Under the pieces are notes generated by a model, which had not been told where the DNA came from, ran no database searches, and saw only the letters and a list, made by a program, of their open reading frames with translations. The position numbers and the translations under genes are program-made. Positions 1 to 64,000 of a DNA stretch of 64,000 nucleotides are shown in pieces; positions within the stretch are counted from its first letter, which is position 1, and each line of letters opens with the position of its first letter. Origin of the DNA: an uncultured Chloroflexia bacterium (lineage in GTDB: Bacteria; Chloroflexota; Limnocylindria; Limnocylindrales; CSP1-4); the NCBI GenBank assembly GCA_963768655.1, contig CAVYIM010000006.1, positions 32,001 through 96,000 of the forward strand, in the 5' to 3' direction.

Positions 1-159
1 GCCGCGATCAAGGAGTGGTCCGGGGTCGGGGCCGACGCCGTGGTGGTCGGCGCCCGAGATCACGTCGAGATCTGGGACCCGGGTCGGTGGGCGAAGTCGC
101 AGCAGGCCGTCAACTCGGCCGACGCGCTCGCCTCGCACCTGACCGGGCTGGGCATCTAG
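1..159 (+). CDS. mraZ: MraZ, C-terminal part (5' end outside the window)
   Basis: Frame 1 reads ...AVVVGARDHVEIWDPGRW...LGI* and lies directly before rsmH. Confidence 0.85.
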   Translation, partial: AAIKEWSGVGADAVVVGARDHVEIWDPGRWAKSQQAVNSADALASHLTGLGI

Positions 160-161
160 CG

Positions 162-1178
162 ATGAACGACAACTTCCGGGATCCGCTCGGGCCGGCTTCC
201 GACGGCGAGTCCGTCGAAGGCTCTCCCGAGGGGGGCGCCGAACGGGAGGTAGGGCACCTGCCGGTGATGGTGGACGAGGTCCTTGAAACACTCGCCGCCA
301 ACGCCGACAGCCTCCAAATCGACGCCACCCTCGGTGGAGCCGGCCATGCCGAGCGGATCCTGGAGGCCAGCGCTCCTGATGGCCGCCTCCTCGGACTCGA
401 CGCCGACGGGGCGGCCATCGCCAGGGCCGGACGCCGCCTGGCACGCTTCGGAGAAAGGGCTGTGCTGCGTCAGGCCAACTTCCGCGATCTGGCACAGGTC
501 GCGCCCGAGGCCGGGTTCGGGGCCGTCGATGGGCTGTTCATGGACCTCGGGCTGTCCAGCTACCAGCTCGCCGACGTCGGCCGCGGCTTCGGATTCCGAG
601 CCGGCGGCCGCCTCGACATGCGCTTCGACACCAGCCACGGGCGGCCCGCCGCGGACCTGCTCGCGACGCTGGACGCGGCCGAGTTGACGGCGCTGTTCCG
701 TAAGTACGGCGAGGAGCCCTTCGCCGGCCGAATCTCCAAGGCGATCGTGGAGGCACGCAGCAAGGCGCCCATCGAGACGGCCGAGCAACTCGCGGCGCTC
801 GTCGGGCGATCCGTGCCGGCCCCGCGCGCTCGCCGGATCCATCCCGCCACGCGCGTCTTTCAGGCACTCCGAATCGCCGTCAACGATGAGCTCGGAGCCC
901 TGGAGGCCGGACTGGCCGCGTCACTGGTGCTGCTGCGGCCGGGCGGCCGCCTCGTGGTCCTGAGCTACCACTCCCTGGAGGACCGCATCGTCAAGCGCTT
1001 CATCGCCGCCGAGCAGCGGGGCTGTGTCTGCCCGCCGCAGGTTCCGATCTGCGTCTGCGGTCGCCGGCCACGACTTCGATCTCTCGGCAGGTCGCGCACA
1101 CCCCGCGCCGCCGAGATCCAATCCAATCCCCGTTCCCGCAGTGCGCGTTTGCGGGGCGCGCAGCGAGTGGCCGCATGA
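162..1178 (+). CDS. rsmH: 16S rRNA m4C1402 methyltransferase
   Basis: Motifs HLPVM, DATLGGAGH, DLGLSSYQL, LDMRF, HPATRVFQALRIAVN and SYHSLEDRIVK; start taken at ATG 162. Confidence 0.96.
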   Translation: MNDNFRDPLGPASDGESVEGSPEGGAEREVGHLPVMVDEVLETLAANADSLQIDATLGGAGHAERILEASAPDGRLLGLDADGAAIARAGRRLARFGERAVLRQANFRDLAQVAPEAGFGAVDGLFMDLGLSSYQLADVGRGFGFRAGGRLDMRFDTSHGRPAADLLATLDAAELTALFRKYGEEPFAGRISKAIVEARSKAPIETAEQLAALVGRSVPAPRARRIHPATRVFQALRIAVNDELGALEAGLAASLVLLRPGGRLVVLSYHSLEDRIVKRFIAAEQRGCVCPPQVPICVCGRRPRLRSLGRSRTPRAAEIQSNPRSRSARLRGAQRVAA

Positions 1179-1203
1179 GCGCCGGCCGGGAAGGCGGAAC
1201 CCG

Positions 1204-1422
1204 ATGAGCAAGCGCCATCAAGCCAGCCGCCGCCGCAGCTACGGCCGCCGCCAGCACGAGTTGCATGAGTGGCACGAGATCCACGAGCGAACGGATCGAC
1301 CCGGCGGCGTCATGGACTGGCTCGGCGAGTCCGAATCTTCACGGACGGGGCACGGCTGGAGCGCCGGGACGGCAGTCCGTGGCGCGGCCGGGGCCTGGCT
1401 GCAGCTTCAAGGGATCGACTAG
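1204..1422 (+). CDS. Small Arg/His-rich hypothetical protein (72 aa)
   Basis: MSKRHQASRRRSYGRRQHELHE...; fills the rsmH-ftsL gap and its stop abuts the next ATG (TAGATG). Confidence 0.6.
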   Translation: MSKRHQASRRRSYGRRQHELHEWHEIHERTDRPGGVMDWLGESESSRTGHGWSAGTAVRGAAGAWLQLQGID

Positions 1423-1818
1423 ATGGCCGTCTATGAAGGCGCTCGGCCGCGCTCCACGTTCCTTCCGCGCCGGCGCCTGGAGGCCCCCCTCCTCCGCCCC
1501 CAGGCACCGGCTCTTCCGCGCCGTCGGTCTCGCGTGGCAATGCGCGCCAACCGGCGTCCACGCACGGTGGGCTTTCTCATCGGCGCGATCGTCGTTGCCT
1601 TCCTGCTGAGCTTCTTCTCACTCGTCCAGACCGTTCGCGTCTCGACCAGTGGCTACGACATGGCCGTGCTCAACGACGACTATCTGCAGCTCCAGAACCA
1701 ACAGCAGCAGATCACCTCCGACATAGATCGAATGGGTCGTCAATCCGCCATCAGCCGCCAGGCGATCGCCGATGGCCTGAGCCAGCTGCCCGCGCCGGTA
1801 ATCATTCCGGCCCGCTAG
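1423..1818 (+). CDS. ftsL: Cell division protein FtsL-like
   Basis: Basic N-terminus, one TM helix, then a coiled coil; lies just before ftsI. Confidence 0.7.
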   Translation: MAVYEGARPRSTFLPRRRLEAPLLRPQAPALPRRRSRVAMRANRRPRTVGFLIGAIVVAFLLSFFSLVQTVRVSTSGYDMAVLNDDYLQLQNQQQQITSDIDRMGRQSAISRQAIADGLSQLPAPVIIPAR

Positions 1819-1830
1819 GAAGCCGGACAG

Positions 1831-3669
1831 ATGCTCGGCCGAACCGACTCTCGGGCCCGCCTCTTCCTGATACTGCTGGTCGTGATCGTCGTCTCGACGG
1901 GCATGACGGCACGCCTGGCGTACTGGCAGATCGACCAGAAACAGACCCTCTCGCAGGCCGCCGCCCAGGGATCGACCTACACGGAGACGACTCCCCAGCT
2001 GCGCGGCACGATCTACGACCGGACCTGCACGATCGTCCTCGCCCAGACCATCATGCTGTACCGGGTCATCGGGGACCCGCATGACCTCACGGATGCCCAG
2101 AAGGTCAGCACCGTCAGCGCCCTGGTCGACTATCTCTCCCTGAGCGACCAGGACGCGGGCAAGGTCCAGGCCGCCATGGCCGGCGACTCCTACTACGTCC
2201 TGCTCGCGACCAACGTGACCGCGGATGTCGTTCAGGAGATGAAGGCCGACCAGGCCGCCGGCGGCCTGCCCGGCATCTCGTTCGAAGAGCAACCGGTCCG
2301 GGTCTACCCGCAGGCAGGCGGGGCGCCGAACACTTCTCTGGCCTCGCAGCTCCTCGGATTCGTGAATGCCGCCGGACAGGGCCAATACGGGATCGAGCAG
2401 GAGTACGACTCGCTGCTCGCCGGGCGGCCGAGCGTGGTCCAGGTCGATCCTACGGACCCGGGACCGAACGGAACTACGGTCATCGATGCGGGGACGCCGG
2501 GTCAGGACATCTGCACGACCATCGACGCCAGCCTGCAGCTCCAGGTCGAGAAGGAAGTCTACGCCGCCTGGGTCGCCGACAAGGCCAAGACCGTCTCCTC
2601 GGTGGTCATGGATCCCAAGACCGGCGAGATCCTGGCGGAGGCGAGCTACCCGGCCTACGACGCCAACAACTACTCGGAGGTCGCCGATCAGGACCCCGAC
2701 CTGTTCAACGACCCGGTCGTTTCCCGTGACTACGAACCTGGATCGGTCTTCAAGATGCTCACGACCACCGCCGCCCTCCAGACGGGGACAACGGAGCTGA
2801 CGACCGAGATCGACGACTACGGCGTCCTCAAGTTGCCCGGCGGCCAGGAAGTCGACGACGCAGACAAGAAGCCCAAGGGCTGGCGGACCTTCGCCTACAT
2901 GGTGGCCTATTCCCGCAACGTCGGCCTCACCCAGGTGGCGTTCCGGCTTGGCAAGACCACTGCCGCCGCCTCCAAGGTGCTGTATCAGACATGGCAGAGC
3001 TACGGCATCGGCCAGAAGACCGGGATCGACGTCGCCGGCGAGGTGGCCGGCACGGCGCGCAACCCGGCCACCAATCCGTGGCAGGAGATCGATCTCGCCA
3101 ACGCCTCGTTCGGCCAGGGCGTGTCGGCGACGCCCATCCAGATCACGCGTGCCTACGCGGCCATGGTCAACGGCGGCACGCTGGTGACGCCTCGAGTCGT
3201 CCTCTCGGATGCCAGGATCGGAGGGTCCGCACCTGTCGCCCAGACCGGGCCGCAGGTGATCAGTGCCAGCCTGTCGAAGACCCTCACCAGCCTGATGGAG
3301 TACGTCGTGACGGTGGTCCCGTCGTACGCCCAGCGCACCTACATCAAGGGCTACTACGTCGGCGGCAAGACCGGCACGGCCCAGATCTGGGACCCGAACC
3401 TCAACGGCGGCCAGGGCGGCTGGAAAGTCGACGACTACAACTACAGCTTCTACGGCTGGGTCGGGCACAGCCAGCCCGACCTGGTCATCGGAACGGTGAT
3501 CTTCCAGGGCACGCCAACGCTCATAAAGCAAGGTGTCCTGGACATGCCAGTCCAGTCCTACGAACTGTTCCGTCGAATAGCGACGGACGCGGTGACCACC
3601 GAGCAGATCCCGCCCAACCCGGACGGGCCGGCGCCACCGGGAACCAGGAAAGCGACGCCGGAGGGATGA
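1831..3669 (+). CDS. ftsI: Class B penicillin-binding protein
   Basis: N-terminal TM, RGTIYDR, YEPGSVFK (SxxK), SRN, KTGTAQ. Confidence 0.93.
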   Translation: MLGRTDSRARLFLILLVVIVVSTGMTARLAYWQIDQKQTLSQAAAQGSTYTETTPQLRGTIYDRTCTIVLAQTIMLYRVIGDPHDLTDAQKVSTVSALVDYLSLSDQDAGKVQAAMAGDSYYVLLATNVTADVVQEMKADQAAGGLPGISFEEQPVRVYPQAGGAPNTSLASQLLGFVNAAGQGQYGIEQEYDSLLAGRPSVVQVDPTDPGPNGTTVIDAGTPGQDICTTIDASLQLQVEKEVYAAWVADKAKTVSSVVMDPKTGEILAEASYPAYDANNYSEVADQDPDLFNDPVVSRDYEPGSVFKMLTTTAALQTGTTELTTEIDDYGVLKLPGGQEVDDADKKPKGWRTFAYMVAYSRNVGLTQVAFRLGKTTAAASKVLYQTWQSYGIGQKTGIDVAGEVAGTARNPATNPWQEIDLANASFGQGVSATPIQITRAYAAMVNGGTLVTPRVVLSDARIGGSAPVAQTGPQVISASLSKTLTSLMEYVVTVVPSYAQRTYIKGYYVGGKTGTAQIWDPNLNGGQGGWKVDDYNYSFYGWVGHSQPDLVIGTVIFQGTPTLIKQGVLDMPVQSYELFRRIATDAVTTEQIPPNPDGPAPPGTRKATPEG

Positions 3670-3716
3670 CGGCCGGATCCGGTACCGAGCGCGGTTGCCT
3701 GTGCGACACTGAAGAA

Positions 3717-5204
3717 GTGACCGATGCCCGCCAACCGGAGGCTCGGCCCGGAGCGGGGCCGATTCCGCTGACCGCGCCCGAGATAGCCGCCGCAACCGAT
3801 GGCCGGCTCGTGCTTGCCTGCGAGCGACCGGTGTCGGGCGTCACGGTCGACTCCCGGCTGGTCCGGCCCGGGAACCTCTTCGTCGCGCTCCCCGGCGAGC
3901 GGACGGACGGCCATCGCTACATCGGCGCTGCTGTGGCGCTCGGCGCGGCCGCCCTCCTCGTCTCCGAGCTCACGGACGGGGATGCCGAGCTGGCCCGCGG
4001 CGCCGCGTCGGCGATCGTGGTCCCCGACACGCTGCTCGGCCTCCACGCCCTGGCCGCGGCCTGGCGACGGCGCTTCTCGCCGCTTGTCGTCGGAGTGACC
4101 GGCAGCATCGCCAAGACGTCCACGAAGGAGGCGATCGCCGCCGTCCTGGGCGAGCGGTTCGTGACCCTGAAGAGTGAGGGGAACGCCAACAACGAAATCG
4201 GCCTGCCTCTCACCGTGCTGCGGCTGGGCCCCGAGCACGAGGCCGTGGTGCTGGAGATGGGGATGTACGTGGGCGGCGAGATCGCCGCGCTGGCGGCCAT
4301 CGCACGTCCGAAGATCGGGGTCGTGACGGCCGTGCGTGAGGTTCATCTCTCGCGCATCGGCTCGATCGAGGCGGTGGAGAAGGCCAAGGGCGAGCTCGTG
4401 GAGGCACTCCCGGCGGACGGAGTGGCGATCCTCAACGCCGACGATCCCCGGGTCGTTCGGATGCGCGACCGCACGGCAGCGCGGGCCCTGACCTACGGCT
4501 TTGCCGCGGAGGCGGACGTGCGGGCCGAGGAAGTCGTCGCCGCAGGCCTCGACGGTATGCGCTTCACGCTGGTCACGCCCGCGGGGCGAGTCCGAACCGC
4601 CACGCCCGCGCTGGGGCGCCACGGCGTCCACAACGGCCTGGCCGCCGCGGCCGTGGGAATCGCCGCCGGCCTGGACCTGGATCTGATCGCCGCCGGGCTC
4701 CGCGCCGGCTGGCAGGCGCCGCACCGAGACCAGATCGTGCGCGTCGGCGGCCTCACGATCCTCGACGATTCGTACAATGCCTCTCCGGCGTCGATGATCG
4801 CCGCGCTCGAGCTGCTGGCGACCCTCCCGGGCCGGCACGTCGCCGTCCTGGGCGAGATGTTGGAGCTCGGCGAGGCGCATGATCGTGGCCACCGCCAGGT
4901 GGGGGCGGCAGCCGCCGGGTTGGCGGACGTCGTAGTGGTGGTGGGCGAAGCGGCGGCCGGAATAGCGGCCGGGGCAGCCTCGCTGGGCGAGGCGGTCGTG
5001 GCCGTGCCGGATCGAGACGCGGCCCTGGCCGTCCTGCGTGAGACGCTCCGGCCGGGTGACGCGGTCCTGGTCAAGGCTTCGCGCGGGGCAGAGCTCGACC
5101 TGATAGTGGATTCGCTGGCGGGAGACCGGGGGAGCTGGGCCGACGGCGCCGAGTCTGGATCCGACGCGGCGGCAATGAGTAGAGCCGTGGAGGCTGACCG
5201 TTGA
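3717..5204 (+). CDS. murF: UDP-MurNAc-tripeptide:D-Ala-D-Ala ligase
   Basis: DSRLV, GVTGSIAKTSTKE, NNEIGLP, DDSYNASP, VLGEMLELG, VLVKASRG; start is GTG 3717 or ATG 3666. Confidence 0.94.
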   Translation: MTDARQPEARPGAGPIPLTAPEIAAATDGRLVLACERPVSGVTVDSRLVRPGNLFVALPGERTDGHRYIGAAVALGAAALLVSELTDGDAELARGAASAIVVPDTLLGLHALAAAWRRRFSPLVVGVTGSIAKTSTKEAIAAVLGERFVTLKSEGNANNEIGLPLTVLRLGPEHEAVVLEMGMYVGGEIAALAAIARPKIGVVTAVREVHLSRIGSIEAVEKAKGELVEALPADGVAILNADDPRVVRMRDRTAARALTYGFAAEADVRAEEVVAAGLDGMRFTLVTPAGRVRTATPALGRHGVHNGLAAAAVGIAAGLDLDLIAAGLRAGWQAPHRDQIVRVGGLTILDDSYNASPASMIAALELLATLPGRHVAVLGEMLELGEAHDRGHRQVGAAAAGLADVVVVVGEAAAGIAAGAASLGEAVVAVPDRDAALAVLRETLRPGDAVLVKASRGAELDLIVDSLAGDRGSWADGAESGSDAAAMSRAVEADR

Positions 5205-6226
5205 ACGATCACGGTCTGGTGTTCATCCAGGGGCTGCTGCTGGCGTTCGCCTGCGTGGTGATCCTGATGCCGCCGTACATCCGGCTGCTGCACTGGCTGG
5301 GCATGGGCAAGAAGATCCGCGAGGAGGGTCCGGGGTCGCACCTGGTCAAGCAGGGGACGCCAACAATGGGCGGCGTCCTGCTGGTGGCCGTCATCCTGTC
5401 CCTGGCCTATGTCTTCGACGCCATGGACGCCTCGACCTATTCGCCGCTGGTGGTGCTTGCGCTCGTCGGCGCGCTCGGCGCCGTGGACGACTTCCTGAAC
5501 GCTCGAACCGGATTCGGCATCAGGGGCCGTCAGAAGATCGTGTGGCAGACGGTCGTGGCCATCGGCGTCGCCATCTACGTCCAGAACCACTTTGGCTTCA
5601 ACGGCTTTCGCATCCCGTTCGTAGGCAACGTCGAGCTGACCCAGACCATCCAGGTCCCGTTCACCGACCGCGGTTTCGAGGTGGGGGCGCTGTTCTTCAT
5701 AGTCGTCGCCGTGATCGCCATCGTCGGTGCCAGCAACGGCGTGAACCTGACCGACGGCCTCGACGGCCTGGCCGGCGGCACCCTTGCCTTCGCGTTCATC
5801 AGCTACCTGATCATCGCCCTCCTGAACGAGCCGGTCGCGCAGCCGAACCTGGCCCTCGTCTGCGCCATCGTGGTCGGCGCGATCCTGGGTTTCCTGTGGT
5901 TCAACGTCCATCCGGCCCAGGTCTTCATGGGCGATTCCGGCGCCCTCTCCCTGGGCGGCATGCTGGCCGTGGTTGCGCTCATCACCGGCCAGGTGATGAT
6001 CCTGCCCTTCATCGGCCTGATCTTCGTCCTGGAGACGGCCTCGGACATCATCCAGGTCGGCAGCTTCAAGCTCCGCCACAAGCGCGTCTTCCGCATGGCG
6101 CCGCTGCACCATCACTTCGAGCTCGGGGGCTGGGACGAGGAGAAGGTGACGATGCGCTTCTGGATCGTGGGCGCGCTGGCGGGCCTGCTCGGGGTGACGC
6201 TGTTCGTCTCCTCGATCCCGAAGTAG
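5201..6226 (+). CDS. mraY: Phospho-MurNAc-pentapeptide transferase
   Basis: KQGTPTMGG, NGVNLTDGLDGL, FMGDSG, APLHHHFEL. Confidence 0.96.
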   Translation: MNDHGLVFIQGLLLAFACVVILMPPYIRLLHWLGMGKKIREEGPGSHLVKQGTPTMGGVLLVAVILSLAYVFDAMDASTYSPLVVLALVGALGAVDDFLNARTGFGIRGRQKIVWQTVVAIGVAIYVQNHFGFNGFRIPFVGNVELTQTIQVPFTDRGFEVGALFFIVVAVIAIVGASNGVNLTDGLDGLAGGTLAFAFISYLIIALLNEPVAQPNLALVCAIVVGAILGFLWFNVHPAQVFMGDSGALSLGGMLAVVALITGQVMILPFIGLIFVLETASDIIQVGSFKLRHKRVFRMAPLHHHFELGGWDEEKVTMRFWIVGALAGLLGVTLFVSSIPK

Positions 6227-6233
6227 GCAGGCC

Positions 6234-7862
6234 ATGAAGCGACGCATCGTCGATCTCGATCACCTGACCGCCGCCGGCGTACGAGACGGCGCGCTCGACC
6301 GGCGGTCGGTCACGGTACTCGGGCTGGCCCGCAGCGGGATCGCCATGGCGCGCTTCTTCGCCGATGCCGGCGCCCGCGTGACGGTCTACGACGGCAGAAC
6401 GGCCGACGACCTGCGATCGGCGATCGAAGCCCTTGGCGGGCGACGGATCGATCTTGTCCTCGGGCCCGATGTCGAGCCGGCCGCCGCATGGGCATCGGCC
6501 GATCTGGTCGCGACCTCCCCGAGCATCAACCCGGACTTTCCGACGGCCGAGCCACGCCTGAGGGCCGCGCTCGCCGCGCTGGTCGAAGCCCACCGAGCCG
6601 ATCCCCGCGGGGCGCCCGCGCTGGTGAGCGAGCCCGACCTCGTCCTCCGCATGTGTCCCTGCCCGACCGTCGGGGTCAGCGGCACGAAGGGCAAGACGAC
6701 CACCTCGTCGCTGATCGCGGCGCTGCTGGCCCAGGATTCTGCGCACCCGGCGATCCTGGGCGGAAACATCGGGATCCCGCTCGTCGAGCGGTTGACCGAG
6801 CTCACGCCCGAACACCGGGTCGTCATCGAGCTGTCCGAGCTGCAGCTGCCGACTCTCTCCCGTGGGACGACGGTGGCCGTGTTCACGAACGTCACTTCGG
6901 ATCATCTCGACCGCCACGGCTCCGTCGCTGCCTACCGGGCGGTGAAGCGGCGCCTCGCCGAGCTGGTCGATCCTGCCGGCGCACTGGTACTGAACGCCGA
7001 GGACCCGGTCGTGGCCGCGTTCGCCGAGCTGCGCACGGCCCCGGTCGTCTGGTACCGGCGCGAGCGGCCGCTGCCGGGTGGCGTGGGCGTCGAAGACGGT
7101 TGGATCGTGGCCGCGGGCGTGGAGCGGCTACCCCTCGCCGGCGGCGGCGCCGCGCCGCTGGGGCGGAGCGGCCGGATCATGCCGATCTCCGAGCTCGCGA
7201 TCCCCGGCGACCACAACGTCTCCAATGCGCTCGCCGCGGTCGCCGTGGCGCTCCTTTTCGGCCTCTCCGACGAGACGATCCGGCCCGCCGCCGCCGCATT
7301 CGCCGGCGTGGAGCACCGCCTCGAGCAGGTCGCCACCGTGAACGGCGTGCGCTTCATCAACGATTCACAGGGGACGCAGCCGGACGCCGTCATCGCCGCG
7401 CTACGGGCGTTCCCGCGGCCGCTCGTTCTGATCGCCGGCGGGCGCGACAAGGGCGTCGATCTGTCCGGTCTGGGCCCGGTCGCTGCGGAGAGGGCTGACG
7501 CGGCCGTCTTGATCGGCGAGTCGGGACCGTCGCTGGCCGAGCTCTTCCGCAAGAGCGGCGTGGCACGCGTGGAGCAGGTGGCCAGTCTTGCCGAAGCCGT
7601 CGAGCTGGCGGATGCGATCGCCCGCCAGGCGCTGGCGGCGCGCACGGCACGACCGCCGCTGGGCGTTCCGGGCGGCAAGGGCGAGGCCGGTGCCAGGGCC
7701 GTCGCCGACGCCAGGGCCGCGGCGGGGCCCGCGACCGTGCTGCTGAGTCCGGCCGCGGCCAGCTTCGACATGTTCGCCGACTATGCCGCCCGGGGCGCCG
7801 CCTTCCGAGCCGCTGTGGAAGGCATCGCCAGACGTCGGGGGCAGGGGGGATTGCGTCGATGA
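6234..7862 (+). CDS. murD: UDP-MurNAc-L-Ala:D-Glu ligase
   Basis: GLARSG, GTKGKTTT, ELSELQL, DHLDRH, EHRLE, LSPAAASFDMF. Confidence 0.95.
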   Translation: MKRRIVDLDHLTAAGVRDGALDRRSVTVLGLARSGIAMARFFADAGARVTVYDGRTADDLRSAIEALGGRRIDLVLGPDVEPAAAWASADLVATSPSINPDFPTAEPRLRAALAALVEAHRADPRGAPALVSEPDLVLRMCPCPTVGVSGTKGKTTTSSLIAALLAQDSAHPAILGGNIGIPLVERLTELTPEHRVVIELSELQLPTLSRGTTVAVFTNVTSDHLDRHGSVAAYRAVKRRLAELVDPAGALVLNAEDPVVAAFAELRTAPVVWYRRERPLPGGVGVEDGWIVAAGVERLPLAGGGAAPLGRSGRIMPISELAIPGDHNVSNALAAVAVALLFGLSDETIRPAAAAFAGVEHRLEQVATVNGVRFINDSQGTQPDAVIAALRAFPRPLVLIAGGRDKGVDLSGLGPVAAERADAAVLIGESGPSLAELFRKSGVARVEQVASLAEAVELADAIARQALAARTARPPLGVPGGKGEAGARAVADARAAAGPATVLLSPAAASFDMFADYAARGAAFRAAVEGIARRRGQGGLRR

Positions 7863-9211
7863 GGGATCTCGGCGCGGTTTCGCTCGGCAGCCACGAGACA
7901 GTGGAGATGGAACGGCTCAGTCGGGCCGGCGGCAGGAGATCCGGCGCCCGGGACCTGCCGGTTCGACCGCCGGCAGTTCGACCGAATGCACTCGAACCGA
8001 AGGGCGGCCCCAGGCGAGAGCTCCACGATCCGGATTGGGTGATCGCCGTTGCCGTCACCGCCCTGGCGGCGGTCGGCATCCTGATGGTCTACTCGGCCTC
8101 GGCCATCGATTCGTACGCGAACACACAGAACACCTTCCAGCTGGTGGTGCCCCAGATCGGGGCCGGCCTGGCCGGAATGGCGACCATGATCGTCCTTGCC
8201 CGCATCGACTATCGGTACCTGCGCAAGGTCAGCCTCCTGCTGGCCGTCGCGGCCCTGGCACTGCTGATCGCCGTCCTGAGCCCGAAGATCGGAGTCTCGT
8301 CCGGCAGCGCGTCGCGCTGGATTCAGCTCGGCCCGTTCTTCGAGATCCATCCGGCGGAGATCGCCAAGCTCGCCCTGGTCGTCTACCTCTCGCACTGGCT
8401 GGCGACGCGCGGTACCCAGATCAGGAGTTTCTTCCACGGCACGGTGCCGTACTGGATCATCGTCGTGCCGTTCGCGTTTCTGATCTCGCGCGAGCCCGAC
8501 ATCGGGACGACCAGCATCATCGTGCTCATCGCGCTGCTGCTCTTCTTCGTGGCGGGCTGCAACATCTTCCACCTGGCGATGGCGCTGGCAGGCGGTGTGG
8601 CGGGCGGCGTGGTCCTGGTGCTTTCTCTCGGCTCCTACCCGCTGGCGCGGATCCAGGCTTTCCTCGACCCGTGGTCCGCCCCGCTTGGGACCGGGGACCA
8701 GACCATCAAGGGCCTGGAGGCGCTTGCCGCCGGTGGGCTCTTCGGCACCGGCCTGGGCAACGATCGAGTGCCCGTGCCCCAGGACTACAACGACTTCATC
8801 TTCTCGGTCATAGCCCAGGAACTGGGATTCGTGGGCGGCCTGGTCGTCATCGCATTGTTCGTGGCACTGGCCTGGGCCGGGATCCGGACCGCGCTTCGGG
8901 CACCGGATACCTTTGGCGGTCTGCTGGCAGCCGGGATCACGGCCTGGATCTGCTTCCAGGCGATCGTCAACATCTGCGTCGTGCTGGCGCTGGTTCCGGT
9001 AACCGGCATAACCCTGCCGTTCGTGTCCCAGGGCGGCTCGTCGCTCGTGGTGAGCTTCGCCGGGGTGGGGATCCTGCTGTCCATCTCTCGTGAGACCGTG
9101 GAGCGAGGTTGGGTCAATGCGTCTGCTGATCGCGGGCGGGGGTACGGGAGGACATATCTACCCGGCTCTCGCGGTGGCTCGATCGTTGCAGGCCCGACCG
9201 GCCGCGCCTGA
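7859..9211 (+). CDS. ftsW: SEDS peptidoglycan glycosyltransferase
   Basis: Multi-TM protein with MVYSAS, RWIQLG, PAEIAK, DFIFSVIAQELG, GITLPFVSQGGSS. Confidence 0.93.
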   Translation: MRDLGAVSLGSHETVEMERLSRAGGRRSGARDLPVRPPAVRPNALEPKGGPRRELHDPDWVIAVAVTALAAVGILMVYSASAIDSYANTQNTFQLVVPQIGAGLAGMATMIVLARIDYRYLRKVSLLLAVAALALLIAVLSPKIGVSSGSASRWIQLGPFFEIHPAEIAKLALVVYLSHWLATRGTQIRSFFHGTVPYWIIVVPFAFLISREPDIGTTSIIVLIALLLFFVAGCNIFHLAMALAGGVAGGVVLVLSLGSYPLARIQAFLDPWSAPLGTGDQTIKGLEALAAGGLFGTGLGNDRVPVPQDYNDFIFSVIAQELGFVGGLVVIALFVALAWAGIRTALRAPDTFGGLLAAGITAWICFQAIVNICVVLALVPVTGITLPFVSQGGSSLVVSFAGVGILLSISRETVERGWVNASADRGRGYGRTYLPGSRGGSIVAGPTGRA

Positions 9212-10268
9212 GCTGGCCTGGATCGGCGGCCATCGCGGCCTGGAGTCCCAGGTCGTGCCGGAGACCGGGATCCCGCTCCGGCGTCTGGCTCTGCGCTCGC
9301 TTCGGACGGTCGACCTCGACGTGCACGCCGTTCTGGATCCGATCCGGCTGTGCGTGTCGATGCCGCAGGCGGTGGCGCTGCTGATCGCGCGGCGCCCGGC
9401 GGCCATCTTCACGACCGGCGGATACGTGGCCCTGCCGGTACTGGTCGGGGCAGGGCTGCTCCGCATCCCGGTGGTCATGTGGGACGGCAACGTCTGCCCG
9501 GGGCGGAGCGTCCGCTGGACGGCTCGGATGGCCCGCTGCCTGACGGTCAGCTTCGAAGCGACTTGCCGGGCCATCGGCGGGCGGAAACCCTGCTTTCTGA
9601 CCGGGACGCCGATCCGAAACCCCGGCGCGGTGGATCGCGCCGCCGCCCGTGGCCAGCTGGGCGTGGGGCCGGACGAGCGACTGTTGTTGATCTTCGGCGG
9701 GTCGCAGGCGGTGCGGCGGTTCAATCTGGCGGTGGTCGAAGCCCTGCCGAGGCTCGTCGAGAAGGCGCGAGTCCTGCACGTGACCGGCGATGCCGGGTTC
9801 GATGCGGCGGTCAGCGCGCGAGCCGCGCTGCCGCCGGAGATGCGCGACCGATACCGCCCGGAGCGCTTCCTGCGCGACGAGATGACCACGGCCCTGGCGG
9901 CGGCCGACCTGGTCGTGGGGCGGGCGGGTTCCTCGACGCTGGCGGAGGTGGCGGCCTTTGGCCTGCCGATGGTCGTCGTCCCGTATCCGCATGCCGCGGG
10001 CCATCAGCGCCACAACGCGGAGGAGATGGTTCGCGCCGGTGCGGCGCGCCTCGTGGAGGACGAGGCCTTCGACGCGGAGGCTCTCCTGGCCGCCGCCGCC
10101 ATCCTCGACGATCCCGCGCAACGGGCCGCGATGGCGGCGGCCGCCGGGTCGCTGGCAAGGCCCGGGGCGGCGGAGGCAGTCGCGGAGCTGGTGATGGCGG
10201 CCGCGGAGCGGCGCCGTTTCCCGGATCCGGCGGCGCTCGACGCCGTCTCTCGGGGAGTGGCCCCGTGA
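9117..10268 (+). CDS. murG: Lipid II GlcNAc transferase
   Basis: GGGTGGHIYPALA, GGSQA, GRAGSST; ATG at 9117. Confidence 0.96.
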   Translation: MRLLIAGGGTGGHIYPALAVARSLQARPAAPELAWIGGHRGLESQVVPETGIPLRRLALRSLRTVDLDVHAVLDPIRLCVSMPQAVALLIARRPAAIFTTGGYVALPVLVGAGLLRIPVVMWDGNVCPGRSVRWTARMARCLTVSFEATCRAIGGRKPCFLTGTPIRNPGAVDRAAARGQLGVGPDERLLLIFGGSQAVRRFNLAVVEALPRLVEKARVLHVTGDAGFDAAVSARAALPPEMRDRYRPERFLRDEMTTALAAADLVVGRAGSSTLAEVAAFGLPMVVVPYPHAAGHQRHNAEEMVRAGAARLVEDEAFDAEALLAAAAILDDPAQRAAMAAAAGSLARPGAAEAVAELVMAAAERRRFPDPAALDAVSRGVAP

Positions 10269-11326
10269 CGGGCAAGCTGAACACTCCCAGGGCTGCGCAC
10301 CGGGACCCCGGCGCCGAGTGGGCCGCGCTCGGGACCCCGGCGGGCGGGTGGGCCACGCACCCGACCCCGGCCGGCGGGTGGGCGGCGCTCGCGGCCGATA
10401 TCGCCCGCGTCGTCGGGGTGCGGCCGCGCCGCGACGAGATGCTCTCCCGCCACACGACGATGCGCGTCGGAGGTCCGGCGGATCTGATGGCGGTCGCCCA
10501 CGACGCAACACAGCTTGCCGCGCTGGTTCGTTTCGCCCGCGTGGTCGGGTTGCCGCACGCGGTCATCGGTCGCGGCAGCAATCTGGTGGTGAGCGACGCC
10601 GGCGTCCGCGGCCTGGTCATCCTCTCGCGGGCGGAGAGATGCCGCGTCGAGGGCACTCGTCTCATCGCCGAGGCTGGCGTGCCACTGGCTCGCGCCGCCA
10701 CGCTCGCCCAGCGGGCCGGCCTGAGCGGGCTGGAGTTCGGGCTGGCAATCCCCGGCACGGTGGGTGGCGCGGTCTGGGCCAACGCCGGCGCCCACGGCTC
10801 CGACATGGCCACCGTCGTCGAATCGGTCCGCATCCTGCGCGCCGACGGCACGGAGGCGGACGAGCCGGCCGCGGCGCTCGGCCTGGCTTATCGCGACAGC
10901 CGGCTCAAGCACGAGGCAGGGCGGCGGAGCGGCGCCGGTACCGAGGCGGTCCTGGAGGTCGCGCTCCGACTCACGCCGGCCGATCCAGCCGCGATCAAGA
11001 CGCGCCTCGACGAGATACGCCGCTGGCGCCGGGAGCATCAGCCGCTCAACCTGCCTAGCGCGGGGAGCATCTTCCGCAATCCGCCGGGCGACTCGGCCGG
11101 CCGCCTCATCGACGCCGCCGGGCTCAAAGGGGCCCGCATCGGCGGCGCCGCGATCAGCGAGCGGCATGCCAACTTCATAGTCAACGATCGGGGGGCCACC
11201 GCCGCCGACATCCGCCGCCTGGCGGACATGGCCCGTGCGGAGGTCGCGCGCAGGTTCGGAGTCGACCTGGTATACGAGGTTCAGTTCATGGGCGATTGGT
11301 CCGACTGGGGTCAGGAGGAGAGATGA
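10265..11326 (+). CDS. murB: UDP-N-acetylenolpyruvoylglucosamine reductase
   Basis: HTTMRVGGPA, GRGSNL, IPGTVGGAVWANAGA, SAGSIFRNP, HANFIVN; GTG overlaps the murG stop. Confidence 0.94.
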   Translation: MTGKLNTPRAAHRDPGAEWAALGTPAGGWATHPTPAGGWAALAADIARVVGVRPRRDEMLSRHTTMRVGGPADLMAVAHDATQLAALVRFARVVGLPHAVIGRGSNLVVSDAGVRGLVILSRAERCRVEGTRLIAEAGVPLARAATLAQRAGLSGLEFGLAIPGTVGGAVWANAGAHGSDMATVVESVRILRADGTEADEPAAALGLAYRDSRLKHEAGRRSGAGTEAVLEVALRLTPADPAAIKTRLDEIRRWRREHQPLNLPSAGSIFRNPPGDSAGRLIDAAGLKGARIGGAAISERHANFIVNDRGATAADIRRLADMARAEVARRFGVDLVYEVQFMGDWSDWGQEER

Positions 11327-12486
11327 GCGGCGACATGACCGACCCGAAGACGCGCACGACCGAGCGCCGCAGAGAAGGCAAGGCAGTCGCAGTGCTGCTG
11401 GGCGGACCCTCCGCCGAGCACGACGTCTCGGTCGTTTCGGGTTGGGCGATCGCCGACGCCCTGTCGGATTCCGGGTACGCCGTCGAGCGGTACTTCATCG
11501 ACCTCTCGGGCCGGTGGTGGCAGGTCCCGGCCACAGCCGTTTCGGGCCGGCCCCGTCCCGGCACTTTCGACGACCCGGCCGCCGTGGGCGCTCGGGGGCC
11601 GTGGCAGCCCGCCGAGGCGCTCGGTCGCATCGCCGCGCGCCCCGTAGCCCCGATCGTCTTTCCCGCGCTCCACGGTCCGTTCGGCGAGGACGGCACCGTC
11701 CAGGCCCTGCTCGAAGCCTACGATCTGGCGTACGCCGGAGCGGGCGTGGCCGCCTCGGCGGTCGGAATGGACAAGGCGGTGTTCAAGCGCCTGGTCCGCG
11801 GCCTGGGCATGCCGGTCGTGGAATGGGTGGAGATCACGGGGCCGCGCTGGGCGGGCGCGCGTCAGGCCGTCCTCGAGGAGGTCGCCGCCTTTTCAGAGCG
11901 CTGCAACGAGCGCCGGCTGATGGTCAAGCCGGCCCGCATGGGGTCGTCGGTGGGGATGTCGATCGCACATACCGCGGCCGAACGCGGGCGGGCCCTCGAC
12001 GAGGCCTTCCGGTTCGACAGCCTGGCCATCGTCGAGCGCTATCTCGACCACCCGCGCGAGCTCGAGGTCGCGGTCGTGGGCAACGACCCGGCCGACCTGG
12101 CAGCCTACGGGCCGGGCGAGGTTTTCCCGGGCCGGGAGTTCTACGACTACGTGGCCAAGTACAGCGACGGCGTCTCCGAGGTGACGCCGAAAGCGGACGT
12201 TCCCGAGGCCCTGGGCACGCGGATCCGTTCCGTCGCCGTGGACGCCTACCGCGCCATCGGCTGCGAGGGCTTCGCCCGTGTCGACTTCCTGCTTGCCGGC
12301 GACACGGTCTACCTCAACGAGATCAACACCATCCCGGGCTTCACTCCCATCAGCCTCTTTCCGCAGATGGCGGCAACGGGTCTGGGCAGCTTTGGGGCCG
12401 TCTGCCGGCGCATCGTGCAGCTGGCCGAGGAGCGTCAGGCGGCGCGCGTCCGGAGCCGTCTGACCACCGCGGACCTGCCGCGCTGA
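11323..12486 (+). CDS. ddl: D-Ala-D-Ala ligase
   Basis: GGPSAEHDVS, LHGPFGEDG, GSSVG, FYDYVAKY, NEINTIPG. Confidence 0.95.
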   Translation: MSGDMTDPKTRTTERRREGKAVAVLLGGPSAEHDVSVVSGWAIADALSDSGYAVERYFIDLSGRWWQVPATAVSGRPRPGTFDDPAAVGARGPWQPAEALGRIAARPVAPIVFPALHGPFGEDGTVQALLEAYDLAYAGAGVAASAVGMDKAVFKRLVRGLGMPVVEWVEITGPRWAGARQAVLEEVAAFSERCNERRLMVKPARMGSSVGMSIAHTAAERGRALDEAFRFDSLAIVERYLDHPRELEVAVVGNDPADLAAYGPGEVFPGREFYDYVAKYSDGVSEVTPKADVPEALGTRIRSVAVDAYRAIGCEGFARVDFLLAGDTVYLNEINTIPGFTPISLFPQMAATGLGSFGAVCRRIVQLAEERQAARVRSRLTTADLPR

Positions 12487-12493
12487 GGGCGCC

Positions 12494-13660
12494 GTGCCGA
12501 TGCCGATGAGACGCGATCTGCCGCTCCGCCGCACAGGAGTGCAGGTCCGGCGCCAGCCGATCCGCCGGGCATCGGCGCCACGGCTCCGCTCGACGCAGAT
12601 CTATGCCCTGGTGCTGATGTTCCTGTGCGTGCTGACGATCATCTCGCTCGGCAGCTCGTCCCTCTTCGTGGCCCGGCACCTCGAGGTCCACGGCGCGACA
12701 TTCACCGGCGAGCAGGCCGTGAGCCAGATCGTAGGTATGGACGGCTCCCCGAATCTCTTCCGCCTTCGCACCGACCGGGTCGCCCAGGCGCTGGCCGCAC
12801 TGCCGGCCGTCGAGTCGGCCCGGGTCGAAGTCAAGCTGCCGGACACCGTCGTCGTCACCGTCGTCGAGCGTCAGCCCAAGCTGATCTGGGTGATCGGCGA
12901 TCGGCGCTATGTCGTCGACGACACCGGCCTTCTCTTCGGCGAGGTGGATTCGGTCGGCAATCCCGTATACCCGACGCCCGGAAGCCTGAACCCGTCGAGC
13001 GCGGCACCCAGCCAGTCCGCCGGCGCGTCAGGTTCGAGCCCCGGCGCCTCCGCCAGCGGGCCCGCGTCGACCGATTCTCCCGATGACAGCGCGAATGCCG
13101 GCGCGGACGAGGGGTCGGCACGGGGCCAGCCCATCGGCGCGGTGATGATGGCGGCGAAGGCGACGCCCAGGGCCAGCACGGCCGCCAGCCCGACGCCGGA
13201 GCCCAGCCCGACAGCGACCCTGGAACCGGTCCCATCGCTCCTGCCGGTTCCCACGGCCGATCCGGCCGCGACGGCGGGCCCGCAGGTCGTGAACCTGCCC
13301 GCCGTCTACGATCGTCGCGCCGACGACGCCGACCTGTCACTCGGCGACGTCGTGGACCCGATCACGCTCGATGCCGCGTATCGCCTGGCCGGCATCACCC
13401 CGGCCGACGTCGGCAGCCAGGCGTCGAGCCTGGACATCGTCGTCGACGACCAGTACGGCTTCACCTTGAGCTCCGGCCCGAACGGCTGGGTGGCCGACTT
13501 CGGGTTCTACACCGAGACTCTGCGCAAAGACACGGTCATACCCGAGCAAGTGCGCGACCTGCGGTCGCTGCTGCTGCAATACGGCGAGAGCCACGTCGCG
13601 TGGGTCTTCCTCGTCGCGGATATCGCGGACAATCACATCGACACGTACATTGCCCGCTGA
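12494..13660 (+). CDS. ftsQ: FtsQ/DivIB POTRA protein with a long Ser/Pro/Ala insert
   Basis: TM followed by a POTRA-like segment (LPAVESARVEVKLPDTVVVTVVER); lies between ddl and ftsA. Confidence 0.8.
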   Translation: MPMPMRRDLPLRRTGVQVRRQPIRRASAPRLRSTQIYALVLMFLCVLTIISLGSSSLFVARHLEVHGATFTGEQAVSQIVGMDGSPNLFRLRTDRVAQALAALPAVESARVEVKLPDTVVVTVVERQPKLIWVIGDRRYVVDDTGLLFGEVDSVGNPVYPTPGSLNPSSAAPSQSAGASGSSPGASASGPASTDSPDDSANAGADEGSARGQPIGAVMMAAKATPRASTAASPTPEPSPTATLEPVPSLLPVPTADPAATAGPQVVNLPAVYDRRADDADLSLGDVVDPITLDAAYRLAGITPADVGSQASSLDIVVDDQYGFTLSSGPNGWVADFGFYTETLRKDTVIPEQVRDLRSLLLQYGESHVAWVFLVADIADNHIDTYIAR

Positions 13661-13750
13661 GAGGCGGTAGGCGAACTGCCCCGGTCGGACGCGGCCGGAT
13701 CGGTCAAGATTAGCGAGACGGAGCGAGACACTAGACCGAGGACTGAGCGA

Positions 13751-14983
13751 GTGGAACGCGAAGCGGTACTGGTCGGAATCGACGTCGGTACGAGCAAGGT
13801 TTGCGCGCTCATCGGCGAGGTGGGGCGCGATGGCGGCCTGACCATCGTCGGCAAGGGCGTCGTGCCGTCGGCTGGTCTGAAGAAGGCCGTCGTCGTCAAC
13901 ATCGAGCAGACGGTCCGGTCGATCGCCGGCGCCGTCGAGCATTCGGAGCGCTCCTCCGGATATCAGATCGACCGCGCCTTCGTGGGGGTCGGCGGTCAGC
14001 ATGTCGAGAGCCAGAACTCACGCGGCGCGGTCGCCGTCAGCGGCCACCACCGCGAGGTGACCCGAGAGGACATCCTCCGCGCGACGGAAGTCGCGCGCGC
14101 CGTCACGATCCCGTCGAACCGCGAGGTCCTGCACGTCCTGCCGCGCGGCTTCATCGTCGATGGCCAGGAGGGGGTCAAGGATCCCCTCGGCATGAGCGCC
14201 ATCCGCCTCGAGATCGAGACCCACATCGTCACCGCCTCCGCGACGGCGGTTCGGAACCTGGCCAAGTGCGTGCAGTCGGCCAACGTCAAGATCGACGAGC
14301 TGGTGGCAGCCTCCCTCGCTTCGGCCGAGGCGGTTTTGTCCGAGACGGAGCGTGACCTGGGCGTCGCCGTCGTCGACATCGGCGCCGGCACGATCGATCT
14401 GGCGCTCTTCATCGACGGCCAGGCCTACAAGACCGCGGTCCTGCCGGTCGGCGGCAACAACGTCACCAACGACGTCGCGATCGGTCTCAAGACCACTCTG
14501 CAGGTCGCCGAGGAGCTGAAGATCCAGCACGGCAGCTGCGACCTCTCGACCGTTCGAGCCGACGAGATGATCAGCGTCTCGATGCTGGGCGAGCCGGCCG
14601 GCCGGACGGTCAGCCGCCTGGACATCTGCCAGATCATCGAGGCCCGCATGCGCGAAACCTTCGAGCTTCTGCGGGCCGAGATTCGAATGGCCGGCGAGGG
14701 CATGCTTCCGGCCGGTGTCGTCCTGACGGGCGGCTCCGCTCAACTCGGCGGAGCGGCGGCTCTGGGCCGCGAAGTCCTGGACATGCCGGTCCGGGTGGCC
14801 GGCCCCACGGACGTCGGTGGCCTTACCGACAACATCCTGAACCCGGCCTACAGCACCGCGATCGGGCTGCTGCTGTGGGGCGCCAGGGGCCTCGAAGGCG
14901 CCGACGGATCGCGCTACGAATCCGCGCCGGCGGGCGGCGCGGCGGGCCGGGTCCGCGACGCTCTCCGCCACCTGTTCCCCTGA
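13751..14983 (+). CDS. ftsA: Cell division protein FtsA
   Basis: GIDVGTSKV, VDIGAGT, VVLTGGSA, YSTAIGLL. Confidence 0.96.
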   Translation: MEREAVLVGIDVGTSKVCALIGEVGRDGGLTIVGKGVVPSAGLKKAVVVNIEQTVRSIAGAVEHSERSSGYQIDRAFVGVGGQHVESQNSRGAVAVSGHHREVTREDILRATEVARAVTIPSNREVLHVLPRGFIVDGQEGVKDPLGMSAIRLEIETHIVTASATAVRNLAKCVQSANVKIDELVAASLASAEAVLSETERDLGVAVVDIGAGTIDLALFIDGQAYKTAVLPVGGNNVTNDVAIGLKTTLQVAEELKIQHGSCDLSTVRADEMISVSMLGEPAGRTVSRLDICQIIEARMRETFELLRAEIRMAGEGMLPAGVVLTGGSAQLGGAAALGREVLDMPVRVAGPTDVGGLTDNILNPAYSTAIGLLLWGARGLEGADGSRYESAPAGGAAGRVRDALRHLFP

Positions 14984-14996
14984 ACCGAGCCAGCCC

Positions 14997-15401
14997 GTGA
15001 AGAGGCAGGAGCTGACCATCGAGACCGGCCGGCGCCGCGGGCTGCATGATCTGACCGCGGCCTGCGAGCAATTCGTCGCCGGCGAAGGCGACGGGCTGCT
15101 CGTCGTTTTCGTCCCCCACGCCACGGCCGGGGTCGTGGTCGTGGAGCTGGGCGCCGGGTCCGACGCCGACCTGATGGCGACCCTGGATCGGCTGCTTCCT
15201 CGGAGCGCCAGCTGGGTTCACCAGCACGGCGCGCCCGGCCACGGCGCCGACCACGTGCTGCCCCTGCTGGCGCCGCCGTCGCTGACGGTGCCCGTGGTTG
15301 CCGGTCGTCTCACGCTCGGCAGCTGGCAGTCCATCGCTCTCCTGGACCCCAATTCGGACAACTCCGTTCGGACCGTTCTATTGACCTTCGCGCCAGCCTG
15401 A
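14997..15401 (+). CDS. yjbQ: YjbQ/UPF0047 family protein
   Basis: PHATAG, HQHG..GHGADH, LGSWQSI. Confidence 0.85.
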   Translation: MKRQELTIETGRRRGLHDLTAACEQFVAGEGDGLLVVFVPHATAGVVVVELGAGSDADLMATLDRLLPRSASWVHQHGAPGHGADHVLPLLAPPSLTVPVVAGRLTLGSWQSIALLDPNSDNSVRTVLLTFAPA

Positions 15402-15464
15402 GACCGCCCGCTCGGGCGGCTGCCGAGGGAACTCCCGGCGTCGGGCGGCTCCGCGTCCCAGATG

Positions 15465-15556
15465 CGCACATTTGTTCGTATCGCACGCTCAGAGGTCGCG
15501 TTTCAGCGTGCGATTCAGAGGGCATGCAAACGAAACTCGGCGTATACTTGTCCACA
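15465..15556 (+). promoter_or_regulatory. Candidate ftsZ promoter region with -10 box, DnaA box, LexA-like site and an inverted repeat
   Basis: TATACT 15543-48 overlapping TTGTCCACA 15548-56; CGCAC-ATTT-GTTCG 15465-78; perfect 10-bp inverted repeat 15480-89/15505-14. Confidence 0.45.
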
Positions 15557-15651
15557 TCCGAGCCGGCCCTGCACAGCGCTACACCTCTACCAATCTCGGG
15601 CGGCCGGACCGAACGACAGGCATCTGCCGGAGAGCCACCGGAGGATAAGAA

Positions 15652-16923
15652 ATGCCGCTACGGTCCGATTCCGAGAACTTCGCCCTGATACGTGTCATCG
15701 GTGTCGGGGGCGGCGGGTCCAACGCCGTCAACCGGATGATCCGGGCCGAGATGATGGGCGTGGAGTTCATCGCCTGCAATACGGATGCCCAGGCCCTTCT
15801 CCAGTCAGACGCGCCCCACAAGATTCGCATCGGCGACAAGATCACGCGCGGTCTCGGGGCGGGCGGCGATGCCTCCATAGGCCAGCGGGCGGCTGAGGAA
15901 GACGCCGAGAAGATCACCGACGCGCTGCGTGATTCAGACATGGTCTTCATCACGGCCGGACTGGGCGGCGGCACTGGCTCTGGCGCCGCCCCGATCGTAG
16001 CCGAGATCGCTCGGGACCTGGGCGCGCTCACGATTGGCGTCGTTACCAAGCCCTTCGCCTTCGAGGGTGTCCGCCGCAAGCTGGTGGCTGAGCGAGCGGC
16101 CGAAGCTCTCAAAGCCAAGGTGGACACGCTCATCACCATCCCCAACGATCGACTGCGCGACGTCGTCCAGAAGAACACCTCGTTGGTCGAGGCCTTCCGT
16201 TTCGTCGACGACGTCCTGCGCCAGGGCGTCCAGGGGATCAGCGACATCATCACCGTTCCCGGCCTGATCAACCTCGACTTCGCCGACGTTCGAGCCGTCA
16301 TGAAGGATGCCGGGTCGGCCCTGATGGGCATCGGTCGGGCGACCGGCGACAACCGGGCCCTCGACGCGACCCGCCAGGCTATCGCTAGCCCGCTCTTGGA
16401 GATCAGCATCAACGGCGCCCAGGGCATCCTGTTCAACGTCTCGGGCTCGTCCAACCTCAGCCTGTTCGAGGTCACCGAAGCCGCCGAGGAGATCCGCTCC
16501 GTGGCGGATCCGGAGGCGAACATCATCTTCGGCACGAGCTTCGACGACCGCCTCGGCGACGAGGTCATGATCACCGTCATCGCCACGGGCTTCGACGCCA
16601 GTCGCAAGCGCGAGTCCGCGCGGCGAGAGGCGGGTGCGGCCACACCGGGCACCGGCTACTCACAGCGCACGGACACCGCGGACTTCCTGGCGGAGCTGGA
16701 GCGCCAGCGCATCCACTCGGTGGAGCCGGTGCCGGTCCATATGCGGGGCGCGGGAACGTACGGTCCCACGGGCACGCTCGAGCGCGCCCCGGTGCCGGTG
16801 CCGATCCAGACCACGCCATCCGTTCGCCGGCCGCAAGTCGATCGGCCGCGGCCCACCTACGACGACACGGATCTCGAGATCCCGAGCTTCCTGCGGCGGC
16901 CGCCGCAGGAGGAGCAGGCGTAG
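15652..16923 (+). CDS. ftsZ: Cell division protein FtsZ
   Basis: [28 protein letters not shown]-terminal LEIPSFLRR. Confidence 0.98.
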
Positions 16924-16935
16924 CCGCTGGCCGCC

Positions 16936-17661
16936 TTGGCCGGTCCCGATCCCGAAGACGTAGCGGCGTTTTCGGCCGCGCGTGCGCGCCTCCTTTCGGT
17001 CGTCGACAATGCGTGCCGGCGGGTCGGGCGCGACCCTGAGCGCGTCCAGCTCGTTGCCGTCTCCAAGACCGTACCCGCCGTGCGGTTGGGCGCTGCCGTC
17101 GCGGCCGGGCTGACGGTCCTCGGCGAGAACCGTGTCCAGGAGGCCGAATCGAAGGCACCATTGCTGCCGGGCGCGAGCTGGCATCTGATCGGCCCGCTGC
17201 AGTCGAACAAGGCCCGCCGGGCGGTCGAGCTCTTCGACGTCATCGAGTCGGTCGACTCGCTCGATCTGGCACGCAGGCTCGATCGGCTGGCCGGCGAGCT
17301 CGGCCGGGCGCCTCTGCGCATCTATCTGCAGGTGAACGTGGACCGCGACGAGGCGAAGGCCGGCTTTCTGCCCGAAGCCCTGGCGGTGGAGCTGGCCGAG
17401 CTCGCGGGGCTGCCGAATCTGCGCTTGCTGGGGCTGATGACGGTCGGCCGGCTGGTGGGTTCGGCCGAGGAGGCAAGGCCCACGTTCCGGCGGTTGCGGG
17501 AGCTGTCTGGGCGGCTGCGCGGGGCGCCCGGGCTCGGCGCGCCCGGGCTCGGCGCGGGGCTGTCGATGGGCATGACGGACGACTACCCTGTGGCCGTGGA
17601 GGAGGGCGCCACGGTCATCCGCGTCGGCCGAGCCCTGTTCGGGGCGCGGCCGGCCGGGTAG
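16936..17661 (+). CDS. yggS: PLP homeostasis protein
   Basis: LVAVSKT, GENRVQE, HLIGPLQSNK, LSMGMTDDY, IRVGRALFG. Confidence 0.95.
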   Translation: MAGPDPEDVAAFSAARARLLSVVDNACRRVGRDPERVQLVAVSKTVPAVRLGAAVAAGLTVLGENRVQEAESKAPLLPGASWHLIGPLQSNKARRAVELFDVIESVDSLDLARRLDRLAGELGRAPLRIYLQVNVDRDEAKAGFLPEALAVELAELAGLPNLRLLGLMTVGRLVGSAEEARPTFRRLRELSGRLRGAPGLGAPGLGAGLSMGMTDDYPVAVEEGATVIRVGRALFGARPAG

Positions 17662-17748
17662 GGGTGAGCAGGCGTCTGCGGGCCGCCGGGCGGGATGATC
17701 GGGCCGTCGAGTGGCGACTTTACGGAACGCGACCATAATCGGGACGCG

Positions 17749-18064
17749 ATGGAATCCGATTTTCGTTTCGCGGATCGAACGCGCCGCTCGGAGGTTCGAA
17801 TTCGCCGTGCGCCTGACGCCCCGTGGCGGCGCCGATCGAGTCGACGGCGTGAATGAGGAGGGCGTGCTGCAGGCCAGGGTTTCGGCGCCGCCCGTCGGCG
17901 GTGCCGCGAATGCCGCCCTCGTCAGGCTCCTGGCCGATGAGCTGAACGTCGCCCGCAGCGGCGTGCGCCTCGTGGCGGGCGCGACCGGGCGGCACAAGCT
18001 CGTGGTCGTCGAGGGAGTCTCGCCCGAGGAGATCGCGGCCCGCTGGCCCGGCCTCAAGCTGTAG
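17749..18064 (+). CDS. yggU: DUF167/YggU protein, possibly with an extra base near 17800
   Basis: FAVRLTPRG, ARVSAPPVGGAANAAL, GATGRHK. ATG 17749 joins this frame only if one A in CGAATTC is removed; alternative in-frame GTG at 17711. Confidence 0.85.
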
Positions 18065-18106
18065 GGAGTGGCGCCGGCAGGCCGTCCCCGTCGCGGCGTG
18101 GCGCGC

Positions 18107-18372
18107 GCGGCCCCGGCCCAATCGCGGCGCGGCCCCGGCCCAATCGCGGCGCGGCCCCGGCGCGGCCCGAGCTCGGTCGCCCCAGTACGGCCCGGCCCAA
18201 TCGCTTGGGCTCCCCCGGCGCGGCCCGGCCGTCGCCGGCCGTCGCAGCCGGGGCCCGCCCCGGCGCGGCTAGTCGCGGCCCCGGCTGTCGCGGCGAGGCC
18301 CGTCGCGGCCCGAGCTCGGTCGCCCCAGCACGGCCCGGTCCAATCGGCTTGGGCTCCCCCGGCCCAATCGCT
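18107..18372. repeat. GC-rich patchwork of direct repeats
   Basis: 22-bp unit at 18107-28 and 18129-50; ~58-bp unit at 18161-218 and 18304-362; recurring CCAATCG core. Confidence 0.85.
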
Positions 18373-18380
18373 CCGGGGCA

Positions 18381-18575
18381 TCTGGTCAGACTTGCGCCCC
18401 ATGAGAGTTGGAGCGGATGAGACCGCCTCCGGCGTCCCCGGACCGGTCATCGGCCGCCCATCGAGCCCGCGCCCGAGCGTGGCCTTGGTGGTCGCGCGTG
18501 CTCCCGCCGCTTCACCACCCGCTGCAGGGCCGCGATCGGATGGCCAACTTTCGCTCCAGGCAAGTTCGGACCAGA
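18381..18575 (-). repeat. Inverted-repeat-bounded unit, copy A, overlapping the 3' end of the XRE-nuclease gene
   Basis: TCTGGTCAGACTTG-N7-TGAGAGTTG at 18381-410 and a degenerate inverse at 18545-575; homologous along its length to 32900-33123. Confidence 0.9.
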
Positions 18576-19227
18576 AGGCGATGCCGGATTCGGGCCCACG
18601 CTCGGGGTGGAGGAAGAGGGGCCCAAGGGATCTACCGTCTCGCGAGAGGGCCGACCTCAGCAGGGTGCGGTGGTCGGCGACCCTGCGGCGGTTGGTGCTC
18701 GAGGCGGCGACTATCAGCCAGCCACTTACGGATCGGGCCGGCCAACCGCGGCTCGCCGCGATTTGGGCCGCCAGCCGGCGCTTCCGGTCGAGCGTCCCGA
18801 TGAGCTCGTCCACGTCGACGATGGCGGTCTTGAGCTCGATCACCGCGACCGAGCCCGTTGCGGCGTGCCAGGCCAGGAGGTCGATGACTCCGCGCTCGCC
18901 GTAGATGGCGAAGGAAACCTCGGCAACCACGACCCAGCCGGGCCGGCGTGCGATCCAATCAGCGACGTGTTCGCCCAGTGCCGCATGTCGGGCGTTGATG
19001 ACGCGGTCGAACTCGCCGCCGGCTGATCTCGGGACGAGTTCCAGGCTGACGCCGAGCTTCGCCGCGATTCCGCGCAGAACGCGCAGCGATGCCCGATCGA
19101 GTTCGCCGTGCTCCAAGCGAGACACGAGCGCGGCTGACACTCCGGCCTGCGCCCCCAGATCGATCTGACGCAGGCGGCGCCTGACGCGAGCGGCTCTGAG
19201 CGCGAGGCCGAGGTGGAGATCATCCAT
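18447..19227 (-). CDS. XRE-type HTH fused to a PD-(D/E)XK nuclease-like domain (~259 aa; extra base near 18565)
   Basis: HTH LRQIDLGAQAGVSAALVSRLEHG; AEVSF..GERGVIDLLAWH...VIELKT. Removing one base gives FWSDLPGAKVGHPIAALQRVVKRR...GR* with its stop at 18447. Confidence 0.8.
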
Positions 19228-19349
19228 CTACGCCAGGATGGACCGCGCGCCTCAACTTGCACTTATCTGGCGATTGCCCCCACGTCTCCGTGCCCCGCCT
19301 TCGGGCGCCAGGGGCGCGGTGTCGGCCCCGCCTTCTGTCGCCCGCCCGG

Positions 19350-19355
19350 TATAAT
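19350..19355 (+). promoter_or_regulatory. -10 box of the tRNA promoter
   Basis: Perfect TATAAT 31 nt before the tRNA in otherwise GC-rich DNA. Confidence 0.6.
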
Positions 19356-19386
19356 CGGCCTCCGTCGCCGCCCCGACGCATGACGT

Positions 19387-19463
19387 GGGCGATTAGCTCA
19401 GCTGGTTAGAGCGCGCGGTTCACATCCGCGAGGTCACTGGTTCGAGTCCAGTATCGCCCACCA
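19387..19463 (+). tRNA. tRNA-Val(CAC)
   Basis: Acceptor stem GGGCGAT/ATCGCCC, D arm TAGCTCAGCTGGTTAGAGC, anticodon loop TT-CAC-AT, GGTTCGAGTCC, encoded CCA. Confidence 0.97.
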
Positions 19464-19550
19464 ATCGCTCCTCTTCCTTTAGGCTGACATCGCCCGCGGC
19501 CGGCGGCTGGCGCCGCCCACCGGCGCCGCCCACCGGCGCTGCGCGGGGCG

Positions 19551-20921
19551 CTACGCGGCCAACATTTCGGCTCGCGGACCGTTCGCCCAGAGCCGGCGGA
19601 GCAGCCTGGCAAGGGCGGCGCCGTGGACCGCCAGGGGCGCCGGATAGCTGAACGTGAGCGTCCGGCTGGAACCCCGCAGCGTGACGCGGGCGATGAGCGG
19701 CGACAGAACCATCCCCACGCTTCGCATCTCGCGAAGCGACAGCCGTTCGGGCCGCGGGCCGACCACGCCCACCTCATCAGGACTCAGCCACAGACCGAGG
19801 GGCTGGCGCTGGCCTTCCCGGCGGGGGCTGTAGACGAAGGCGAGCAACTCACCCGCCTCGCGCCGGGCTGCATCATGGAGCGCCTGAGCTTCGTCGAGCT
19901 GGCGAAAGCGCTCGGCTGTTTCCTCGACGAACTCGACGGCCTCGGTCACATAGACACGACGCAGCCGTTCGCGGTTGCGCTCGGGCAGGAAGCTCGATGC
20001 GAGGGACTCGAACACGCGGACCTCGGCCTCGAGCTCCACCGGAAGGGCCACGTTGTGCCGGCCTCCCCCCGTCTGGAGGACGAGCCGCAAGGCATCGCGT
20101 TCATCCTCCACCCGCACGCCCGTGAGTTGCTCGACGGGCACCATGTCGACGTCCACGCCCCAATCGAAGAGGTACGAATCCGGGTTCGTGTGGTCGACCA
20201 GCCACAGGACCTGGCGGTCGGTGAGGAGCAGGAGTCCGGAACGGTGGTCTCTTCCGCCGCGGACGCGGGTGAGAAGCCCGGCGTCCGAACGCCACGGCCG
20301 CTCGATCGAGTAGTGCAGGCGCTCGTCCGGATCGAGCATGCCTTCGAGCCCGCGCAGGAAGCGCGGCGGCAGTCGATCCAACGAACGTTCGGCCTGGCTG
20401 TAGACGCCGCCCGACCGGAGAGCCTCCTCGGACATGCCCTCGGGCGGTCGCCATGCCAGACCGCCCGTGATCCGGCCGCGTCCCCGACGCTCCCGGAACG
20501 CCCGTCTTGCCGCCGAGGCGTGCTCCGAAGCGCGCGCCGCGTCGATCCACTCGGCGTCCGGCGACACACGCCCGACCGCTCGCAGAACGGCGTCGACGGG
20601 GAGCGTGGCGCCCGGCAGACGAGCCACCAGGACGAGACCGGCAGCGTCCGAGAAACCGCCGGCTAGCTCGGCGTCGATGCGAGCCCCAACGAAGCTGGAC
20701 GCCGGAAGCACCACCAGAGCCGGCACCTCGCGGCCGTGGCCATCGTCGGAATCGACGAGGAACCCCCGGTCGGCGCCGAGCCACAGGCCGCCGGCTCGGG
20801 CGCCGCGCGCCACGATGCCACCACGCGCTAGGTCGCGTTCGTAGTCGAGGCCCGGGCCGAGTGCCTCCTCGACCTCGACCAGGAGGGTGTGGCGGGAGTG
20901 GCGCGCGTCGCGGGCGGTCAT
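19551..20921 (-). CDS. Hypothetical protein: degenerate family I pyrophosphatase-like N-domain plus PH-like C-domain(s)
   Basis: VEVE..G...YERD...G.I...ADRGF...DG...ALV...FVG..I.A...G follows PPase spacing but lacks DxDPxD; LLLLTDRQVLWL resembles a bacterial PH strand. Confidence 0.6.
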   Translation of the reverse strand: MTARDARHSRHTLLVEVEEALGPGLDYERDLARGGIVARGARAGGLWLGADRGFLVDSDDGHGREVPALVVLPASSFVGARIDAELAGGFSDAAGLVLVARLPGATLPVDAVLRAVGRVSPDAEWIDAARASEHASAARRAFRERRGRGRITGGLAWRPPEGMSEEALRSGGVYSQAERSLDRLPPRFLRGLEGMLDPDERLHYSIERPWRSDAGLLTRVRGGRDHRSGLLLLTDRQVLWLVDHTNPDSYLFDWGVDVDMVPVEQLTGVRVEDERDALRLVLQTGGGRHNVALPVELEAEVRVFESLASSFLPERNRERLRRVYVTEAVEFVEETAERFRQLDEAQALHDAARREAGELLAFVYSPRREGQRQPLGLWLSPDEVGVVGPRPERLSLREMRSVGMVLSPLIARVTLRGSSRTLTFSYPAPLAVHGAALARLLRRLWANGPRAEMLAA

Positions 20922-22306
20922 TGCGCGCTCCGGTGATGCGGCACGGCCCGAGCCGCTCTCCGCAGCTGCCGCCAGCGACCGATCGCGCGAGCCGTTTCTC
21001 GCTCGCTGATCGCCGCCCGCCCGTAGACCGCCAGTTCGTAGTCCGCGGCGAGCAGCCCGAGCGGCAGGCGCGGGAGCCCGAGTGTCCCTGTGCGCGCGGC
21101 GTGGACTTGGGGCGTCTCGGCCGGTCGCCGTCCCAGCTCGCCACGGCCGGCGAGCTCGTCCAGGAGCGCGAGGTACGCCTCCGGGGCCGTCGCTGGACGC
21201 CGCGGCAGGGCTGCGCGAGGATGGATGGCGAGGCGCGGCAGGTGGAGGTTCAAGCTCGGCGGGTGGACTTCCCTGCGGCGCTCCTCGCGTGGGGGCGTGG
21301 CGACCTTCGGTTCAGGCCGACTGACGGCGAACCTGCGGAATCCGACGGCCAGCAGCACGATGACGGCGACGACACCGGCCACCACCAGCCAGCCGAGGGG
21401 CAGCGAGCCCCCGGGCACGGGTCCGCCGAGTGACGACACAGTGTGCGGGCCGCCGGAGCTCCCGGCGGCGGTCCCGGTCGTGGGAACGCTTCCACCTGTG
21501 CCGAAAAGGGAAGGCAGATGTATGCCGTTGAGCACCTGCCCGATCGCGGCCGCCAGCGCGACGAGAAGACCGCCGAGCGGTGCGAGCAGCAGGCCGATCG
21601 CACCACCGACCGGGCCGCCGATCGCAGTCAGCCCGTCCCGGGCGGAGGTCCCGCTCAAGATCGCGATCGGGATCCCCAGAGCCGCGACCACGACCACTAC
21701 GCCGGTCGAGACCATCGCCCAGGTGCGCCCGCCACGGCTTTCCGAGCCGAGTAGCTCGAGCTCCCGCAGGCGAGCGTGGCCGATCGCGAGCAACCCAGCC
21801 GCCACGCAGACCGCCGACCCGACGAGGGCCGGCCCAACGAAGGGGCCGGAGGATCGAAGGTGGGGCAACCACGAGGCGGCCAGCACCGGGAACGCATACG
21901 CGAGCGCCCGGGTCGAGGTTTCGATCTCGTCGTCCGCGTGCTCGTGGGCTGCGCCTCGAAGAACCGCGACGCCGAGCAGCCAGCCTGCGGGGTGAACGAG
22001 GAGGGCGCTCAGCGGGTTGTCCAGGGCCGCGAGGGTCGTCCGGGCCGCCGGATCGACGAGCCACCCGAGAGCGCCGGCAAGCACGGCGAGAGCCGCGATC
22101 CACGGCACCCGCGGCGTTGATCGAGGGCGCAGGCGAGCCCAGACGAGCCCGGCCACGGCCGCCGGGCAGAACTCGACGAGTGACAGCGGTGCGCTCGAGC
22201 TCGCGCCCAGGAGCGCGATGGCGGCGTACGCGACGCCTACGAGGCTGCCTTCGAGCAGGCCGTCGAGGGCAAGAGGCAGAAGATCAGCTCGCCAGGACCA
22301 ACGCAT
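20918..22306 (-). CDS. DUF4129-domain membrane protein
   Basis: Multi-TM protein with C-terminal AY..LL..L...RRPAETP..HA...YELAVYG; follows MoxR-DUF58. Confidence 0.75.
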   Translation of the reverse strand: MRWSWRADLLPLALDGLLEGSLVGVAYAAIALLGASSSAPLSLVEFCPAAVAGLVWARLRPRSTPRVPWIAALAVLAGALGWLVDPAARTTLAALDNPLSALLVHPAGWLLGVAVLRGAAHEHADDEIETSTRALAYAFPVLAASWLPHLRSSGPFVGPALVGSAVCVAAGLLAIGHARLRELELLGSESRGGRTWAMVSTGVVVVVAALGIPIAILSGTSARDGLTAIGGPVGGAIGLLLAPLGGLLVALAAAIGQVLNGIHLPSLFGTGGSVPTTGTAAGSSGGPHTVSSLGGPVPGGSLPLGWLVVAGVVAVIVLLAVGFRRFAVSRPEPKVATPPREERRREVHPPSLNLHLPRLAIHPRAALPRRPATAPEAYLALLDELAGRGELGRRPAETPQVHAARTGTLGLPRLPLGLLAADYELAVYGRAAISERETARAIGRWRQLRRAARAVPHHRSAQ

Positions 22307-23519
22307 CGCTCGTCCGCCAGTCCGGGGCCAGAGACCCGCTCGTCGCGGTCAGTCCGACCGCCCGCGCCGCCGCCACGGCACGCGGGCCGTCCGCGCCGAG
22401 CCCAACGAATTGCACCGGATGGCCCGACCGGTCGAGCCGGGTGAGAGAGGTGAGGTAAGGCGCCGGGTCGCGGGCGGCGAGCACGATCACGGTCGTGCCC
22501 GGCGGGATCGTCCACGGCAGCCGGGCGATGAGCCGCTCGAACGGCGCCGAAGGGACCTCGCTCAGGCGCCCCAGCAGGTCGGTGATGGCGGCCAGCTGGT
22601 CGCGGCCGGCTCGAGGCGCGACGAGGGCGAACCGATCGACCGTCCGGCTGAACGCAGCCGCGGCAAGCCCGCACGACGCACCCTGGGCGAGGGCGTGGCG
22701 CGCCAGCGACGCCGCCGCGACCATCAGGCTCTCGACGAGTTCTTCGTCGAAATGGAGCGTCCAGTGCGGGCCCGGCATCGTCTGCACGTCGAGCGCGATG
22801 AGGACCTCACGCGCCCGCGATGGGTCGAACCGCTTGCTCACCGCCGCCCCCGTCCTGGCCGTCGCCCGCCAGTGAACGCGTCGCAACGGATCGCCAGGCT
22901 GATACGGGCGGACACCGGCGAAGAGAGCCGGGTCTTCGAACAGGCTTCGCTGGGCGGGCAGGAATCCGAGTGGCAGGCGCTGCGGGCTGGCGATCCGCAC
23001 GGGCACGCTGCGCGGCCGGACGATGTACGTGGCGCGGTCTTCGTGCTCCTCGGTCGCGGCCCCGCGCCCGAACAGGTCGGCGACCGTGACCTGGACGGGG
23101 CCGAAGGAGTAGACGCCGCGGTGGTCCGCGGCGATCGTGAGGTGGCGCACGACGCGCTCGTACCAGCCTACGGTCCAGCGACTGCGCAGAACGGTGAATC
23201 CCGGTCGGTCGCTCCGCGCGAGCGGTTCGTCGCGCACCACGGCGCCCTGCGTCGCAAAGTCATCGATCGACAGCCAGGCCAGCGGCAGGGGTTTGTCGTT
23301 CCAGACGGCGATGTCGAGCGGTACTTCGTCGCCCCACACCGCCCGGTCACGGCCGATCCGCCTCTCGTAGTGGAGGTCGCGCAGGCCGTAGCGGGTCCAC
23401 AGCTCTGTTACGCCGGTGGTGAAGAGTGCGAGGAGCCCCACGAGCACGAGCCCCGGCGCCGCCGCGACGGCGCCGGCTGCCACCATGGCGAGGCCGAAGG
23501 CGAGTCCCCAGCGGGTCAT
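22284..23519 (-). CDS. DUF58 (vWA-like) protein
   Basis: RGVYSFGP...DLFG, GVRPYQPGDPLRRVHWRATAR; ATG 23519 overlaps the MoxR stop. Confidence 0.9.
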   Translation of the reverse strand: MTRWGLAFGLAMVAAGAVAAAPGLVLVGLLALFTTGVTELWTRYGLRDLHYERRIGRDRAVWGDEVPLDIAVWNDKPLPLAWLSIDDFATQGAVVRDEPLARSDRPGFTVLRSRWTVGWYERVVRHLTIAADHRGVYSFGPVQVTVADLFGRGAATEEHEDRATYIVRPRSVPVRIASPQRLPLGFLPAQRSLFEDPALFAGVRPYQPGDPLRRVHWRATARTGAAVSKRFDPSRAREVLIALDVQTMPGPHWTLHFDEELVESLMVAAASLARHALAQGASCGLAAAAFSRTVDRFALVAPRAGRDQLAAITDLLGRLSEVPSAPFERLIARLPWTIPPGTTVIVLAARDPAPYLTSLTRLDRSGHPVQFVGLGADGPRAVAAARAVGLTATSGSLAPDWRTSDALVLAS

Positions 23520-24520
23520 CGCTCGCGCACCGGCACCGGCACCGACGCAAGCACCTCGGCCAGCACCCGCTCGATGGTCGCGCCGCGGAGCTGGCGGTCC
23601 ACGTCGAGCAGGAGGCGGTGGCCCAGCACCGGGCCCACGACGGCGGCCACGTCGTCGGGCAGGATGAAGGCCCGGCCCTCGAGCGCTGCCCATGCCTGGC
23701 TCGCCCGGAACAGGGCCACGCTCGTCCGCGGGCTCGCCCCAAGGCGCAGATCGTCGTGCTCGCGCGTAGCCCGGACCAGGTCGACGGCATAGCCTTCGAC
23801 GGCATCGCTCACGACGATCTCGCTCACGGCCCGCCGCAGCGCGAGCAACGTGTCGCGATCGACGATCGGCGTGATCCGGTCGAGCGGCTCGTCGCCGCCT
23901 TGATAGCGCCGGGCGATGCGCCGCTCGTCGTCCCGGCTCGGGTAGCCCAGGGTCACGCGCAGCAGGAATCGGTCGAGCTGGGCTTCGGGCAGCGAGAAGG
24001 TTCCCTCCAGCTCGATGGGGTTCTGCGTGGCGACGACGAGGAAGGGCGCGGGCAGCGGCCGGGTTTCGCCCTCGATCGAGACCTGGCGCTCCTGCATCGC
24101 CTCCAGGAGCGCGGACTGGGTCCGCGGCGTGGCGCGGTTGATCTCGTCGACGAGCAGGACGTTGGCGAAGACCGGACCCGGCAGGAAGCGCAGACGTCCG
24201 GCTTCGAGAATGCTCGAACCGGTTACGTCGGTTGGCAGCAGGTCGGGCGTCCCCTGGATCCGGCCGAAGGACAGGCCCAGGGATTGCGCGAAGGCGCGCG
24301 CCAGCAGTGTCTTGCCGACCCCGGGAACGTCCTCGATCAGGGCGTGACCGTCGGCGAGCAGGGCAACGGCAAGGAGACGCAGCGCCGGCTCGTCGCTCAC
24401 GACCGCGACGGCGACGGCATCGCGCAGGTCGTGCCAGAAGCGGCCGACGCGCGCCTGACCGGAACTCGGATGCCCGGCGGCAGGCGTGGCCTCTGTCTCG
24501 AGCGGCTCCGTGGCGCTCAT
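23516..24520 (-). CDS. moxR: MoxR-family AAA+ ATPase
   Basis: [59 protein letters not shown]. Confidence 0.95.
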
Positions 24521-25062
24521 CGTTCCCCGCCGGGAGCGGTCGTGTCTGCGGGATCTGCCGCCCTCGGATCTGCCGCCCTCGGATCTGCCGCCCTCGGATC
24601 TGCCGCCCTCGAGGTGTCCGCCGGCGGATTGTCCGCCCGGGCGCCGAGTCGCTCGATCGCGCGTTCGAGCAGCTGCCGGTCGGCATCGTGCGTTAGCATC
24701 CGCAGTCCCTCCTCCAGGCTCACGAACCTCGCCTCGGCGAAGATCGGCTCGTGCTCGATCTCGCCGCCGACGCGGTGGGCGAGGAACCAGTCGACCTGCT
24801 TGCGGTTCGCCGTGCCGTTGTGGCTCTTGAACTGGTATCGCGTTGACCCAAGCGCGTCATCCAGCGCGATCTCGACGCCCGTCTCTTCGCGGACCTCGCG
24901 GCGGGCGGCAGCTTCGGGCGCCTCGTTTCGCTCGAGGTGGCCCTTCGGGAACGCCCACTCGTGCCCGCGCCGGATGAGGAGACACCTCCCCTCGTCGACT
25001 ACCACCGCACCCGCCGAGTGGTGGAACACGAGTCGAGATCGAGATGAGACGATCGAGCTCAT
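24517..25062 (-). CDS. NUDIX hydrolase (Ap4A hydrolase-like)
   Basis: [27 protein letters not shown]; GGAGG ribosome site before ATG 25062. Confidence 0.9.
24551..24610. repeat. 15-bp tandem repeat x4 (RAADP in the NUDIX tail)
   Basis: GGATCTGCCGCCCTC, four exact copies. Confidence 0.95.
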
Positions 25063-25080
25063 GGCTCGGCCTCCGCAATG

Positions 25081-25111
25081 AAAAAGGCTCCCGGACTGCG
25101 GTCCAGAAGCC
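25081..25111 (-). terminator. Intrinsic terminator forming the expression platform of fluoride riboswitch 1
   Basis: GGCTTCTGGAC-CGCA-GTCCGGGAGCC-TTTTT; its 5' arm is the aptamer pseudoknot strand. Confidence 0.85.
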
Positions 25112-25151
25112 ATCACCCGTCGACCGGGAAACTGCGCGAGCTTCATCGCGC
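25105..25151 (-). ncRNA. Fluoride riboswitch (crcB motif) 1
   Basis: GCGCGAUGAAGCUCGCGC hairpin...UGAUGGCUUCU; loop GAAGC pairs with GCUUC, a compensatory variant of the consensus; TAGCAT -10 at 25172-67. Confidence 0.88.
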
Positions 25152-25192
25152 GTTCAACTAACCGACATGCTACCGCGTCCCGGCCTGGCTGG

Positions 25193-26011
25193 CTAATCGT
25201 GTGGTTCGGTGTGGCTCGTGGCCCGATCCGTACCCTGGCCGTGCCCGTGCCCGTGCCCGTGCCCGTGGCCGTGGCGCCACTCCCAACCTTCGCGCCCGCC
25301 GAGCACTTCGGTCGCCTGCGAGGCGGAGACGTGCTGCTCATGGGTCAGGCGATGCTGGCGGTCGTAGGTGCTGTCGTGCGCGTAAGCCTCAAGCGATGCC
25401 CGAAGCTCCGCCAGCCGCTCGAGCTGTCGGTCCAGGACGGGCCGGACGCTCGCCAGCCGCTTCTCGTCGGCGGAGGCCGCCCGGGCCAACAGGACGATGT
25501 CCGGAAGGCACAGCGGCGCGCGGGCGAGCGCCTCACGCCAGCGCGCGCTGTCGAGGCGATGGAGCAGTCGCTCGATGGCGCGCTCGACCGCGTCGTCTTC
25601 GGCGGCACAGGCAGGGCAGTCGGACGCCGCGGCCGCCCGGTCGAGCTGGCGCGCACTCGTTCGACCCGGCTCGGCGTTCGCGTCGGCCAGCCGCTCGATC
25701 CGCTGGCGCAGCACCGACTCGAGGAGAATGGCGGCGCCGAGCGTGCCGCCCATCTCTTCGCGATCTGCCTCGAACAACCCGACGGTGTGGCGCCCGCAGA
25801 AGCCGCGCGACCTCTCCAGCACGCGCCGAAACCCTACGTCATTGACGCCTTCGTTGACGAGCGACCGGAGGAAGCGCCGGCCCTGGGCGACCCGGTGGCG
25901 GCACAGCGGGCAGCCGGCCTCGAACAACTCCTCGGATAGGCCGATGTCGACGTTGTCGTGCGCTTCAAGCTCCGCTGCCTTGCGACTCGCCTCGGTGTCG
26001 CGGCGGGCCAT
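25193..26011 (-). CDS. DUF6062-like Cys/His-rich protein with a His-Gly tail
   Basis: GCPLC, GFCGRH, CPAC, LCLP; C-terminal [10 protein letters not shown]. Confidence 0.7.
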
Positions 26012-26012
26012 C

Positions 26013-26516
26013 TCAGGCCTCTCCGTCAAGGGCCGGGCCGGCGGGCGGTTCCACGAGCGAGGCTGAGGCCACGCCGTCCGGCGATCCCGAAACCGGCCCG
26101 TTCGCCTCCAGGCCGACGTCTTCGAGGGCGGAGACGAGCTCCATCAGCCGCTCGACCGCCGGATCGAGCGTGGCGCGCAGGGCCGGGTCCACGTGACCGT
26201 AGGCTCGAAGACGGCGACTCTTGACCTCGGCCAGGCTCTCCCAGGAAACCCTCATTAGCCCGGCGATCTCGCGGGCAGAGTCGCGCTGTTGGATGGCGAG
26301 ATGGAACGCCTGGGAAACCGACGCGATCGTCGAGCGCAAGTCGGCCAGCGTCGTGTCGACGCGCGCTCGCTCTTCGCGCGACCAGGCCGGCCGAAGGCGG
26401 TGGTACAGGAGGCCGTCCTCGTCGCGGTCGAGCAGCTCCTCCACGCGGGCCAGGCGCTCCTCGAGCAGCCTGAGCGCCACGCTCACGGCGCGCTCCTGGT
26501 CGGGATTGAGGCTCAC
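26013..26516 (-). CDS. Hypothetical helical protein (167 aa)
   Basis: ORF packed between eno and DUF6062; LRLLEERL...WESLAEV...LRAYG. Confidence 0.75.
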   Translation of the reverse strand: MSLNPDQERAVSVALRLLEERLARVEELLDRDEDGLLYHRLRPAWSREERARVDTTLADLRSTIASVSQAFHLAIQQRDSAREIAGLMRVSWESLAEVKSRRLRAYGHVDPALRATLDPAVERLMELVSALEDVGLEANGPVSGSPDGVASASLVEPPAGPALDGEA

Positions 26517-26574
26517 GGTTGGCCCGGACGAGTCGGGCCCCCATACGAAGGGCCCGCCGCGTCTTCAGGCTGGC

Positions 26575-27885
<1,311 letters not shown>

Positions 27886-28008
27886 TCAGCCTTTCCGCCG
27901 GCGGCTGGCCGGCCAACTCTGAGCGTGCCGGCGCCGAGCCAGTGTCGGAGTTTGGGGGAAGATCCGCGAAGGACCATGCTGGCTCCGGCTGCGGGTTGCT
28001 TCACGAGA

Positions 28009-28080
28009 AGAAGCTGTCATCGGCCGAGCCGCGGTTCGCCGGCCCCGGTCTTGGGAGGTCGGCTGGCGAGCCTCATCGCC
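28009..28080 (-). ncRNA. Fluoride riboswitch (crcB motif) 2, upstream of eno
   Basis: GGCGAUGAGGCUCGCC hairpin...UGACAGCUUCU pairing with the loop GAGGCU; TACAAT -10 at 28092-87, 6 nt before the aptamer. Confidence 0.78.
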
Positions 28081-28110
28081 GCCGCCATTGTAGCCGCAAT
28101 GCCGGCTTGA

Positions 28111-28605
28111 TCAGCCCGGCGGGAACCGAGCGCCGGCAGGTTGCCTCCGCGCCCCGGACTCCGTGTCCGGCTCGACCACGACGAAGCGTCCGCCGGGTCG
28201 CAGGGACCGCGAGAGTGCCGCCAGCGTGGCCGGCAGCGCGGCCCGATCGACGTCGTGCAGGACGAAGTGGGCGAGGATCACATCGAAGCGAGCGTCCGGC
28301 AGCGCCAGTGCGGGTGCCTCGCCGAGCAGGAACCGCACGTTGGCCTGGCGCCGAAGCCGCTGCCGCGCCTCCGCGAGCCACGCCGGCGAGACGTCCAGGC
28401 ATGTCAGCCGTCCGCCGCGATTCAGGGCCCAGGCGAGGTAGACGGCCTCGGAACCGGCGCCGGAACCGAAGTCGAGGACGTGCTCCGTGCCGGTGAGCTC
28501 GAGCGACGCCACCAGCCGGCGCAGGTAGCCGGCCCGGAGCGGGTCGTACACGAGGCGGTATCCGGCGCGGGCGAGGCGAGACGGGGCGGTGTAGTTGTGG
28601 GGCAT
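28111..28605 (-). CDS. Class I SAM-dependent methyltransferase (short C-terminus)
   Basis: VLDFGSGAG, LDVSP, FDVILAHFVLHD, LRPGGRFVVVE. Confidence 0.85.
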   Translation of the reverse strand: MPHNYTAPSRLARAGYRLVYDPLRAGYLRRLVASLELTGTEHVLDFGSGAGSEAVYLAWALNRGGRLTCLDVSPAWLAEARQRLRRQANVRFLLGEAPALALPDARFDVILAHFVLHDVDRAALPATLAALSRSLRPGGRFVVVEPDTESGARRQPAGARFPPG

Positions 28606-28802
28606 CGGTGTCTCCAGGTCACGGATTCGATGCCGCAATGCTCGGCGGCAGATGTGCGCAGGTTGTGAAGGCGGGACGGATGCTTTGGGCAGGTGCGGGA
28701 GCACGTGCCAGGCGGCCGCGCTCGGCCGCATCGCCGTCGCGCTCGGCCGCACCGCCGTCGCGCCGCCCTGCGACGCATCGAGCCAGCGGCGAGAATAGGC
28801 GC

Positions 28803-30464
28803 ATGGAACGCCAACTCCTCTCGGGCGACGAGGCAGTCGCGCTGGCGGCACGGGACGCCGGCGTCGCGCTGGGCACCGGGTATCCCGGCACTCCCTCGAC
28901 GGAGATCCTCGAGGCGTTCTCGGAGCTGGGCGGGCGCGCCCAGTGGGCGCCCAACGAGAAGGTGGCGCTCGAGGTTGGCCTGGGCGCCGCGTTCGCGAAT
29001 GCCCGCACGATCGTGACGATGAAGCACGTCGGCCTCAACGTCGCCGCCGATCCGCTCTTCACCTCCGCCTACACGGGCGTGGCCGGCGCGCTGATCGTGG
29101 TCACCGCCGACGACCCGGGCATGTCCTCTTCGCAGAACGAGCAGGACAACCGCCGCTACGCCGTCGCGGCCGGGCTGCCGGCGATCGAGCCGTCCGACTC
29201 GCAGGAGGCCTACGACTTCTTCTTCACGGCGGTCGAAATCTCGGAACGGTGGAAGATCCCGGTCCTCTACCGGATGACCACCCGCGTCTGCCACTCCAAG
29301 TCCGTCGTGGTCGCCAGGTCCGGCGGCCGCGGCGCGGGAGACCGGGAAGCGGCGCCTCCGCGCGCCCCGCACTTCGAGCACGACATCTCCGGCCGGGTGA
29401 TGATCCCCGCCAACGCGCGGCCGGCCCACCGCCGGCTGCGGGCCAAGCTGGCCGAGATCGCAGCCTGGGGCGAGGAATGCGCGCTGAACCGCGTCGAGCC
29501 GGGCGATCGAAGCCTGGGCATCGTCACGGCCGGCGTCTCGTACCTGCACGCCGCCGAGGCCGCTCCCGGCGCCAGCTTCCTCAAGATCGGCCTCGTGAAC
29601 CCGCTGCCGATCGAGCGCGCCCGGGCGTTCGTGGCCGGCGTGGACCGCGCGGTCGTCGTGGAGGAGGGCGATCCGGTGATCGCCGACTCGCTGCGCGCCG
29701 CCGGCATCCCCGTCGAATCGAAGGCGGAGATGTACCGCTTCGGCGAGCTGGACGTGGCGCGCGTCCGCCGCATCCTCGCCGGCGACGTCACGCCGGAACC
29801 GGCTCCGCCCCGCGGCAAGCCGCCGGAGCTGTGCCCGGCCTGCCCGTACCACACCGTCTACGGCACGCTGGCGAAGCACGACTGCATCGTCGCCGGCGAC
29901 ATCGGCTGCTACACCCTCGGCGTTCTGCCGCCGTACATGGCGATGGATTCGTGCGTGGCCATGGGCGCCTCGATCGGCGTCGGCCTGGGGCTGCGCCACG
30001 TGTTGCCGCCGGCGGAGGCCCGGCGTGTGGTCTCGGTGATCGGCGACTCCACGTTCGTCCACTCCGGCATCAGCGGCCTGGTCGAGATGGCCTACAACCC
30101 GCCGCCCACCGGGCACGTGGTCCTCGTGCTGGACAACGGCACGACGGCCATGACCGGCCAGCAGGAGCACCCGGCCACGGGCCGAACGCTCGACCACGGC
30201 CCCACGAACAAGCTCTCGATCGAGGGCATCGCCACGGCCATCGGCATCGGCAGCGTCACCGTCATCGATCCCTACGCCGACCCGGACGGCTTCGAGCGCC
30301 TGCTGCTCGAACGCCTGGCTGCGTCCGACCTGTCGGTCATCGTCGCCCGCCGGCCGTGCATCCTCGCGGCGGCCGACATTCGACGCTGGGAGCAGCAGGC
30401 GGCCGAGCTTCGGGCGAAGGCTTCGGCGCAGGCGGCGTTCGACCTGCAGGGCGGCGACGAATGA
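28803..30464 (+). CDS. iorA: Indolepyruvate:ferredoxin oxidoreductase alpha subunit
   Basis: GYPGTPSTE, NEKVALE, MKHVGLNVAADP, SQNEQDNR, LCPACP, GDIGCYTLG, GDSTF. Confidence 0.93.
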   Translation: MERQLLSGDEAVALAARDAGVALGTGYPGTPSTEILEAFSELGGRAQWAPNEKVALEVGLGAAFANARTIVTMKHVGLNVAADPLFTSAYTGVAGALIVVTADDPGMSSSQNEQDNRRYAVAAGLPAIEPSDSQEAYDFFFTAVEISERWKIPVLYRMTTRVCHSKSVVVARSGGRGAGDREAAPPRAPHFEHDISGRVMIPANARPAHRRLRAKLAEIAAWGEECALNRVEPGDRSLGIVTAGVSYLHAAEAAPGASFLKIGLVNPLPIERARAFVAGVDRAVVVEEGDPVIADSLRAAGIPVESKAEMYRFGELDVARVRRILAGDVTPEPAPPRGKPPELCPACPYHTVYGTLAKHDCIVAGDIGCYTLGVLPPYMAMDSCVAMGASIGVGLGLRHVLPPAEARRVVSVIGDSTFVHSGISGLVEMAYNPPPTGHVVLVLDNGTTAMTGQQEHPATGRTLDHGPTNKLSIEGIATAIGIGSVTVIDPYADPDGFERLLLERLAASDLSVIVARRPCILAAADIRRWEQQAAELRAKASAQAAFDLQGGDE

Positions 30465-30991
30465 GCGCGGACAAGGGTGCGCGCGGCGGCCCTGCCGCGC
30501 CCGGCGTCACCAACGTCGTCCTCGCCGGCCTCGGCGGCCAGGGCGTCATCAAGGCTTCGGACATCCTGGCCGATGCCGCGCTTCGGGCCGGCTTCGACGT
30601 CAAGAAGGCCGAGGTCCACGGCATGAGCCAGCGCGGCGGCTCGGTCACCTCCGATGTCCGCTTCGGGCGCAAAGTGCTCTCGCCGATGGTGCCGCCGGGC
30701 GAGGCCGACTTCCTCCTGGTCCTCGAGCCGTCCGAGGTCGAGGTCACGCGGCCGCTGCTCCGTCCCGGCGGTGTGCTTCTCGCCCCGGATCTCGTCTCGG
30801 ACGCGCAGCTACCGAACAAGCGCAGCCTGAACGTCGCGCTGCTCGGGGCCCTCAGCCAGTACCTGGATCTGCCGGCGGAGGCGCTCCTCGACGCCGTTCG
30901 CGCCGCCCTGCCGGCCCGGCTCCATCGCGTCAACGAGCAGGCCTTCGCACTCGGCCAAAAACTCGCCGCGCGGCAGGGCACAATCCGCTAG
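30461..30991 (+). CDS. iorB: Indolepyruvate oxidoreductase beta subunit
   Basis: GLGGQGVI, EVHGMSQRGGSV, NVALLGAL; ATG 30461. Confidence 0.92.
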   Translation: MSADKGARGGPAAPGVTNVVLAGLGGQGVIKASDILADAALRAGFDVKKAEVHGMSQRGGSVTSDVRFGRKVLSPMVPPGEADFLLVLEPSEVEVTRPLLRPGGVLLAPDLVSDAQLPNKRSLNVALLGALSQYLDLPAEALLDAVRAALPARLHRVNEQAFALGQKLAARQGTIR

Positions 30992-31027
30992 TCGGGAGCC
31001 CGACCGTCCGGGCCACCCGCCGGGGCA

Positions 31028-32377
31028 GTGACCCCGCCGTCAGAGGAGGCCGCGGTGAGCGCCTGGAACGATCCGCCGGGTGGGTTCCACCCTGTCAGCA
31101 CGCCCGACTATCTGCCCCGTCCGCAGCTGCTGGCGATCCAGCTGCAACGGCTCCAGTCGGTCGTCACCCGCGCCTACGACCGCGTGCCGCTGTTCCGGTC
31201 GCGGATGGAGGAGCGGCAGCTCACGCCCGCCTCGATCCGCTCGCTGGCCGACATCGCGCGGCTGCCGTTCACGGTCAAGGCCGACCTGCGCGACACGTAT
31301 CCCTTCGGCCTGTTCGCCAGCCCGATGGAGGAGATCGTCCGTCTCCACGCATCCTCGGGCACCACCGGGAAGCCGATCGTGGTCGCCTACACCCAGTCCG
31401 ACCTCGACGTCTGGACCGAGGTCATGGTCCGCAGCTTCGCGGCCTGCGGGATCCACCGCGGCGACGTCATCCAGAACGCTTACGGCTACGGGCTGTTCAC
31501 CGGCGGCCTGGGCATGCACTACGGCGGAGAGTCGCTGGGCGCGACCGTCATCCCGATCAGCGGCGGCAACACCGAACGCCAACTCATGGTCATGCAGGAC
31601 TTCGGCGTCACGGCGCTGTGCTGCACGCCGAGCTACTTCCTCTATCTCCTCGAATCCGCGAAGGAGATGAAGATCGACTTCTCGCGTCTGCGGGTCGGCG
31701 TCTTCGGGGCCGAGCCTTGGAGCGAGGCGATGCGCGATCGCATCCAGGCCGAGAGCGGCATCCGCGCCCACGACATCTACGGTCTCTCGGAGATCATCGG
31801 TCCCGGCGTGGGCATCGAGTGCTCGCGCCAGCACGGCCTCCACGTCTTCGAGGATCACTTCTACCCGGAGATCATCGATCCCGACACGGGCGAGGTGCTG
31901 CCCGACGGCGGCGAGGGCGAGCTGGTCCTGACGACGCTGTCCAAGCAGGCGATGCCGATGATCAGGTATCGAACCCGGGACGTGACCTCGATCATGGCCG
32001 AGCCGTGCGAGTGCGGCCGCACCCTGCGCCGCATCCGCCGCATCGGCCGCCGCTCCGACGACATGCTGATCATCCGCGGCGTGAACGTCTTCCCGTCGCA
32101 GGTCGAGACGGCCCTGCTCCGCGTCGAGGGCACGCTGCCCCACTACCAGATCGTCATCACGCGTGAGAAGGGCCTGGACCAGATGGAGGTCAAGGTCGAA
32201 GTCACGCCCGAGGTCTTCTCCGACGAGATCCGCAAGCTCGAGGCCCTGCAGCATCAGCTGGAGTCGACCATCGAGAACATCCTGGGGTTGCGGGTGACCG
32301 TGACCCTGGTCCAGCCGCGCTCTCTGCCCCGATCCGAGGGCAAGGCCAGGCGCGTTTCGGATCTTCGCAACGTCTGA
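31028..32377 (+). CDS. paaK: Phenylacetate-CoA ligase
   Basis: HASSGTTGKP, YGLFTGGLG, DIYGLSE, GRRSDDMLIIRGVNVFP. Confidence 0.93.
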   Translation: MTPPSEEAAVSAWNDPPGGFHPVSTPDYLPRPQLLAIQLQRLQSVVTRAYDRVPLFRSRMEERQLTPASIRSLADIARLPFTVKADLRDTYPFGLFASPMEEIVRLHASSGTTGKPIVVAYTQSDLDVWTEVMVRSFAACGIHRGDVIQNAYGYGLFTGGLGMHYGGESLGATVIPISGGNTERQLMVMQDFGVTALCCTPSYFLYLLESAKEMKIDFSRLRVGVFGAEPWSEAMRDRIQAESGIRAHDIYGLSEIIGPGVGIECSRQHGLHVFEDHFYPEIIDPDTGEVLPDGGEGELVLTTLSKQAMPMIRYRTRDVTSIMAEPCECGRTLRRIRRIGRRSDDMLIIRGVNVFPSQVETALLRVEGTLPHYQIVITREKGLDQMEVKVEVTPEVFSDEIRKLEALQHQLESTIENILGLRVTVTLVQPRSLPRSEGKARRVSDLRNV

Positions 32378-32428
32378 CGAATCAACGGTCGAGCGGCGGG
32401 CCGGCTCGCCCGCCGAAGGAGGCCTTAG

Positions 32429-32863
32429 ATGAAGCTCCAACAGCTCTCGCTCTTCCTGGAGAACCGGCCCGGCCAGCTCCGCGCGCCATGTGACGCCCTG
32501 GGCAACGCCGGGATCGACCTTTTGACGATGACGCTGGCCGACACGGCCCAGTTCGGCATCCTGAAATTCATCGTCGCCGATCCTGAGCGCGCCAGGAAAG
32601 TGCTCGAGGCGGAGGGGATGATCGTCAGCGTGACCGAAGTGGTGCCGATCCAGGTCGACAACAAACCGGGCGGCCTGGCGTCCGTGCTCGGTGCTATCGA
32701 GGCGGCCGGGCTGGGCGTCGAGTATATGTACGACTTCGCCGCCCGTGCCACGCCCGACAAGGCGGCGATCATCTTCCGCTTCGAGGACCCGGACCGTGCC
32801 CTCGAAGCCCTCAAGGCGGCCGGGGTCCGCATCCTCACCAGCGAGGAACTGCTCGGCAAGTAG
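32429..32863 (+). CDS. Tandem ACT-domain protein
   Basis: QLSLFLENRPG, DNKPGGL, VEYMY; usual neighbour of paaK. Confidence 0.88.
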   Translation: MKLQQLSLFLENRPGQLRAPCDALGNAGIDLLTMTLADTAQFGILKFIVADPERARKVLEAEGMIVSVTEVVPIQVDNKPGGLASVLGAIEAAGLGVEYMYDFAARATPDKAAIIFRFEDPDRALEALKAAGVRILTSEELLGK

Positions 32864-32899
32864 GCCACGAGGCGGCGGGCGGGGCGACAGCCACGACCT

Positions 32900-33123
32900 T
32901 CTGGTCAGACTTGACTGGTGTGAGAGTTGGCCGTCCGATCGCGGCCGTGCGGCGGGTGGTGAGGCGCCGGGAGACAGACGGGCCGCGCGTGTCACGCTCG
33001 GGCGGCAATTCCATGAGCGGCCGGCGACCGGTCCGCCAGCGCTCGGAGCGGCCGGCGACCGGTCACGGGCGCTCGTAGCGGCTCGATCCGTCGCAACTCT
33101 CATGGAGGGCAAGTCTGACCAGA
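32900..33123 (+). mobile_element. Inverted-repeat-bounded unit, copy B (gene-less, MITE/REPIN-like)
   Basis: TCTGGTCAGACTTG-N7-TGAGAGTTG at 32900-29 and CAACTCTCA-N7-CAAGTCTGACCAGA at 33094-123; homologous to copy A; no target-site duplication seen, so mobility is inferred. Confidence 0.65.
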
Positions 33124-33177
33124 TGCCGGGCATGTCCTGCACTGAATAGGGACTCATGGCCTCGGGCCGCGGTCTAT

Positions 33178-33477
33178 CTAGTCGCGGCCCCGCAGCAACG
33201 ACACCTGGAAGCCGCGCAACTCGCCCGTTGCGAAGCCGGCGGCGATGGCCGGGTCCTCGTCCATGATCCGCCGCGCCGCGGCCTCGTCCGGCGCCTCGAT
33301 CACGGCAATCCCGGTGTTGATGCGCCCGAGCGTCGGGCCGGCCATGATCAGCGTTCCCTCGGCCAGCAGCCGCTTCAGGCGTTCGAAATGGATGCCCCAG
33401 ACGCGCCGCTCCTCGGCCGTCATCGTGGCCGCGAAATCCTCCCGCGGGGCGTGCAAGAAGTAGATCCACTGGGCCAT
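33178..33477 (-). CDS. YciI-like protein
   Basis: H..RL..L...G.LIMAGPT...A...MDEDPA pattern. Confidence 0.8.
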   Translation of the reverse strand: MAQWIYFLHAPREDFAATMTAEERRVWGIHFERLKRLLAEGTLIMAGPTLGRINTGIAVIEAPDEAAARRIMDEDPAIAAGFATGELRGFQVSLLRGRD

Positions 33478-33615
33478 CGTCGCCTCGCTCCAAGCCTGTC
33501 GGCCAGTGGGCGAGACAGGTCCTCGCCCGGTGCCAGGATGATCCTCTCAAGCTACGCCCGCCAGACGCCGGCTGTGGCGTCTCACCGGCAGGAGGATGCC
33601 TGCGCCTTTGGACGC

Positions 33616-33788
33616 ATGCGACATCGGACGTTCGGGCGTACAGGCTGGGAGGTCCGCGAGATCGGCTACGGAACCTGGGGAATGGGCGAGTGGTCCGGCT
33701 CGGACGACACGGAGTCGCCGGCCCACTGCCGCCCAAGCTCGTAACCGAGCTTCGCCATCGCCGCTGGGACGGCGTCACGAAGATCTGA
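33616..33788 (+). pseudogene. Aldo/keto reductase remnant with an internal deletion
   Basis: N-terminus MRHRTFGRTGWEVREIGYGTWGMG joined out of frame to a likely C-terminus GPLPPKLVTELRHRRWD...*. Confidence 0.75.
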
Positions 33789-33849
33789 TCCGCGATTGCG
33801 ACGGATTGGATACTTGACGACGGACGATCGCCGCAAGGGGAGCCTGCCG

Positions 33850-34584
33850 ATGGCAGACAAGCCGGTCTTGTACGGGCAAAGCGACGACTGGAACCTGCCC
33901 GAGGAACCGTCGCCGCTCCGGCATCCGGCCCGGCTGCTGGCGCTAGCCGGTGCGGCCACTGCGATCGTCGGAGTCATGTTGCCCTGGGTGAACTACGGCG
34001 TCGATACGTTCCACGCCTCCGCCAACGGATTCACCGGCGACACCTGGGGGATATTCGCCGTGGCGACCGTCGGCGCGCAAGTCGGCGTACTGGCCTCGCG
34101 GTTAGCCGCCAGGAGTCAGGCCAGGTCGATCCAGCTGCTGCCGGCCTTTCTCGGACTCCTCGGGCTGGCCATCTACTTCGATGCCTGGCTGGCGGCCCAG
34201 CAGCTCGCCGACTCCTACCGATCTTCCGGCTACACGGTGTCTTTCGCCGCCGGGCTCTGGGTCCTTCTCGTGGGCGTGGTCCTGTGCGCCATTGGCGGTC
34301 TGGCCTCCAGCGTGGTCGTCTGGCGAGCCGCCGCCGCAAGGCGATCGAATCCCGACATCAGCGCCGGGCAGGTGGCCGGCCAGGGCGCCGGCTTCTTCGC
34401 GGAGCTGGCAGTCGGCGCTCTGGTCAGCCTGGGCAGCGCCATCGGCGGGGGCGTCATCGCCCTGTATCTGATCCACGGCAATGGCGAGGAGTCCGGCTTG
34501 ATCGTGCTCTTCACCGTGCTGGGGGTGTTCGTCGGCGCAGTAGTGACGCACGCACTGTGGAGTCGCTTCATCTCGCACGAGTAG
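33850..34584 (+). CDS. Hypothetical membrane protein
   Basis: About six hydrophobic segments; AAGGGGAG ribosome site before ATG 33850. Confidence 0.75.
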   Translation: MADKPVLYGQSDDWNLPEEPSPLRHPARLLALAGAATAIVGVMLPWVNYGVDTFHASANGFTGDTWGIFAVATVGAQVGVLASRLAARSQARSIQLLPAFLGLLGLAIYFDAWLAAQQLADSYRSSGYTVSFAAGLWVLLVGVVLCAIGGLASSVVVWRAAAARRSNPDISAGQVAGQGAGFFAELAVGALVSLGSAIGGGVIALYLIHGNGEESGLIVLFTVLGVFVGAVVTHALWSRFISHE

Positions 34585-34617
34585 CCGGGGCAGCCACGGC
34601 CGGAACAGCCAGCCGGC

Positions 34618-37458
<2,841 letters not shown>

Positions 37459-37491
37459 GACTTCTCCTCCGAAGTCCGAATCTCGCTCGGT

Positions 37492-37647
37492 CAGGCGGCC
37501 CATTTCGTTGCTGGCTCCTGCGCTCCTTGGTCACGCGCGTTCGGGTGCGCCTGCGCCGGTGTTGCTCGTCGCCCGGGACTGCGCGGTCGGCCCGAGCAAA
37601 CCGGGTTACTTTCAAGCGCGCTTGCCGCTCCAATGGGCCGGAACCTG
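37492..37647. ncRNA. Candidate rod-like structured RNA upstream of acnA
   Basis: Nested stems 37496-504/37632-40, 37535-41/37614-21 and 37556-68/37593-604. Confidence 0.35.
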
Positions 37648-37790
37648 CGCCTCGGCCGCCGGGGACGCGCTACACTCGGCCCGGCGGTCGCTGCCTGCCG
37701 CGCTTCTCACGCGGCATCGCCGCGACCCACCGCCGGGTCCAGATCGGGCGCAAGGATAGCGCGAGTCCGCGGGAAGGGGAGGAGTGTCGC

Positions 37791-38855
37791 GTGAAACTGT
37801 GGCGCGACGGTCGAGGCTGGGGCACGGGGCGAGACACCGACTGGGATAGCGGCGAGGGTGAGCGTGGGCCGGCGGGCGGGGGCCCGGCCGGCTCGCCGCA
37901 GCCGAAAGGGGATGTGGGCCGCCACCGCCATGGCGATCGGATCCACGCCCACACCGAGCCTCACCCTCACAACCGCGCCGCGGGCGGCGCGCCCAGCGTC
38001 GGCATCATCGGCGCCGGGGCAGTCGGCACGGCGCTGGGAGTCGCCATCGCTCGCGCCGGCTGGCCGGTGGTCGCGGTGGCCAGTCGCGACGCCGGGCGGC
38101 GCGAGCGGTTCCGCGGCCTGGTCCCGGGCGTCCGCGCGTTCGTCGAGCCGGTGGCCATCCTCGACGAGGTGGAGCTGGCCATCCTGGCAGTCCCCGATGA
38201 CGCCCTGCCTTCGGTCGTCGAGTCGATGCGTCTGTATAGCGGGCAGGCCCTGGTCCACACGAGCGGCCTGCTCGGGGCCGAGGTGCTCCAGCCGGCCGTG
38301 GCCGCGGGGAGCCAGATCGGAGCCTTCCATCCCCTCGTCTCGTTCACCTCGGACGTGGAGCGATCCGTCGGGGCGATCACCGGCGCGACGATCGCCCTGG
38401 AGGGCGACGATCGACTGATGGGGCTCCTGGCGGACCTCGCCGAAGCGCTGGGGGCGGTCCCTGTCCGCCTGCCGCGCGGCAGCAAGCCGGCATATCACGC
38501 GGCCGCCATGCTGGCCTCGGGCGGTCTCGTCGCCCTGCTCGATGCCATCGTGACGCTGGGCGCTGCGGCCGGCATGGACGAGCGCGGCTCGCTGGCCGTG
38601 TATGGCCGCCTGGTGGAGCAGACCCTTGCCAACGCGCGCACGATCGGCGTCAACGCCGCTCTCACCGGCCCCATCGCCAGGGGTGACGCCGGCACCGTCG
38701 AGGCCCATCTGGCCGCGCTCGAGCGCCTCGCTCCGGACGCCGTGGAGCTCTATCTGGCGGCCGCGCGGAGGGAGCTGGGGCTCGTCGAGGCCCGGCGCGC
38801 CCTGACACCGGAGCAGCTGGAACGTGTTCGGGCCGTGCTTGCAAAGCCTGCCTGA
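37791..38855 (+). CDS. Rossmann-like/DUF2520 oxidoreductase
   Basis: GIIGAGAVG, LAVPDDA, VHTSG, FHPL, YHAAA, ALTGPIARGD. Confidence 0.9.
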   Translation: MKLWRDGRGWGTGRDTDWDSGEGERGPAGGGPAGSPQPKGDVGRHRHGDRIHAHTEPHPHNRAAGGAPSVGIIGAGAVGTALGVAIARAGWPVVAVASRDAGRRERFRGLVPGVRAFVEPVAILDEVELAILAVPDDALPSVVESMRLYSGQALVHTSGLLGAEVLQPAVAAGSQIGAFHPLVSFTSDVERSVGAITGATIALEGDDRLMGLLADLAEALGAVPVRLPRGSKPAYHAAAMLASGGLVALLDAIVTLGAAAGMDERGSLAVYGRLVEQTLANARTIGVNAALTGPIARGDAGTVEAHLAALERLAPDAVELYLAAARRELGLVEARRALTPEQLERVRAVLAKPA

Positions 38856-38873
38856 CCGGGTACGATTGGCGAC

Positions 38874-39188
38874 ATGCAGCACAGCATCGCGGCGAAGTAC
38901 GCGGCCAGGCAGGCTGCCTGCTTCGTCCGTCCGGCCGGTCGCGAGCGGGAGCGGCGGCTCGGGCTTCACGCCAGCCTCAGCTTCCAGCGTGCCGCCACGC
39001 GCGTGACGATCCTTCGCCCCTCGCACGGCGGCCTGCACATGAGCGGGTGGCGCCCCGCCGCCTCGGCTCAGTCGCGGGCCCACCGCAGCGGTGTCGTTCG
39101 TCCCGCGGTCACGATCTGCTGGGCCGGCCTCGGCCGGCCGCGTGCCGAACGTCGGTCGATCCTCGCGCCGGCACCGTGGCGAGGCTGA
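38874..39188 (+). CDS. Small basic hypothetical protein, probably leaderless
   Basis: TTGCAA-16-TACGAT ends 7 nt before the ATG; 3' end overlaps the NUDIX start. Confidence 0.5.
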   Translation: MQHSIAAKYAARQAACFVRPAGRERERRLGLHASLSFQRAATRVTILRPSHGGLHMSGWRPAASAQSRAHRSGVVRPAVTICWAGLGRPRAERRSILAPAPWRG

Positions 39189-39631
39189 CTGCCGCCACCG
39201 CGACGTCCGCCGGCGGCATCGTCATTCGTTTCGCGGACTCGACTCCTCAGTTCATAGCCGGGCGCCGCCGACGCGAGCGAGACGGCGCCACGTGGACCCT
39301 GCCCAAAGGGACGCCGATCGCGGGCGAGACGCTGGAGGAAACGGCCCTGCGCGAGGTCGGCGAGGAGACCGGTCTCCTCGTCCGTATCATCTCGCCCCTG
39401 GACGCGATCAGCTACACGTTCGTTCAGCGCGGGACGCGAATACACAAGACCGTTCACTACTTTCTGATGGAGCCGATCGGCGGCAGCCTGGAAGGTCACG
39501 ATCACGAGTTCGAGGAGGTTCGCTGGGTGGGTTTCGAAGAGGCTCAAGCGCTCCTCTCGTTCGAAACTGAACGGTCGCTGGTTGCCCTCGCGGCGGGACG
39601 GCTGCCTGAGCTACGGAGCGCTCCACGCTAG
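39176..39631 (+). CDS. NUDIX hydrolase
   Basis: SAGGIV, LPKGTP..GETLEETALREVGEETG. Confidence 0.9.
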   Translation: MARLTAATATSAGGIVIRFADSTPQFIAGRRRRERDGATWTLPKGTPIAGETLEETALREVGEETGLLVRIISPLDAISYTFVQRGTRIHKTVHYFLMEPIGGSLEGHDHEFEEVRWVGFEEAQALLSFETERSLVALAAGRLPELRSAPR

Positions 39632-39698
39632 AGGTGGCCTCGCCCGTGTGATTGTCCGGAGCGCTCGAAGACACTCAGCTGATTGGAGGTCGACCTCT

Positions 39699-40799
39699 AT
39701 GACGGGGCTGCTCGCGACACCGCTGGCTGATCGCCATCTGGCACTCGGCGCCCGGATGGTCGAGTTCGCCGGCTGGTCGATGCCGGTTCAGTACACCGGC
39801 ATTCTGGAGGAGCACCGCGCCGTTCGAAGTCGCGCCGGGCTCTTCGACCTGTCCCACATGGGCGAGATCTTCGTCGAGGGGCGGGAGGCGGCCGGGGCTC
39901 TGGGGTACGCCCTGGTCAGCGAGCCGGCCGCGCTGAAAGTCGGGCGTGCCCACTACTCGATGATCTGCCTCCCCGAAGGCGGCGTTCTCGACGACCTGAT
40001 CGTGTATCGCCTGGGCGAAGAGCGGTTCATGGTCGTCGCCAACGCGTCGAACGCGGCGGCCGTCAGCGACGCCCTGGCGGAACGCATCGCCGGCTACCGG
40101 GTCGTGCTCGACGACCGCTCGCTGACCACCGCTCTGGTCGCCATCCAGGGTCCTCTGTCGCTGCAGGTCATGGCGCCGTTGACTGATCTGGCGATCGCCG
40201 ACCTGCGCTACTACGCCGTGGGCGAGGGACACGTGGCCGGCGTGCCGGCGCTCGTCGCCCGGACCGGCTACACCGGCGAGGACGGCTTCGAGGTCTTCGT
40301 CGACGTGGCTTCGGCCGGCCGCGTCTGGGATGCCCTGATGGAGGCGGGCCGGTCGGCCGGCGTCATCCCGGTCGGTCTCGGCGCCCGCGACACATTGCGC
40401 CTGGAGGCGGGGATGCCGCTCTACGGCAACGAGCTCGGCTCCGACACGACACCCTACGAAGCGGGACTGGGTCGCGTGGTCAAGCTCGGCAAGGAGGGCG
40501 ATTTCGTCGGCCGGGCCGCGCTCGAGAAGGCCGACGCCGAAGGTCCGCGCAAGAAGCTGGTGGGCCTGGCCGTTCGGGGCCGGGGGATCGCCCGCCACGG
40601 CTACGAGCTCTTCGCCGGCGATCGCCGAACGGGGGTGGTCACGAGTGGAACGCTCTCGCCGACCCTGGGCGAGCCGATCGCGATGGCCTACGCAGCGCCG
40701 TCCGACGCGGAGCCCGGTACGATACTGGAGGTGAAGATCCGCGATCAGCGCGTCCCGGCGCAAGTCGTGGTTCTGCCGTTCTACCGCCGGGCCAGCTGA
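39699..40799 (+). CDS. gcvT: Glycine cleavage T protein
   Basis: FAGWSMPVQY, FDLSHMGE, RTGYTGEDGFE, GLGARDTLRLEAG. Confidence 0.96.
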   Translation: MTGLLATPLADRHLALGARMVEFAGWSMPVQYTGILEEHRAVRSRAGLFDLSHMGEIFVEGREAAGALGYALVSEPAALKVGRAHYSMICLPEGGVLDDLIVYRLGEERFMVVANASNAAAVSDALAERIAGYRVVLDDRSLTTALVAIQGPLSLQVMAPLTDLAIADLRYYAVGEGHVAGVPALVARTGYTGEDGFEVFVDVASAGRVWDALMEAGRSAGVIPVGLGARDTLRLEAGMPLYGNELGSDTTPYEAGLGRVVKLGKEGDFVGRAALEKADAEGPRKKLVGLAVRGRGIARHGYELFAGDRRTGVVTSGTLSPTLGEPIAMAYAAPSDAEPGTILEVKIRDQRVPAQVVVLPFYRRAS

Positions 40800-40851
40800 C
40801 TGCGGCCCGGCATCCGTTCGGCGGGACTGACCAACAGGAGCGGAGGCGAAG

Positions 40852-41229
40852 GTGGCTCAGGATCTGCGCTACACCAAAGAGCACGAATGGGTTCGAGTGG
40901 AGGGGGATCTGGCTACCGTCGGCATCACCGACTATGCCGCCGAGCAGCTCGGCGACATAGTCTTCGTGGAGTTGCCGGAGATCGGCCGGTCGCTTACCCA
41001 GTTCGACGCCGTCGGCGTGATCGAGTCGGTCAAGGCCGTGAGCGATCTCTTCGCCCCCATCTCGGGCGAGGTCGTCGAGGCCAACGCGGAGCTCGCCGGC
41101 AGCCCCGAGCTCGTCAACGGCGATCCGTTCGGTAAGGGTTGGATGCTCCGAGTTCGGATCGCGGATAGCAGCCAGCTGGACGCCCTGCTCGACGGGGACG
41201 CCTATGCGGAGCTGACCCGCGAGGGCTGA
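40852..41229 (+). CDS. gcvH: Glycine cleavage H protein
   Basis: YTKEHEW, GITDYA, ESVKA (lipoyl Lys). Confidence 0.97.
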
Positions 41230-41292
41230 CGAGATGGCAGGTTTCGCGCTTGAGCGGCTGAGCCGGCACGACGCGGCAGCGGAGCGGGGTTG

Positions 41293-42666
41293 ATGGCGTA
41301 CAGCCCGCATACCCCCGCCGATCGCGCCGCCATGCTCGAAGCGATCGGCGTTGCCTCCGTGGACGAGCTATTCGCCGACATCCCGGCGGCCCTGCGGGCC
41401 TCGGAGCTGAAGCTCCCGCCGCCGGAATCGGAAGTGGAGCTGACTGGCCGGCTCCAGGCCCTGGCGGGCCGCAATCGTGTCGACCTGGTGAGCTTCCTCG
41501 GCGCCGGGGCCTACCGCCACTTCGTGCCCGCGGTGCTCGACCAGCTGCTCCTGCGCGGCGAGTTCTACACCGCCTACACGCCCTACCAGCCGGAGATCAG
41601 CCAGGGCACGCTGCAGACCATCTACGAGTACCAGTCCATGATGGCCGAGCTGACCGGCATGGACGTGGTCTCGGCCTCGCACTACGACGGGGCGACGGCC
41701 ACCGCCGAAGGCGCCCTGATGGCCTGTCGCGCCACCCGCCGCGAGCGCGTGCTCGTGAGCCGCGGCGTCCACCCGCACTATCGGCAGACGCTGTGCACGT
41801 ACTTCGCCGGCGCCGATCTCGTGGCCGACGAGATCCCGCTGGTCGCGGACGGGCCGGACTCGGGCACGACGGACCTGGCCGCCCTGGAGCGAATGCTGGC
41901 CGATCCGGAACACCCGGTGGCAGGCGTGGTCGCGGCCAACCCCGACTTCCTGGGGTTGCTCGAGCCGATGGCGCAGATCGGACGCCTGGCCCACGCCGCC
42001 GGAGCCCTCTTCGTCGCCGTCGTCGAGCCGGTCTCGCTGGCCGTCCTGGCGCCGCCCGGTTCCTACGGCGCCGACATCGCCTGCGGCGAGGGGCAACCGC
42101 TCGGGATCCCGCTTTCGTACGGAGGTCCGTACCTGGGCATCCTGGCCTGCCGCGAGCCGCTCGTCCGGCAGATCCCCGGCCGCCTGGTCGGCATGACGAC
42201 CGACGTCGACGGCAGGCGAGCCTTCGTCATGACCCTGCGGGCCCGCGAGCAGGACATCAGACGGGAGAAGGCCTCGAGCAACATCTGCACGAACCAGGCC
42301 CTGTGCGCCCTGGCCGCGGCCATCTATCTGGGCGCCATCGGGCCGCATGGGCTGCGCGACGTGGCGGCCCTGGGCGCCGCCCGCGCCGCCGAACTGGAGC
42401 GAGCCCTGGCCGCGGCCGGCGCCCCGCGGCTCCATCCCGGGCCGTATCTCAACGAGTTCGCCGTCCGGGTGCCCGATGCACCCGACGTGCACCGCCGCCT
42501 CCTCGGCCGTGGCGTCCTGGCAGGCCTGGTCCTGGCGGCAGCCGAGCCGGAGGATCCGTCCCTCGCCGAGGGGCTGCTGGTCTGCGCCACGGAGGTCACG
42601 ACGCCGGGGGAGATCGCCGTCTTCGCGTCGGCTCTCGGCGAGGAGCTCGCGGGGGACGTTCGATGA
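41293..42666 (+). CDS. gcvPA: Glycine dehydrogenase subunit 1
   Basis: FLGAGAY, YTPYQPEISQG, REQDIRREKASSNICTN. Confidence 0.95.
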   Translation: MAYSPHTPADRAAMLEAIGVASVDELFADIPAALRASELKLPPPESEVELTGRLQALAGRNRVDLVSFLGAGAYRHFVPAVLDQLLLRGEFYTAYTPYQPEISQGTLQTIYEYQSMMAELTGMDVVSASHYDGATATAEGALMACRATRRERVLVSRGVHPHYRQTLCTYFAGADLVADEIPLVADGPDSGTTDLAALERMLADPEHPVAGVVAANPDFLGLLEPMAQIGRLAHAAGALFVAVVEPVSLAVLAPPGSYGADIACGEGQPLGIPLSYGGPYLGILACREPLVRQIPGRLVGMTTDVDGRRAFVMTLRAREQDIRREKASSNICTNQALCALAAAIYLGAIGPHGLRDVAALGAARAAELERALAAAGAPRLHPGPYLNEFAVRVPDAPDVHRRLLGRGVLAGLVLAAAEPEDPSLAEGLLVCATEVTTPGEIAVFASALGEELAGDVR

Positions 42667-44162
42667 CCGCCGCCGGAGATCGCCTTGGACCCACGCTATT
42701 CGAGCGCTCGCGGCCCGGCCGGGGCGGCGGTCGGATCCCGCACCCGCCCAAGGACGCCCTGGCGCGGATCCCGCCCGACCAGCTTCGCGCCGACGGTCCG
42801 CACCTGCCCGAGGTCGCGGAGCCGGAGCTGACCCGCCACTACGTCAACCTGAGCCAGCTCAACTACGCCGTCGACACGGGCTTCTACCCGCTCGGCTCGT
42901 GCACCATGAAATGGAACCCCAAGCTCAACGAGTGGGCTGCCAGACTGCCCGGCTTCGCTTCGCTCCATCCCTTCGCTCCCGACGAGCTGGCCCAGGGGAC
43001 GCTGGCGCTGCTCTGGGAACTGGAGGGGGCGCTGGCCGAGATCGGCGGCATGCGCGCCGTCACCCTCCAGCCCGCGGCCGGCGCCCAGGGCGAGCTGACC
43101 GGCATCCTCATGGTCCGCGCTTATCACCGCAGCCGCGGCGACCTGGAGCGGAGCGAGGTGCTGGTCCCGGACTCGGCCCACGGTACCAATCCGGCCACGG
43201 CCTCGATGGCCGGTTTCAAGACGGTTTCGATTCCGTCCGCGCCGGATGGGGGCGTGGACCTGGCCGCCTTCCGCGCGGCGCTGGGTCCCAGGACCGCCGC
43301 GGTGATGATCACGAACCCTTCGACTCTGGGCCTCTTCGAGTCGCGCATCGGCGAGCTGCTCGAGGCGGTCCACTCCGTCGGCGCTCTGGCCTACATGGAC
43401 GGGGCCAATCTGAACGCGATCATGGGCCGGTTCAAGCCCGGCGAGGCGGGCTTCGACGTCATGCACATCAACGTCCACAAGACGTTCTCCACTCCTCATG
43501 GTGGGGGCGGGCCGGGCGCCGGGCCCGTCGGGGTGGGGGAGAAGCTGGTGCCGTTCCTGCCCTGGCCACGGGTGCTGCGCGAGCCCGACGGCAGCTTCCG
43601 GCTGGAGCGTCCGGGCGAGCGATCCACCAGCATCGGCCGGGTTCGATCCTTCACCGGCAACACCGGAGTCCTGGTCCGCGCCTGCGCCTACATCCGCGCT
43701 CACGGTGCCGCAGGCTTGTGCGAGGTCTCGAACGACGCCGTCCTCTCGGCCAACTACCTCAAGTCCCAGCTGGCCGGCATCCTCGACGTCCCGTTCTCGC
43801 GCCACTGCATGCACGAGTTCGTCGCCTCGGCCGCGACGCTCAAGGCCGAAACCGGAATCCGCACCCTGGACCTCGCGAAGCGGCTGATCGACTACGGCTT
43901 CCACCCGCCGACTATCTACTTCCCGCTGACGGTGGAAGAAGCGCTCCTGATCGAGCCGACGGAGACGGAGTCGCTCGAGACGCTCGACGCATTCGTCGAG
44001 GCAATCCGGTCGGTCGTGGATGAGGCTCGAGCCGATCCGGATCTCCTTCATTCGGCGCCACATGACTCTCCGGTGCGCCGGCTGGACGAGACTGCGGCGG
44101 CGCGGCAGCCAAACCTTCGCTGGCGGGCGATGACCGGCAGCCAGACGCCATGCCCGGATTAG
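42663..44162 (+). CDS. gcvPB: Glycine dehydrogenase subunit 2
   Basis: PLGSCTMK, SAHGTNPA, HKTFSTPHGGGGPG, IEPTETES. Confidence 0.95.
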   Translation: MTAAGDRLGPTLFERSRPGRGGGRIPHPPKDALARIPPDQLRADGPHLPEVAEPELTRHYVNLSQLNYAVDTGFYPLGSCTMKWNPKLNEWAARLPGFASLHPFAPDELAQGTLALLWELEGALAEIGGMRAVTLQPAAGAQGELTGILMVRAYHRSRGDLERSEVLVPDSAHGTNPATASMAGFKTVSIPSAPDGGVDLAAFRAALGPRTAAVMITNPSTLGLFESRIGELLEAVHSVGALAYMDGANLNAIMGRFKPGEAGFDVMHINVHKTFSTPHGGGGPGAGPVGVGEKLVPFLPWPRVLREPDGSFRLERPGERSTSIGRVRSFTGNTGVLVRACAYIRAHGAAGLCEVSNDAVLSANYLKSQLAGILDVPFSRHCMHEFVASAATLKAETGIRTLDLAKRLIDYGFHPPTIYFPLTVEEALLIEPTETESLETLDAFVEAIRSVVDEARADPDLLHSAPHDSPVRRLDETAAARQPNLRWRAMTGSQTPCPD

Positions 44163-44308
44163 GAGAATCGGAGAGCCCGAGCCAGTTGCTTGAGATTGTG
44201 AGCTGAAATCGTCTCATCGAGACTATTCGCGAGAGCTGCATATGCACAATTTGTAGGGGCGCGTACGCCCGAGCCGGCTTCCGCCGCCGTCTCGAGAGGC
44301 CGGGTCGA

Positions 44309-44450
44309 GCCTGCGACACTGTTGCGGCGAGCGCGGACCTGTTCAAGCTTCGAGCGGCCATGGACGCGATCCAGCAGATCTACGGCTCCGACAGGAACAC
44401 CTACGAGCTGCCGCTCGACTTCCACGAGGACGTTTGGCTGGTCGATCCAC
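44309..44450 (+). pseudogene. Relic of a peptide-binding protein C-terminus
   Basis: LRAAMDAIQQIYGSDRNTYELPLDFHEDVWLVDP aligns with VRAAMYTVQDIYTSDQNNYELPLYYRKNVWLVAP of the downstream binding protein. Confidence 0.8.
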
Positions 44451-44602
44451 TGCATCCGGACGAGTCACGAGAGCGCGCGGCGCCCATCTCCAGGGGGTCG
44501 GTGGGATCGGTCGAGGCCCTCCAGTGAGCAGGTCTCCCGCTCTCAGCGCGGTACCACCAGGTCTGACGCGAAGGGGGGACCGGCTTTGCCGCCTTTGGCG
44601 GT

Positions 44603-44631
44603 TTGACACTGGGACGGTGCCCCGGCATAGT
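44603..44631 (+). promoter_or_regulatory. Sigma70-type promoter of ABC operon 1
   Basis: TTGACA-17-CATAGT. Confidence 0.6.
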
Positions 44632-44766
44632 AGCGACCAGTGACAGCCCGACATTGCCCCCGGCCCAGGTGCAAGTAAAGTCGTGTCCCGGCTTTTCTTG
44701 ACGGAGGGCAAGACGCCGCAGGCCCTAGCCTCGGCGGTTGGGTTGGACTCTTAGGGAGGCGCCTTG

Positions 44767-46614
44767 ATGCGTAAACGGCTGATCAGTGTTTTGACCGTTA
44801 TGGTACTGGTAGGTGCGTGCGGCTCATCGACCAGCACTCCCACTACGGCCCCGACTATGGCCCCGACTCCGGCCCCGACTACGGCCCAGACTACGGGCCC
44901 GACTGCGGTCCCGACTCCGGCCCCGACCCTAGGCCCGGTTGTGCTGACGGGCTCGACCTACGCGCCCACGACCGCCACTCACACCGGTGGCACCGTGGTC
45001 ATCGGCGAGTCCCAGTATCCGGACACGCTGAACCCCTACTACACGGACGCCGAGACCGACTCCGAAGTCGAAGACGGCCTCTTCGACGGTCTCATCACCC
45101 TCACCAACGACCTCAAGTACGCCCCTGACATCGCCTCGAACGTTCCGACCATCGACAACGGCGGCGTCGTGATGACCAGCGCGACCACCATGGACGTCCA
45201 CTGGAACCTCAAGGCGGGCGCCGAGTGGTCCGACGGCACGCCGATCACGTGCAACGACCTCGTCGAGACGTGGCAGTGGAACATGGATCCCAACAACACC
45301 GGCCTCGTCGGTGGCACGACCGGTTGGGCGAACATCGGCGGGATCGACGGTGGGACGGGCTCCAACTGCGTGGTCCACTTCAACAAGATCCCCGCCGGCC
45401 AGACCACGGCCGTCTACGAGGGCTACCTGACCCTCATCACCCCGCTGCCGGCCGCCTACCTGAAGTCGATCTCTGTGGCCGACGCCCCGACCAAGCTCTA
45501 CCCGATGGACAACCTGTCCTCCGGCGTCTACAGCGGCCCGTACATCCCGACCCAGGCCAAGTCCGACGCGCAGATCACTTTGGTCGCCAACCCGAAGTGG
45601 GCGACGATCAGCGGTCATGCTCCCTACCTTGACTCCGTGATCTGGAAGTACTACGGCGACCCGAACTCCGAGATCGCCGGCTACAAGGCGGGCGAGATCG
45701 ACGTCGCCGAAGACCTCAACAACGGCCAGATCCCGGCCCTCGCCGGCATCGACGCCTCGCAGGAGGTCATCCACGACTCATTGACCTACGAGCTGAACGC
45801 CTACAACAACCCGCGTCTCCAGTCCGAGTACGGCAGCGACTGGACCACCATCGTCAAGGCCGTCAAGATGGCGACCGACCGCCAGCAGATCGCGGCCGGG
45901 CCCCTCGGCGGCAACGTCACGGTCACCAACAATTACATCTCGCCCCTGACCTGGTACTACAAGCAGGAACCTGCCCCACAGCCGGCCAACCCGACTGGGG
46001 CCGAGGCCCTGCTCACCGCCGCCGGCTGGACCATGGGCGCTGACGGGTACCTGGCCAAGAACGGCAAGGAGCTCAGCCTCGAGTACTGCAGCACGACGGC
46101 GCAGACCCGCGTCGACACGCTGAAGATGATCGCCTCGCAGCTCAAGGCGATCGGCATCAAGGTCACCGCCAACAACGTCAGCTCGGCTGTCATCTTCGCG
46201 TCCTGGGACCAGGCGACGGACCAGACCGACTGCAACCTCGCCCACGGCACCTTCGACGTCGCCGAGTTCGCGTGGGTCGCCCCGCTCGATCCGATGAGCG
46301 GCTACGGCGTCTACGTCTCGACCATGACGCCCCAGAACAGCCCCGGCCATGCCGGCCAGAACGACTACGGCGTCAACATCCCGGCCCTGGACCAGGCTTT
46401 CAACACCATCATGACCACGGTCGATTTCTCCGCGGTCCGCGCAGCGATGTACACGGTCCAGGACATCTACACCTCCGATCAGAACAACTACGAGCTGCCG
46501 CTCTACTACCGCAAGAACGTGTGGCTCGTGGCCCCGAGGATGCAGAACTTCACCGGCAACCCGGGTACGGGCGCCGGAGAGTGGAACATCGGGGACTGGT
46601 GGGTCACTCAGTAG
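44767..46614 (+). CDS. Peptide ABC transporter substrate-binding lipoprotein
   Basis: Lipobox VGAC, PT-rich linker encoded by a 12-bp repeat (~44840-44930), family 5 motifs WSDGTPIT and SGPY. Confidence 0.9.
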   Translation: MRKRLISVLTVMVLVGACGSSTSTPTTAPTMAPTPAPTTAQTTGPTAVPTPAPTLGPVVLTGSTYAPTTATHTGGTVVIGESQYPDTLNPYYTDAETDSEVEDGLFDGLITLTNDLKYAPDIASNVPTIDNGGVVMTSATTMDVHWNLKAGAEWSDGTPITCNDLVETWQWNMDPNNTGLVGGTTGWANIGGIDGGTGSNCVVHFNKIPAGQTTAVYEGYLTLITPLPAAYLKSISVADAPTKLYPMDNLSSGVYSGPYIPTQAKSDAQITLVANPKWATISGHAPYLDSVIWKYYGDPNSEIAGYKAGEIDVAEDLNNGQIPALAGIDASQEVIHDSLTYELNAYNNPRLQSEYGSDWTTIVKAVKMATDRQQIAAGPLGGNVTVTNNYISPLTWYYKQEPAPQPANPTGAEALLTAAGWTMGADGYLAKNGKELSLEYCSTTAQTRVDTLKMIASQLKAIGIKVTANNVSSAVIFASWDQATDQTDCNLAHGTFDVAEFAWVAPLDPMSGYGVYVSTMTPQNSPGHAGQNDYGVNIPALDQAFNTIMTTVDFSAVRAAMYTVQDIYTSDQNNYELPLYYRKNVWLVAPRMQNFTGNPGTGAGEWNIGDWWVTQ

Positions 46615-46661
46615 TCACCCGCCTGCTTTCCGAGATCGGTCGCACTGACTAGCAGTCCGTA

Positions 46662-46698
46662 GAGAGGGCGGCGAGCCCCTTTGGCACGTCGCCCTCTC
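46662..46698 (+). terminator. Hairpin between binding-protein and permease genes
   Basis: GAGAGGGCGGCG/CGTCGCCCTCTC stem without a U tract; likely an mRNA stabiliser or attenuator. Confidence 0.5.
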
Positions 46699-46720
46699 GC
46701 TTATACGTAGGGATTGCCGG

Positions 46721-47821
46721 ATGCTCAAATACATCGTCAGACGGCTGATCCAGGCGATCCCGGTCCTGATCGGGATCACCCTGGTCACGTTCCTGCTCAT
46801 GCACCTCCAGCCGGGCAATCCGACCGACAAGTTCATGCAGAACCCGAAGGTCACCGCCGACCAGATAGCGGCCTTCGAGCATCGCTGGGGCCTTCTCGAC
46901 CCGCTCTGGCTCCAGTACCTCAAGTGGCTCGGCGTCTGGGGCGACAAGGGTTTCCTCAACTTCCTGCCCGGCGGCACCTGGCACATCTTCGGCCTTAGTC
47001 TGGCCATGCCAGGCGGTGACAACGGCGTCCTCCACGGTGACCTCGGCTACTCCATCACCGATGGACGTCCGGTGGTCGACGTGATCAGCGACCGGTTCTT
47101 CCCCACGATCATCCTGTGCTCCGTGGCCTACGCGATCTGGCTCGTGATCGCGTTCCTCGCCGGCGTCTACGCGGCCGTCCGCCGCTACGGTCTCTTCGAC
47201 TCGGGCCTCACGATCTTCAACTACGTCGGCTACTCGCTCCCCACTTTCTGGCTCGGCCTCATGCTGATCACGTTCCTCACCGGTGGGGATCCCTTCAAAT
47301 GGTTCCCCGCGAGCGGCATGTGGGACGCGCGCACGGTCCCGATCTTCGGCAGTAACGACTACTGGGCATTCGTGCTCAAGGATCCGCTGTTCGCGATGAC
47401 CGACCTGGCGCGTCATCTGGCGCTGCCCGTGCTGACCCTCGTGGTGGTCAACGTGGCCGGTGACTCCCGGTTCATCCGGTCGAGCATGCTCGACTCGCTC
47501 AACCAGGACTATGTGAAGACTGCCCGGGCCAAGGGCCTGAGCGAGCGCCGTGTCATCTTCCGCCACGTTCTGCGGAACGCTCTTCTGCCGGTGCTCACCA
47601 ACGTCGGTCTCGAGATTCCGTTCCTGTTCAGCGGCGCCATCGCCACCGAGACGGTCTTCTCCTGGCCCGGCATGGGCCGCGAGTTCGTGGAGGCCGTCGG
47701 TCACACGGATTACCCCGTCCTGATGGGCATCCTCCTCGTGACTTCGGTCATCGTGGTGGCCGGGAACCTGCTGGCCGACGTGCTGTACGCGGTCGTCGAT
47801 CCCCGCGTGAAATACGACTAG
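46721..47821 (+). CDS. Peptide ABC permease (OppB/DppB-like)
   Basis: YIVRRLIQAIP, GDLGYS, DYVKTARAKGL. Confidence 0.93.
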   Translation: MLKYIVRRLIQAIPVLIGITLVTFLLMHLQPGNPTDKFMQNPKVTADQIAAFEHRWGLLDPLWLQYLKWLGVWGDKGFLNFLPGGTWHIFGLSLAMPGGDNGVLHGDLGYSITDGRPVVDVISDRFFPTIILCSVAYAIWLVIAFLAGVYAAVRRYGLFDSGLTIFNYVGYSLPTFWLGLMLITFLTGGDPFKWFPASGMWDARTVPIFGSNDYWAFVLKDPLFAMTDLARHLALPVLTLVVVNVAGDSRFIRSSMLDSLNQDYVKTARAKGLSERRVIFRHVLRNALLPVLTNVGLEIPFLFSGAIATETVFSWPGMGREFVEAVGHTDYPVLMGILLVTSVIVVAGNLLADVLYAVVDPRVKYD

Positions 47822-47829
47822 GACGGGAT

Positions 47830-48798
47830 ATGGATCCACGCATCGAAGACGTTCCCGAGGCCCCGGACGCCTCCTCGCCGGACTACGAAGTAGCGCTGGT
47901 TTCCCTGAACCAGTGGCAGCTGGCCTGGCGCCGCTTTCGAAAGCACCACCTGGCCTTGATCGGGGCAGGCATCTTCCTCACAATGGTGGCGATCGGCGTG
48001 TTCGGGCCCATCCTGTTGCCGTACGACCCCACGTACGTCCCGCCGGTCACTTCGCAGTACTGTCCGGGAAGCACGACCGCCCTGGCCTTCTCGGGCTGTC
48101 CGCCCCTCACCCCCGGCCACCCGCTCGGCACCACCGGTAGCCTGCGCCTCGACCTTCTCGTCCTGGTCGTCAACGGGGCCCGCATCTCTCTCCTCATCGG
48201 AATCGGCGCGTCCGTCTTCTCGGCTATCCTGGGCACGATCGTCGGCGGCCTCGCGGGCTACTTCGGCGGCTGGCTCGACAACCTCCTGATGCGCATCGTG
48301 GATGTCATGCTCAGCATCCCGATCCTGTTCGTGATCATCGTCTGCGCCCAGTGGTTAGGCAACGGCGACTGGCGGGTCATCCTGCTGGTATTCGCCATCT
48401 TCGGCTGGCAGGGGATCGCCCGGCTCGTGCGCAGCCTCTTCCTGACGCTCCGCACCGAGGTCTTCGTCGATGCCGCGCGGGCGGTGGGGGTCGGCGACAT
48501 CCGGATCATCTTCCGTCACATCCTGCCGAATGCCGTGAGCCCGATCATCGTCGCGACCACACTCTCGATCGCCGGCGTCATCATCGGCGAGGCCTTCGTG
48601 AGCTTCATCGGCTACGGCGTCAACCCTGCGAAGACGCCGACATGGGGCAACGAGCTGAGCCAGGCTCAGGACTTCATCGCCCAGGGCAACTGGTGGTGGC
48701 CCCTCTTCCCGGGCCTTTGCATCGTCTTTACCGTACTCGGCATCAACTTCATGGGCGACGGTCTCCGAGACGCCCTCGACCCCAGGAGCCGCGAGTGA
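47830..48798 (+). CDS. Peptide ABC permease (OppC/DppC-like)
   Basis: GARISL, FVDAARAVG, HILPN, GDGLRDALDP. Confidence 0.93.
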   Translation: MDPRIEDVPEAPDASSPDYEVALVSLNQWQLAWRRFRKHHLALIGAGIFLTMVAIGVFGPILLPYDPTYVPPVTSQYCPGSTTALAFSGCPPLTPGHPLGTTGSLRLDLLVLVVNGARISLLIGIGASVFSAILGTIVGGLAGYFGGWLDNLLMRIVDVMLSIPILFVIIVCAQWLGNGDWRVILLVFAIFGWQGIARLVRSLFLTLRTEVFVDAARAVGVGDIRIIFRHILPNAVSPIIVATTLSIAGVIIGEAFVSFIGYGVNPAKTPTWGNELSQAQDFIAQGNWWWPLFPGLCIVFTVLGINFMGDGLRDALDPRSRE

Positions 48799-49889
48799 GT
48801 GCCCAGCAGGCGACTGCCGCCGCGCAGTCCACGTCCACCCGGACGCCCCCGCCCGACAAGATCCTGCTCGACGTCCGCGGCCTGCGGACATATTTTCACG
48901 TCATGGACGGCACGGTGAAGGCCGTCGACGGCGTCGATTTCTCGATCGCTCGCGGCGGCACTGTCGGGCTGGTTGGGGAGTCCGGCTGCGGCAAGAGCGT
49001 CACCGCCCATTCGATCATGCGCCTGATCGACATCCCGCCCGGCGAGATCGCCAGCGGGGAGGTCTGGTTCGACGGCCGCGACCTTCTCAAGCTGTCCACG
49101 GACAAGATGCGGCACGTTCGCGGCGGGGAGATCGCGATGATCTTCCAGGAGCCGATGACCAGCCTCAACCCGGTCTTCACGATCGGCGACCAGATCTCGG
49201 AGGCGGTCCTCCTTCACAACCAGACCAACAAGAAGGAGGCGATGGAGCGGTCGATAGAGTCCCTACGCCTCGTGGGTGTCTCCGCGCCGGAGCGGCGCGT
49301 GAAGCAGTACCCCCACGAGCTGTCCGGCGGGATGCGTCAGCGCGCCATGATCGCCATGGCCCTCTCGTGCAACCCGAAGCTCCTCATCGCCGATGAGCCC
49401 ACGACGGCCCTGGATGTCACGATCCAGGCCCAGATACTCGAGCTGATCAAGGAGCTGCAGGCGCGAACGGGAACGGCCCTGCTGCTGATCACGCACGACC
49501 TGGCGGTCGTGGCCGAGACGGTTCAGACCATCTCCGTGATGTACGCCGGCCGGATTGTCGAGGCGGGCGCCGTGGACCAGGTGCTGCTCAATCCGCAGCA
49601 TCCCTATACGCAGGGGCTCCTCGGCGCGATCCCCGGGGTCAAGAAGCGCGGCGAGGCGCTCTCCGTCATCAAGGGTGTCGTCCCCAACCCGTTCCGCATG
49701 CCGCCGGGCTGTAAGTTCCAGCCGCGCTGCCCGTTTGCGTGGGAGCGCTGCACCCAGTCAGAGCCGGCTTTGCTGACGACCGCGAGCGGCGCGACCTCAC
49801 GTTGCTTCCTGCATGCGCCCGAGGGAGCCAGCCGGAGGGCGGCTTTCGAGAAGGCCTCAGTCAGGACAGTCGAAAGCGCGGCCGGCTGA
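48795..49889 (+). CDS. Peptide ABC ATPase (OppD-like)
   Basis: [28 protein letters not shown]. Confidence 0.94.
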   Translation: MSAQQATAAAQSTSTRTPPPDKILLDVRGLRTYFHVMDGTVKAVDGVDFSIARGGTVGLVGESGCGKSVTAHSIMRLIDIPPGEIASGEVWFDGRDLLKLSTDKMRHVRGGEIAMIFQEPMTSLNPVFTIGDQISEAVLLHNQTNKKEAMERSIESLRLVGVSAPERRVKQYPHELSGGMRQRAMIAMALSCNPKLLIADEPTTALDVTIQAQILELIKELQARTGTALLLITHDLAVVAETVQTISVMYAGRIVEAGAVDQVLLNPQHPYTQGLLGAIPGVKKRGEALSVIKGVVPNPFRMPPGCKFQPRCPFAWERCTQSEPALLTTASGATSRCFLHAPEGASRRAAFEKASVRTVESAAG

Positions 49890-49890
49890 G

Positions 49891-51042
49891 ATGAGCGACG
49901 TCTTGAACCTAACGACGCAGCCGACCGTCAAGGCTACCGAAGCGGTGGCGACCACGGCATCGTCGACGCGGGCCGAAATCCTCCTCGACGCCACACACGT
50001 GAAGAAGCACTTCCCGATCATGGGCGGCGTCCTGCGGCACCAGATCGGTAAGGTCTACGCGGTCGATGACGTGAGCCTGCAGATCTACCGCGGCGAAAAG
50101 TTCGGCCTGGTGGGGGAGTCCGGCTGCGGCAAGACGACCTTCGGGCGGACCATCCTGCGGCTGGAGCGGGCCACCGCCGGCGCGGTCTCGATGGACGGTG
50201 CGGATGTCCTCGCCCTCCAGGGCAGAGCCCTGAAGAAGATGCGACGGCGAATGCAGATCATCTTCCAGGACCCCTACGGGTCGCTGAACCCGCGGATGCC
50301 GGTCAGCGACATCATCGGCGAGGGCCTCCTGGCCCAGGCCGACAAGGAGAACGGATGGGGCACGCGATCCATCCGTGATGCGCGCGTCGGGGATTACCTG
50401 GAGGCCGTCGGCCTCAGGCGCGACTATTCGCGGCGCTACCCGCACGAGTTCTCCGGCGGCCAGCGCCAGCGGATCGGCATCGCCCGCGCCCTCGCCCTGG
50501 CGCCGGAATTCGTCGTCTGCGACGAACCCGTCTCCGCGCTTGACGTTTCGATCCAGTCGCAGATCCTGAACCTCCTGTCGGACCTGAGAACGGAGTTCAA
50601 CCTCACTTATCTATTCATTGCCCACAACCTGTCGGTCGTGCAGTATTTCTGCGATCGGGTCGGTGTGATGTACCTGGGCAAGCTGGTCGAGGTTGCCGCA
50701 ACGGACGTGCTCTACCAGAGCCCCCAGCACCCATACTCGGTGGCTCTTCTTTCGGCCATCCCGGTGCCGGATCCGCGCGTGCGGAAGAAGCGGCTCGTCC
50801 TCAGGGGCGACGTTCCATCACCGGCCAACCCGCCGTCCGGGTGCCGTTTCCATACGCGCTGCTGGCTCCGCGAGAGACTCGGCAATCCGCCGGAGTGCTC
50901 CGAAACGGAGCCGATCCTGCGGTCGGTGGGTACCGGCCATGAAGTGGCCTGTCATTTCACGGAGCAGGTGACCGCCCAGGCGGCCCAGGAGGCCGCGCAA
51001 GCACAGTCGATCATCGACACTTCCGTGGCCTCGGAGGACTGA
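49891..51042 (+). CDS. Peptide ABC ATPase (OppF-like)
   Basis: [38 protein letters not shown]. Confidence 0.94.
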
Positions 51043-51210
51043 TCGAGTCGCAATTATCCTATGCGGAGCGACCGGTCCGATGTACGGTGATGTCAGGCCC
51101 CGGGGCGACGAACCCAGGGTTTGAATTTCACCCGGCCAGGTAGGAGGAACCCATCGCGTCTCCGGTCGCGATCGCTGCCGGTTCGCCTGATGGCGACTAC
51201 GAGGAAGGGA

Positions 51211-51372
51211 GTGGAGATAAAGCGTCTAGGCTCCTTCTTGGCCGTTGCGGCCCTGATAGCCACGGCCTGCAGCAGCAGTAGCAGCAGCTCGCCGGCCGCC
51301 CAGTCCACGGCGGTCCAGGAAGCGGCTGCGATGCGTTCCGCCGTAGACCCCGCGGTCGCGCTGCCCGACTAG
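51211..51372 (+). pseudogene. Orphan lipoprotein signal peptide (53 aa): truncated binding-protein gene or mini-lipoprotein
   Basis: GAGGAAGGGA ribosome site; KRLGSFLAVAALIATACSSS resembles KKLGSLLVIAVFAAAACSSS of the next gene. Confidence 0.6.
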
Positions 51373-51642
51373 AAGCTGCCTGAGAAACGGAGGGCTGGCT
51401 CGGGCGAGCCCGATCCGCAATACTCACGCAGGTGCGCTGCCCGAGCCCGCGGTGCAGAGTTCGGGCAAGCGGTTAGGATGAACGGGCACGCATGCGCCGC
51501 GTACGGATGGCGACCCAAATTGGCCGGTAGCGTGCGCTCGAACCCATCGGGCGCGCCGGATGAACCGGATCGGGAAGGCCCAGCGATCGCGACTCGGAGT
51601 CGGGATCGTTTCCCACGTTGACGCACACTGGAAGGAGAGGAT

Positions 51643-53386
51643 ATGAGGAAGAAGCTAGGCTCGTTGCTGGTCATCGCCGTTTTCGCGGCGGCGGCCTGCA
51701 GCAGCAGCGCTACGCCGGTTCCGACACAGGCCCCGACGCAGGCGCCGACGACAGCCCCGACGACGGCGCCAACGACCGCGGTCACGCCTACGCCGGCCTC
51801 CACCGCCGTCGAAGGCGGCACCATGGTGTACGCGCTGAACGGCGACATGGTCTTCGCCGATCCGTCGCTCGTCAGCGACGGCAACTCCCTGTTCGTTGAG
51901 GCCCAGGTCGTACAGGGCCTGCTCGGGCTGCAGCCCGGCACGATCAACACGGTCATCCCGGTCCTGGCCGCCGCTCTGCCCACGGTCAGCTCTGACGGTC
52001 TGACCTACACGTTCAAGCTCCGGACCGGCATCCAGTTCCAGGACGGCACGCCCTTCAACGCCGATGCCGTCGTCTACAACTACACACGCTGGCAGAACTA
52101 CCCGAAGGGCGACCTTCAGGACAACGCCTACTACTACGGCGCCGTCTTCGGCGGTTTCGGGACGAACTCCAACGTCGCCTCATTGTCTGCCCCGGACGAG
52201 CAGACCTTCGTAATTACCCTCAAGACTCCGCAGTCCAACTTCGAGCTGGCCTCGACCCTTGCCGTCTTCGGGATCCAGAGCCCGACCGCGCTCAAGACGG
52301 GCAACGCCGATACGACACCGCTGGCGAACAACAAGTACGCCCAGGGACAGCTCCCCCAGGGCCAGGACATGGTCGGCACTGGCCCGTTCATCTTCAAGGA
52401 ATGGGTTCCGGGCGACCACATCACGCTCGTAAAGAACCCCAACTACTGGGATGCCCCCAACGCGGCTCACCTTGACCAGGTCACCTTCAAGCCCGTCGGC
52501 GACTCGACGGCCACTCTGCAGGACCTTCAGTCGGGCAGCGTCGACGCGGCCTTCTCGATCTCGCCGCTGGACGTTGGGACGGCGAAGAGCTCCGGGCTGA
52601 CGATCATCGACCGCGGCGCGTCCTGCAACCAGCTCAACCTCGACATGAACCAGAGCGTCGGCGGCAAGGCGACCATCTACGCCAACAAGAACGTCCGCCT
52701 GGCGGTCTCCGAGGCTGTCAACAAGCAGAGCTACGTGAGCGCGTTTTACTCGGGCCTGGGCTCGGTGCCGACCGGCTTCATGCCGCCGGCCACCATCGGC
52801 TTCAAGGCCGAGACGCTGCCTTCCTACAGCGTCAGCCAGGCCAAGTCCGACCTGACGGCGTCCGGCGTCACCGGCTCCGCCCTGAACATCGACCTCTACT
52901 ACCCCTCCAACGTGGTCCGGCCGTACATGCCCGATCCCAAGGGCATCGCCACTGCCATCGCCAATGACCTGACCGCCGTCGGGTTCACGGTCAATCTCAA
53001 GACCGAGGACTGGCACGGCGGCTACGTCGACGACGCCACCTGCTGGTAAGTTCCCGCTCTACCTCTTCGGCTGGACCTGCGACTGGGCCGGCGCGGACAA
53101 CTTCCTCTACACGGCGTGGTTCGGCTACCAGGATGGCCAGCCCAACCCGCAGTTCGGCTGGAAGAACGACCAGGCCAATCAGGACATGCTCCAGGCGCTT
53201 CAGGCGACCACCGTGGCCGCCGCGAACACGCTGTGGGGCCAGGTTCAGGATCTCCTCGCTCAGGACCTGCCGGTGGTTCCGATCGTCAACTCTCAGCCGC
53301 CGGGAGCATACACGTCCAGGGTTCACGGGTACGTCGGCGCCAGCAACGGCATCGAGTACCTGAACACCGTCTGGCTGTCCCAGTAG
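51643..53386 (+). CDS. DppA-like substrate-binding lipoprotein with an extra base near 53041
   Basis: Lipobox AAAC, FQDGTPFNADAV, VGTGPF, RPYMPDP; the +1 frame continues AGKFPLYLFGWTCDW...TVWLSQ* to 53386. Confidence 0.88.
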
Positions 53387-53442
53387 CGCCTGCCGCTGAG
53401 CGGCAACGCCGCACGGCAGGGCTGTAGAATTCGGTGAAACGG

Positions 53443-53474
53443 GCCCCCCGGGGTCGGCCAAGACCCCGGGGGGC
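53443..53474 (+). terminator. 13-bp GC hairpin between binding-protein and permease genes
   Basis: GCCCCCCGGGGTC-N6-GACCCCGGGGGGC. Confidence 0.6.
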
Positions 53475-53503
53475 TGTTATCAGCGGAGGGATCTCCTCAC
53501 AGC

Positions 53504-54508
53504 GTGGCCAGGTTCATCATCCGGCGCCTGCTCGTGGCAATACCGGTCCTCTTCGGGCTGTCGGTGATCTTGTTTCTTTTCCTCCGGATGCTGCCGGGCG
53601 GAGGGCCGGCCGAGGCTATCCTCGGCCAACACGCCACGCCCCAGCTGGTGGCCCAGATCACGGCTTCCGAAGGCCTCGACAAGCCGCTATATGTGCAATA
53701 CGTCAACTACGTCAGTCGGTTGCTCCATGGCGACTTCGGCGCGAGCTTCATAGACGGCCGAGAGGTCGCGGCCACGTTCCTGACCCGCTTCCCGGCCACG
53801 GTGGAGTTGACGATGGGGGCCCTCATCTTCGCCATCGGTCTGGGCATCCCACTGGGCCGGCTGGCCGCCCGGCACCCCAACAGCTGGATCGACGGCCTCG
53901 TGACCGTCATCTCCCTGTTCGGCATCTCCATCCCGGTCTTCGTCCTGGGCTACACCCTTGCCTTCATCTTCGGAGTGGAGCTCCACTGGCTGCCCACGCT
54001 CGGCCAGATCGACCCACGCCTGGACGTCGAGCCGGTCACCCATTTCGCGATCATCGACGCCATCCTGGCCGGCCACTGGTACGTCATCGACGCCGTCGCG
54101 CATCTGATATTGCCGTCGATCGCGCTGGGCACGATTCCCCTGGCGGTGTTCACCCGGATCACTCGCGCCTCGGTCATCGAGGTCAGCAACGAGGACTATG
54201 TCCGGACCGCGCGGGCGAAGGGCCTGACCGACAGGCGCGTCAACAGCCGCCACATCATGCGCAACGCCTGGCTGCCGGTGACCACCGTCATCGGCCTGGA
54301 GACCGGAGCGCTGCTGGCCGGAGCCGTGCTGACCGAGACCGTCTTCAGCTGGAACGGAGTGGGCTCCTGGGTCGTCAGTTCCATCCAGAACCACGACTAC
54401 ATCGTCGTCCAGTCTCTGATCCTCATCTTCGCCGTGATCTTCCTCACAGTGAACCTGATCGTCGACGTGGGCTACGCCTTCCTCAACCCGCGCATCAGGT
54501 ACAGCTGA
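53504..54508 (+). CDS. Peptide ABC permease (DppB-like)
   Basis: GDFGAS, RFPATVEL, DYVRTARAKGL. Confidence 0.93.
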   Translation: MARFIIRRLLVAIPVLFGLSVILFLFLRMLPGGGPAEAILGQHATPQLVAQITASEGLDKPLYVQYVNYVSRLLHGDFGASFIDGREVAATFLTRFPATVELTMGALIFAIGLGIPLGRLAARHPNSWIDGLVTVISLFGISIPVFVLGYTLAFIFGVELHWLPTLGQIDPRLDVEPVTHFAIIDAILAGHWYVIDAVAHLILPSIALGTIPLAVFTRITRASVIEVSNEDYVRTARAKGLTDRRVNSRHIMRNAWLPVTTVIGLETGALLAGAVLTETVFSWNGVGSWVVSSIQNHDYIVVQSLILIFAVIFLTVNLIVDVGYAFLNPRIRYS

Positions 54509-54509
54509 T

Positions 54510-55403
54510 ATGGCGACCTCCGCTGGGGTGACCATCGCGCCCACCGCCCGCGTCAGCCGTGGGTTGTGGCACGACGCCTTCCGGCGCCTGATGCGCAACG
54601 GGCCGGCGATCGTGGGCCTGGTCTGCATCGCGATCTTCGTGTTCGGCGCCATCCTGGCGCCGGTCATCGCTCCGTACCCGCCCAACATGCCCGGGCAGCT
54701 GGGCAATGCCCTGCATGGCCCGAGCCTGGCCCACATCATGGGTACCGACACCCAGGGTAACGATGAGTTCAGCCGCGTCCTCTACGGCGCCCGGATCAGC
54801 CTGACCGTCGGCGTGGTCGCCGTCATCTTCGGGCTGATCGGCGGGACGACCGTCGGCGCCATCGCCGGCGGCGCGGGCGGGCTCGTGGACGGCTTCCTCA
54901 TGCGCGTCATCGACGTGCTGCTGGCGGTCCCCGGCATCCTGCTGGCCATCGGCATCGTGGCCTGGCTCGGCCACGGCGAGATCCAGATCATGCTGGCAGT
55001 GGGGATCTCCTACTCGCCCATCTTCGCCCGGCTGCTCAGGGGCAGCCTGCTGGCCCTGCGTGAGTCGGACTATGTCATCGCCGCGCGTTCCATGGGGGCG
55101 TCGCCCATCCGGATACTGCTGCGGCACATGCTGCCCAACGCTCTGACGCCACTGATCGTGCAGGCAACGCTGGCCGCCGCGACGGCCATCATCGACGTGG
55201 CCGGACTGGGCTTCCTGGGACTGGGCCCGGGCGACCCCAGGATCGCCGAGTGGGGCGAGATGCTGACCGACTCGTCGCGCTTCCTCCAGTCCGCCCCGTA
55301 CCTGATCTTCTTCCCGGGCGCCGCGATCGTCATCAGCGCCATCGGGTTCAACCTGCTGGGCGACGGGCTGCGCGAGGCGCTCGACCCGCGCCTGAAGCGC
55401 TAG
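54510..55403 (+). CDS. Peptide ABC permease (DppC-like)
   Basis: HIMGTD, YGARISL, GDGLREALDP. Confidence 0.93.
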   Translation: MATSAGVTIAPTARVSRGLWHDAFRRLMRNGPAIVGLVCIAIFVFGAILAPVIAPYPPNMPGQLGNALHGPSLAHIMGTDTQGNDEFSRVLYGARISLTVGVVAVIFGLIGGTTVGAIAGGAGGLVDGFLMRVIDVLLAVPGILLAIGIVAWLGHGEIQIMLAVGISYSPIFARLLRGSLLALRESDYVIAARSMGASPIRILLRHMLPNALTPLIVQATLAAATAIIDVAGLGFLGLGPGDPRIAEWGEMLTDSSRFLQSAPYLIFFPGAAIVISAIGFNLLGDGLREALDPRLKR

Positions 55404-55411
55404 GGCCGGCC

Positions 55412-56484
<1,073 letters not shown>

Positions 56485-56488
<4 letters not shown>

Positions 56489-57720
56489 GCGACATGAACC
56501 CGCACCCGGTCGTGCGAACCGCAGGCCTGCCGAGCCAGATGGCCGAGCCCGGGCCGGGCGCACGTCCGCTGGTCGAGATCTCCGACCTGCGGATGTACTT
56601 CCCCATTACGCAGGGGATCCTCATCAGCCGGCACGTCGGCGACGTTCGCGCCGTCGACGGCGTCTCGCTGTCGATTCAAAAGGGCGAGACCGTCGGCCTC
56701 GTAGGCGAGTCCGGCTGCGGCAAGAGCACAGTCGGCCGCACGATCCTGCGCCTCTACCGACCGACCGGCGGCCGCATCGTCTTCGACGGCCAGGACATCA
56801 CCACCGCCGGGGGCGCGTCGCTGCGGTCCGTCCGGCGCAGGATGCAGATGATCTTCCAGGATCCGTATGCCAGCCTGAACCCGCGCATGACGGCGGCCGG
56901 AATCGTGTCGGAGCCGCTCGAGATCCACGACGTCGGAGTCAAGAGCGAGCGCCATCAGAGGGTTCGGGATCTGCTCGCGACCGTCGGCCTGGACCCGTCG
57001 TACGGCGACCGCTTCCCACACGAGTTCAGCGGCGGACAGCGCCAGCGCATCGGCGTCGCTCGAGCGCTTGCCCTCCATCCGGATCTCATCGTCGCCGACG
57101 AGCCGATCAGCGCCCTGGACGTCTCGATCCAGGCCCAGATCATCAATCTGCTCGAGCGGCTTCAGGGCGAGTTCGGACTGACCTACCTGTTCATCGCCCA
57201 CGACCTGTCCGTTGTCCGCCACATCAGCGACAGGATCGCCGTGATGTACCTGGGTCGCATCGTGGAGCTGGCCGGCTCGCGAGAGCTGTACGAGCGGCCG
57301 CTTCATCCGTACGCCGTGGCCCTTCTCTCAGCGGTGCCGATCCCCGATCCGTCGGTCGAGGGCCGCCGCCGGCGGATCATTCTCATGGGCGACGTGCCGA
57401 GCCCCTCGAACCCGCCATCCGGCTGCCACTTCCACACCCGCTGCTGGCTGCGCGAGCGGCTCGGCAACCCGGACCGCTGCGTCGCCGAGGATCCGGTCCT
57501 GCGCTCGATGAGCGGCGGCCACGAGGTTGCGTGCCACTTCGCCGAAGAGGTGGACGGCTCTGCCGAGCAGGTGCAGGTCACGGGTCGGAGCCCCGGGACA
57601 GGCGGCGTCCCGGCCGCCGGCCCGGCCACCACCGTGCCGGCGCCGCCGACTGTGCCCGCTCTGCCGGTCGCGCCCACGGCCCCCGCGGAGCAGTCGTCGC
57701 GACCCCGCGACCGGGGCTAG
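56485..57720 (+). CDS. Peptide ABC ATPase (DppF-like)
   Basis: [26 protein letters not shown]. Confidence 0.94.
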
Positions 57721-57729
57721 ACTCAACTG

Positions 57730-58701
57730 GTGCAGCCGCTCCGGATCGCTCTCGTTCAGCTCGCGCCGTGCCTCGGCGTGCTCGAGGACAACCTGGCTCG
57801 CCATAGTGAGCTGCTCGCCCAGGCACGCGCCGAGGGTGCCGGTCTGGTCGTGTTCCCCGAACTCGGCCTGACCGGGTATCAACTCCAGGATCTCGCGGCC
57901 GAAGTTGCGATGCGCAAGGACGACCCACGACTGCTGCGCCTCGCAGCGGAGACGCGCGGCCTCTCGGCCGTCGTCTCGTTCGTGGAGGAGGCGGACGACC
58001 ACCGGCTCTTCATCTCGGCCGCGCTGCTCGAGGACGGCGAGGTTCGGTTCGTCCACCGCAAGCTGTTCCTGCCCACCTACGGCCTCTTCGACGAGCGCCG
58101 CTTCTTCGCCGCAGGCGACCGGCTCCGGACCGTGGACTCGCGCCTGGGCGTGAAGCTCGGCATCGCCATCTGCGAGGACTTCTGGCACCTGGGCGTGGCC
58201 GAGACGCTGGCCCTCGACGGCGCGCAGTTGCTGATCAACGTGTCGTCCTCCCCGGGCCGCGACCTCGCCGCGATCCACGAGGTCGGCCTGGGAACCGCCG
58301 TTTCGTGGCGGACGCTGATGCGAACCTACGCCCAGCTGACGACGAGCTTCGCCGTCTTCTGCAACCGCGTCGGCATGGACGAGACGATCAGCTTCTGGGG
58401 CGGTTCGGAAGTGATCGCCCCGAGCGGCGAAGCGCTCTTCACGGCGCCACTCTTCGACGAGGGGCTGTACATGGTGGACGTCGAACTGGGCGACGTGCGG
58501 CGCGAGCGGATCGGCCTGCCGCTGTTGCGCGACGAGCGGCCGGAGCTCCACCTGCGCGAGCTGCGGCGGATCCTGGCCCACCGAACCGGCCTCGAAGTCG
58601 ATGAGGCCAGCGAGCCAGGCGGCGACGGTCCAGAGACGGGACGGCCGGGGGCGAGGCCGCGGCGGGCGAAGGCAGCTGGCGGGCGAGATCGGCGGCCATG
58701 A
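57730..58701 (+). CDS. Nitrilase-fold glutaminase subunit of NAD synthetase
   Basis: FPEL, HRKLFLPTYGLFDERRFF, ICEDFW (E-K-C triad); overlaps the nadE start. Confidence 0.85.
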   Translation: MQPLRIALVQLAPCLGVLEDNLARHSELLAQARAEGAGLVVFPELGLTGYQLQDLAAEVAMRKDDPRLLRLAAETRGLSAVVSFVEEADDHRLFISAALLEDGEVRFVHRKLFLPTYGLFDERRFFAAGDRLRTVDSRLGVKLGIAICEDFWHLGVAETLALDGAQLLINVSSSPGRDLAAIHEVGLGTAVSWRTLMRTYAQLTTSFAVFCNRVGMDETISFWGGSEVIAPSGEALFTAPLFDEGLYMVDVELGDVRRERIGLPLLRDERPELHLRELRRILAHRTGLEVDEASEPGGDGPETGRPGARPRRAKAAGGRDRRP

Positions 58702-59681
58702 GCGCGGCACCCGGGGACCGGCAGGGGGAGCCGAACGGCGGCGCAAAGCCGAACGAGGGCGCAATGCCGAACGGCGGCGCAATGCCGAACGGCGGCGCGG
58801 GCCGGCTGTTCGAGCTCCCGCCCGAGCTTGCCATTGACGCGGAGATCGCCCGGCGGGTGATCGTCGACTTCATCCGCAATCAGCTGCGCCAGGCGGGCTT
58901 CTCGCGGGGATTGCTCGGGCTCTCCGGGGGCATCGACTCGGCGCTGGTCGCATTCCTCACGGCCGAGGCAATCGGGCCGGAGAATCTGCTGTGCGTCCTG
59001 ATGCCCTACCGGACATCCTCGCCCGAATCGGTCGAGCACGCCCGGCTGGTGGTCGAGAAGCTGGGTTGCGAAAGCGATCTGGTCGACATCAGCCCGATGG
59101 TCGACGGCTACTTCGGGCGGGACGGGGAGGCCGGCGCGGGGGGCGCGGCGGCCGGCGAGGCTGGCGCCCTGCGACGCGGCAACCTCATGGCCCGGGAGCG
59201 GATGTGCGTCCTGTACGACCGCTCTGTGGTGTGGGGCGGGCTAGTCGTCGGGACCGGCAACAAGACCGAATCGCTGATCGGCTACACGACGCTCTTCGGT
59301 GACTCGGCCTGCGCCTTCAATCCGATCGGCGACCTGTACAAGAGTCAGGTCCGGCAGGTGGCGGCCGCGGTGGGTGTGCCGGAGGCGATCATCCGCAAGG
59401 CTCCGTCGGCCGACCTCTGGCCCGGCCAGACGGACGAGGCCGAGGCCGGCTTCAGCTACCCGGAGCTCGATCGGCTCCTGTTCTGGATGATCGACAAGCG
59501 CCGCACGGACGAAGAGCTGCTGGCCATGGGCTTCCCCGGTCCGACGGTCGAACGGGTCAAGCGCCTGGTCGCCACGTCTGAGTTCAAGCGCCAGGTACCG
59601 CCGGTCGCCAAGCTGGGGCCGCGCACGACCGGCGTGGATTACCTGTATCCACGGCGGCGGCCGGGCTCGGCGCGCAGGTGA
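58698..59681 (+). CDS. nadE: NAD+ synthetase
   Basis: GLSGGIDS, GNLMARER, GTGNKTE, PIGDLYK, KAPSADLW. Confidence 0.95.
   Translation: MSAAPGDRQGEPNGGAKPNEGAMPNGGAMPNGGAGRLFELPPELAIDAEIARRVIVDFIRNQLRQAGFSRGLLGLSGGIDSALVAFLTAEAIGPENLLCVLMPYRTSSPESVEHARLVVEKLGCESDLVDISPMVDGYFGRDGEAGAGGAAAGEAGALRRGNLMARERMCVLYDRSVVWGGLVVGTGNKTESLIGYTTLFGDSACAFNPIGDLYKSQVRQVAAAVGVPEAIIRKAPSADLWPGQTDEAEAGFSYPELDRLLFWMIDKRRTDEELLAMGFPGPTVERVKRLVATSEFKRQVPPVAKLGPRTTGVDYLYPRRRPGSARR
58731..58800. repeat. 18-bp imperfect tandem repeat x4 in the nadE 5' extension
   Basis: Encodes PNGGAK/PNEGAM/PNGGAM/PNGGAG. Confidence 0.85.
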
Positions 59682-60595
59682 GCGAGAGCGGCGGCGGGAG
59701 CGGGCGGAGCGGCACGGGCGGCCCCTGGGCCGCGGGTTCGGCCGGCGGCAGGCTCTTCGTGGTCGCAACGCCGATCGGCAATCTCGGCGATGTCACGTTC
59801 CGCGCCGTTGAGGTGCTGCGGACCGTGCCGCTGATCGCCGCCGAGGACACTCGCCTGACACGGCGGCTGTGCGTCCGATACGAGATCGCCACGCATCTGG
59901 TGAGCTACCACGCGCGAAGCGGCCGGGATCGCGAGCTGGAGCTGCTCGAGCACCTGCGATCGGGGCGCGACCTGGCGCTCGTCACCGACGCGGGCACTCC
60001 GCTGGTGAGCGACCCCGGCGGGGAGCTGGCCTCGGCCTGGGCGGCGGAGGGCGGCGCCGTGGTGCCGATCCCGGGAGCCTCCGCCGTGCTTGCGGCGCTG
60101 GTCGCGAGCGGCTTGTCGGCGGCCCGCTGGACCTTCGAGGGGTTCCTGCCCCGTTCCGGCCGCGAGCGACGAGATCGCCTTACCCGCATCGCCTCGGACG
60201 AACGCGCCTGCGTGATCTACGAAGCCCCTTCCCGTGTTCCCGCGACGCTCACCGACCTCGCAGAGGCCGCCGGCGCCGAGCGGCGCGCCGCGGTGTGCCG
60301 CGAGCTGACGAAGATCCACGAAGAAGTCGTGCGTGGGCCGCTGGGCGAGCTGGCGGCGCGAGCGGCCGCCAGCACTATCGTGCTGCGTGGCGAGTTCGCG
60401 ATCGTAGTTGAGGCAGCGACCGCGGCCGCCGTCCGCTCGGGCGCCGTTTCCGCCGTTTCCGCCGCGGTCACCGTAGCGGATGCCCGCGCAGAGGTTGCCC
60501 GCCTGATCGCCGCGGGTCACAAGCGCTCGGAAGCCGTCCGTCAGGTCGCCGCGCGGACGGGCCTCGATCGCCGCGAGCTGTACCGAGAGACTTGA
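59678..60595 (+). CDS. rsmI: 16S rRNA C1402 2'-O-methyltransferase
   Basis: VATPIGNLGD, AEDTR, TDAGTP..SDPG, RELTKIHEE. Confidence 0.95.
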   Translation: MSESGGGSGRSGTGGPWAAGSAGGRLFVVATPIGNLGDVTFRAVEVLRTVPLIAAEDTRLTRRLCVRYEIATHLVSYHARSGRDRELELLEHLRSGRDLALVTDAGTPLVSDPGGELASAWAAEGGAVVPIPGASAVLAALVASGLSAARWTFEGFLPRSGRERRDRLTRIASDERACVIYEAPSRVPATLTDLAEAAGAERRAAVCRELTKIHEEVVRGPLGELAARAAASTIVLRGEFAIVVEAATAAAVRSGAVSAVSAAVTVADARAEVARLIAAGHKRSEAVRQVAARTGLDRRELYRET

Positions 60596-60760
60596 GGCTG
60601 GCCGTCACGCCTCAATCTGGTGTCGCTCCGCGAGACGGGGATCGGCCGGAGGTCGACCCTGGTCTCTTTGCCCTTGGGCCGACCGGCCTTCTCGCCACCG
60701 ATGGCGTCGACCGTTTCTGGATCGGGGTACCGACGGCCGGGTGACCGGTCGAGTGGTTGT

Positions 60761-60819
60761 CCCCGGCCAATGAGGGTTGGCCGGGGCGCGGCGGTGTGGG
60801 GGGCAGCCCGCCGCGCCCC
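60761..60819. terminator. GC hairpins between the convergent rsmI and ssb fragment
   Basis: CCCCGGCCAA/TTGGCCGGGG and GGGGCGCGGCGG/CCGCCGCGCCCC stems. Confidence 0.5.
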
Positions 60820-60832
60820 GGGGGACGTGAAG

Positions 60833-61060
60833 CTACGCGAGGACGAGCACCTGGTCGTCTTCGGTGGCGGGAGCCTCGTCGGTCGGTGAGTCGGGCGCCG
60901 TCATGACGCCGACCTCGGCCGCTTCGTTCGGTGAGATGCCGGACGGTTCGGCCGCCGCCTGGGTGGCCAGCGATTCGGCTTCGTAGTCGCGCTTGCGCCG
61001 GCCGGAGAGCATCTCCACCGACGTGGCCACGACCTCGGTCTTCCAGTGGCGCGTGCCGTG
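60833..61060 (-). pseudogene. ssb: 3' half of a single-stranded DNA-binding protein gene, cut by the adjacent element
   Basis: G-TRHWKTEVVATSVEMLSG matches the last OB-fold strand of SSB and is followed by an acidic tail; no SSB-like sequence upstream of ~61060. Confidence 0.7.
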
Positions 61061-61095
61061 ATGGTAAGATACTCCCACACGCAAGGAGCTTGCCG

Positions 61096-62326
61096 ATGCC
61101 CGCCTACGCCTACCTACGCAAGAGCGTCGTTCGCCAGGACGACCCCAAGAACAGCGCCGAAGCTCAAGAGGCCGCGGTGCGTGCCATGGCCGGCCGCTAC
61201 GGGGACGGTGACGGCCTGCGCATCCTCTCCGACTGGGACAAGTCCGGACGCCTCGGGCGGGCCGGCCGGCCGGGCTACGACGCGCTCTGGCGGGCGATCG
61301 AGGACGGCAGCTGCACGGCTCTCTACAGCTACAGCATGTCCCGCCTGGCCCGCTCGGTGGCGGAGCTGCTGCGCTTGTTCGAGGCCTGCACCGAGCGCCA
61401 TATCCCGATTCGGCTTGAGTCCGACGTGATAGACACCGCGACCGCGAGTGGGCGCATGGTGGCGGGCATCCTGGCCAACGTGGCGGCCTTCGAGGCCGAT
61501 GTTGCCGGCGAGCGGCTGCGGGCCGCCCTGTCTGCCAAGGCCGCGCGAGGCGAGCGCATCGGCACGGTGCTCTTCTACGGCGACCGGGCCGGCGAGGATC
61601 CCGCGGCGGTCCTGGCCGCGTTCCGGGAGGCCGGCAGCTACAGCGGCGCGGCCAAGCTGCTCAACGAGCGGGGCGTGAAGACGCGCAGCACCAACGGCCG
61701 GCGGACCGATGCGCGGCGGGTGTGGTGGCCGTCTTCGGTGCAGGTGATCATCCGCCGCCTCGACCCGTCCGTCCTGCCCCTGCGGCCCTCCAAGGGCGCG
61801 GCCGCCGGCGGTTCGGACTTCGTACTTGCCCGGCTGCTGCGCTGCCCTACGTGCGGCACGATGCTGACCGGGACGCGCGACCGCGACGGGCACCGGGTCC
61901 GCGACAGCTGCCGGCTCGGCACTGTCACGCCGCACCCGCGGATCAGCATTACCGAGTCCCACATCTTGCCGTCCATCCAGGCCGAGGCTGGCCGACCTGC
62001 GGACGCCCCGGCAGGTGGAGCATCAGTCGGGTGACGCGGCCAAGCGGGCCCAGCTCGAAGCCCGGCGGGCCAGGGTGCTCGACATGTACGAGGCTGGGCT
62101 CATCGACCGGGTCGACCGAGAACGCCGCCTACAAGCTGTCATGGACGGCGTGAGCCAGCTGGACGCGCAGCGCCTGGTGCTGGCCGTGCCCACGGTGGAC
62201 TGGTCGTGGACACCCAAGGCCCTAAACCCTGTGCTGCGGGCCCTGTTCGAGCGCATCGATCTCGACGCCGAGACCTTCGCTCCCGTCGGCTACAGATGGA
62301 CTGTCCCGGAGTGGCGCGCGGCGTAG
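61096..62326 (+). CDS. Large serine recombinase with an extra base near 61995
   Basis: AAGGAG ribosome site; YLRKS catalytic Ser, RPGY, SRLARS, LLRCPTCG zinc ribbon; the +1 frame continues into a coiled-coil C-terminus ending at 62326. Confidence 0.85.
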
Positions 62327-62366
62327 GGGCCAAGAAAAGCCAGCATCGACTTTCGGAGTACCCACG

Positions 62367-63472
62367 TCACTGCGGCCCTGGCTCGTGAGGGAGCGCCCCT
62401 CGTCTTCGGGCCCTGTAGTAGTCGGGGTTCCTGGCCCGCCACCGCGTCGCCGAGTCGAGCTGCGGGAGCGGGGTCTTCCGATCCGGACTGGGTGCTCTAC
62501 AAGCTGGGCAGTACGTCTTGCGGGTTGACCCGTAACTGCCTGACGGCGGTCTGCGCCGCGGTGTGTAGGGCAGTCCGCACCCGGAACACATAGCGAACCC
62601 AGGCTGTCCTGCAACAGCCAGCAGGAGTTCGAGGACCAGGCCACCGAATAGCGATCTGGTCCCCAGGTTGATCACGGGATCGCCTGACCCCGCGTCGCCC
62701 CAATCGATCACCGGACGGACCACTCCCATGGCGAGCCAAGTCCCTAGGATCGCCGCCAGTGCCTGACGCTGGCCTTCGAGCGTCGCGGGCCTGACCCAAA
62801 TCAGTGCCCCGGCATCTTCGACCAGCAACGGGGCGGGCTCGGGCCCGTCCTTGGGTTGGCCGGCCGGCATTGGCAGGATGACTATGCCAGTTAGCGGGTC
62901 CCATGCCGCCGGGCGGACGGTCTTGTCCTGACGCAGATGGCCGGCGAGCTTGTACACCGCGGCGACTTCTTCGATGATCCGGCGCCACAGACGCAGGGGC
63001 TCCCGCGTGACGGTCGGGGCGGGGCGATAACCGACCCATGGGGCGACCAGCTCACCGACCCACGGACTCGGATTAACCTCCGCCGTCCGGGCGGTCGCGC
63101 CGCGGTCGCCAGGCCGAGCAGACCGTATTGCCGCGCATAGGGGAGGATCGCGGCATCGCTCGGATCGGACGATAGTCGCAGGAAGTCGTCGAGGACGGCA
63201 CGGTGGGGAGCCATTGTCCGGCCGAACCGTGGCTCGCTAACCAGATAGTCGTCGTCAAGGACGACAGGTTCGCCCGCGACCTCCTGGTCGTTGACGATGA
63301 CCTGGACCTTCAGGCCAGGCGGCCCGCGGAAGACGGGTCCACCTGGGAAGGCGATCGTCCCGGAGGCCTCGGCCCTGACCAGCACAACTTTGGACGGGAC
63401 CAGCCACCCGGAACTGACCACGCGATCGCCGATCGGGTCGCCATTCACGTCGTGGCTGAGGCCGTCTGTCAT
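62367..63472 (-). CDS. Element protein with a C-terminal CxxC...CxxC zinc finger, frameshifted near 63110
   Basis: Two overlapping ORFs join: ...YARQYGLLGL / ...REPLRLWRR...CSGCG...YCPAC; TATAAT just upstream of the ATG. Confidence 0.6.
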
Positions 63473-63520
63473 TAGATCCGCATTATATGTGAGCCGTTAC
63501 AGCGCCCGTAGTCTGAAGCC

Positions 63521-63736
63521 ATGACCAAGTCAGTTGACAGGGTGACAGTCGACGCAACGACCGGGTTCGGACTCAAGGTCCGGCGCCAATCCCTCGGCGT
63601 TCAGGCTCGGACCGTCGCGCAGCTCATGGGTGTGTCCCGGGCGCGAGTCGCTGCGATCGAGGCCTCGCGGTTTCCAACCCGGGCAGCTCGCGAACGCTAT
63701 CTCGAAGCCCTCGGTCGGGCGGCGGCTAGCCGATGA
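63521..63736 (+). CDS. Small XRE/Cro-like HTH protein
   Basis: LKVRRQSLGV..TVAQLMGVSRARVAAIE. Confidence 0.75.
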   Translation: MTKSVDRVTVDATTGFGLKVRRQSLGVQARTVAQLMGVSRARVAAIEASRFPTRAARERYLEALGRAAASR

Positions 63737-63957
63737 GCACCCCGATCGCGACGGACGTGTCGACGGCCAGGGCGGGCGACAAAGGCACACCGCTTGTTCA
63801 GACGCCCGGGCCGGTGCCTCTCGCCGCCCTCACGCCGACCCAGCGACAACTGGTGCTTGCCCTGATAAGGGCGTCGCGGGTTGGGGCAGATGGCGATCTC
63901 GTCCTGCTGGAGTCCGAGCAGCGTCCCGATGACATCGCACCGGAGGTTCACTCGTGA
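63733..63957 (+). CDS. Hypothetical element protein
   Basis: ATGA overlap with the HTH gene; LTPTQRQLVLALIRA. Confidence 0.55.
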   Translation: MSTPIATDVSTARAGDKGTPLVQTPGPVPLAALTPTQRQLVLALIRASRVGADGDLVLLESEQRPDDIAPEVHS

Positions 63958-64000
63958 CAGGTCGCTCCCGTTGCCGGCGAGCTTCGGGCAACCGCAGAAC

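Follow-up and report, generated by a model that had tools for sequence, protein, structure and literature searches.

The palindrome that closes an XRE-HTH/PD-(D/E)xK nuclease gene in the window (the whole stretch of DNA that was analysed, 64,000 nucleotides in length) is plausibly a palindromic DNA module that forms the 3' terminus of the genes in a family restricted to the class Limnocylindria, a reading to which we give about half of our confidence. Across this family the module is linked to the gene and is found at a fixed position, and its two arms covary. The module is constrained at the level of DNA, and the units that gene and module form are polymorphic for insertion and absence. Taken as a whole, the nuclease-plus-module unit suggests a slow selfish genetic element of a hitherto undescribed kind. 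A literature search, judged from the search results alone, returned no paper on this gene family.

The nuclease gene and its product

The gene is found at 18447..19227 on the minus strand, as defined by open reading frames, Pfam and an AlphaFold model, and its product is a protein of 259 aa once a 1-base insertion at ~18567 is discounted. The protein is composed of a helix-turn-helix (HTH) domain (~aa 5-65), a nuclease core (~aa 72-220) and a disordered tail (aa 222-259). The HTH domain had been proposed in a first-pass annotation of this DNA, and it is indeed recognized over aa 5-65 by both Pfam HTH_3 (32 bits, cut-off 23) and HTH_31 (31.6 bits, cut-off 27). The same annotation had seen no DDE, HUH or recombinase signature, and the Pfam and NCBIfam profile searches agree with it, matching HTH families only. 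Its E..D..ExK nuclease motif likewise holds, as E103, D116, E131 and K133 are invariant across 43 sequences, down to 46% identity.

The AlphaFold model (pLDDT 81, with the tail predicted to be disordered) resembles no known transposase fold and contains the alpha-beta-beta-beta-alpha-beta core fold of the PD-(D/E)xK superfamily, built from the elements H72-93, E98-108, E111-121, E126-133, H139-158 and E166-174 at a pLDDT of 86-97. Structural matches of the nuclease domain include AF1548 (Z 9.6), NucS (2vld, Z 9.6) and the R2 RLE (9dou, Z 8.4), with further fold matches to Can2, VC1899 and Card1 and also to BstEII, PfoI and EndoMS. Foldseek ranks the Shedu nuclease SduA first, with an E-value of 1e-4 and a TM score of just 0.24. 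In a comparison of protein clusters (protein atlas), relatives of the protein fall only in unnamed Chloroflexota clusters. Each gene of the family specifies an XRE-type HTH joined to a PD-(D/E)xK nuclease that is apparently active.

The open reading frames of orthologues encode 259-307 aa, with a tail that reads ...GIAFWSNLPGAKV...PRSG...*. The tail in the window is 96% identical to that of the closest relative (genome G012), with one extra G in the window (~18567). Since this 1-base insertion shifts the frame, the window open reading frame continues to 855 aa, and the frameshifted gene may be either a pseudogene or an assembly error.

The palindromic module at the window locus

The first-pass annotation had described a bipartite motif that occurs within the coding sequence and again, inverted, a short distance downstream. 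An inverted partner is indeed present, with a gap of 134 nt between the arms, but it has diverged by more than three mismatches, and the bipartite motif, instead of being present as two exact copies, makes up the outermost stem of a palindromic DNA module of ~195 nt. The two arms had also been placed the wrong way round. The exact, distal arm, TCTGGTCAGACTTG-N7-TGAGAGTTG, matches the plus strand at 18381..18410 and lies 3' of the true stop codon, appearing to be coding only because the insertion at ~18567 shifts the frame. The arm at the F-W-S codons of the coding tail is the degenerate, proximal one, found inverted at 18545..18575 as CAACTTTCG-N7-CAAGTTCGGACCAGA with one extra base; it begins at the codon following W219 (18573-18571) and carries the frameshifting extra base itself. 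The loop between them (18411..18544) is translated in its gene-proximal part as the disordered tail and houses the true stop codon (18449-18447, minus strand), together with a central conserved motif at 18473..18482 in the middle of the loop, which reads CCACGCTCGG on the gene strand and CCGAGCGTGG on the plus strand.

When TCTGGTCAGACTTG-N7-TGAGAGTTG was sought elsewhere in the window with up to three mismatches, matches were found only at 32900-32929 (plus) and 33094-33123 (minus), against an expectation of 0 matches in 100 shuffles; there is therefore no second copy within three mismatches near the gene. Folded as single-stranded DNA, the unit is weakly better than its shuffles (z -2.16; 3/200 shuffles).

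Linkage of the module to the gene family

The family is present in 35 of 401 sampled genomes of the phylum, all 35 in two families of one class, with 1-11 diverged chromosomal gene copies per genome. Paralogues within one genome are only 35-60% identical and so give no sign of recent bursts, and no near-identical copies of the unit were found inside any one genome. The units are single genes in unrelated chromosomal contexts and have no conserved partner genes, and when the 259-aa orthologue was compared by tblastn with 72,556 plasmid records, none of them matched at E <=1.

That gene and palindrome form one unit, as had been proposed from the single window locus, is borne out across the whole protein family, both at the genus loci and in public metagenome-assembled genomes (MAGs). 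Modules, located by pattern search and BLAST, span ~170-230 nt and consist of a bipartite proximal arm of ~30 bp that is translated as a disordered tail, a loop of 110-170 nt and a distal arm complementary to the first. A full-length module is found at the gene end in all 11 of the closest orthologues (68-100% aa identity), nine of which are in other genomic contexts, and the homology between units in differing contexts extends from about -60 of the ATG through the end of the distal arm. The point of reference within the gene is the W-column codon, which specifies the last folded residue of the nuclease, with the module starting one codon later. Paralogues, too, carry inverted repeats at this codon: the proximal arm of the best strict inverted repeat starts between -6 and +12 nt from it in 55 of 80 genus loci (binomial p 2.5e-23), and the inverted repeat attains a z of at least 3 in 40/80 loci, compared with 0/80 for a control arm taken from the gene interior. 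The result was replicated in public MAGs, where an arm is found at the W-column position in 49/77 loci (p 9e-19; 33 vs 3 for the control).

The sequences of the arms differ between paralogues yet covary. Among 90 unique hairpins the mean Watson-Crick fraction is 0.70, compared with 0.24-0.26 in slid registers, and many arm positions display 3-4 pair types, with an internal-loop dip at positions 15-18. A separate measure, of arm pairing beyond the product of the arm identities, was nominally significant and was discarded as unreliable, several rows being shifted in register. Beyond the distal arm there are usually unstable, GC-rich tandem repeats; tandem repeats were seen there in 39/55 family loci, as against 67/400 random genome segments. 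No motif was found to be shared between the upstream region and the arms of the same unit (40 loci; 7.05 own vs 6.74; p 0.24).

DNA-level constraint and the central motif

Mismatches in the arms are divided between G.T and A.C at 178 vs 192 in one set and 36 vs 51 (p 0.13) in another, and the strand-specific wobble signal expected of RNA was not found among them. Differences by codon position amount to 0.30/0.29/0.37 in the arm, compared with 0.22/0.14/0.52 in the nuclease domain, and the coding part of the loop changes at the same rate at all three positions (0.49/0.50/0.51). With no strand bias in the mismatches and no codon periodicity in the arm, the constraint is on DNA rather than on RNA or protein.

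The centre of the loop contains the motif CCACGCTC(A/G) or its reverse complement, which, depending on the subfamily, is translated as P-R-S, as L-S-V or as a TGA stop. Its orientation at the loop centre is forward in 22, reverse in 29 and both in 2 of 90 cases, and within this genome AGCGT is invariant in 9/9 module copies. Across 136 unique family loci, the motif or its reverse complement is found at +91/+92 or +81/+82 from the W-column codon in 45, and the exact 7-mer within +75..+100 in 51; allowing up to one mismatch, it is found in 88/136, compared with 36/136 in a control window. Sites of the motif with flanking inverted repeats number 15/1171 in this genome, and four control 7-mers gave 1-3 of 425-1364. 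Against Rfam 15, a tRNA alone was matched at gathering score in the window, and 8 module loci were without a match at E <=1.

Gain, loss and gene-less modules

The comparison of filled and empty sites that the first-pass annotation had envisaged was fruitful at three places, namely the DUF167-tRNA-Val site, the ACT-YciI site and the site of the paralogue named C5, and gene and module (~0.9 kb) are gained and lost jointly. The window unit is inserted between a DUF167 gene and tRNA-Val(cac), the latter at 19387..19463 on the plus strand. The site is unoccupied in 21 of the 24 genus genomes, in which the DUF167 stop and the tRNA are separated by 70-165 nt, compared with 1322 nt in the window. Homology starts ~60 nt upstream of the ATG, which gives the inserted unit an approximate 5' leader at 19228..19268 (minus strand), and the ancestral spacer restarts ~118 nt before the tRNA, as the spacers of empty sites align to the last ~118 nt. 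On the other side, a GC-rich flank extends from the distal arm to the DUF167 stop (18068..18380); it is missing from empty sites and contains short tandem repeats, of 22 nt x 2.6 at 18105-18161 and of 15 nt x 6.3 at 18216-18309. In the closest relative, G012, this flank duplicates the tRNA-promoter spacer in direct orientation, though the two have diverged, with a left-to-right flank alignment score of 31 (shuffles 18.5 +/- 2.6, 0/500 as high). Long flank duplication is not a general rule over 48 loci (own 13.1 vs 12.4, p 0.76), and it stands out only at the window locus in G012 and at one further locus (L054). The C5 paralogue unit is wholly absent from four genomes (G011, G062, G003, G023), and no remnant hairpins were found at these four sites. 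One paralogue is syntenic over most of the genus, which fits slow vertical inheritance and could reflect a host function.

Palindromes without a gene also exist, and the genome-wide search revealed more than the two motif copies first noticed, with nine full and one partial copy of the window-type module, mostly intergenic, in the 3.37 Mb of this genome. One such solo module, with both arms exact, is found in the window at 32900..33123 (plus strand), between convergent genes for an ACT-domain protein and a YciI-like protein. As single-stranded DNA the copy (32898-33125) folds strongly better than shuffles (z -6.12; 0/200). The site is filled in G000 and in G042, where the remaining 3' part of the gene is ~130 nt longer than in G000, and empty in G012, G005, G004, G006, G044 and G009; in G012 just 17 nt lie between the stop codons.

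Among 40 unique window-type modules, 6 are linked to a gene, 1 is beside a broken gene and 33 are gene-less. As a stub of the nuclease gene's 3' end remains in many solo copies (10 of the 33), these appear to be, at least in part, what is left of lost genes, and they may be mere relics rather than independently mobilized REPIN-like units. The orientation of the loop relative to the distinguishable arms is identical in the 28 solo and 5 gene-linked window-type copies with flanks, and the pairing fraction is 0.83 in the 28 gene-less copies and 0.85 in the 5 gene-linked ones. No consistent target-site duplication was found at the 28 solo copies. One module copy has beside it a fragment that we take to be from an IS630-like transposase.

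Interpretation and alternative explanations

The explanation that we prefer, and hold with about even confidence, is that of a selfish nuclease gene with its own cis palindrome, similar to RAYT/REPIN systems or to Rep/origin hairpins yet belonging to neither class. The most substantial objection to it is that the protein serves its host as a regulator or defence nuclease, in which case the palindrome would be a regulatory or protective site and presence and absence would reflect the turnover of accessory genes. The synteny of one paralogue in most genus genomes, the age and divergence of the paralogues, the Foldseek match to SduA (for all its low TM score), and the similarity of the HTH to CapH and to antitoxin HTH domains are all in keeping with such a role. 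However, the PADLOC matches span the HTH alone, the genes lie in unrelated contexts without conserved partners, the arms and upstream regions are without a common motif, and gene-less modules persist with pairing as good as that of gene-linked ones, and a host role is accordingly rather improbable. Somewhat less probable again is an RNA element, whether an mRNA 3'-end stem-loop acting as a terminator, a stabilizer or a control on translation of the tail, or a convergent antisense RNA akin to type I toxin-antitoxin systems. The stem-loop is indeed 3'-terminal in the gene and extends over the stop codon, the two copies in the window are between convergent genes, and the folds are better than those of shuffles. 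On the other hand, G.U-compatible mismatches are not in excess over A.C on either strand, the central motif may point either way with respect to the gene, the loops, at 110-170 nt, do not resemble those of intrinsic terminators, and Rfam offered no match to the module, whether at gathering score over the window or at E <=1 over 8 loci.

A selfish nuclease gene has also to be distinguished from a relaxase of the MOBC type with its oriT, as in TraX of pAD1, mobilized by a conjugation system. The order of the domains, HTH and then PD-(D/E)xK, agrees with MOBC enzymes, and the unit here likewise combines an inverted repeat with a central motif and with direct repeats next to it. This explanation is nonetheless unlikely, for searches of this genome (88.6% complete) found none of the T4CP/VirB4 families PF02534, PF03135 and PF12696, the plasmid records gave no match, the copies are chromosomal, diverged and up to eleven per genome, and the direct repeats vary between 96%-identical orthologues and, at the window locus, derive from duplicated target DNA. 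We think it very unlikely that the module is an invertible DNA switch, in which the arms would act as recombination sites and flipping would change the protein's C-terminal tail or else an outward promoter. A pair of ~30-bp inverted repeats around 110-170 bp would suit a switch, as would the occurrence of the central motif in either orientation at the same position in different subfamilies; yet the unit is without a recombinase, a single loop orientation is seen in all 33 window-type copies with flanks, and, because motif orientation follows subfamily, the flips are rare evolutionary events. That an unrelated MITE or REP-like repeat was inserted by chance into the 3' end of this single gene is scarcely credible. 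It would account for the nine full copies and the one partial copy in this genome, mostly intergenic, and for the putative IS630-like transposase fragment next to one of them, but the same-codon architecture recurs with different arms in paralogues of 35-60% identity and in two families of the class, target-site duplications are lacking, and the family-wide position test contradicts it.

Proposed mechanism and significance

If the unit is indeed a selfish nuclease gene, the module would most likely represent the cis site of its own nuclease. The protein would recognize either the symmetric arms or the hairpin or cruciform that the arms form, and the nuclease would nick or cut at or near the central motif, with the resulting breaks driving the spread or the retention of the unit. 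Solo modules would then be either what remains after loss of the gene or copies made without it. Binding, cleavage and any mechanism of mobilization or addiction are inferred. A bolder proposal, to which we give distinctly less than even confidence, is that these units constitute a new class of selfish element, in which an HTH-PD-(D/E)xK protein cuts a hairpin or cruciform in the end of its own gene, copies or retains the unit and leaves solo hairpins behind, making it the first non-HUH counterpart of RAYT/REPIN or of Rep and its origin.

Elements that combine an endonuclease with a hairpin have so far comprised RAYT/REPIN, IS200/IS605, rolling-circle Rep origins and relaxase/oriT pairs, and if the nuclease does act on its own palindrome, a new enzyme fold and a new geometry would be added to them. 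Such activity would also explain the recurrent palindromes, tandem repeats and small indels in Limnocylindria, which are abundant, uncultured bacteria of soil and peat. The lineage-specific arms of ~30 bp and their cognate HTH-nucleases are natural pairs and, if specificity is confirmed, would provide a ready set of structure- or sequence-specific DNA cutters. The coding tail, finally, is a clear example of a protein segment shaped by constraint at the level of DNA rather than of protein.

Comparison with known systems

MOBC relaxases are described as PD-(D/E)xK enzymes with an N-terminal HTH, and TraX as binding 5 direct repeats located 70-120 bp from nic (PMC12857230, PMC6736028). The units resemble pAD1 TraX and CloDF13 MobC in having a cis site composed of a large inverted repeat with short direct repeats nearby; unlike MOBC, they are chromosomal, multiple and diverged, and conjugation genes were not found in this genome. 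The oriT of pAD1 reportedly includes a large inverted repeat (Francia and Clewell 2002).

The best structural match of the nuclease is XisH (2okf; Z 9.8, rmsd 3.1 over 112 residues), the excision-controlling factor of the fdxN element and likewise a small PD-(D/E)xK-like protein tied to DNA rearrangement. XisH has no HTH fusion and has a serine recombinase and XisI as its partners, and it is not known to have a 3' palindrome. The attC sites of integrons are imperfect palindromes at the 3' ends of genes, often overlapping them, in which structure is kept while sequence varies. The module is similarly placed at or over the end of its gene, with structure conserved over sequence, but whereas attC sites accompany unrelated cassette genes in arrays beside an integrase, here there is one gene family in stand-alone units without an integrase. 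A MITE of a DDE transposon was considered, as inverted ends are present, and was rejected because the 28 solo copies have no consistent target-site duplication.

Rolling-circle Rep origins and the ends of IS200/IS605 elements are short hairpins with a conserved cleavage motif, acted on by HUH nucleases. The module shares with them a stem-loop that bears a short motif at or near its apex, beside the gene for the nuclease presumed to act on it, and differs in the PD-(D/E)xK fold and in a hairpin of ~200 nt.

The analogy with RAYT and REPINs, raised in the first-pass annotation, stands in part. Identity with RAYT was rejected, as family matches are confined to the HTH, the C-terminal fold is PD-(D/E)xK and the module is 3' only. 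The enzyme is an HTH fused to PD-(D/E)xK rather than the HUH/Y1 nuclease of RAYT, and its palindrome is confined to the 3' side, where it runs into the coding sequence, whereas RAYT genes have REPs on both sides. In place of short REPs of 20-40 bp at high copy number, there is one long hairpin (arms of ~30 bp and a loop of 110-170 nt) with a central motif, at ~10-15 copies per genome with several diverged paralogues. The analogy holds in that a gene of the nuclease type goes together with a palindromic repeat family of its own, lineage-specific in sequence, in that gene-less palindromes are scattered in intergenic DNA, and in that the systems evolve slowly and mostly by vertical descent, being gained or lost now and then.

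The nuclease protein and its distribution

The gene starts at 19227 on the minus strand and, as the first-pass annotation proposed, its product combines a helix-turn-helix (HTH) with a nuclease domain. The XRE-type HTH, at residues 5-65, is the sole Pfam match, and NCBIfam, PADLOC and PDB sequence searches gave matches confined to it. In an AlphaFold model (pLDDT 81) the HTH is followed by a linker and an alpha-beta-beta-beta-alpha-beta domain that extends to residue ~220, while residues 222-259 are disordered. The second domain matches PD-(D/E)xK proteins, namely XisH (Z 9.8), AF1548 (Z 9.6) and NucS (Z 9.6), and the same comparison also finds the R2 restriction-like endonuclease (Z 8.4), Can2, VC1899 and Card1; another structure search matches SduA, BstEII, PfoI and EndoMS. 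E103, D116, E131 and K133 are identical in all 43 aligned sequences; W219, the last folded residue of the domain, is almost invariant, and all positions beyond it vary. The invariance of the catalytic residues argues for an active nuclease.

There are 948 relatives among public proteins, typically 245-290 aa long and annotated as XRE-family regulators, several of them from Candidatus Limnocylindrales. The protein family occurs in 35 of 401 genomes sampled across the phylum, including 22 of 23 from the taxonomic family to which the window belongs and 12 of 16 from another family in its class, and no member was found in the remaining families of that sample. Nearly all of the 80 best public loci come from Chloroflexota or Limnocylindrales MAGs. 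Within the order, a sister family (f2, G025-G040) is represented by sixteen genomes of just 1.0-1.4 Mb; the module pattern is found in 0/16 of these and the protein family in 0/4 of those within the phylum sample.

The palindromic module at the window locus

An exact TCTGGTCAGACTTG-N7-TGAGAGTTG lies at 18381-18410 by pattern search, and at up to 3 mismatches the window contains just two further copies (0 expected), which form an exact inverted pair at 32900 and 33094. The segment 18371-18590 aligns end to end with 32890-33135 in reverse complement. A ~200-nt unit or module, consisting of a proximal arm, a loop and a distal arm, is therefore repeated, and 18381-18575 is one of its copies. The second arm of this copy, at 18545-18575, is diverged and has one extra base.

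The assembled reading frame is without a stop until 16660. Relative to the closest orthologue, in genome G012, with which the tail shares 96% DNA identity, the window contains a single inserted G (TTCTGGTCC[G]AACTTG). Once this is discounted the protein is 259 aa long with its stop at 18449-18447, matching the orthologues, and the correct tail remains recognisable as the ORF 18447..18626. Of the two arms, the coding one is therefore degenerate and the exact one comes after the stop codon; the inverted pairing described in the first-pass annotation holds, but its placement of the exact motif within the coding sequence does not. The 855-aa ORF (16660-19227, minus strand), which crosses the DUF167 and YggS-like genes in antisense, was rejected as a real long gene, being an artefact of the one-base frameshift and 69% GC.

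An additional perfect 11-bp inverted repeat joins 18592-18607 and 18470-18484, in which CCACGCTCGGG (plus strand), within H-P-E-R-G codons just upstream of the proximal arm, pairs with the central motif CCCGAGCGTGG. What we take to be a cell-division cluster (15652-18064) ends at the insertion; it comprises FtsZ-like (15652-16923), YggS/YlmE-like (16936-17661) and DUF167-like (17711-18064) genes, named from their translations and used as BLAST probes.

Linkage of gene and module

Among 51 genus genomes, the unit is detected by BLAST in 15 and the protein family in 46, with at most 11 matches per genome. A full-length module abuts the gene end in 11/11 of the closest orthologues (68-100% aa identity); nine more distant homologues gave no match to the profile of window-type modules, which have the arm sequences of the window locus. 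The neighbours YggS, DUF167 and tRNA are common to G012 alone, the other nine orthologue units lying elsewhere, and across contexts DNA homology begins ~60 nt before the ATG and stops where the distal arm ends. The proximal arm is translated within the orthologue ORFs (...GIAFWSNLPGAKV...PRSG..., then the stop). Gene and palindrome thus belong together.

Each of the other four paralogues in the window's genome (G000), and the majority of distant homologues, have their own long inverted repeat, the proximal arm beginning just past the conserved W and the distal arm 140-200 nt downstream. Between paralogues the arms are unrelated in sequence. Anchoring was on the W219 alignment column for 80 genus loci, with 106 nt of each compared with the 320 nt that follow. 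In 55 of these loci the start of the best strict inverted repeat is -6 to +12 nt from the anchor (chance ~18%, p 2.5e-23), and z is at least 3 in 40/80 as against 0/80 with an arm from the gene interior. An independent set of public MAGs gives an anchored start in 49/77 (p 9e-19), and a z of at least 3 in 33 versus 3 for the control.

In 90 unique ungapped hairpins, positions 0-28 have a Watson-Crick fraction of 0.70 versus 0.24-0.26 in slid registers, where the register is each locus's own best alignment and so favours the true one. Many stem positions display three or four pair types, and pairing dips at positions 15-18, in keeping with the bipartite motif first described.

Central motif and constraint on the DNA

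At the loop centre, a constant distance away from the anchor, lies CCACGCTC(A/G) in forward or reverse-complement form. Over 136 unique loci CACGCTC starts at +91 in 16, and GAGCGTG at +92 in 12, +82 in 11 and +81 in 6. An exact 7-mer falls within +75..+100 in 51/136, and one with at most 1 mismatch in 88/136 versus 36/136 in a control window; further in-gene peaks correspond to conserved codons (GERG, GTLD, ERGW). Orientation tracks subfamily, and so does translation, as the motif is read as P-R-S, as L-S-V or supplies a TGA stop codon. AGCGT is invariant in 9/9 G000 copies, including where the remaining loop no longer aligns. In that genome inverted repeats scoring at least 14 flank 15 of 1171 motif sites, compared with 1-3 of 425-1364 sites for four control 7-mers; among the 15 are solo (gene-less) modules of other subfamilies. 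Motif-centred inverted repeats at G000:C6:255222, C2:13903 and C3:653609 have arms that match other module subfamilies; the first at least resembles a subfamily with no resident gene among the five G000 family genes.

Non-Watson-Crick positions have no strand bias either over 73 loci (G.T 178 versus A.C 192) or in 33 window-type copies (36 versus 51, p 0.13). Pairwise differences by codon position were taken among nine intact orthologues: the nuclease domain gives 0.22/0.14/0.52, the proximal arm 0.30/0.29/0.37 and the translated loop portion 0.49/0.50/0.51. The tail is therefore unconstrained as protein and the proximal arm constrained as DNA.

Copies, gain and loss

The G000 assembly (3.37 Mb, 69% GC, 9 contigs, 88.6% complete), in which the window occupies C6:32001-96000, contains 9 full and 1 partial unit copies by iterated nhmmer profile, mostly in short intergenic spacers. 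Its five family genes are mutually 35-40% identical, and none of the four besides the window gene adjoins a window-type unit. Beside one solo module, an ORF at G000:C4:80985-81395 that starts VTTQTRARHTAADFLAFLREIERAYPQGELAVVLDNVSSH is a putative IS630-family transposase fragment.

Gene-less copies predominate in a census of 40 unique window-type modules: 6 adjoin a full-length gene, 1 a broken gene, and 33 are gene-less. In 10 of these a stub remains that begins between profile positions 193 and 211, the other 23 having no protein signal. Solo stems pair as well as gene-linked ones (0.83, n=28; 0.85, n=5). The ends of solo copies lie at TCTGGTC...GACCAGA, extended on the gene side by as much as ~18 nt, and the target is not consistently duplicated there. 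The solo copy at 32900-33123 occupies a site filled in G000 and G042 and empty in six genomes; of the gene's 3' end, G042 retains an extra ~130 nt.

At the window locus, tRNA-Val starts 71-166 nt past the DUF167 stop in 21/24 genus genomes, an empty-sized site, as against +1323 in G000 and +1148 in G012; G046 has a decayed unit copy there. The ancestral spacer corresponds to ~118 nt adjoining the tRNA, and in G012 a diverged copy of it in direct orientation, tRNA promoter included, makes up the flank past the distal arm (score 31; shuffles 18.5 +/- 2.6; 0/500 reach it), though 48 loci display no general pattern of flank duplication. The window has tandem repeats at 18105-18161 (22 nt x2.6, 100% matches) and 18216-18309 (15 nt x6.3). 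The 22-nt unit (...GGCCCAATCG...) resembles a tRNA-Val promoter stretch (...CCGGTATAATCG...) across the insertion. GC-rich tandem repeats follow the distal arm in 39/55 loci versus 67/400 random G000 segments, which are mostly coding DNA. A second paralogue has its unit at C5:207979-208560, in a syntenic position shared by most genomes of the genus; this unit is cleanly absent in G011, G062, G003 and G023, whose gaps of 67-291 nt contain no hairpin.

Interpretation and comparison with known systems

The gene family is old and class-restricted, its members each have a structured DNA site fused to the 3' end, and gene and site are gained and lost as one unit. Symmetric arms around an asymmetric central motif in either orientation are expected of a site that is itself recognised, rather than via the gene. 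Together with the invariant catalytic residues, these features favour a self-contained element of nuclease and cis-site, to which we give an even chance. In such an element the nuclease would cleave at the module, and the break may drive spread or retention of the unit.

The rivals assign the parts otherwise. The protein could be a host regulator or defence nuclease, or protein and palindrome could be a MOBC-like relaxase with its oriT, a comparison drawn from PMC12857230 and PMC6736028. The palindrome could also be an RNA element, an inverton or a chance MITE insertion. Neither the nuclease domain nor the module is covered by a Pfam, NCBIfam or Rfam model, and a literature search at the level of titles returned nothing on the family.

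Follow-up and report, generated by a model that had tools for sequence, protein, structure and literature searches.

Organization of the locus

The window, meaning the whole 64,000-nt stretch that was analyzed, contains a five-gene operon preceded by a leader, and reading of the sequence places both on the minus strand where the original prediction had put them (Table 1). That prediction described five genes behind the leader whose stop and start codons overlap, and the coordinates, the Pfam matches, and a reading of the junctions confirm this arrangement: at three junctions the genes overlap by ATGA, and at the fourth by 23 nt. The NUDIX protein has an intact NUDIX box at residues 41–63 by pattern match and a C terminus with four repeats of RAADP; its NCBIfam matches are all below the cutoff, and the best is MutT1. 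The MoxR-type ATPase has the Walker B motif VLLVDE at residue 121, and three further MoxR paralogues with 43–53% identity are encoded elsewhere in the genome. Seventeen DUF58 orthologues were aligned, with identities of 47–94%. The DUF4129 protein is hydrophobic and probably a multi-pass membrane protein, judging by eye from the hydrophobic stretches in its translation. A simple sigma-70 scan returned 0 full promoter sites. The Cys-rich DUF6062 gene upstream of the leader adjoins the cluster in several related loci as well.

Table 1. Coordinates of the features at the locus (window numbering)
Feature	Position	Strand	Basis or remark
-10-like promoter hexamer TAGCAT	25172-25167	-	Sequence read; invariant in 6 aligned NUDIX-type leaders; putative function
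Leader, 80 nt	25160-25081	-	Sequence
P1 hairpin GCGCG-A-UGAAGC-U-CGCGC	25134..25151	-	Loop holds pseudoknot 5' strand GAAGC, 25144-25140
Linker AGUUU	25129..25133	-	Stands where RF01734 has conserved uuAACC
P3 hairpin CCCG-GUCGA-CGGG	25116..25128	-	Sequence
Tail UGAUG-GCUUC-U	25105..25115	-	Aligned to UGAUGACUCCU of the RF01734 consensus
Intrinsic-terminator-like hairpin GGCUUCUGGAC-CGCA-GUCCGGGAGCC plus U5	25081..25111	-	Hairpin 25111-25086, 11 bp, 7 G-C
U5 tract after the terminator-like hairpin	25085-25081	-	Sequence
Shine-Dalgarno GGAGG	25074-25070	-	Sequence
ATG start of NUDIX gene	25062	-	Sequence
NUDIX hydrolase, 181 aa	24517..25062	-	Pfam PF00293, E 2.6e-21
MoxR-type AAA+ ATPase, 334 aa	23516..24520	-	Pfam AAA_3 E 7.6e-58, AAA_lid_2 E 6.4e-20
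DUF58 protein, 411 aa, hydrophobic N terminus	22284..23519	-	Pfam PF01882, E 6.7e-11
DUF4129 protein, 462 aa	20918..22306	-	Pfam PF13559, E 4.8e-8, residues 377-446 (C-terminal)
Gene 5, 456 aa	19551..20921	-	Predicted structure: pyrophosphatase fold and two PH-like domains
Cys-rich DUF6062 gene, directly upstream of the leader	25193..26029	-	Pfam PF19538, E 1.1e-6
Extra enolase copy, downstream of the second leader	26575..27882	-	Pfam Enolase_N and Enolase_C; TIGR01060 E 1.2e-191
Second crcB-like leader, enolase type	28004..28089	-	RF01734 20 bits, E 0.006, genome-scale scan

Structure of the leader RNA

P1, P3, the pseudoknot, and the UGAUG tail can all be recognized in the leader, as can the A and U of the linchpin. 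As in the RF01734 (Fluoride) riboswitch, P1 carries an 8-nt loop starting with AUG, a 5-bp pseudoknot joins this loop to the 3' tail after UGAUG, and a terminator overlaps the 3' strand of the pseudoknot, an arrangement with ON logic. GAAGC in the P1 loop pairs with GCUUC (25110-25106) in the tail. Compared with the Rfam consensus, two pairs of the pseudoknot are changed on both sides (G9-C46 to A-U and U12-A43 to C-G), so the variant loop GAUGAAGC, which stands against GAUGGnGU in RF01734, is compensated by the tail. The A (25113) and U (25105) of the tail occupy the A40-U48 linchpin positions, whose role in the fluoride riboswitch is described in PMC8752731. The difference lies in the linker, which is 2–12 nt long and variable in sequence across the 25 members of the variant class. 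None of the 40 distinct GAAGC/GCUUC instances has an AAC linker, whereas it is found in all or nearly all instances of the canonical pseudoknot type at these loci.

RF01734 has no match at the Rfam gathering score across the window, no match at E ≤ 10 in either 8 kb or 261 nt, and none genome-wide at E ≤ 0.001. When a 91-nt stretch was compared with 4227 Rfam families, Fluoride was the best, with 14.6 bits (E 0.037) over the full model (1–64). The gathering score is 34 bits, and at window scale the absence of a significant covariance-model hit formally counts against the original prediction. Because it scores below this cutoff and lacks the conserved linker, the aptamer does not qualify as a canonical crcB motif. 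The single-sequence tests gave nothing: the folding energy of the leader is ordinary (z -1.39), and there is one terminator-like site in 8 kb compared to a shuffle mean of 1.8, which is no excess. The case for more than chance thus comes from conservation and recurrence.

Distribution and conservation of the variant

The linker-less variant occurs in 25 loci from 22 genomes of several genera, and among the genomes searched it is confined to one class of Chloroflexota, Ca. Limnocylindria. In a scan of 51 genomes of the genus, R1 matches reach E ≤ 0.01 in 22 and at least 54 bits in 13; matches of 42–69 bits occur in six more genomes, which belong to five other genera and two families of the class. 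The genes behind the variant encode NUDIX (with or without MoxR), MoxR directly, a MutS_V protein, or a metallophosphoesterase, and mutS is a gene classically associated with the crcB motif (PMC2864571). No exporter gene follows the variant in any locus examined. Both the variant and the canonical forms are present in two genomes, G024 and G047. They stand back to back on contig C184 of G047, the canonical form before NhaP-CrcB and the variant before the metallophosphoesterase.

The aptamer core is invariant in the 25 members, including an unchanged UGAUG-GCUUC-U tail in 25 of 25, and the loops, the linker, and the inner terminator stem vary. Changes on both sides of a pair are found in P1, P3, and the terminator, although no pair shows one among the six closest relatives. 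The basal pair of P1 is G-C in 15 members, G.U in five, A-U in four, and a C.C mismatch in one. P3 takes the forms CCCGC/GCGGG, CCCGU/GCGGG, or CCCGU/ACGGG in relatives, with a variable loop. The terminator stem is 11–12 bp in all 25 members (21 distinct), with both-sided changes at stem positions 8, 10, and 11. The pseudoknot strands are invariant inside the variant class, so support for their pairing comes only from the comparison between classes.

Canonical riboswitches at orthologous operons

Canonical RF01734 riboswitches precede orthologous operons in related genomes. The same five-gene order, NUDIX-MoxR-DUF58-DUF4129-gene 5, follows one of 40.4 bits (L096); others precede MoxR-DUF58-DUF4129-gene 5 (L120, 40.1 bits), gene 5-MoxR-DUF58-DUF4129 (L134, 43.1 bits), and NUDIX...MoxR-DUF58...gene 5 (L128, 34.6 bits). 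The Rfam scan covered 22 of the 62 gene 5 loci and found a canonical riboswitch directly before gene 5 in six (L134, L117, L121, L127, L140, and L141), L134 being counted among the orthologous operons as well. At L116, a 49.4-bit canonical riboswitch precedes a MutS-like gene; its UGAUGGCUUCU tail is identical to that of the variant, from which it differs mainly by having a UGAACC linker. At least one crcB-type motif lies within about 7 kb in 43 of the 62 gene 5 loci. MoxR and gene 5 are clustered in 17 of the 62, and 9 of these 17 clusters lack a detectable motif, which counts against the switch reading.

The operon belongs to a fluoride regulon, with riboswitches above the cutoff before its orthologues, and this supports the original assignment to a fluoride response. 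The recurrence in other genomes that had been proposed as a check is found for the variant and the canonical form alike. The same prediction held that the module works without export, and this is unproven: in sister genomes the same island carries CrcB and an NhaP-like Na+/H+ antiporter behind canonical riboswitches, and the present assembly, in which no CrcB was found, is only 88.6% complete.

Predicted structure of gene 5

Gene 5 has no Pfam or NCBIfam match, and the pyrophosphatase family PF00719 gives no match to it at E ≤ 5. Its AlphaFold model (pLDDT 83.4) matches inorganic pyrophosphatases in Foldseek with E 8e-8 and probability 1.0. VIA-align gives Z scores of 9.1–12.2 for pyrophosphatases over residues 7–150 and of about 6–9 for PH domains, and a profile search of the PDB finds pyrophosphatases at E 0.036. 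In the profile alignment, D-x-D-x-x-D of the M. tuberculosis pyrophosphatase lies over G-x-G-R-x-x-P. The model and the profile alignment suggest an N-terminal family-I inorganic pyrophosphatase fold in which the acidic metal triad is missing, with two PH-like domains behind it. These features bear out the earlier guess of a pseudo-pyrophosphatase. Gene 5 is probably not a spare catalytic copy because it is unrecognizable by sequence, has lost the triad, and carries the PH-like domains.

Interpretation of the leader and operon

We assign a probability of roughly 0.6 to the reading that the leader derives from the fluoride (crcB) riboswitch, in a lineage-specific form without the linker, and works as a transcriptional ON switch for an operon that would include a non-export arm of the fluoride response. 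The anatomy, conservation, and recurrence of the element and the canonical riboswitches at orthologous operons are observed, whereas fluoride binding by the variant and all of the protein functions are inferred. In the ligand-free state, GGCUUCU would pair with GGGAGCC to form the 11-bp terminator before U5 and stop transcription upstream of the NUDIX gene. Fluoride, which presumably binds as the same Mg-F cluster as in canonical riboswitches, would lead the GAAGC loop to pair with GCUUC. The A25113/U25105 pair would cap the pseudoknot helix, block the terminator, and allow transcription of all five genes. The core of the original prediction holds with two corrections, namely a sub-threshold variant in place of a canonical aptamer and the unproven independence from export. 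The predicted fluoride-ON architecture is supported by the sharing of the pseudoknot 3' strand with the terminator, and of the claimed crcB aptamer the compensated pseudoknot, the -10-like box, and the overlapping terminator stand.

It is possible, though unlikely, that a descendant of the fluoride class has changed its ligand or markedly shifted its set-point, which would create a separately controlled second tier in which one signal governs the genes for repair and proteostasis and another the exporters. The uniform absence of the AAC linker points this way, and with its loss fluoride binding by the variant may be lost; the restriction to non-exporter genes and the coexistence with canonical forms point in the same direction, and the latter could reflect different ligands rather than different tuning. 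However, the core and linchpin nucleotides are retained, and NUDIX, MoxR, gene 5, and MutS-like genes follow canonical fluoride riboswitches in relatives. Canonical members bind the ligand through backbone phosphates close to GAUG and UGAUG and not through the linker, which also argues against this alternative.

We consider it quite improbable that the leader is a degenerate, ligand-insensitive relic of a former fluoride riboswitch, serving as internal promoter and as terminator or attenuator of the upstream enolase-DUF6062 transcript. The invariance of the aptamer core across several genera while the neighboring sequence diverges is not the decay expected of a relic, even if Rfam scores the leader far under its cutoff and the fold stability is ordinary. 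The hairpin and U5 do lie 82 nt past the stop of the upstream gene, and the U-tract is broken in two of the six closest leaders (AUAUUU and AUCUUU), but the element is accompanied by its -10-like box and tracks the downstream gene, the upstream gene being different in L013, L026, L037, and L071. A convergent likeness to crcB in a binding element for a protein or small RNA, such as an operator or an RNA-binding-protein site, is very improbable indeed: the RF01734 alignment is collinear, full length, and in the same register with the tail and linchpin included, L116 bridges the two forms, and their regulon is common. Conservation of the core in sequence beyond pairing, and a P1 that doubles as the DNA palindrome GCGCGA..TCGCGC, are what such a site could account for.

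Relation to known systems

Under the fluoride-switch reading, the operon would sit in a larger fluoride island together with the extra enolase. Among the fluoride targets known to be linked to riboswitches are enolase and pyrophosphatase (PMC11139923), and the island likewise has an extra enolase behind a crcB-like leader and, behind the variant, the NUDIX protein, a Mg-dependent pyrophosphohydrolase, along with a protein of pyrophosphatase fold. The NUDIX protein, like enolase, would probably be overproduced to compensate when a Mg-dependent enzyme is inhibited. Gene 5, with its altered metal site and additional domains, differs from the riboswitch-controlled pyrophosphatase copies. The MoxR-DUF58-DUF4129 trio and gene 5 would form a non-export arm of the response, most likely as a membrane-anchored AAA+ remodeling or metal-handling module in which gene 5 would be the adaptor or a client. 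Reactivation of Mg-fluoride-trapped enzymes by the operon is purely speculative.

MoxR AAA+ proteins act with vWA or DUF58 partners, as in the CbbQO Rubisco activase and MoxR1-RipA. The present cluster resembles these systems in that the gene for an AAA_3 ATPase is directly followed by those for a DUF58 protein and a membrane protein, their stop and start codons overlapping, and it differs by the addition of the pyrophosphatase-fold/PH protein to the partner set, as in 17 of the 62 loci. A literature search found no published link of MoxR systems to fluoride riboswitches. The variant leader, with a canonical riboswitch at the same place in relatives, points to a fluoride defense that extends beyond ion export.

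The second crcB-like leader lies in the same island and outside the operon described here. Its enolase-type motif precedes an enolase in eight further loci; counting the copy in the window, it was seen at nine of ten sub-threshold sites that were inspected. The extra enolase is 83% identical to another enolase on contig C3.

A fluoride riboswitch-like leader precedes the operon

The 80-nt leader has the architecture of a fluoride (crcB) RNA and lies directly before five genes whose reading frames overlap, by ATGA at three junctions and by 23 nt at the fourth. Its pseudoknot forms through five Watson-Crick pairs between the loop sequence GAAGC and the tail sequence GCUUC, and the A and U at the positions of the A40-U48 linchpin are both present. 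This linchpin belongs to the B. cereus fluoride switch, and its role is described in PMC8752731. GCUUC serves both as a pseudoknot strand and in the 5' arm of the terminator, which makes the pseudoknot and the terminator mutually exclusive. Exclusion of this kind is the ON logic of crcB RNAs as set out in PMC2864571.

The operon is bounded upstream by the stop codon of a DUF6062 gene and downstream by a tRNA-Val gene beyond gene 5, its last gene. The translated MoxR protein carries the P-loop PGVGKT and a Walker B motif, VLLVDE, at residue 121. The NUDIX box of the first protein is complete against the consensus GX5EX7REUXEEXGU.

Features of the variant leader, the operon and the surrounding island (window coordinates)
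Feature	Coordinates	Strand	Size	Remarks
TAGCAT hexamer	25172-25167	(-)		5' of the 80-nt leader
Variant leader	25160-25081	(-)	80 nt
P1 hairpin GCGCG-AUGAAGCU-CGCGC	25151-25134	(-)		8-nt loop beginning AUG
Linker AGUUU		(-)		between P1 and P3, in place of RF01734 uuAACC
P3 hairpin CCCG-GUCGA-CGGG	25128-25116	(-)
Tail UGAUG-GCUUC-U	25115-25105	(-)		directly 3' of P3
Terminator-like hairpin GGCUUCUGGAC-CGCA-GUCCGGGAGCC	25111-25086	(-)		followed by UUUUU
GGAGG, then ATG	ATG at 25062	(-)		3' of the U-tract
NUDIX gene			181 aa	NUDIX box, residues 41-63; PF00293 E 2.6e-21
MoxR AAA_3 ATPase gene			334 aa	AAA_3 E 7.6e-58; AAA_lid_2 E 6.4e-20
DUF58 protein gene			411 aa
Membrane protein gene			462 aa	DUF4129 at its end
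Gene 5	19551-20921	(-)	456 aa	no assigned family
DUF6062 gene	25193-26029	(-)		stop at 25193
Small family-less gene	26013-26516	(-)
Enolase gene	26575-27882	(-)
Enolase-type leader	28004-28089	(-)		20 bits to RF01734
HTH_3 protein gene	16660-19227	(-)	855 aa	beyond tRNA-Val

The leader is a variant of the Rfam family

The original prediction was to be checked against the covariance model of the Rfam Fluoride family, RF01734, and this search gave no match in the window at the gathering score. RF01734 was also absent at E ≤ 10 from 8 kb and from 261 nt; these three scans returned nothing but tRNA and chance sub-threshold matches. At E ≤ 0.001 the 3.37-Mb assembly as a whole gave no RF01734 match either. 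When a 91-nt stretch was compared with 4227 Rfam families, Fluoride ranked first with the full model aligned, at 14.6 bits (gathering score 34) and an E value of 0.037. This alignment places GCGAUGAAGCUCGC over GGcGAUGGaGUUCgCC and UGAUGGCUUCU over UGAUGACUCCU, and two pseudoknot pairs are altered on both sides relative to the consensus (G-C to A-U and U-A to C-G), which bears out the compensatory pseudoknot that had been predicted.

The features shared with RF01734 are P1 with its AUG-starting 8-nt loop, the pseudoknot, P3 followed by UGAUG, the linchpin A and U, an overlapping terminator, and placement in the 5' UTR of genes of the fluoride regulon. The leader resembles a fluoride riboswitch in architecture and ON logic but departs from the family in its model score and in the unpaired uuAACC linker between P1 and P3, and on these two grounds it is classed as a variant and not as a member of RF01734. 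The observation behind the original prediction is partly confirmed: its anatomy, pseudoknot, terminator and five overlapping genes stand, whereas canonical crcB status does not. PMC8004769 is silent on the linker.

Single-sequence tests gave no signal. The folding energy of the leader is not unusual (z = -1.39), a terminator scan found 1 site where shuffled sequences gave an expectation of 1.8, and a promoter scan found 0 sites. RNAalifold detected no compensatory pairs among six close relatives. The more-than-chance case is made by comparison among relatives.

The variant recurs in several genera of the class

The leader is 88% identical, column by column, in five relatives that share gene 5, and its flanks diverge. 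In a covariance model of the variant, R1, P1 and P3 each have their 5' strand displaced by one column, and the matches of the model reflect sequence conservation and the terminator. Of 51 genomes of the genus, 22 matched R1 at E ≤ 0.01, 13 of these with at least 54 bits. A 151-genome sample of the class added six genomes from five other genera and two families (42-69 bits). The sole match outside the class in a 151-genome sample of the phylum was a crcB RNA that looks canonical and stands ahead of a MutS-like gene. Matches of 19-26 bits were not counted as members, and four weak matches (L075-L078) proved unlike the motif on inspection.

The R1 alignment puts some P3 columns wrongly, and 25 members were parsed by a separate script instead. 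GCGAUGA(A/G)GCUCGC and GGGUGAUGGCUUCU are invariant in all 25, and these include the UGAUG tail and the linchpin A and U. The basal pair of P1 is most often G-C (15 members), with G.U in 5, A-U in 4 and a mismatch in 1, and P3 pairs vary among C-G, U.G and U-A. A terminator of 11-12 bp is present in 25/25 members (21 distinct), and three of its stem positions have changed on both sides. The linker spans 2-12 nt and has no common sequence. Both pseudoknot strands are invariant inside the variant class; in the comparison across classes, most of 104 distinct regex instances have G-C or A-U as pair 9-46. None of the 40 instances with GAAGC/GCUUC has the AAC linker, which is found in all or nearly all instances with canonical pseudoknot types (104 distinct regex instances).

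The genes 3' of the variant include a NUDIX gene followed by MoxR or gene 5. The variant also lies directly before MoxR (L026, L037, L071), before a Pfam MutS domain V protein (L027, L038-L040, L072, L073) and before a metallophosphoesterase (L067). Gene 5 follows NUDIX directly, with no MoxR trio between them, in three sister genomes. Some genomes of the genus have the MoxR-DUF58-DUF4129 trio between NUDIX and gene 5 and others do not, which indicates a cassette gained or lost as a unit; gene 5 comes directly after NUDIX at L088, L091, L092 and L094.

Canonical riboswitches precede the same genes in related genomes

Canonical RF01734 riboswitches, those above the gathering score, occur at 34.5-47.9 bits in 11 of the 51 genus genomes, and the ones examined stand upstream of CrcB, an NhaP-like antiporter or a TauE-like protein. 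Gene 5 was located at 62 loci in a species-level genome collection, nearly all in records titled Chloroflexota or Ca. Limnocylindrales MAGs, and its neighbors include MutS-like genes, enolase, CrcB, NhaP, NUDIX and DUF6062. At least one crcB-type motif is present at 43 of the 62 loci. Of the 62, 22 were checked with Rfam at the gathering score (11 picked for regex matches and 11 for a MoxR module without a regex match) and the other calls come from our own regex pattern.

A canonical riboswitch of 37.2-43.1 bits stands directly before gene 5 at six loci (L117, L121, L127, L134, L140, L141), and at L134 MoxR-DUF58-DUF4129 comes next. The order NUDIX-MoxR-DUF58-DUF4129-gene 5 follows a canonical riboswitch of 40.4 bits at L096, where the NUDIX ATG is 189 nt downstream; MoxR-DUF58-DUF4129-gene 5 follows one of 40.1 bits at L120; and NUDIX, MoxR-DUF58 and gene 5, with interruptions, follow one of 34.6 bits at L128. 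Others precede MutS-like genes (L116, L139) and CrcB (L123). MoxR-DUF58(-DUF4129) adjoins gene 5 at 17 of the 62 loci, and a crcB-type leader lies upstream on the same strand in 8 of these clusters (4 variant, 4 canonical) and was not detected in the other 9. The association recurs in other genomes. The canonical riboswitch at L116 (49.4 bits) has the same UGAUGGCUUCU tail as the variant and differs mainly in its UGAACC linker, a likeness that connects the two forms.

The two forms also occur back to back at one locus (L067; genome G047, contig C184, 3703-3975), 114 nt apart, with the canonical copy (-) preceding NhaP-CrcB and, further on, DUF6062, and the variant copy (+) preceding the metallophosphoesterase. 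The canonical riboswitches of the clade (L045-L055, L117-L141) have a hairpin inserted between P1 and the linker. Their middle pseudoknot pair is C.U or U.C in the register used, and they still score 34-49 bits.

Gene 5 has a pyrophosphatase-like fold

Gene 5 has no Pfam or NCBIfam family, and PF00719 gave no match to it at E ≤ 5. Its 78 relatives are all unnamed and none has a Pfam domain. A structure model built from 30 relatives (pLDDT 83.4, pTM 0.65) was compared with known structures. Foldseek ranked family-I inorganic pyrophosphatases at the top (E 8e-8, probability 1.0, ~160 columns), with 22% identity to the M. tuberculosis enzyme and a TM score (target) of 0.53 to 5kde and 1wcf. VIA-align matched residues 7-150 to eight pyrophosphatases at Z 9.1-12.2, the best being 4xel (Z 12.2, rmsd 6.0, 128 aligned), and residues 175-320 and 319-448 to PH domains, bacterial ones among them, at Z ~6-9. 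A PDB search with the family profile gave weak matches (E 0.036), all of them to pyrophosphatases.

Family-I pyrophosphatases bind metal through the acidic residues of D-x-D-x-x-D and its partners. A marginal HMMER alignment of uncertain register places M. tuberculosis DDGDPLD over the profile GkGrelp (G-x-G-R-x-x-P), so the acidic metal triad of gene 5 seems to be lost; a nearby D-S-D-D stretch, in which D59 is invariant, could move this register. Given the fold and the seeming loss of the triad, the name pseudoPPase used in the original prediction is a fair one for the first domain.

Fluoride-related genes in the island and the genome

The best RF01734 match of the genome is a 20-bit leader before an extra enolase gene in the same island. 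Enolase-type leaders precede enolase at 8 more loci, making up nine of the ten sub-threshold places inspected, the window copy included. The enolase-type leader retains the GAACC linker, with a hairpin inserted and additional bases separating GAUGA from the pseudoknot strand, and a TACAAT box lies 5' of it. A second, housekeeping-like enolase on contig C3 is 83% identical to the window copy. CrcB and NhaP share the fluoride island in sister genomes. Neither CrcB (PF02537) nor a family-I pyrophosphatase (PF00719) was found in this genome, and tblastn returned no MutS-like, NhaP-like or TauE-like homologue, in an assembly that is 88.6% complete and may have missed such genes. A single CLC gene is present (C3:574111-575151), with no crcB-type leader listed nearby.

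Proposed function of the operon

Fluoride would lock the pseudoknot, which would block the terminator and allow read-through into the operon. NUDIX enzymes need Mg for their pyrophosphohydrolase activity, and fluoride strongly inhibits some of them. The presence of NUDIX and MutS-like genes suggests that nucleotide pools and DNA are protected. The operon MoxR is one of four paralogues in the genome and therefore a dedicated copy, and MoxR, DUF58, DUF4129 and the pyrophosphatase-fold/PH protein are best read as a fluoride-induced, membrane-anchored remodeling or metal-handling module. The functions of the operon proteins, which we infer, are putative. The island fits a known logic, seen with enolase, in which more of a fluoride-inhibited enzyme is made: PMC11139923 names enolase as a fluoride-inhibited, riboswitch-linked target, counts exporters, Na+/H+ antiporters, pyrophosphatase, HAD phosphatases and formate hydrogen lyase among the other riboswitch-linked genes, and states that mechanisms beyond the listed genes exist.

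These observations could reflect a two-tier fluoride response in Ca. Limnocylindria, to which we assign a probability of roughly one in four. Canonical riboswitches would control exporters, and the linker-less subclass, with other tuning or another ligand form, would control a previously unknown non-export defense. Here a pyrophosphatase-fold/PH protein without catalytic activity would guide MoxR and its DUF58/DUF4129 membrane partners, which would recognize phosphoryl-transfer enzymes poisoned by Mg-fluoride and strip or refit them. The original interpretation as a whole is partly supported; its proposal that the module works without export is unproven.

Fluoride resistance other than export is poorly understood. 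MoxR-DUF58 systems are widespread but, to our knowledge, few have a defined trigger or client. The two-tier reading, if true, would provide their first defined physiological trigger, and a fluoride-inducible MoxR-DUF58 system would be a simple handle for finding clients. Three gene sets gain riboswitch-level evidence in one bacterial class: the NUDIX hydrolase, MoxR-DUF58-DUF4129, and the putative pyrophosphatase-fold pseudoenzyme with PH-like domains. The linker-less aptamer represents a conserved branch of the riboswitch class missed by the Rfam model and a natural experiment on which parts of a very small anion-binding RNA are needed. We found no published link between fluoride riboswitches and MoxR/DUF58/DUF4129 or the gene 5 family, although one may already be listed in Baker 2012 or in supplements, and nothing was found in print on Limnocylindria and fluoride.

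Other features of the island

Between enolase and the variant leader are the DUF6062 gene, which is Cys-rich, and a small gene without a family. DUF6062 also accompanies these clusters in related loci; in this genome the protein has a His-Gly repeat at its end, which its relatives do not have. In another genome (G011) a relative of the small gene carries a crcB-like leader of its own (L060, 18.4 bits). Four tandem 15-nt units encoding RAADP x4 lie at the 3' end of the NUDIX gene (~24550-24610, (-)), and a spurious Rfam match to mir-341 falls on this repeat. The 855-aa protein encoded beyond tRNA-Val has an N-terminal HTH_3 as its sole domain.
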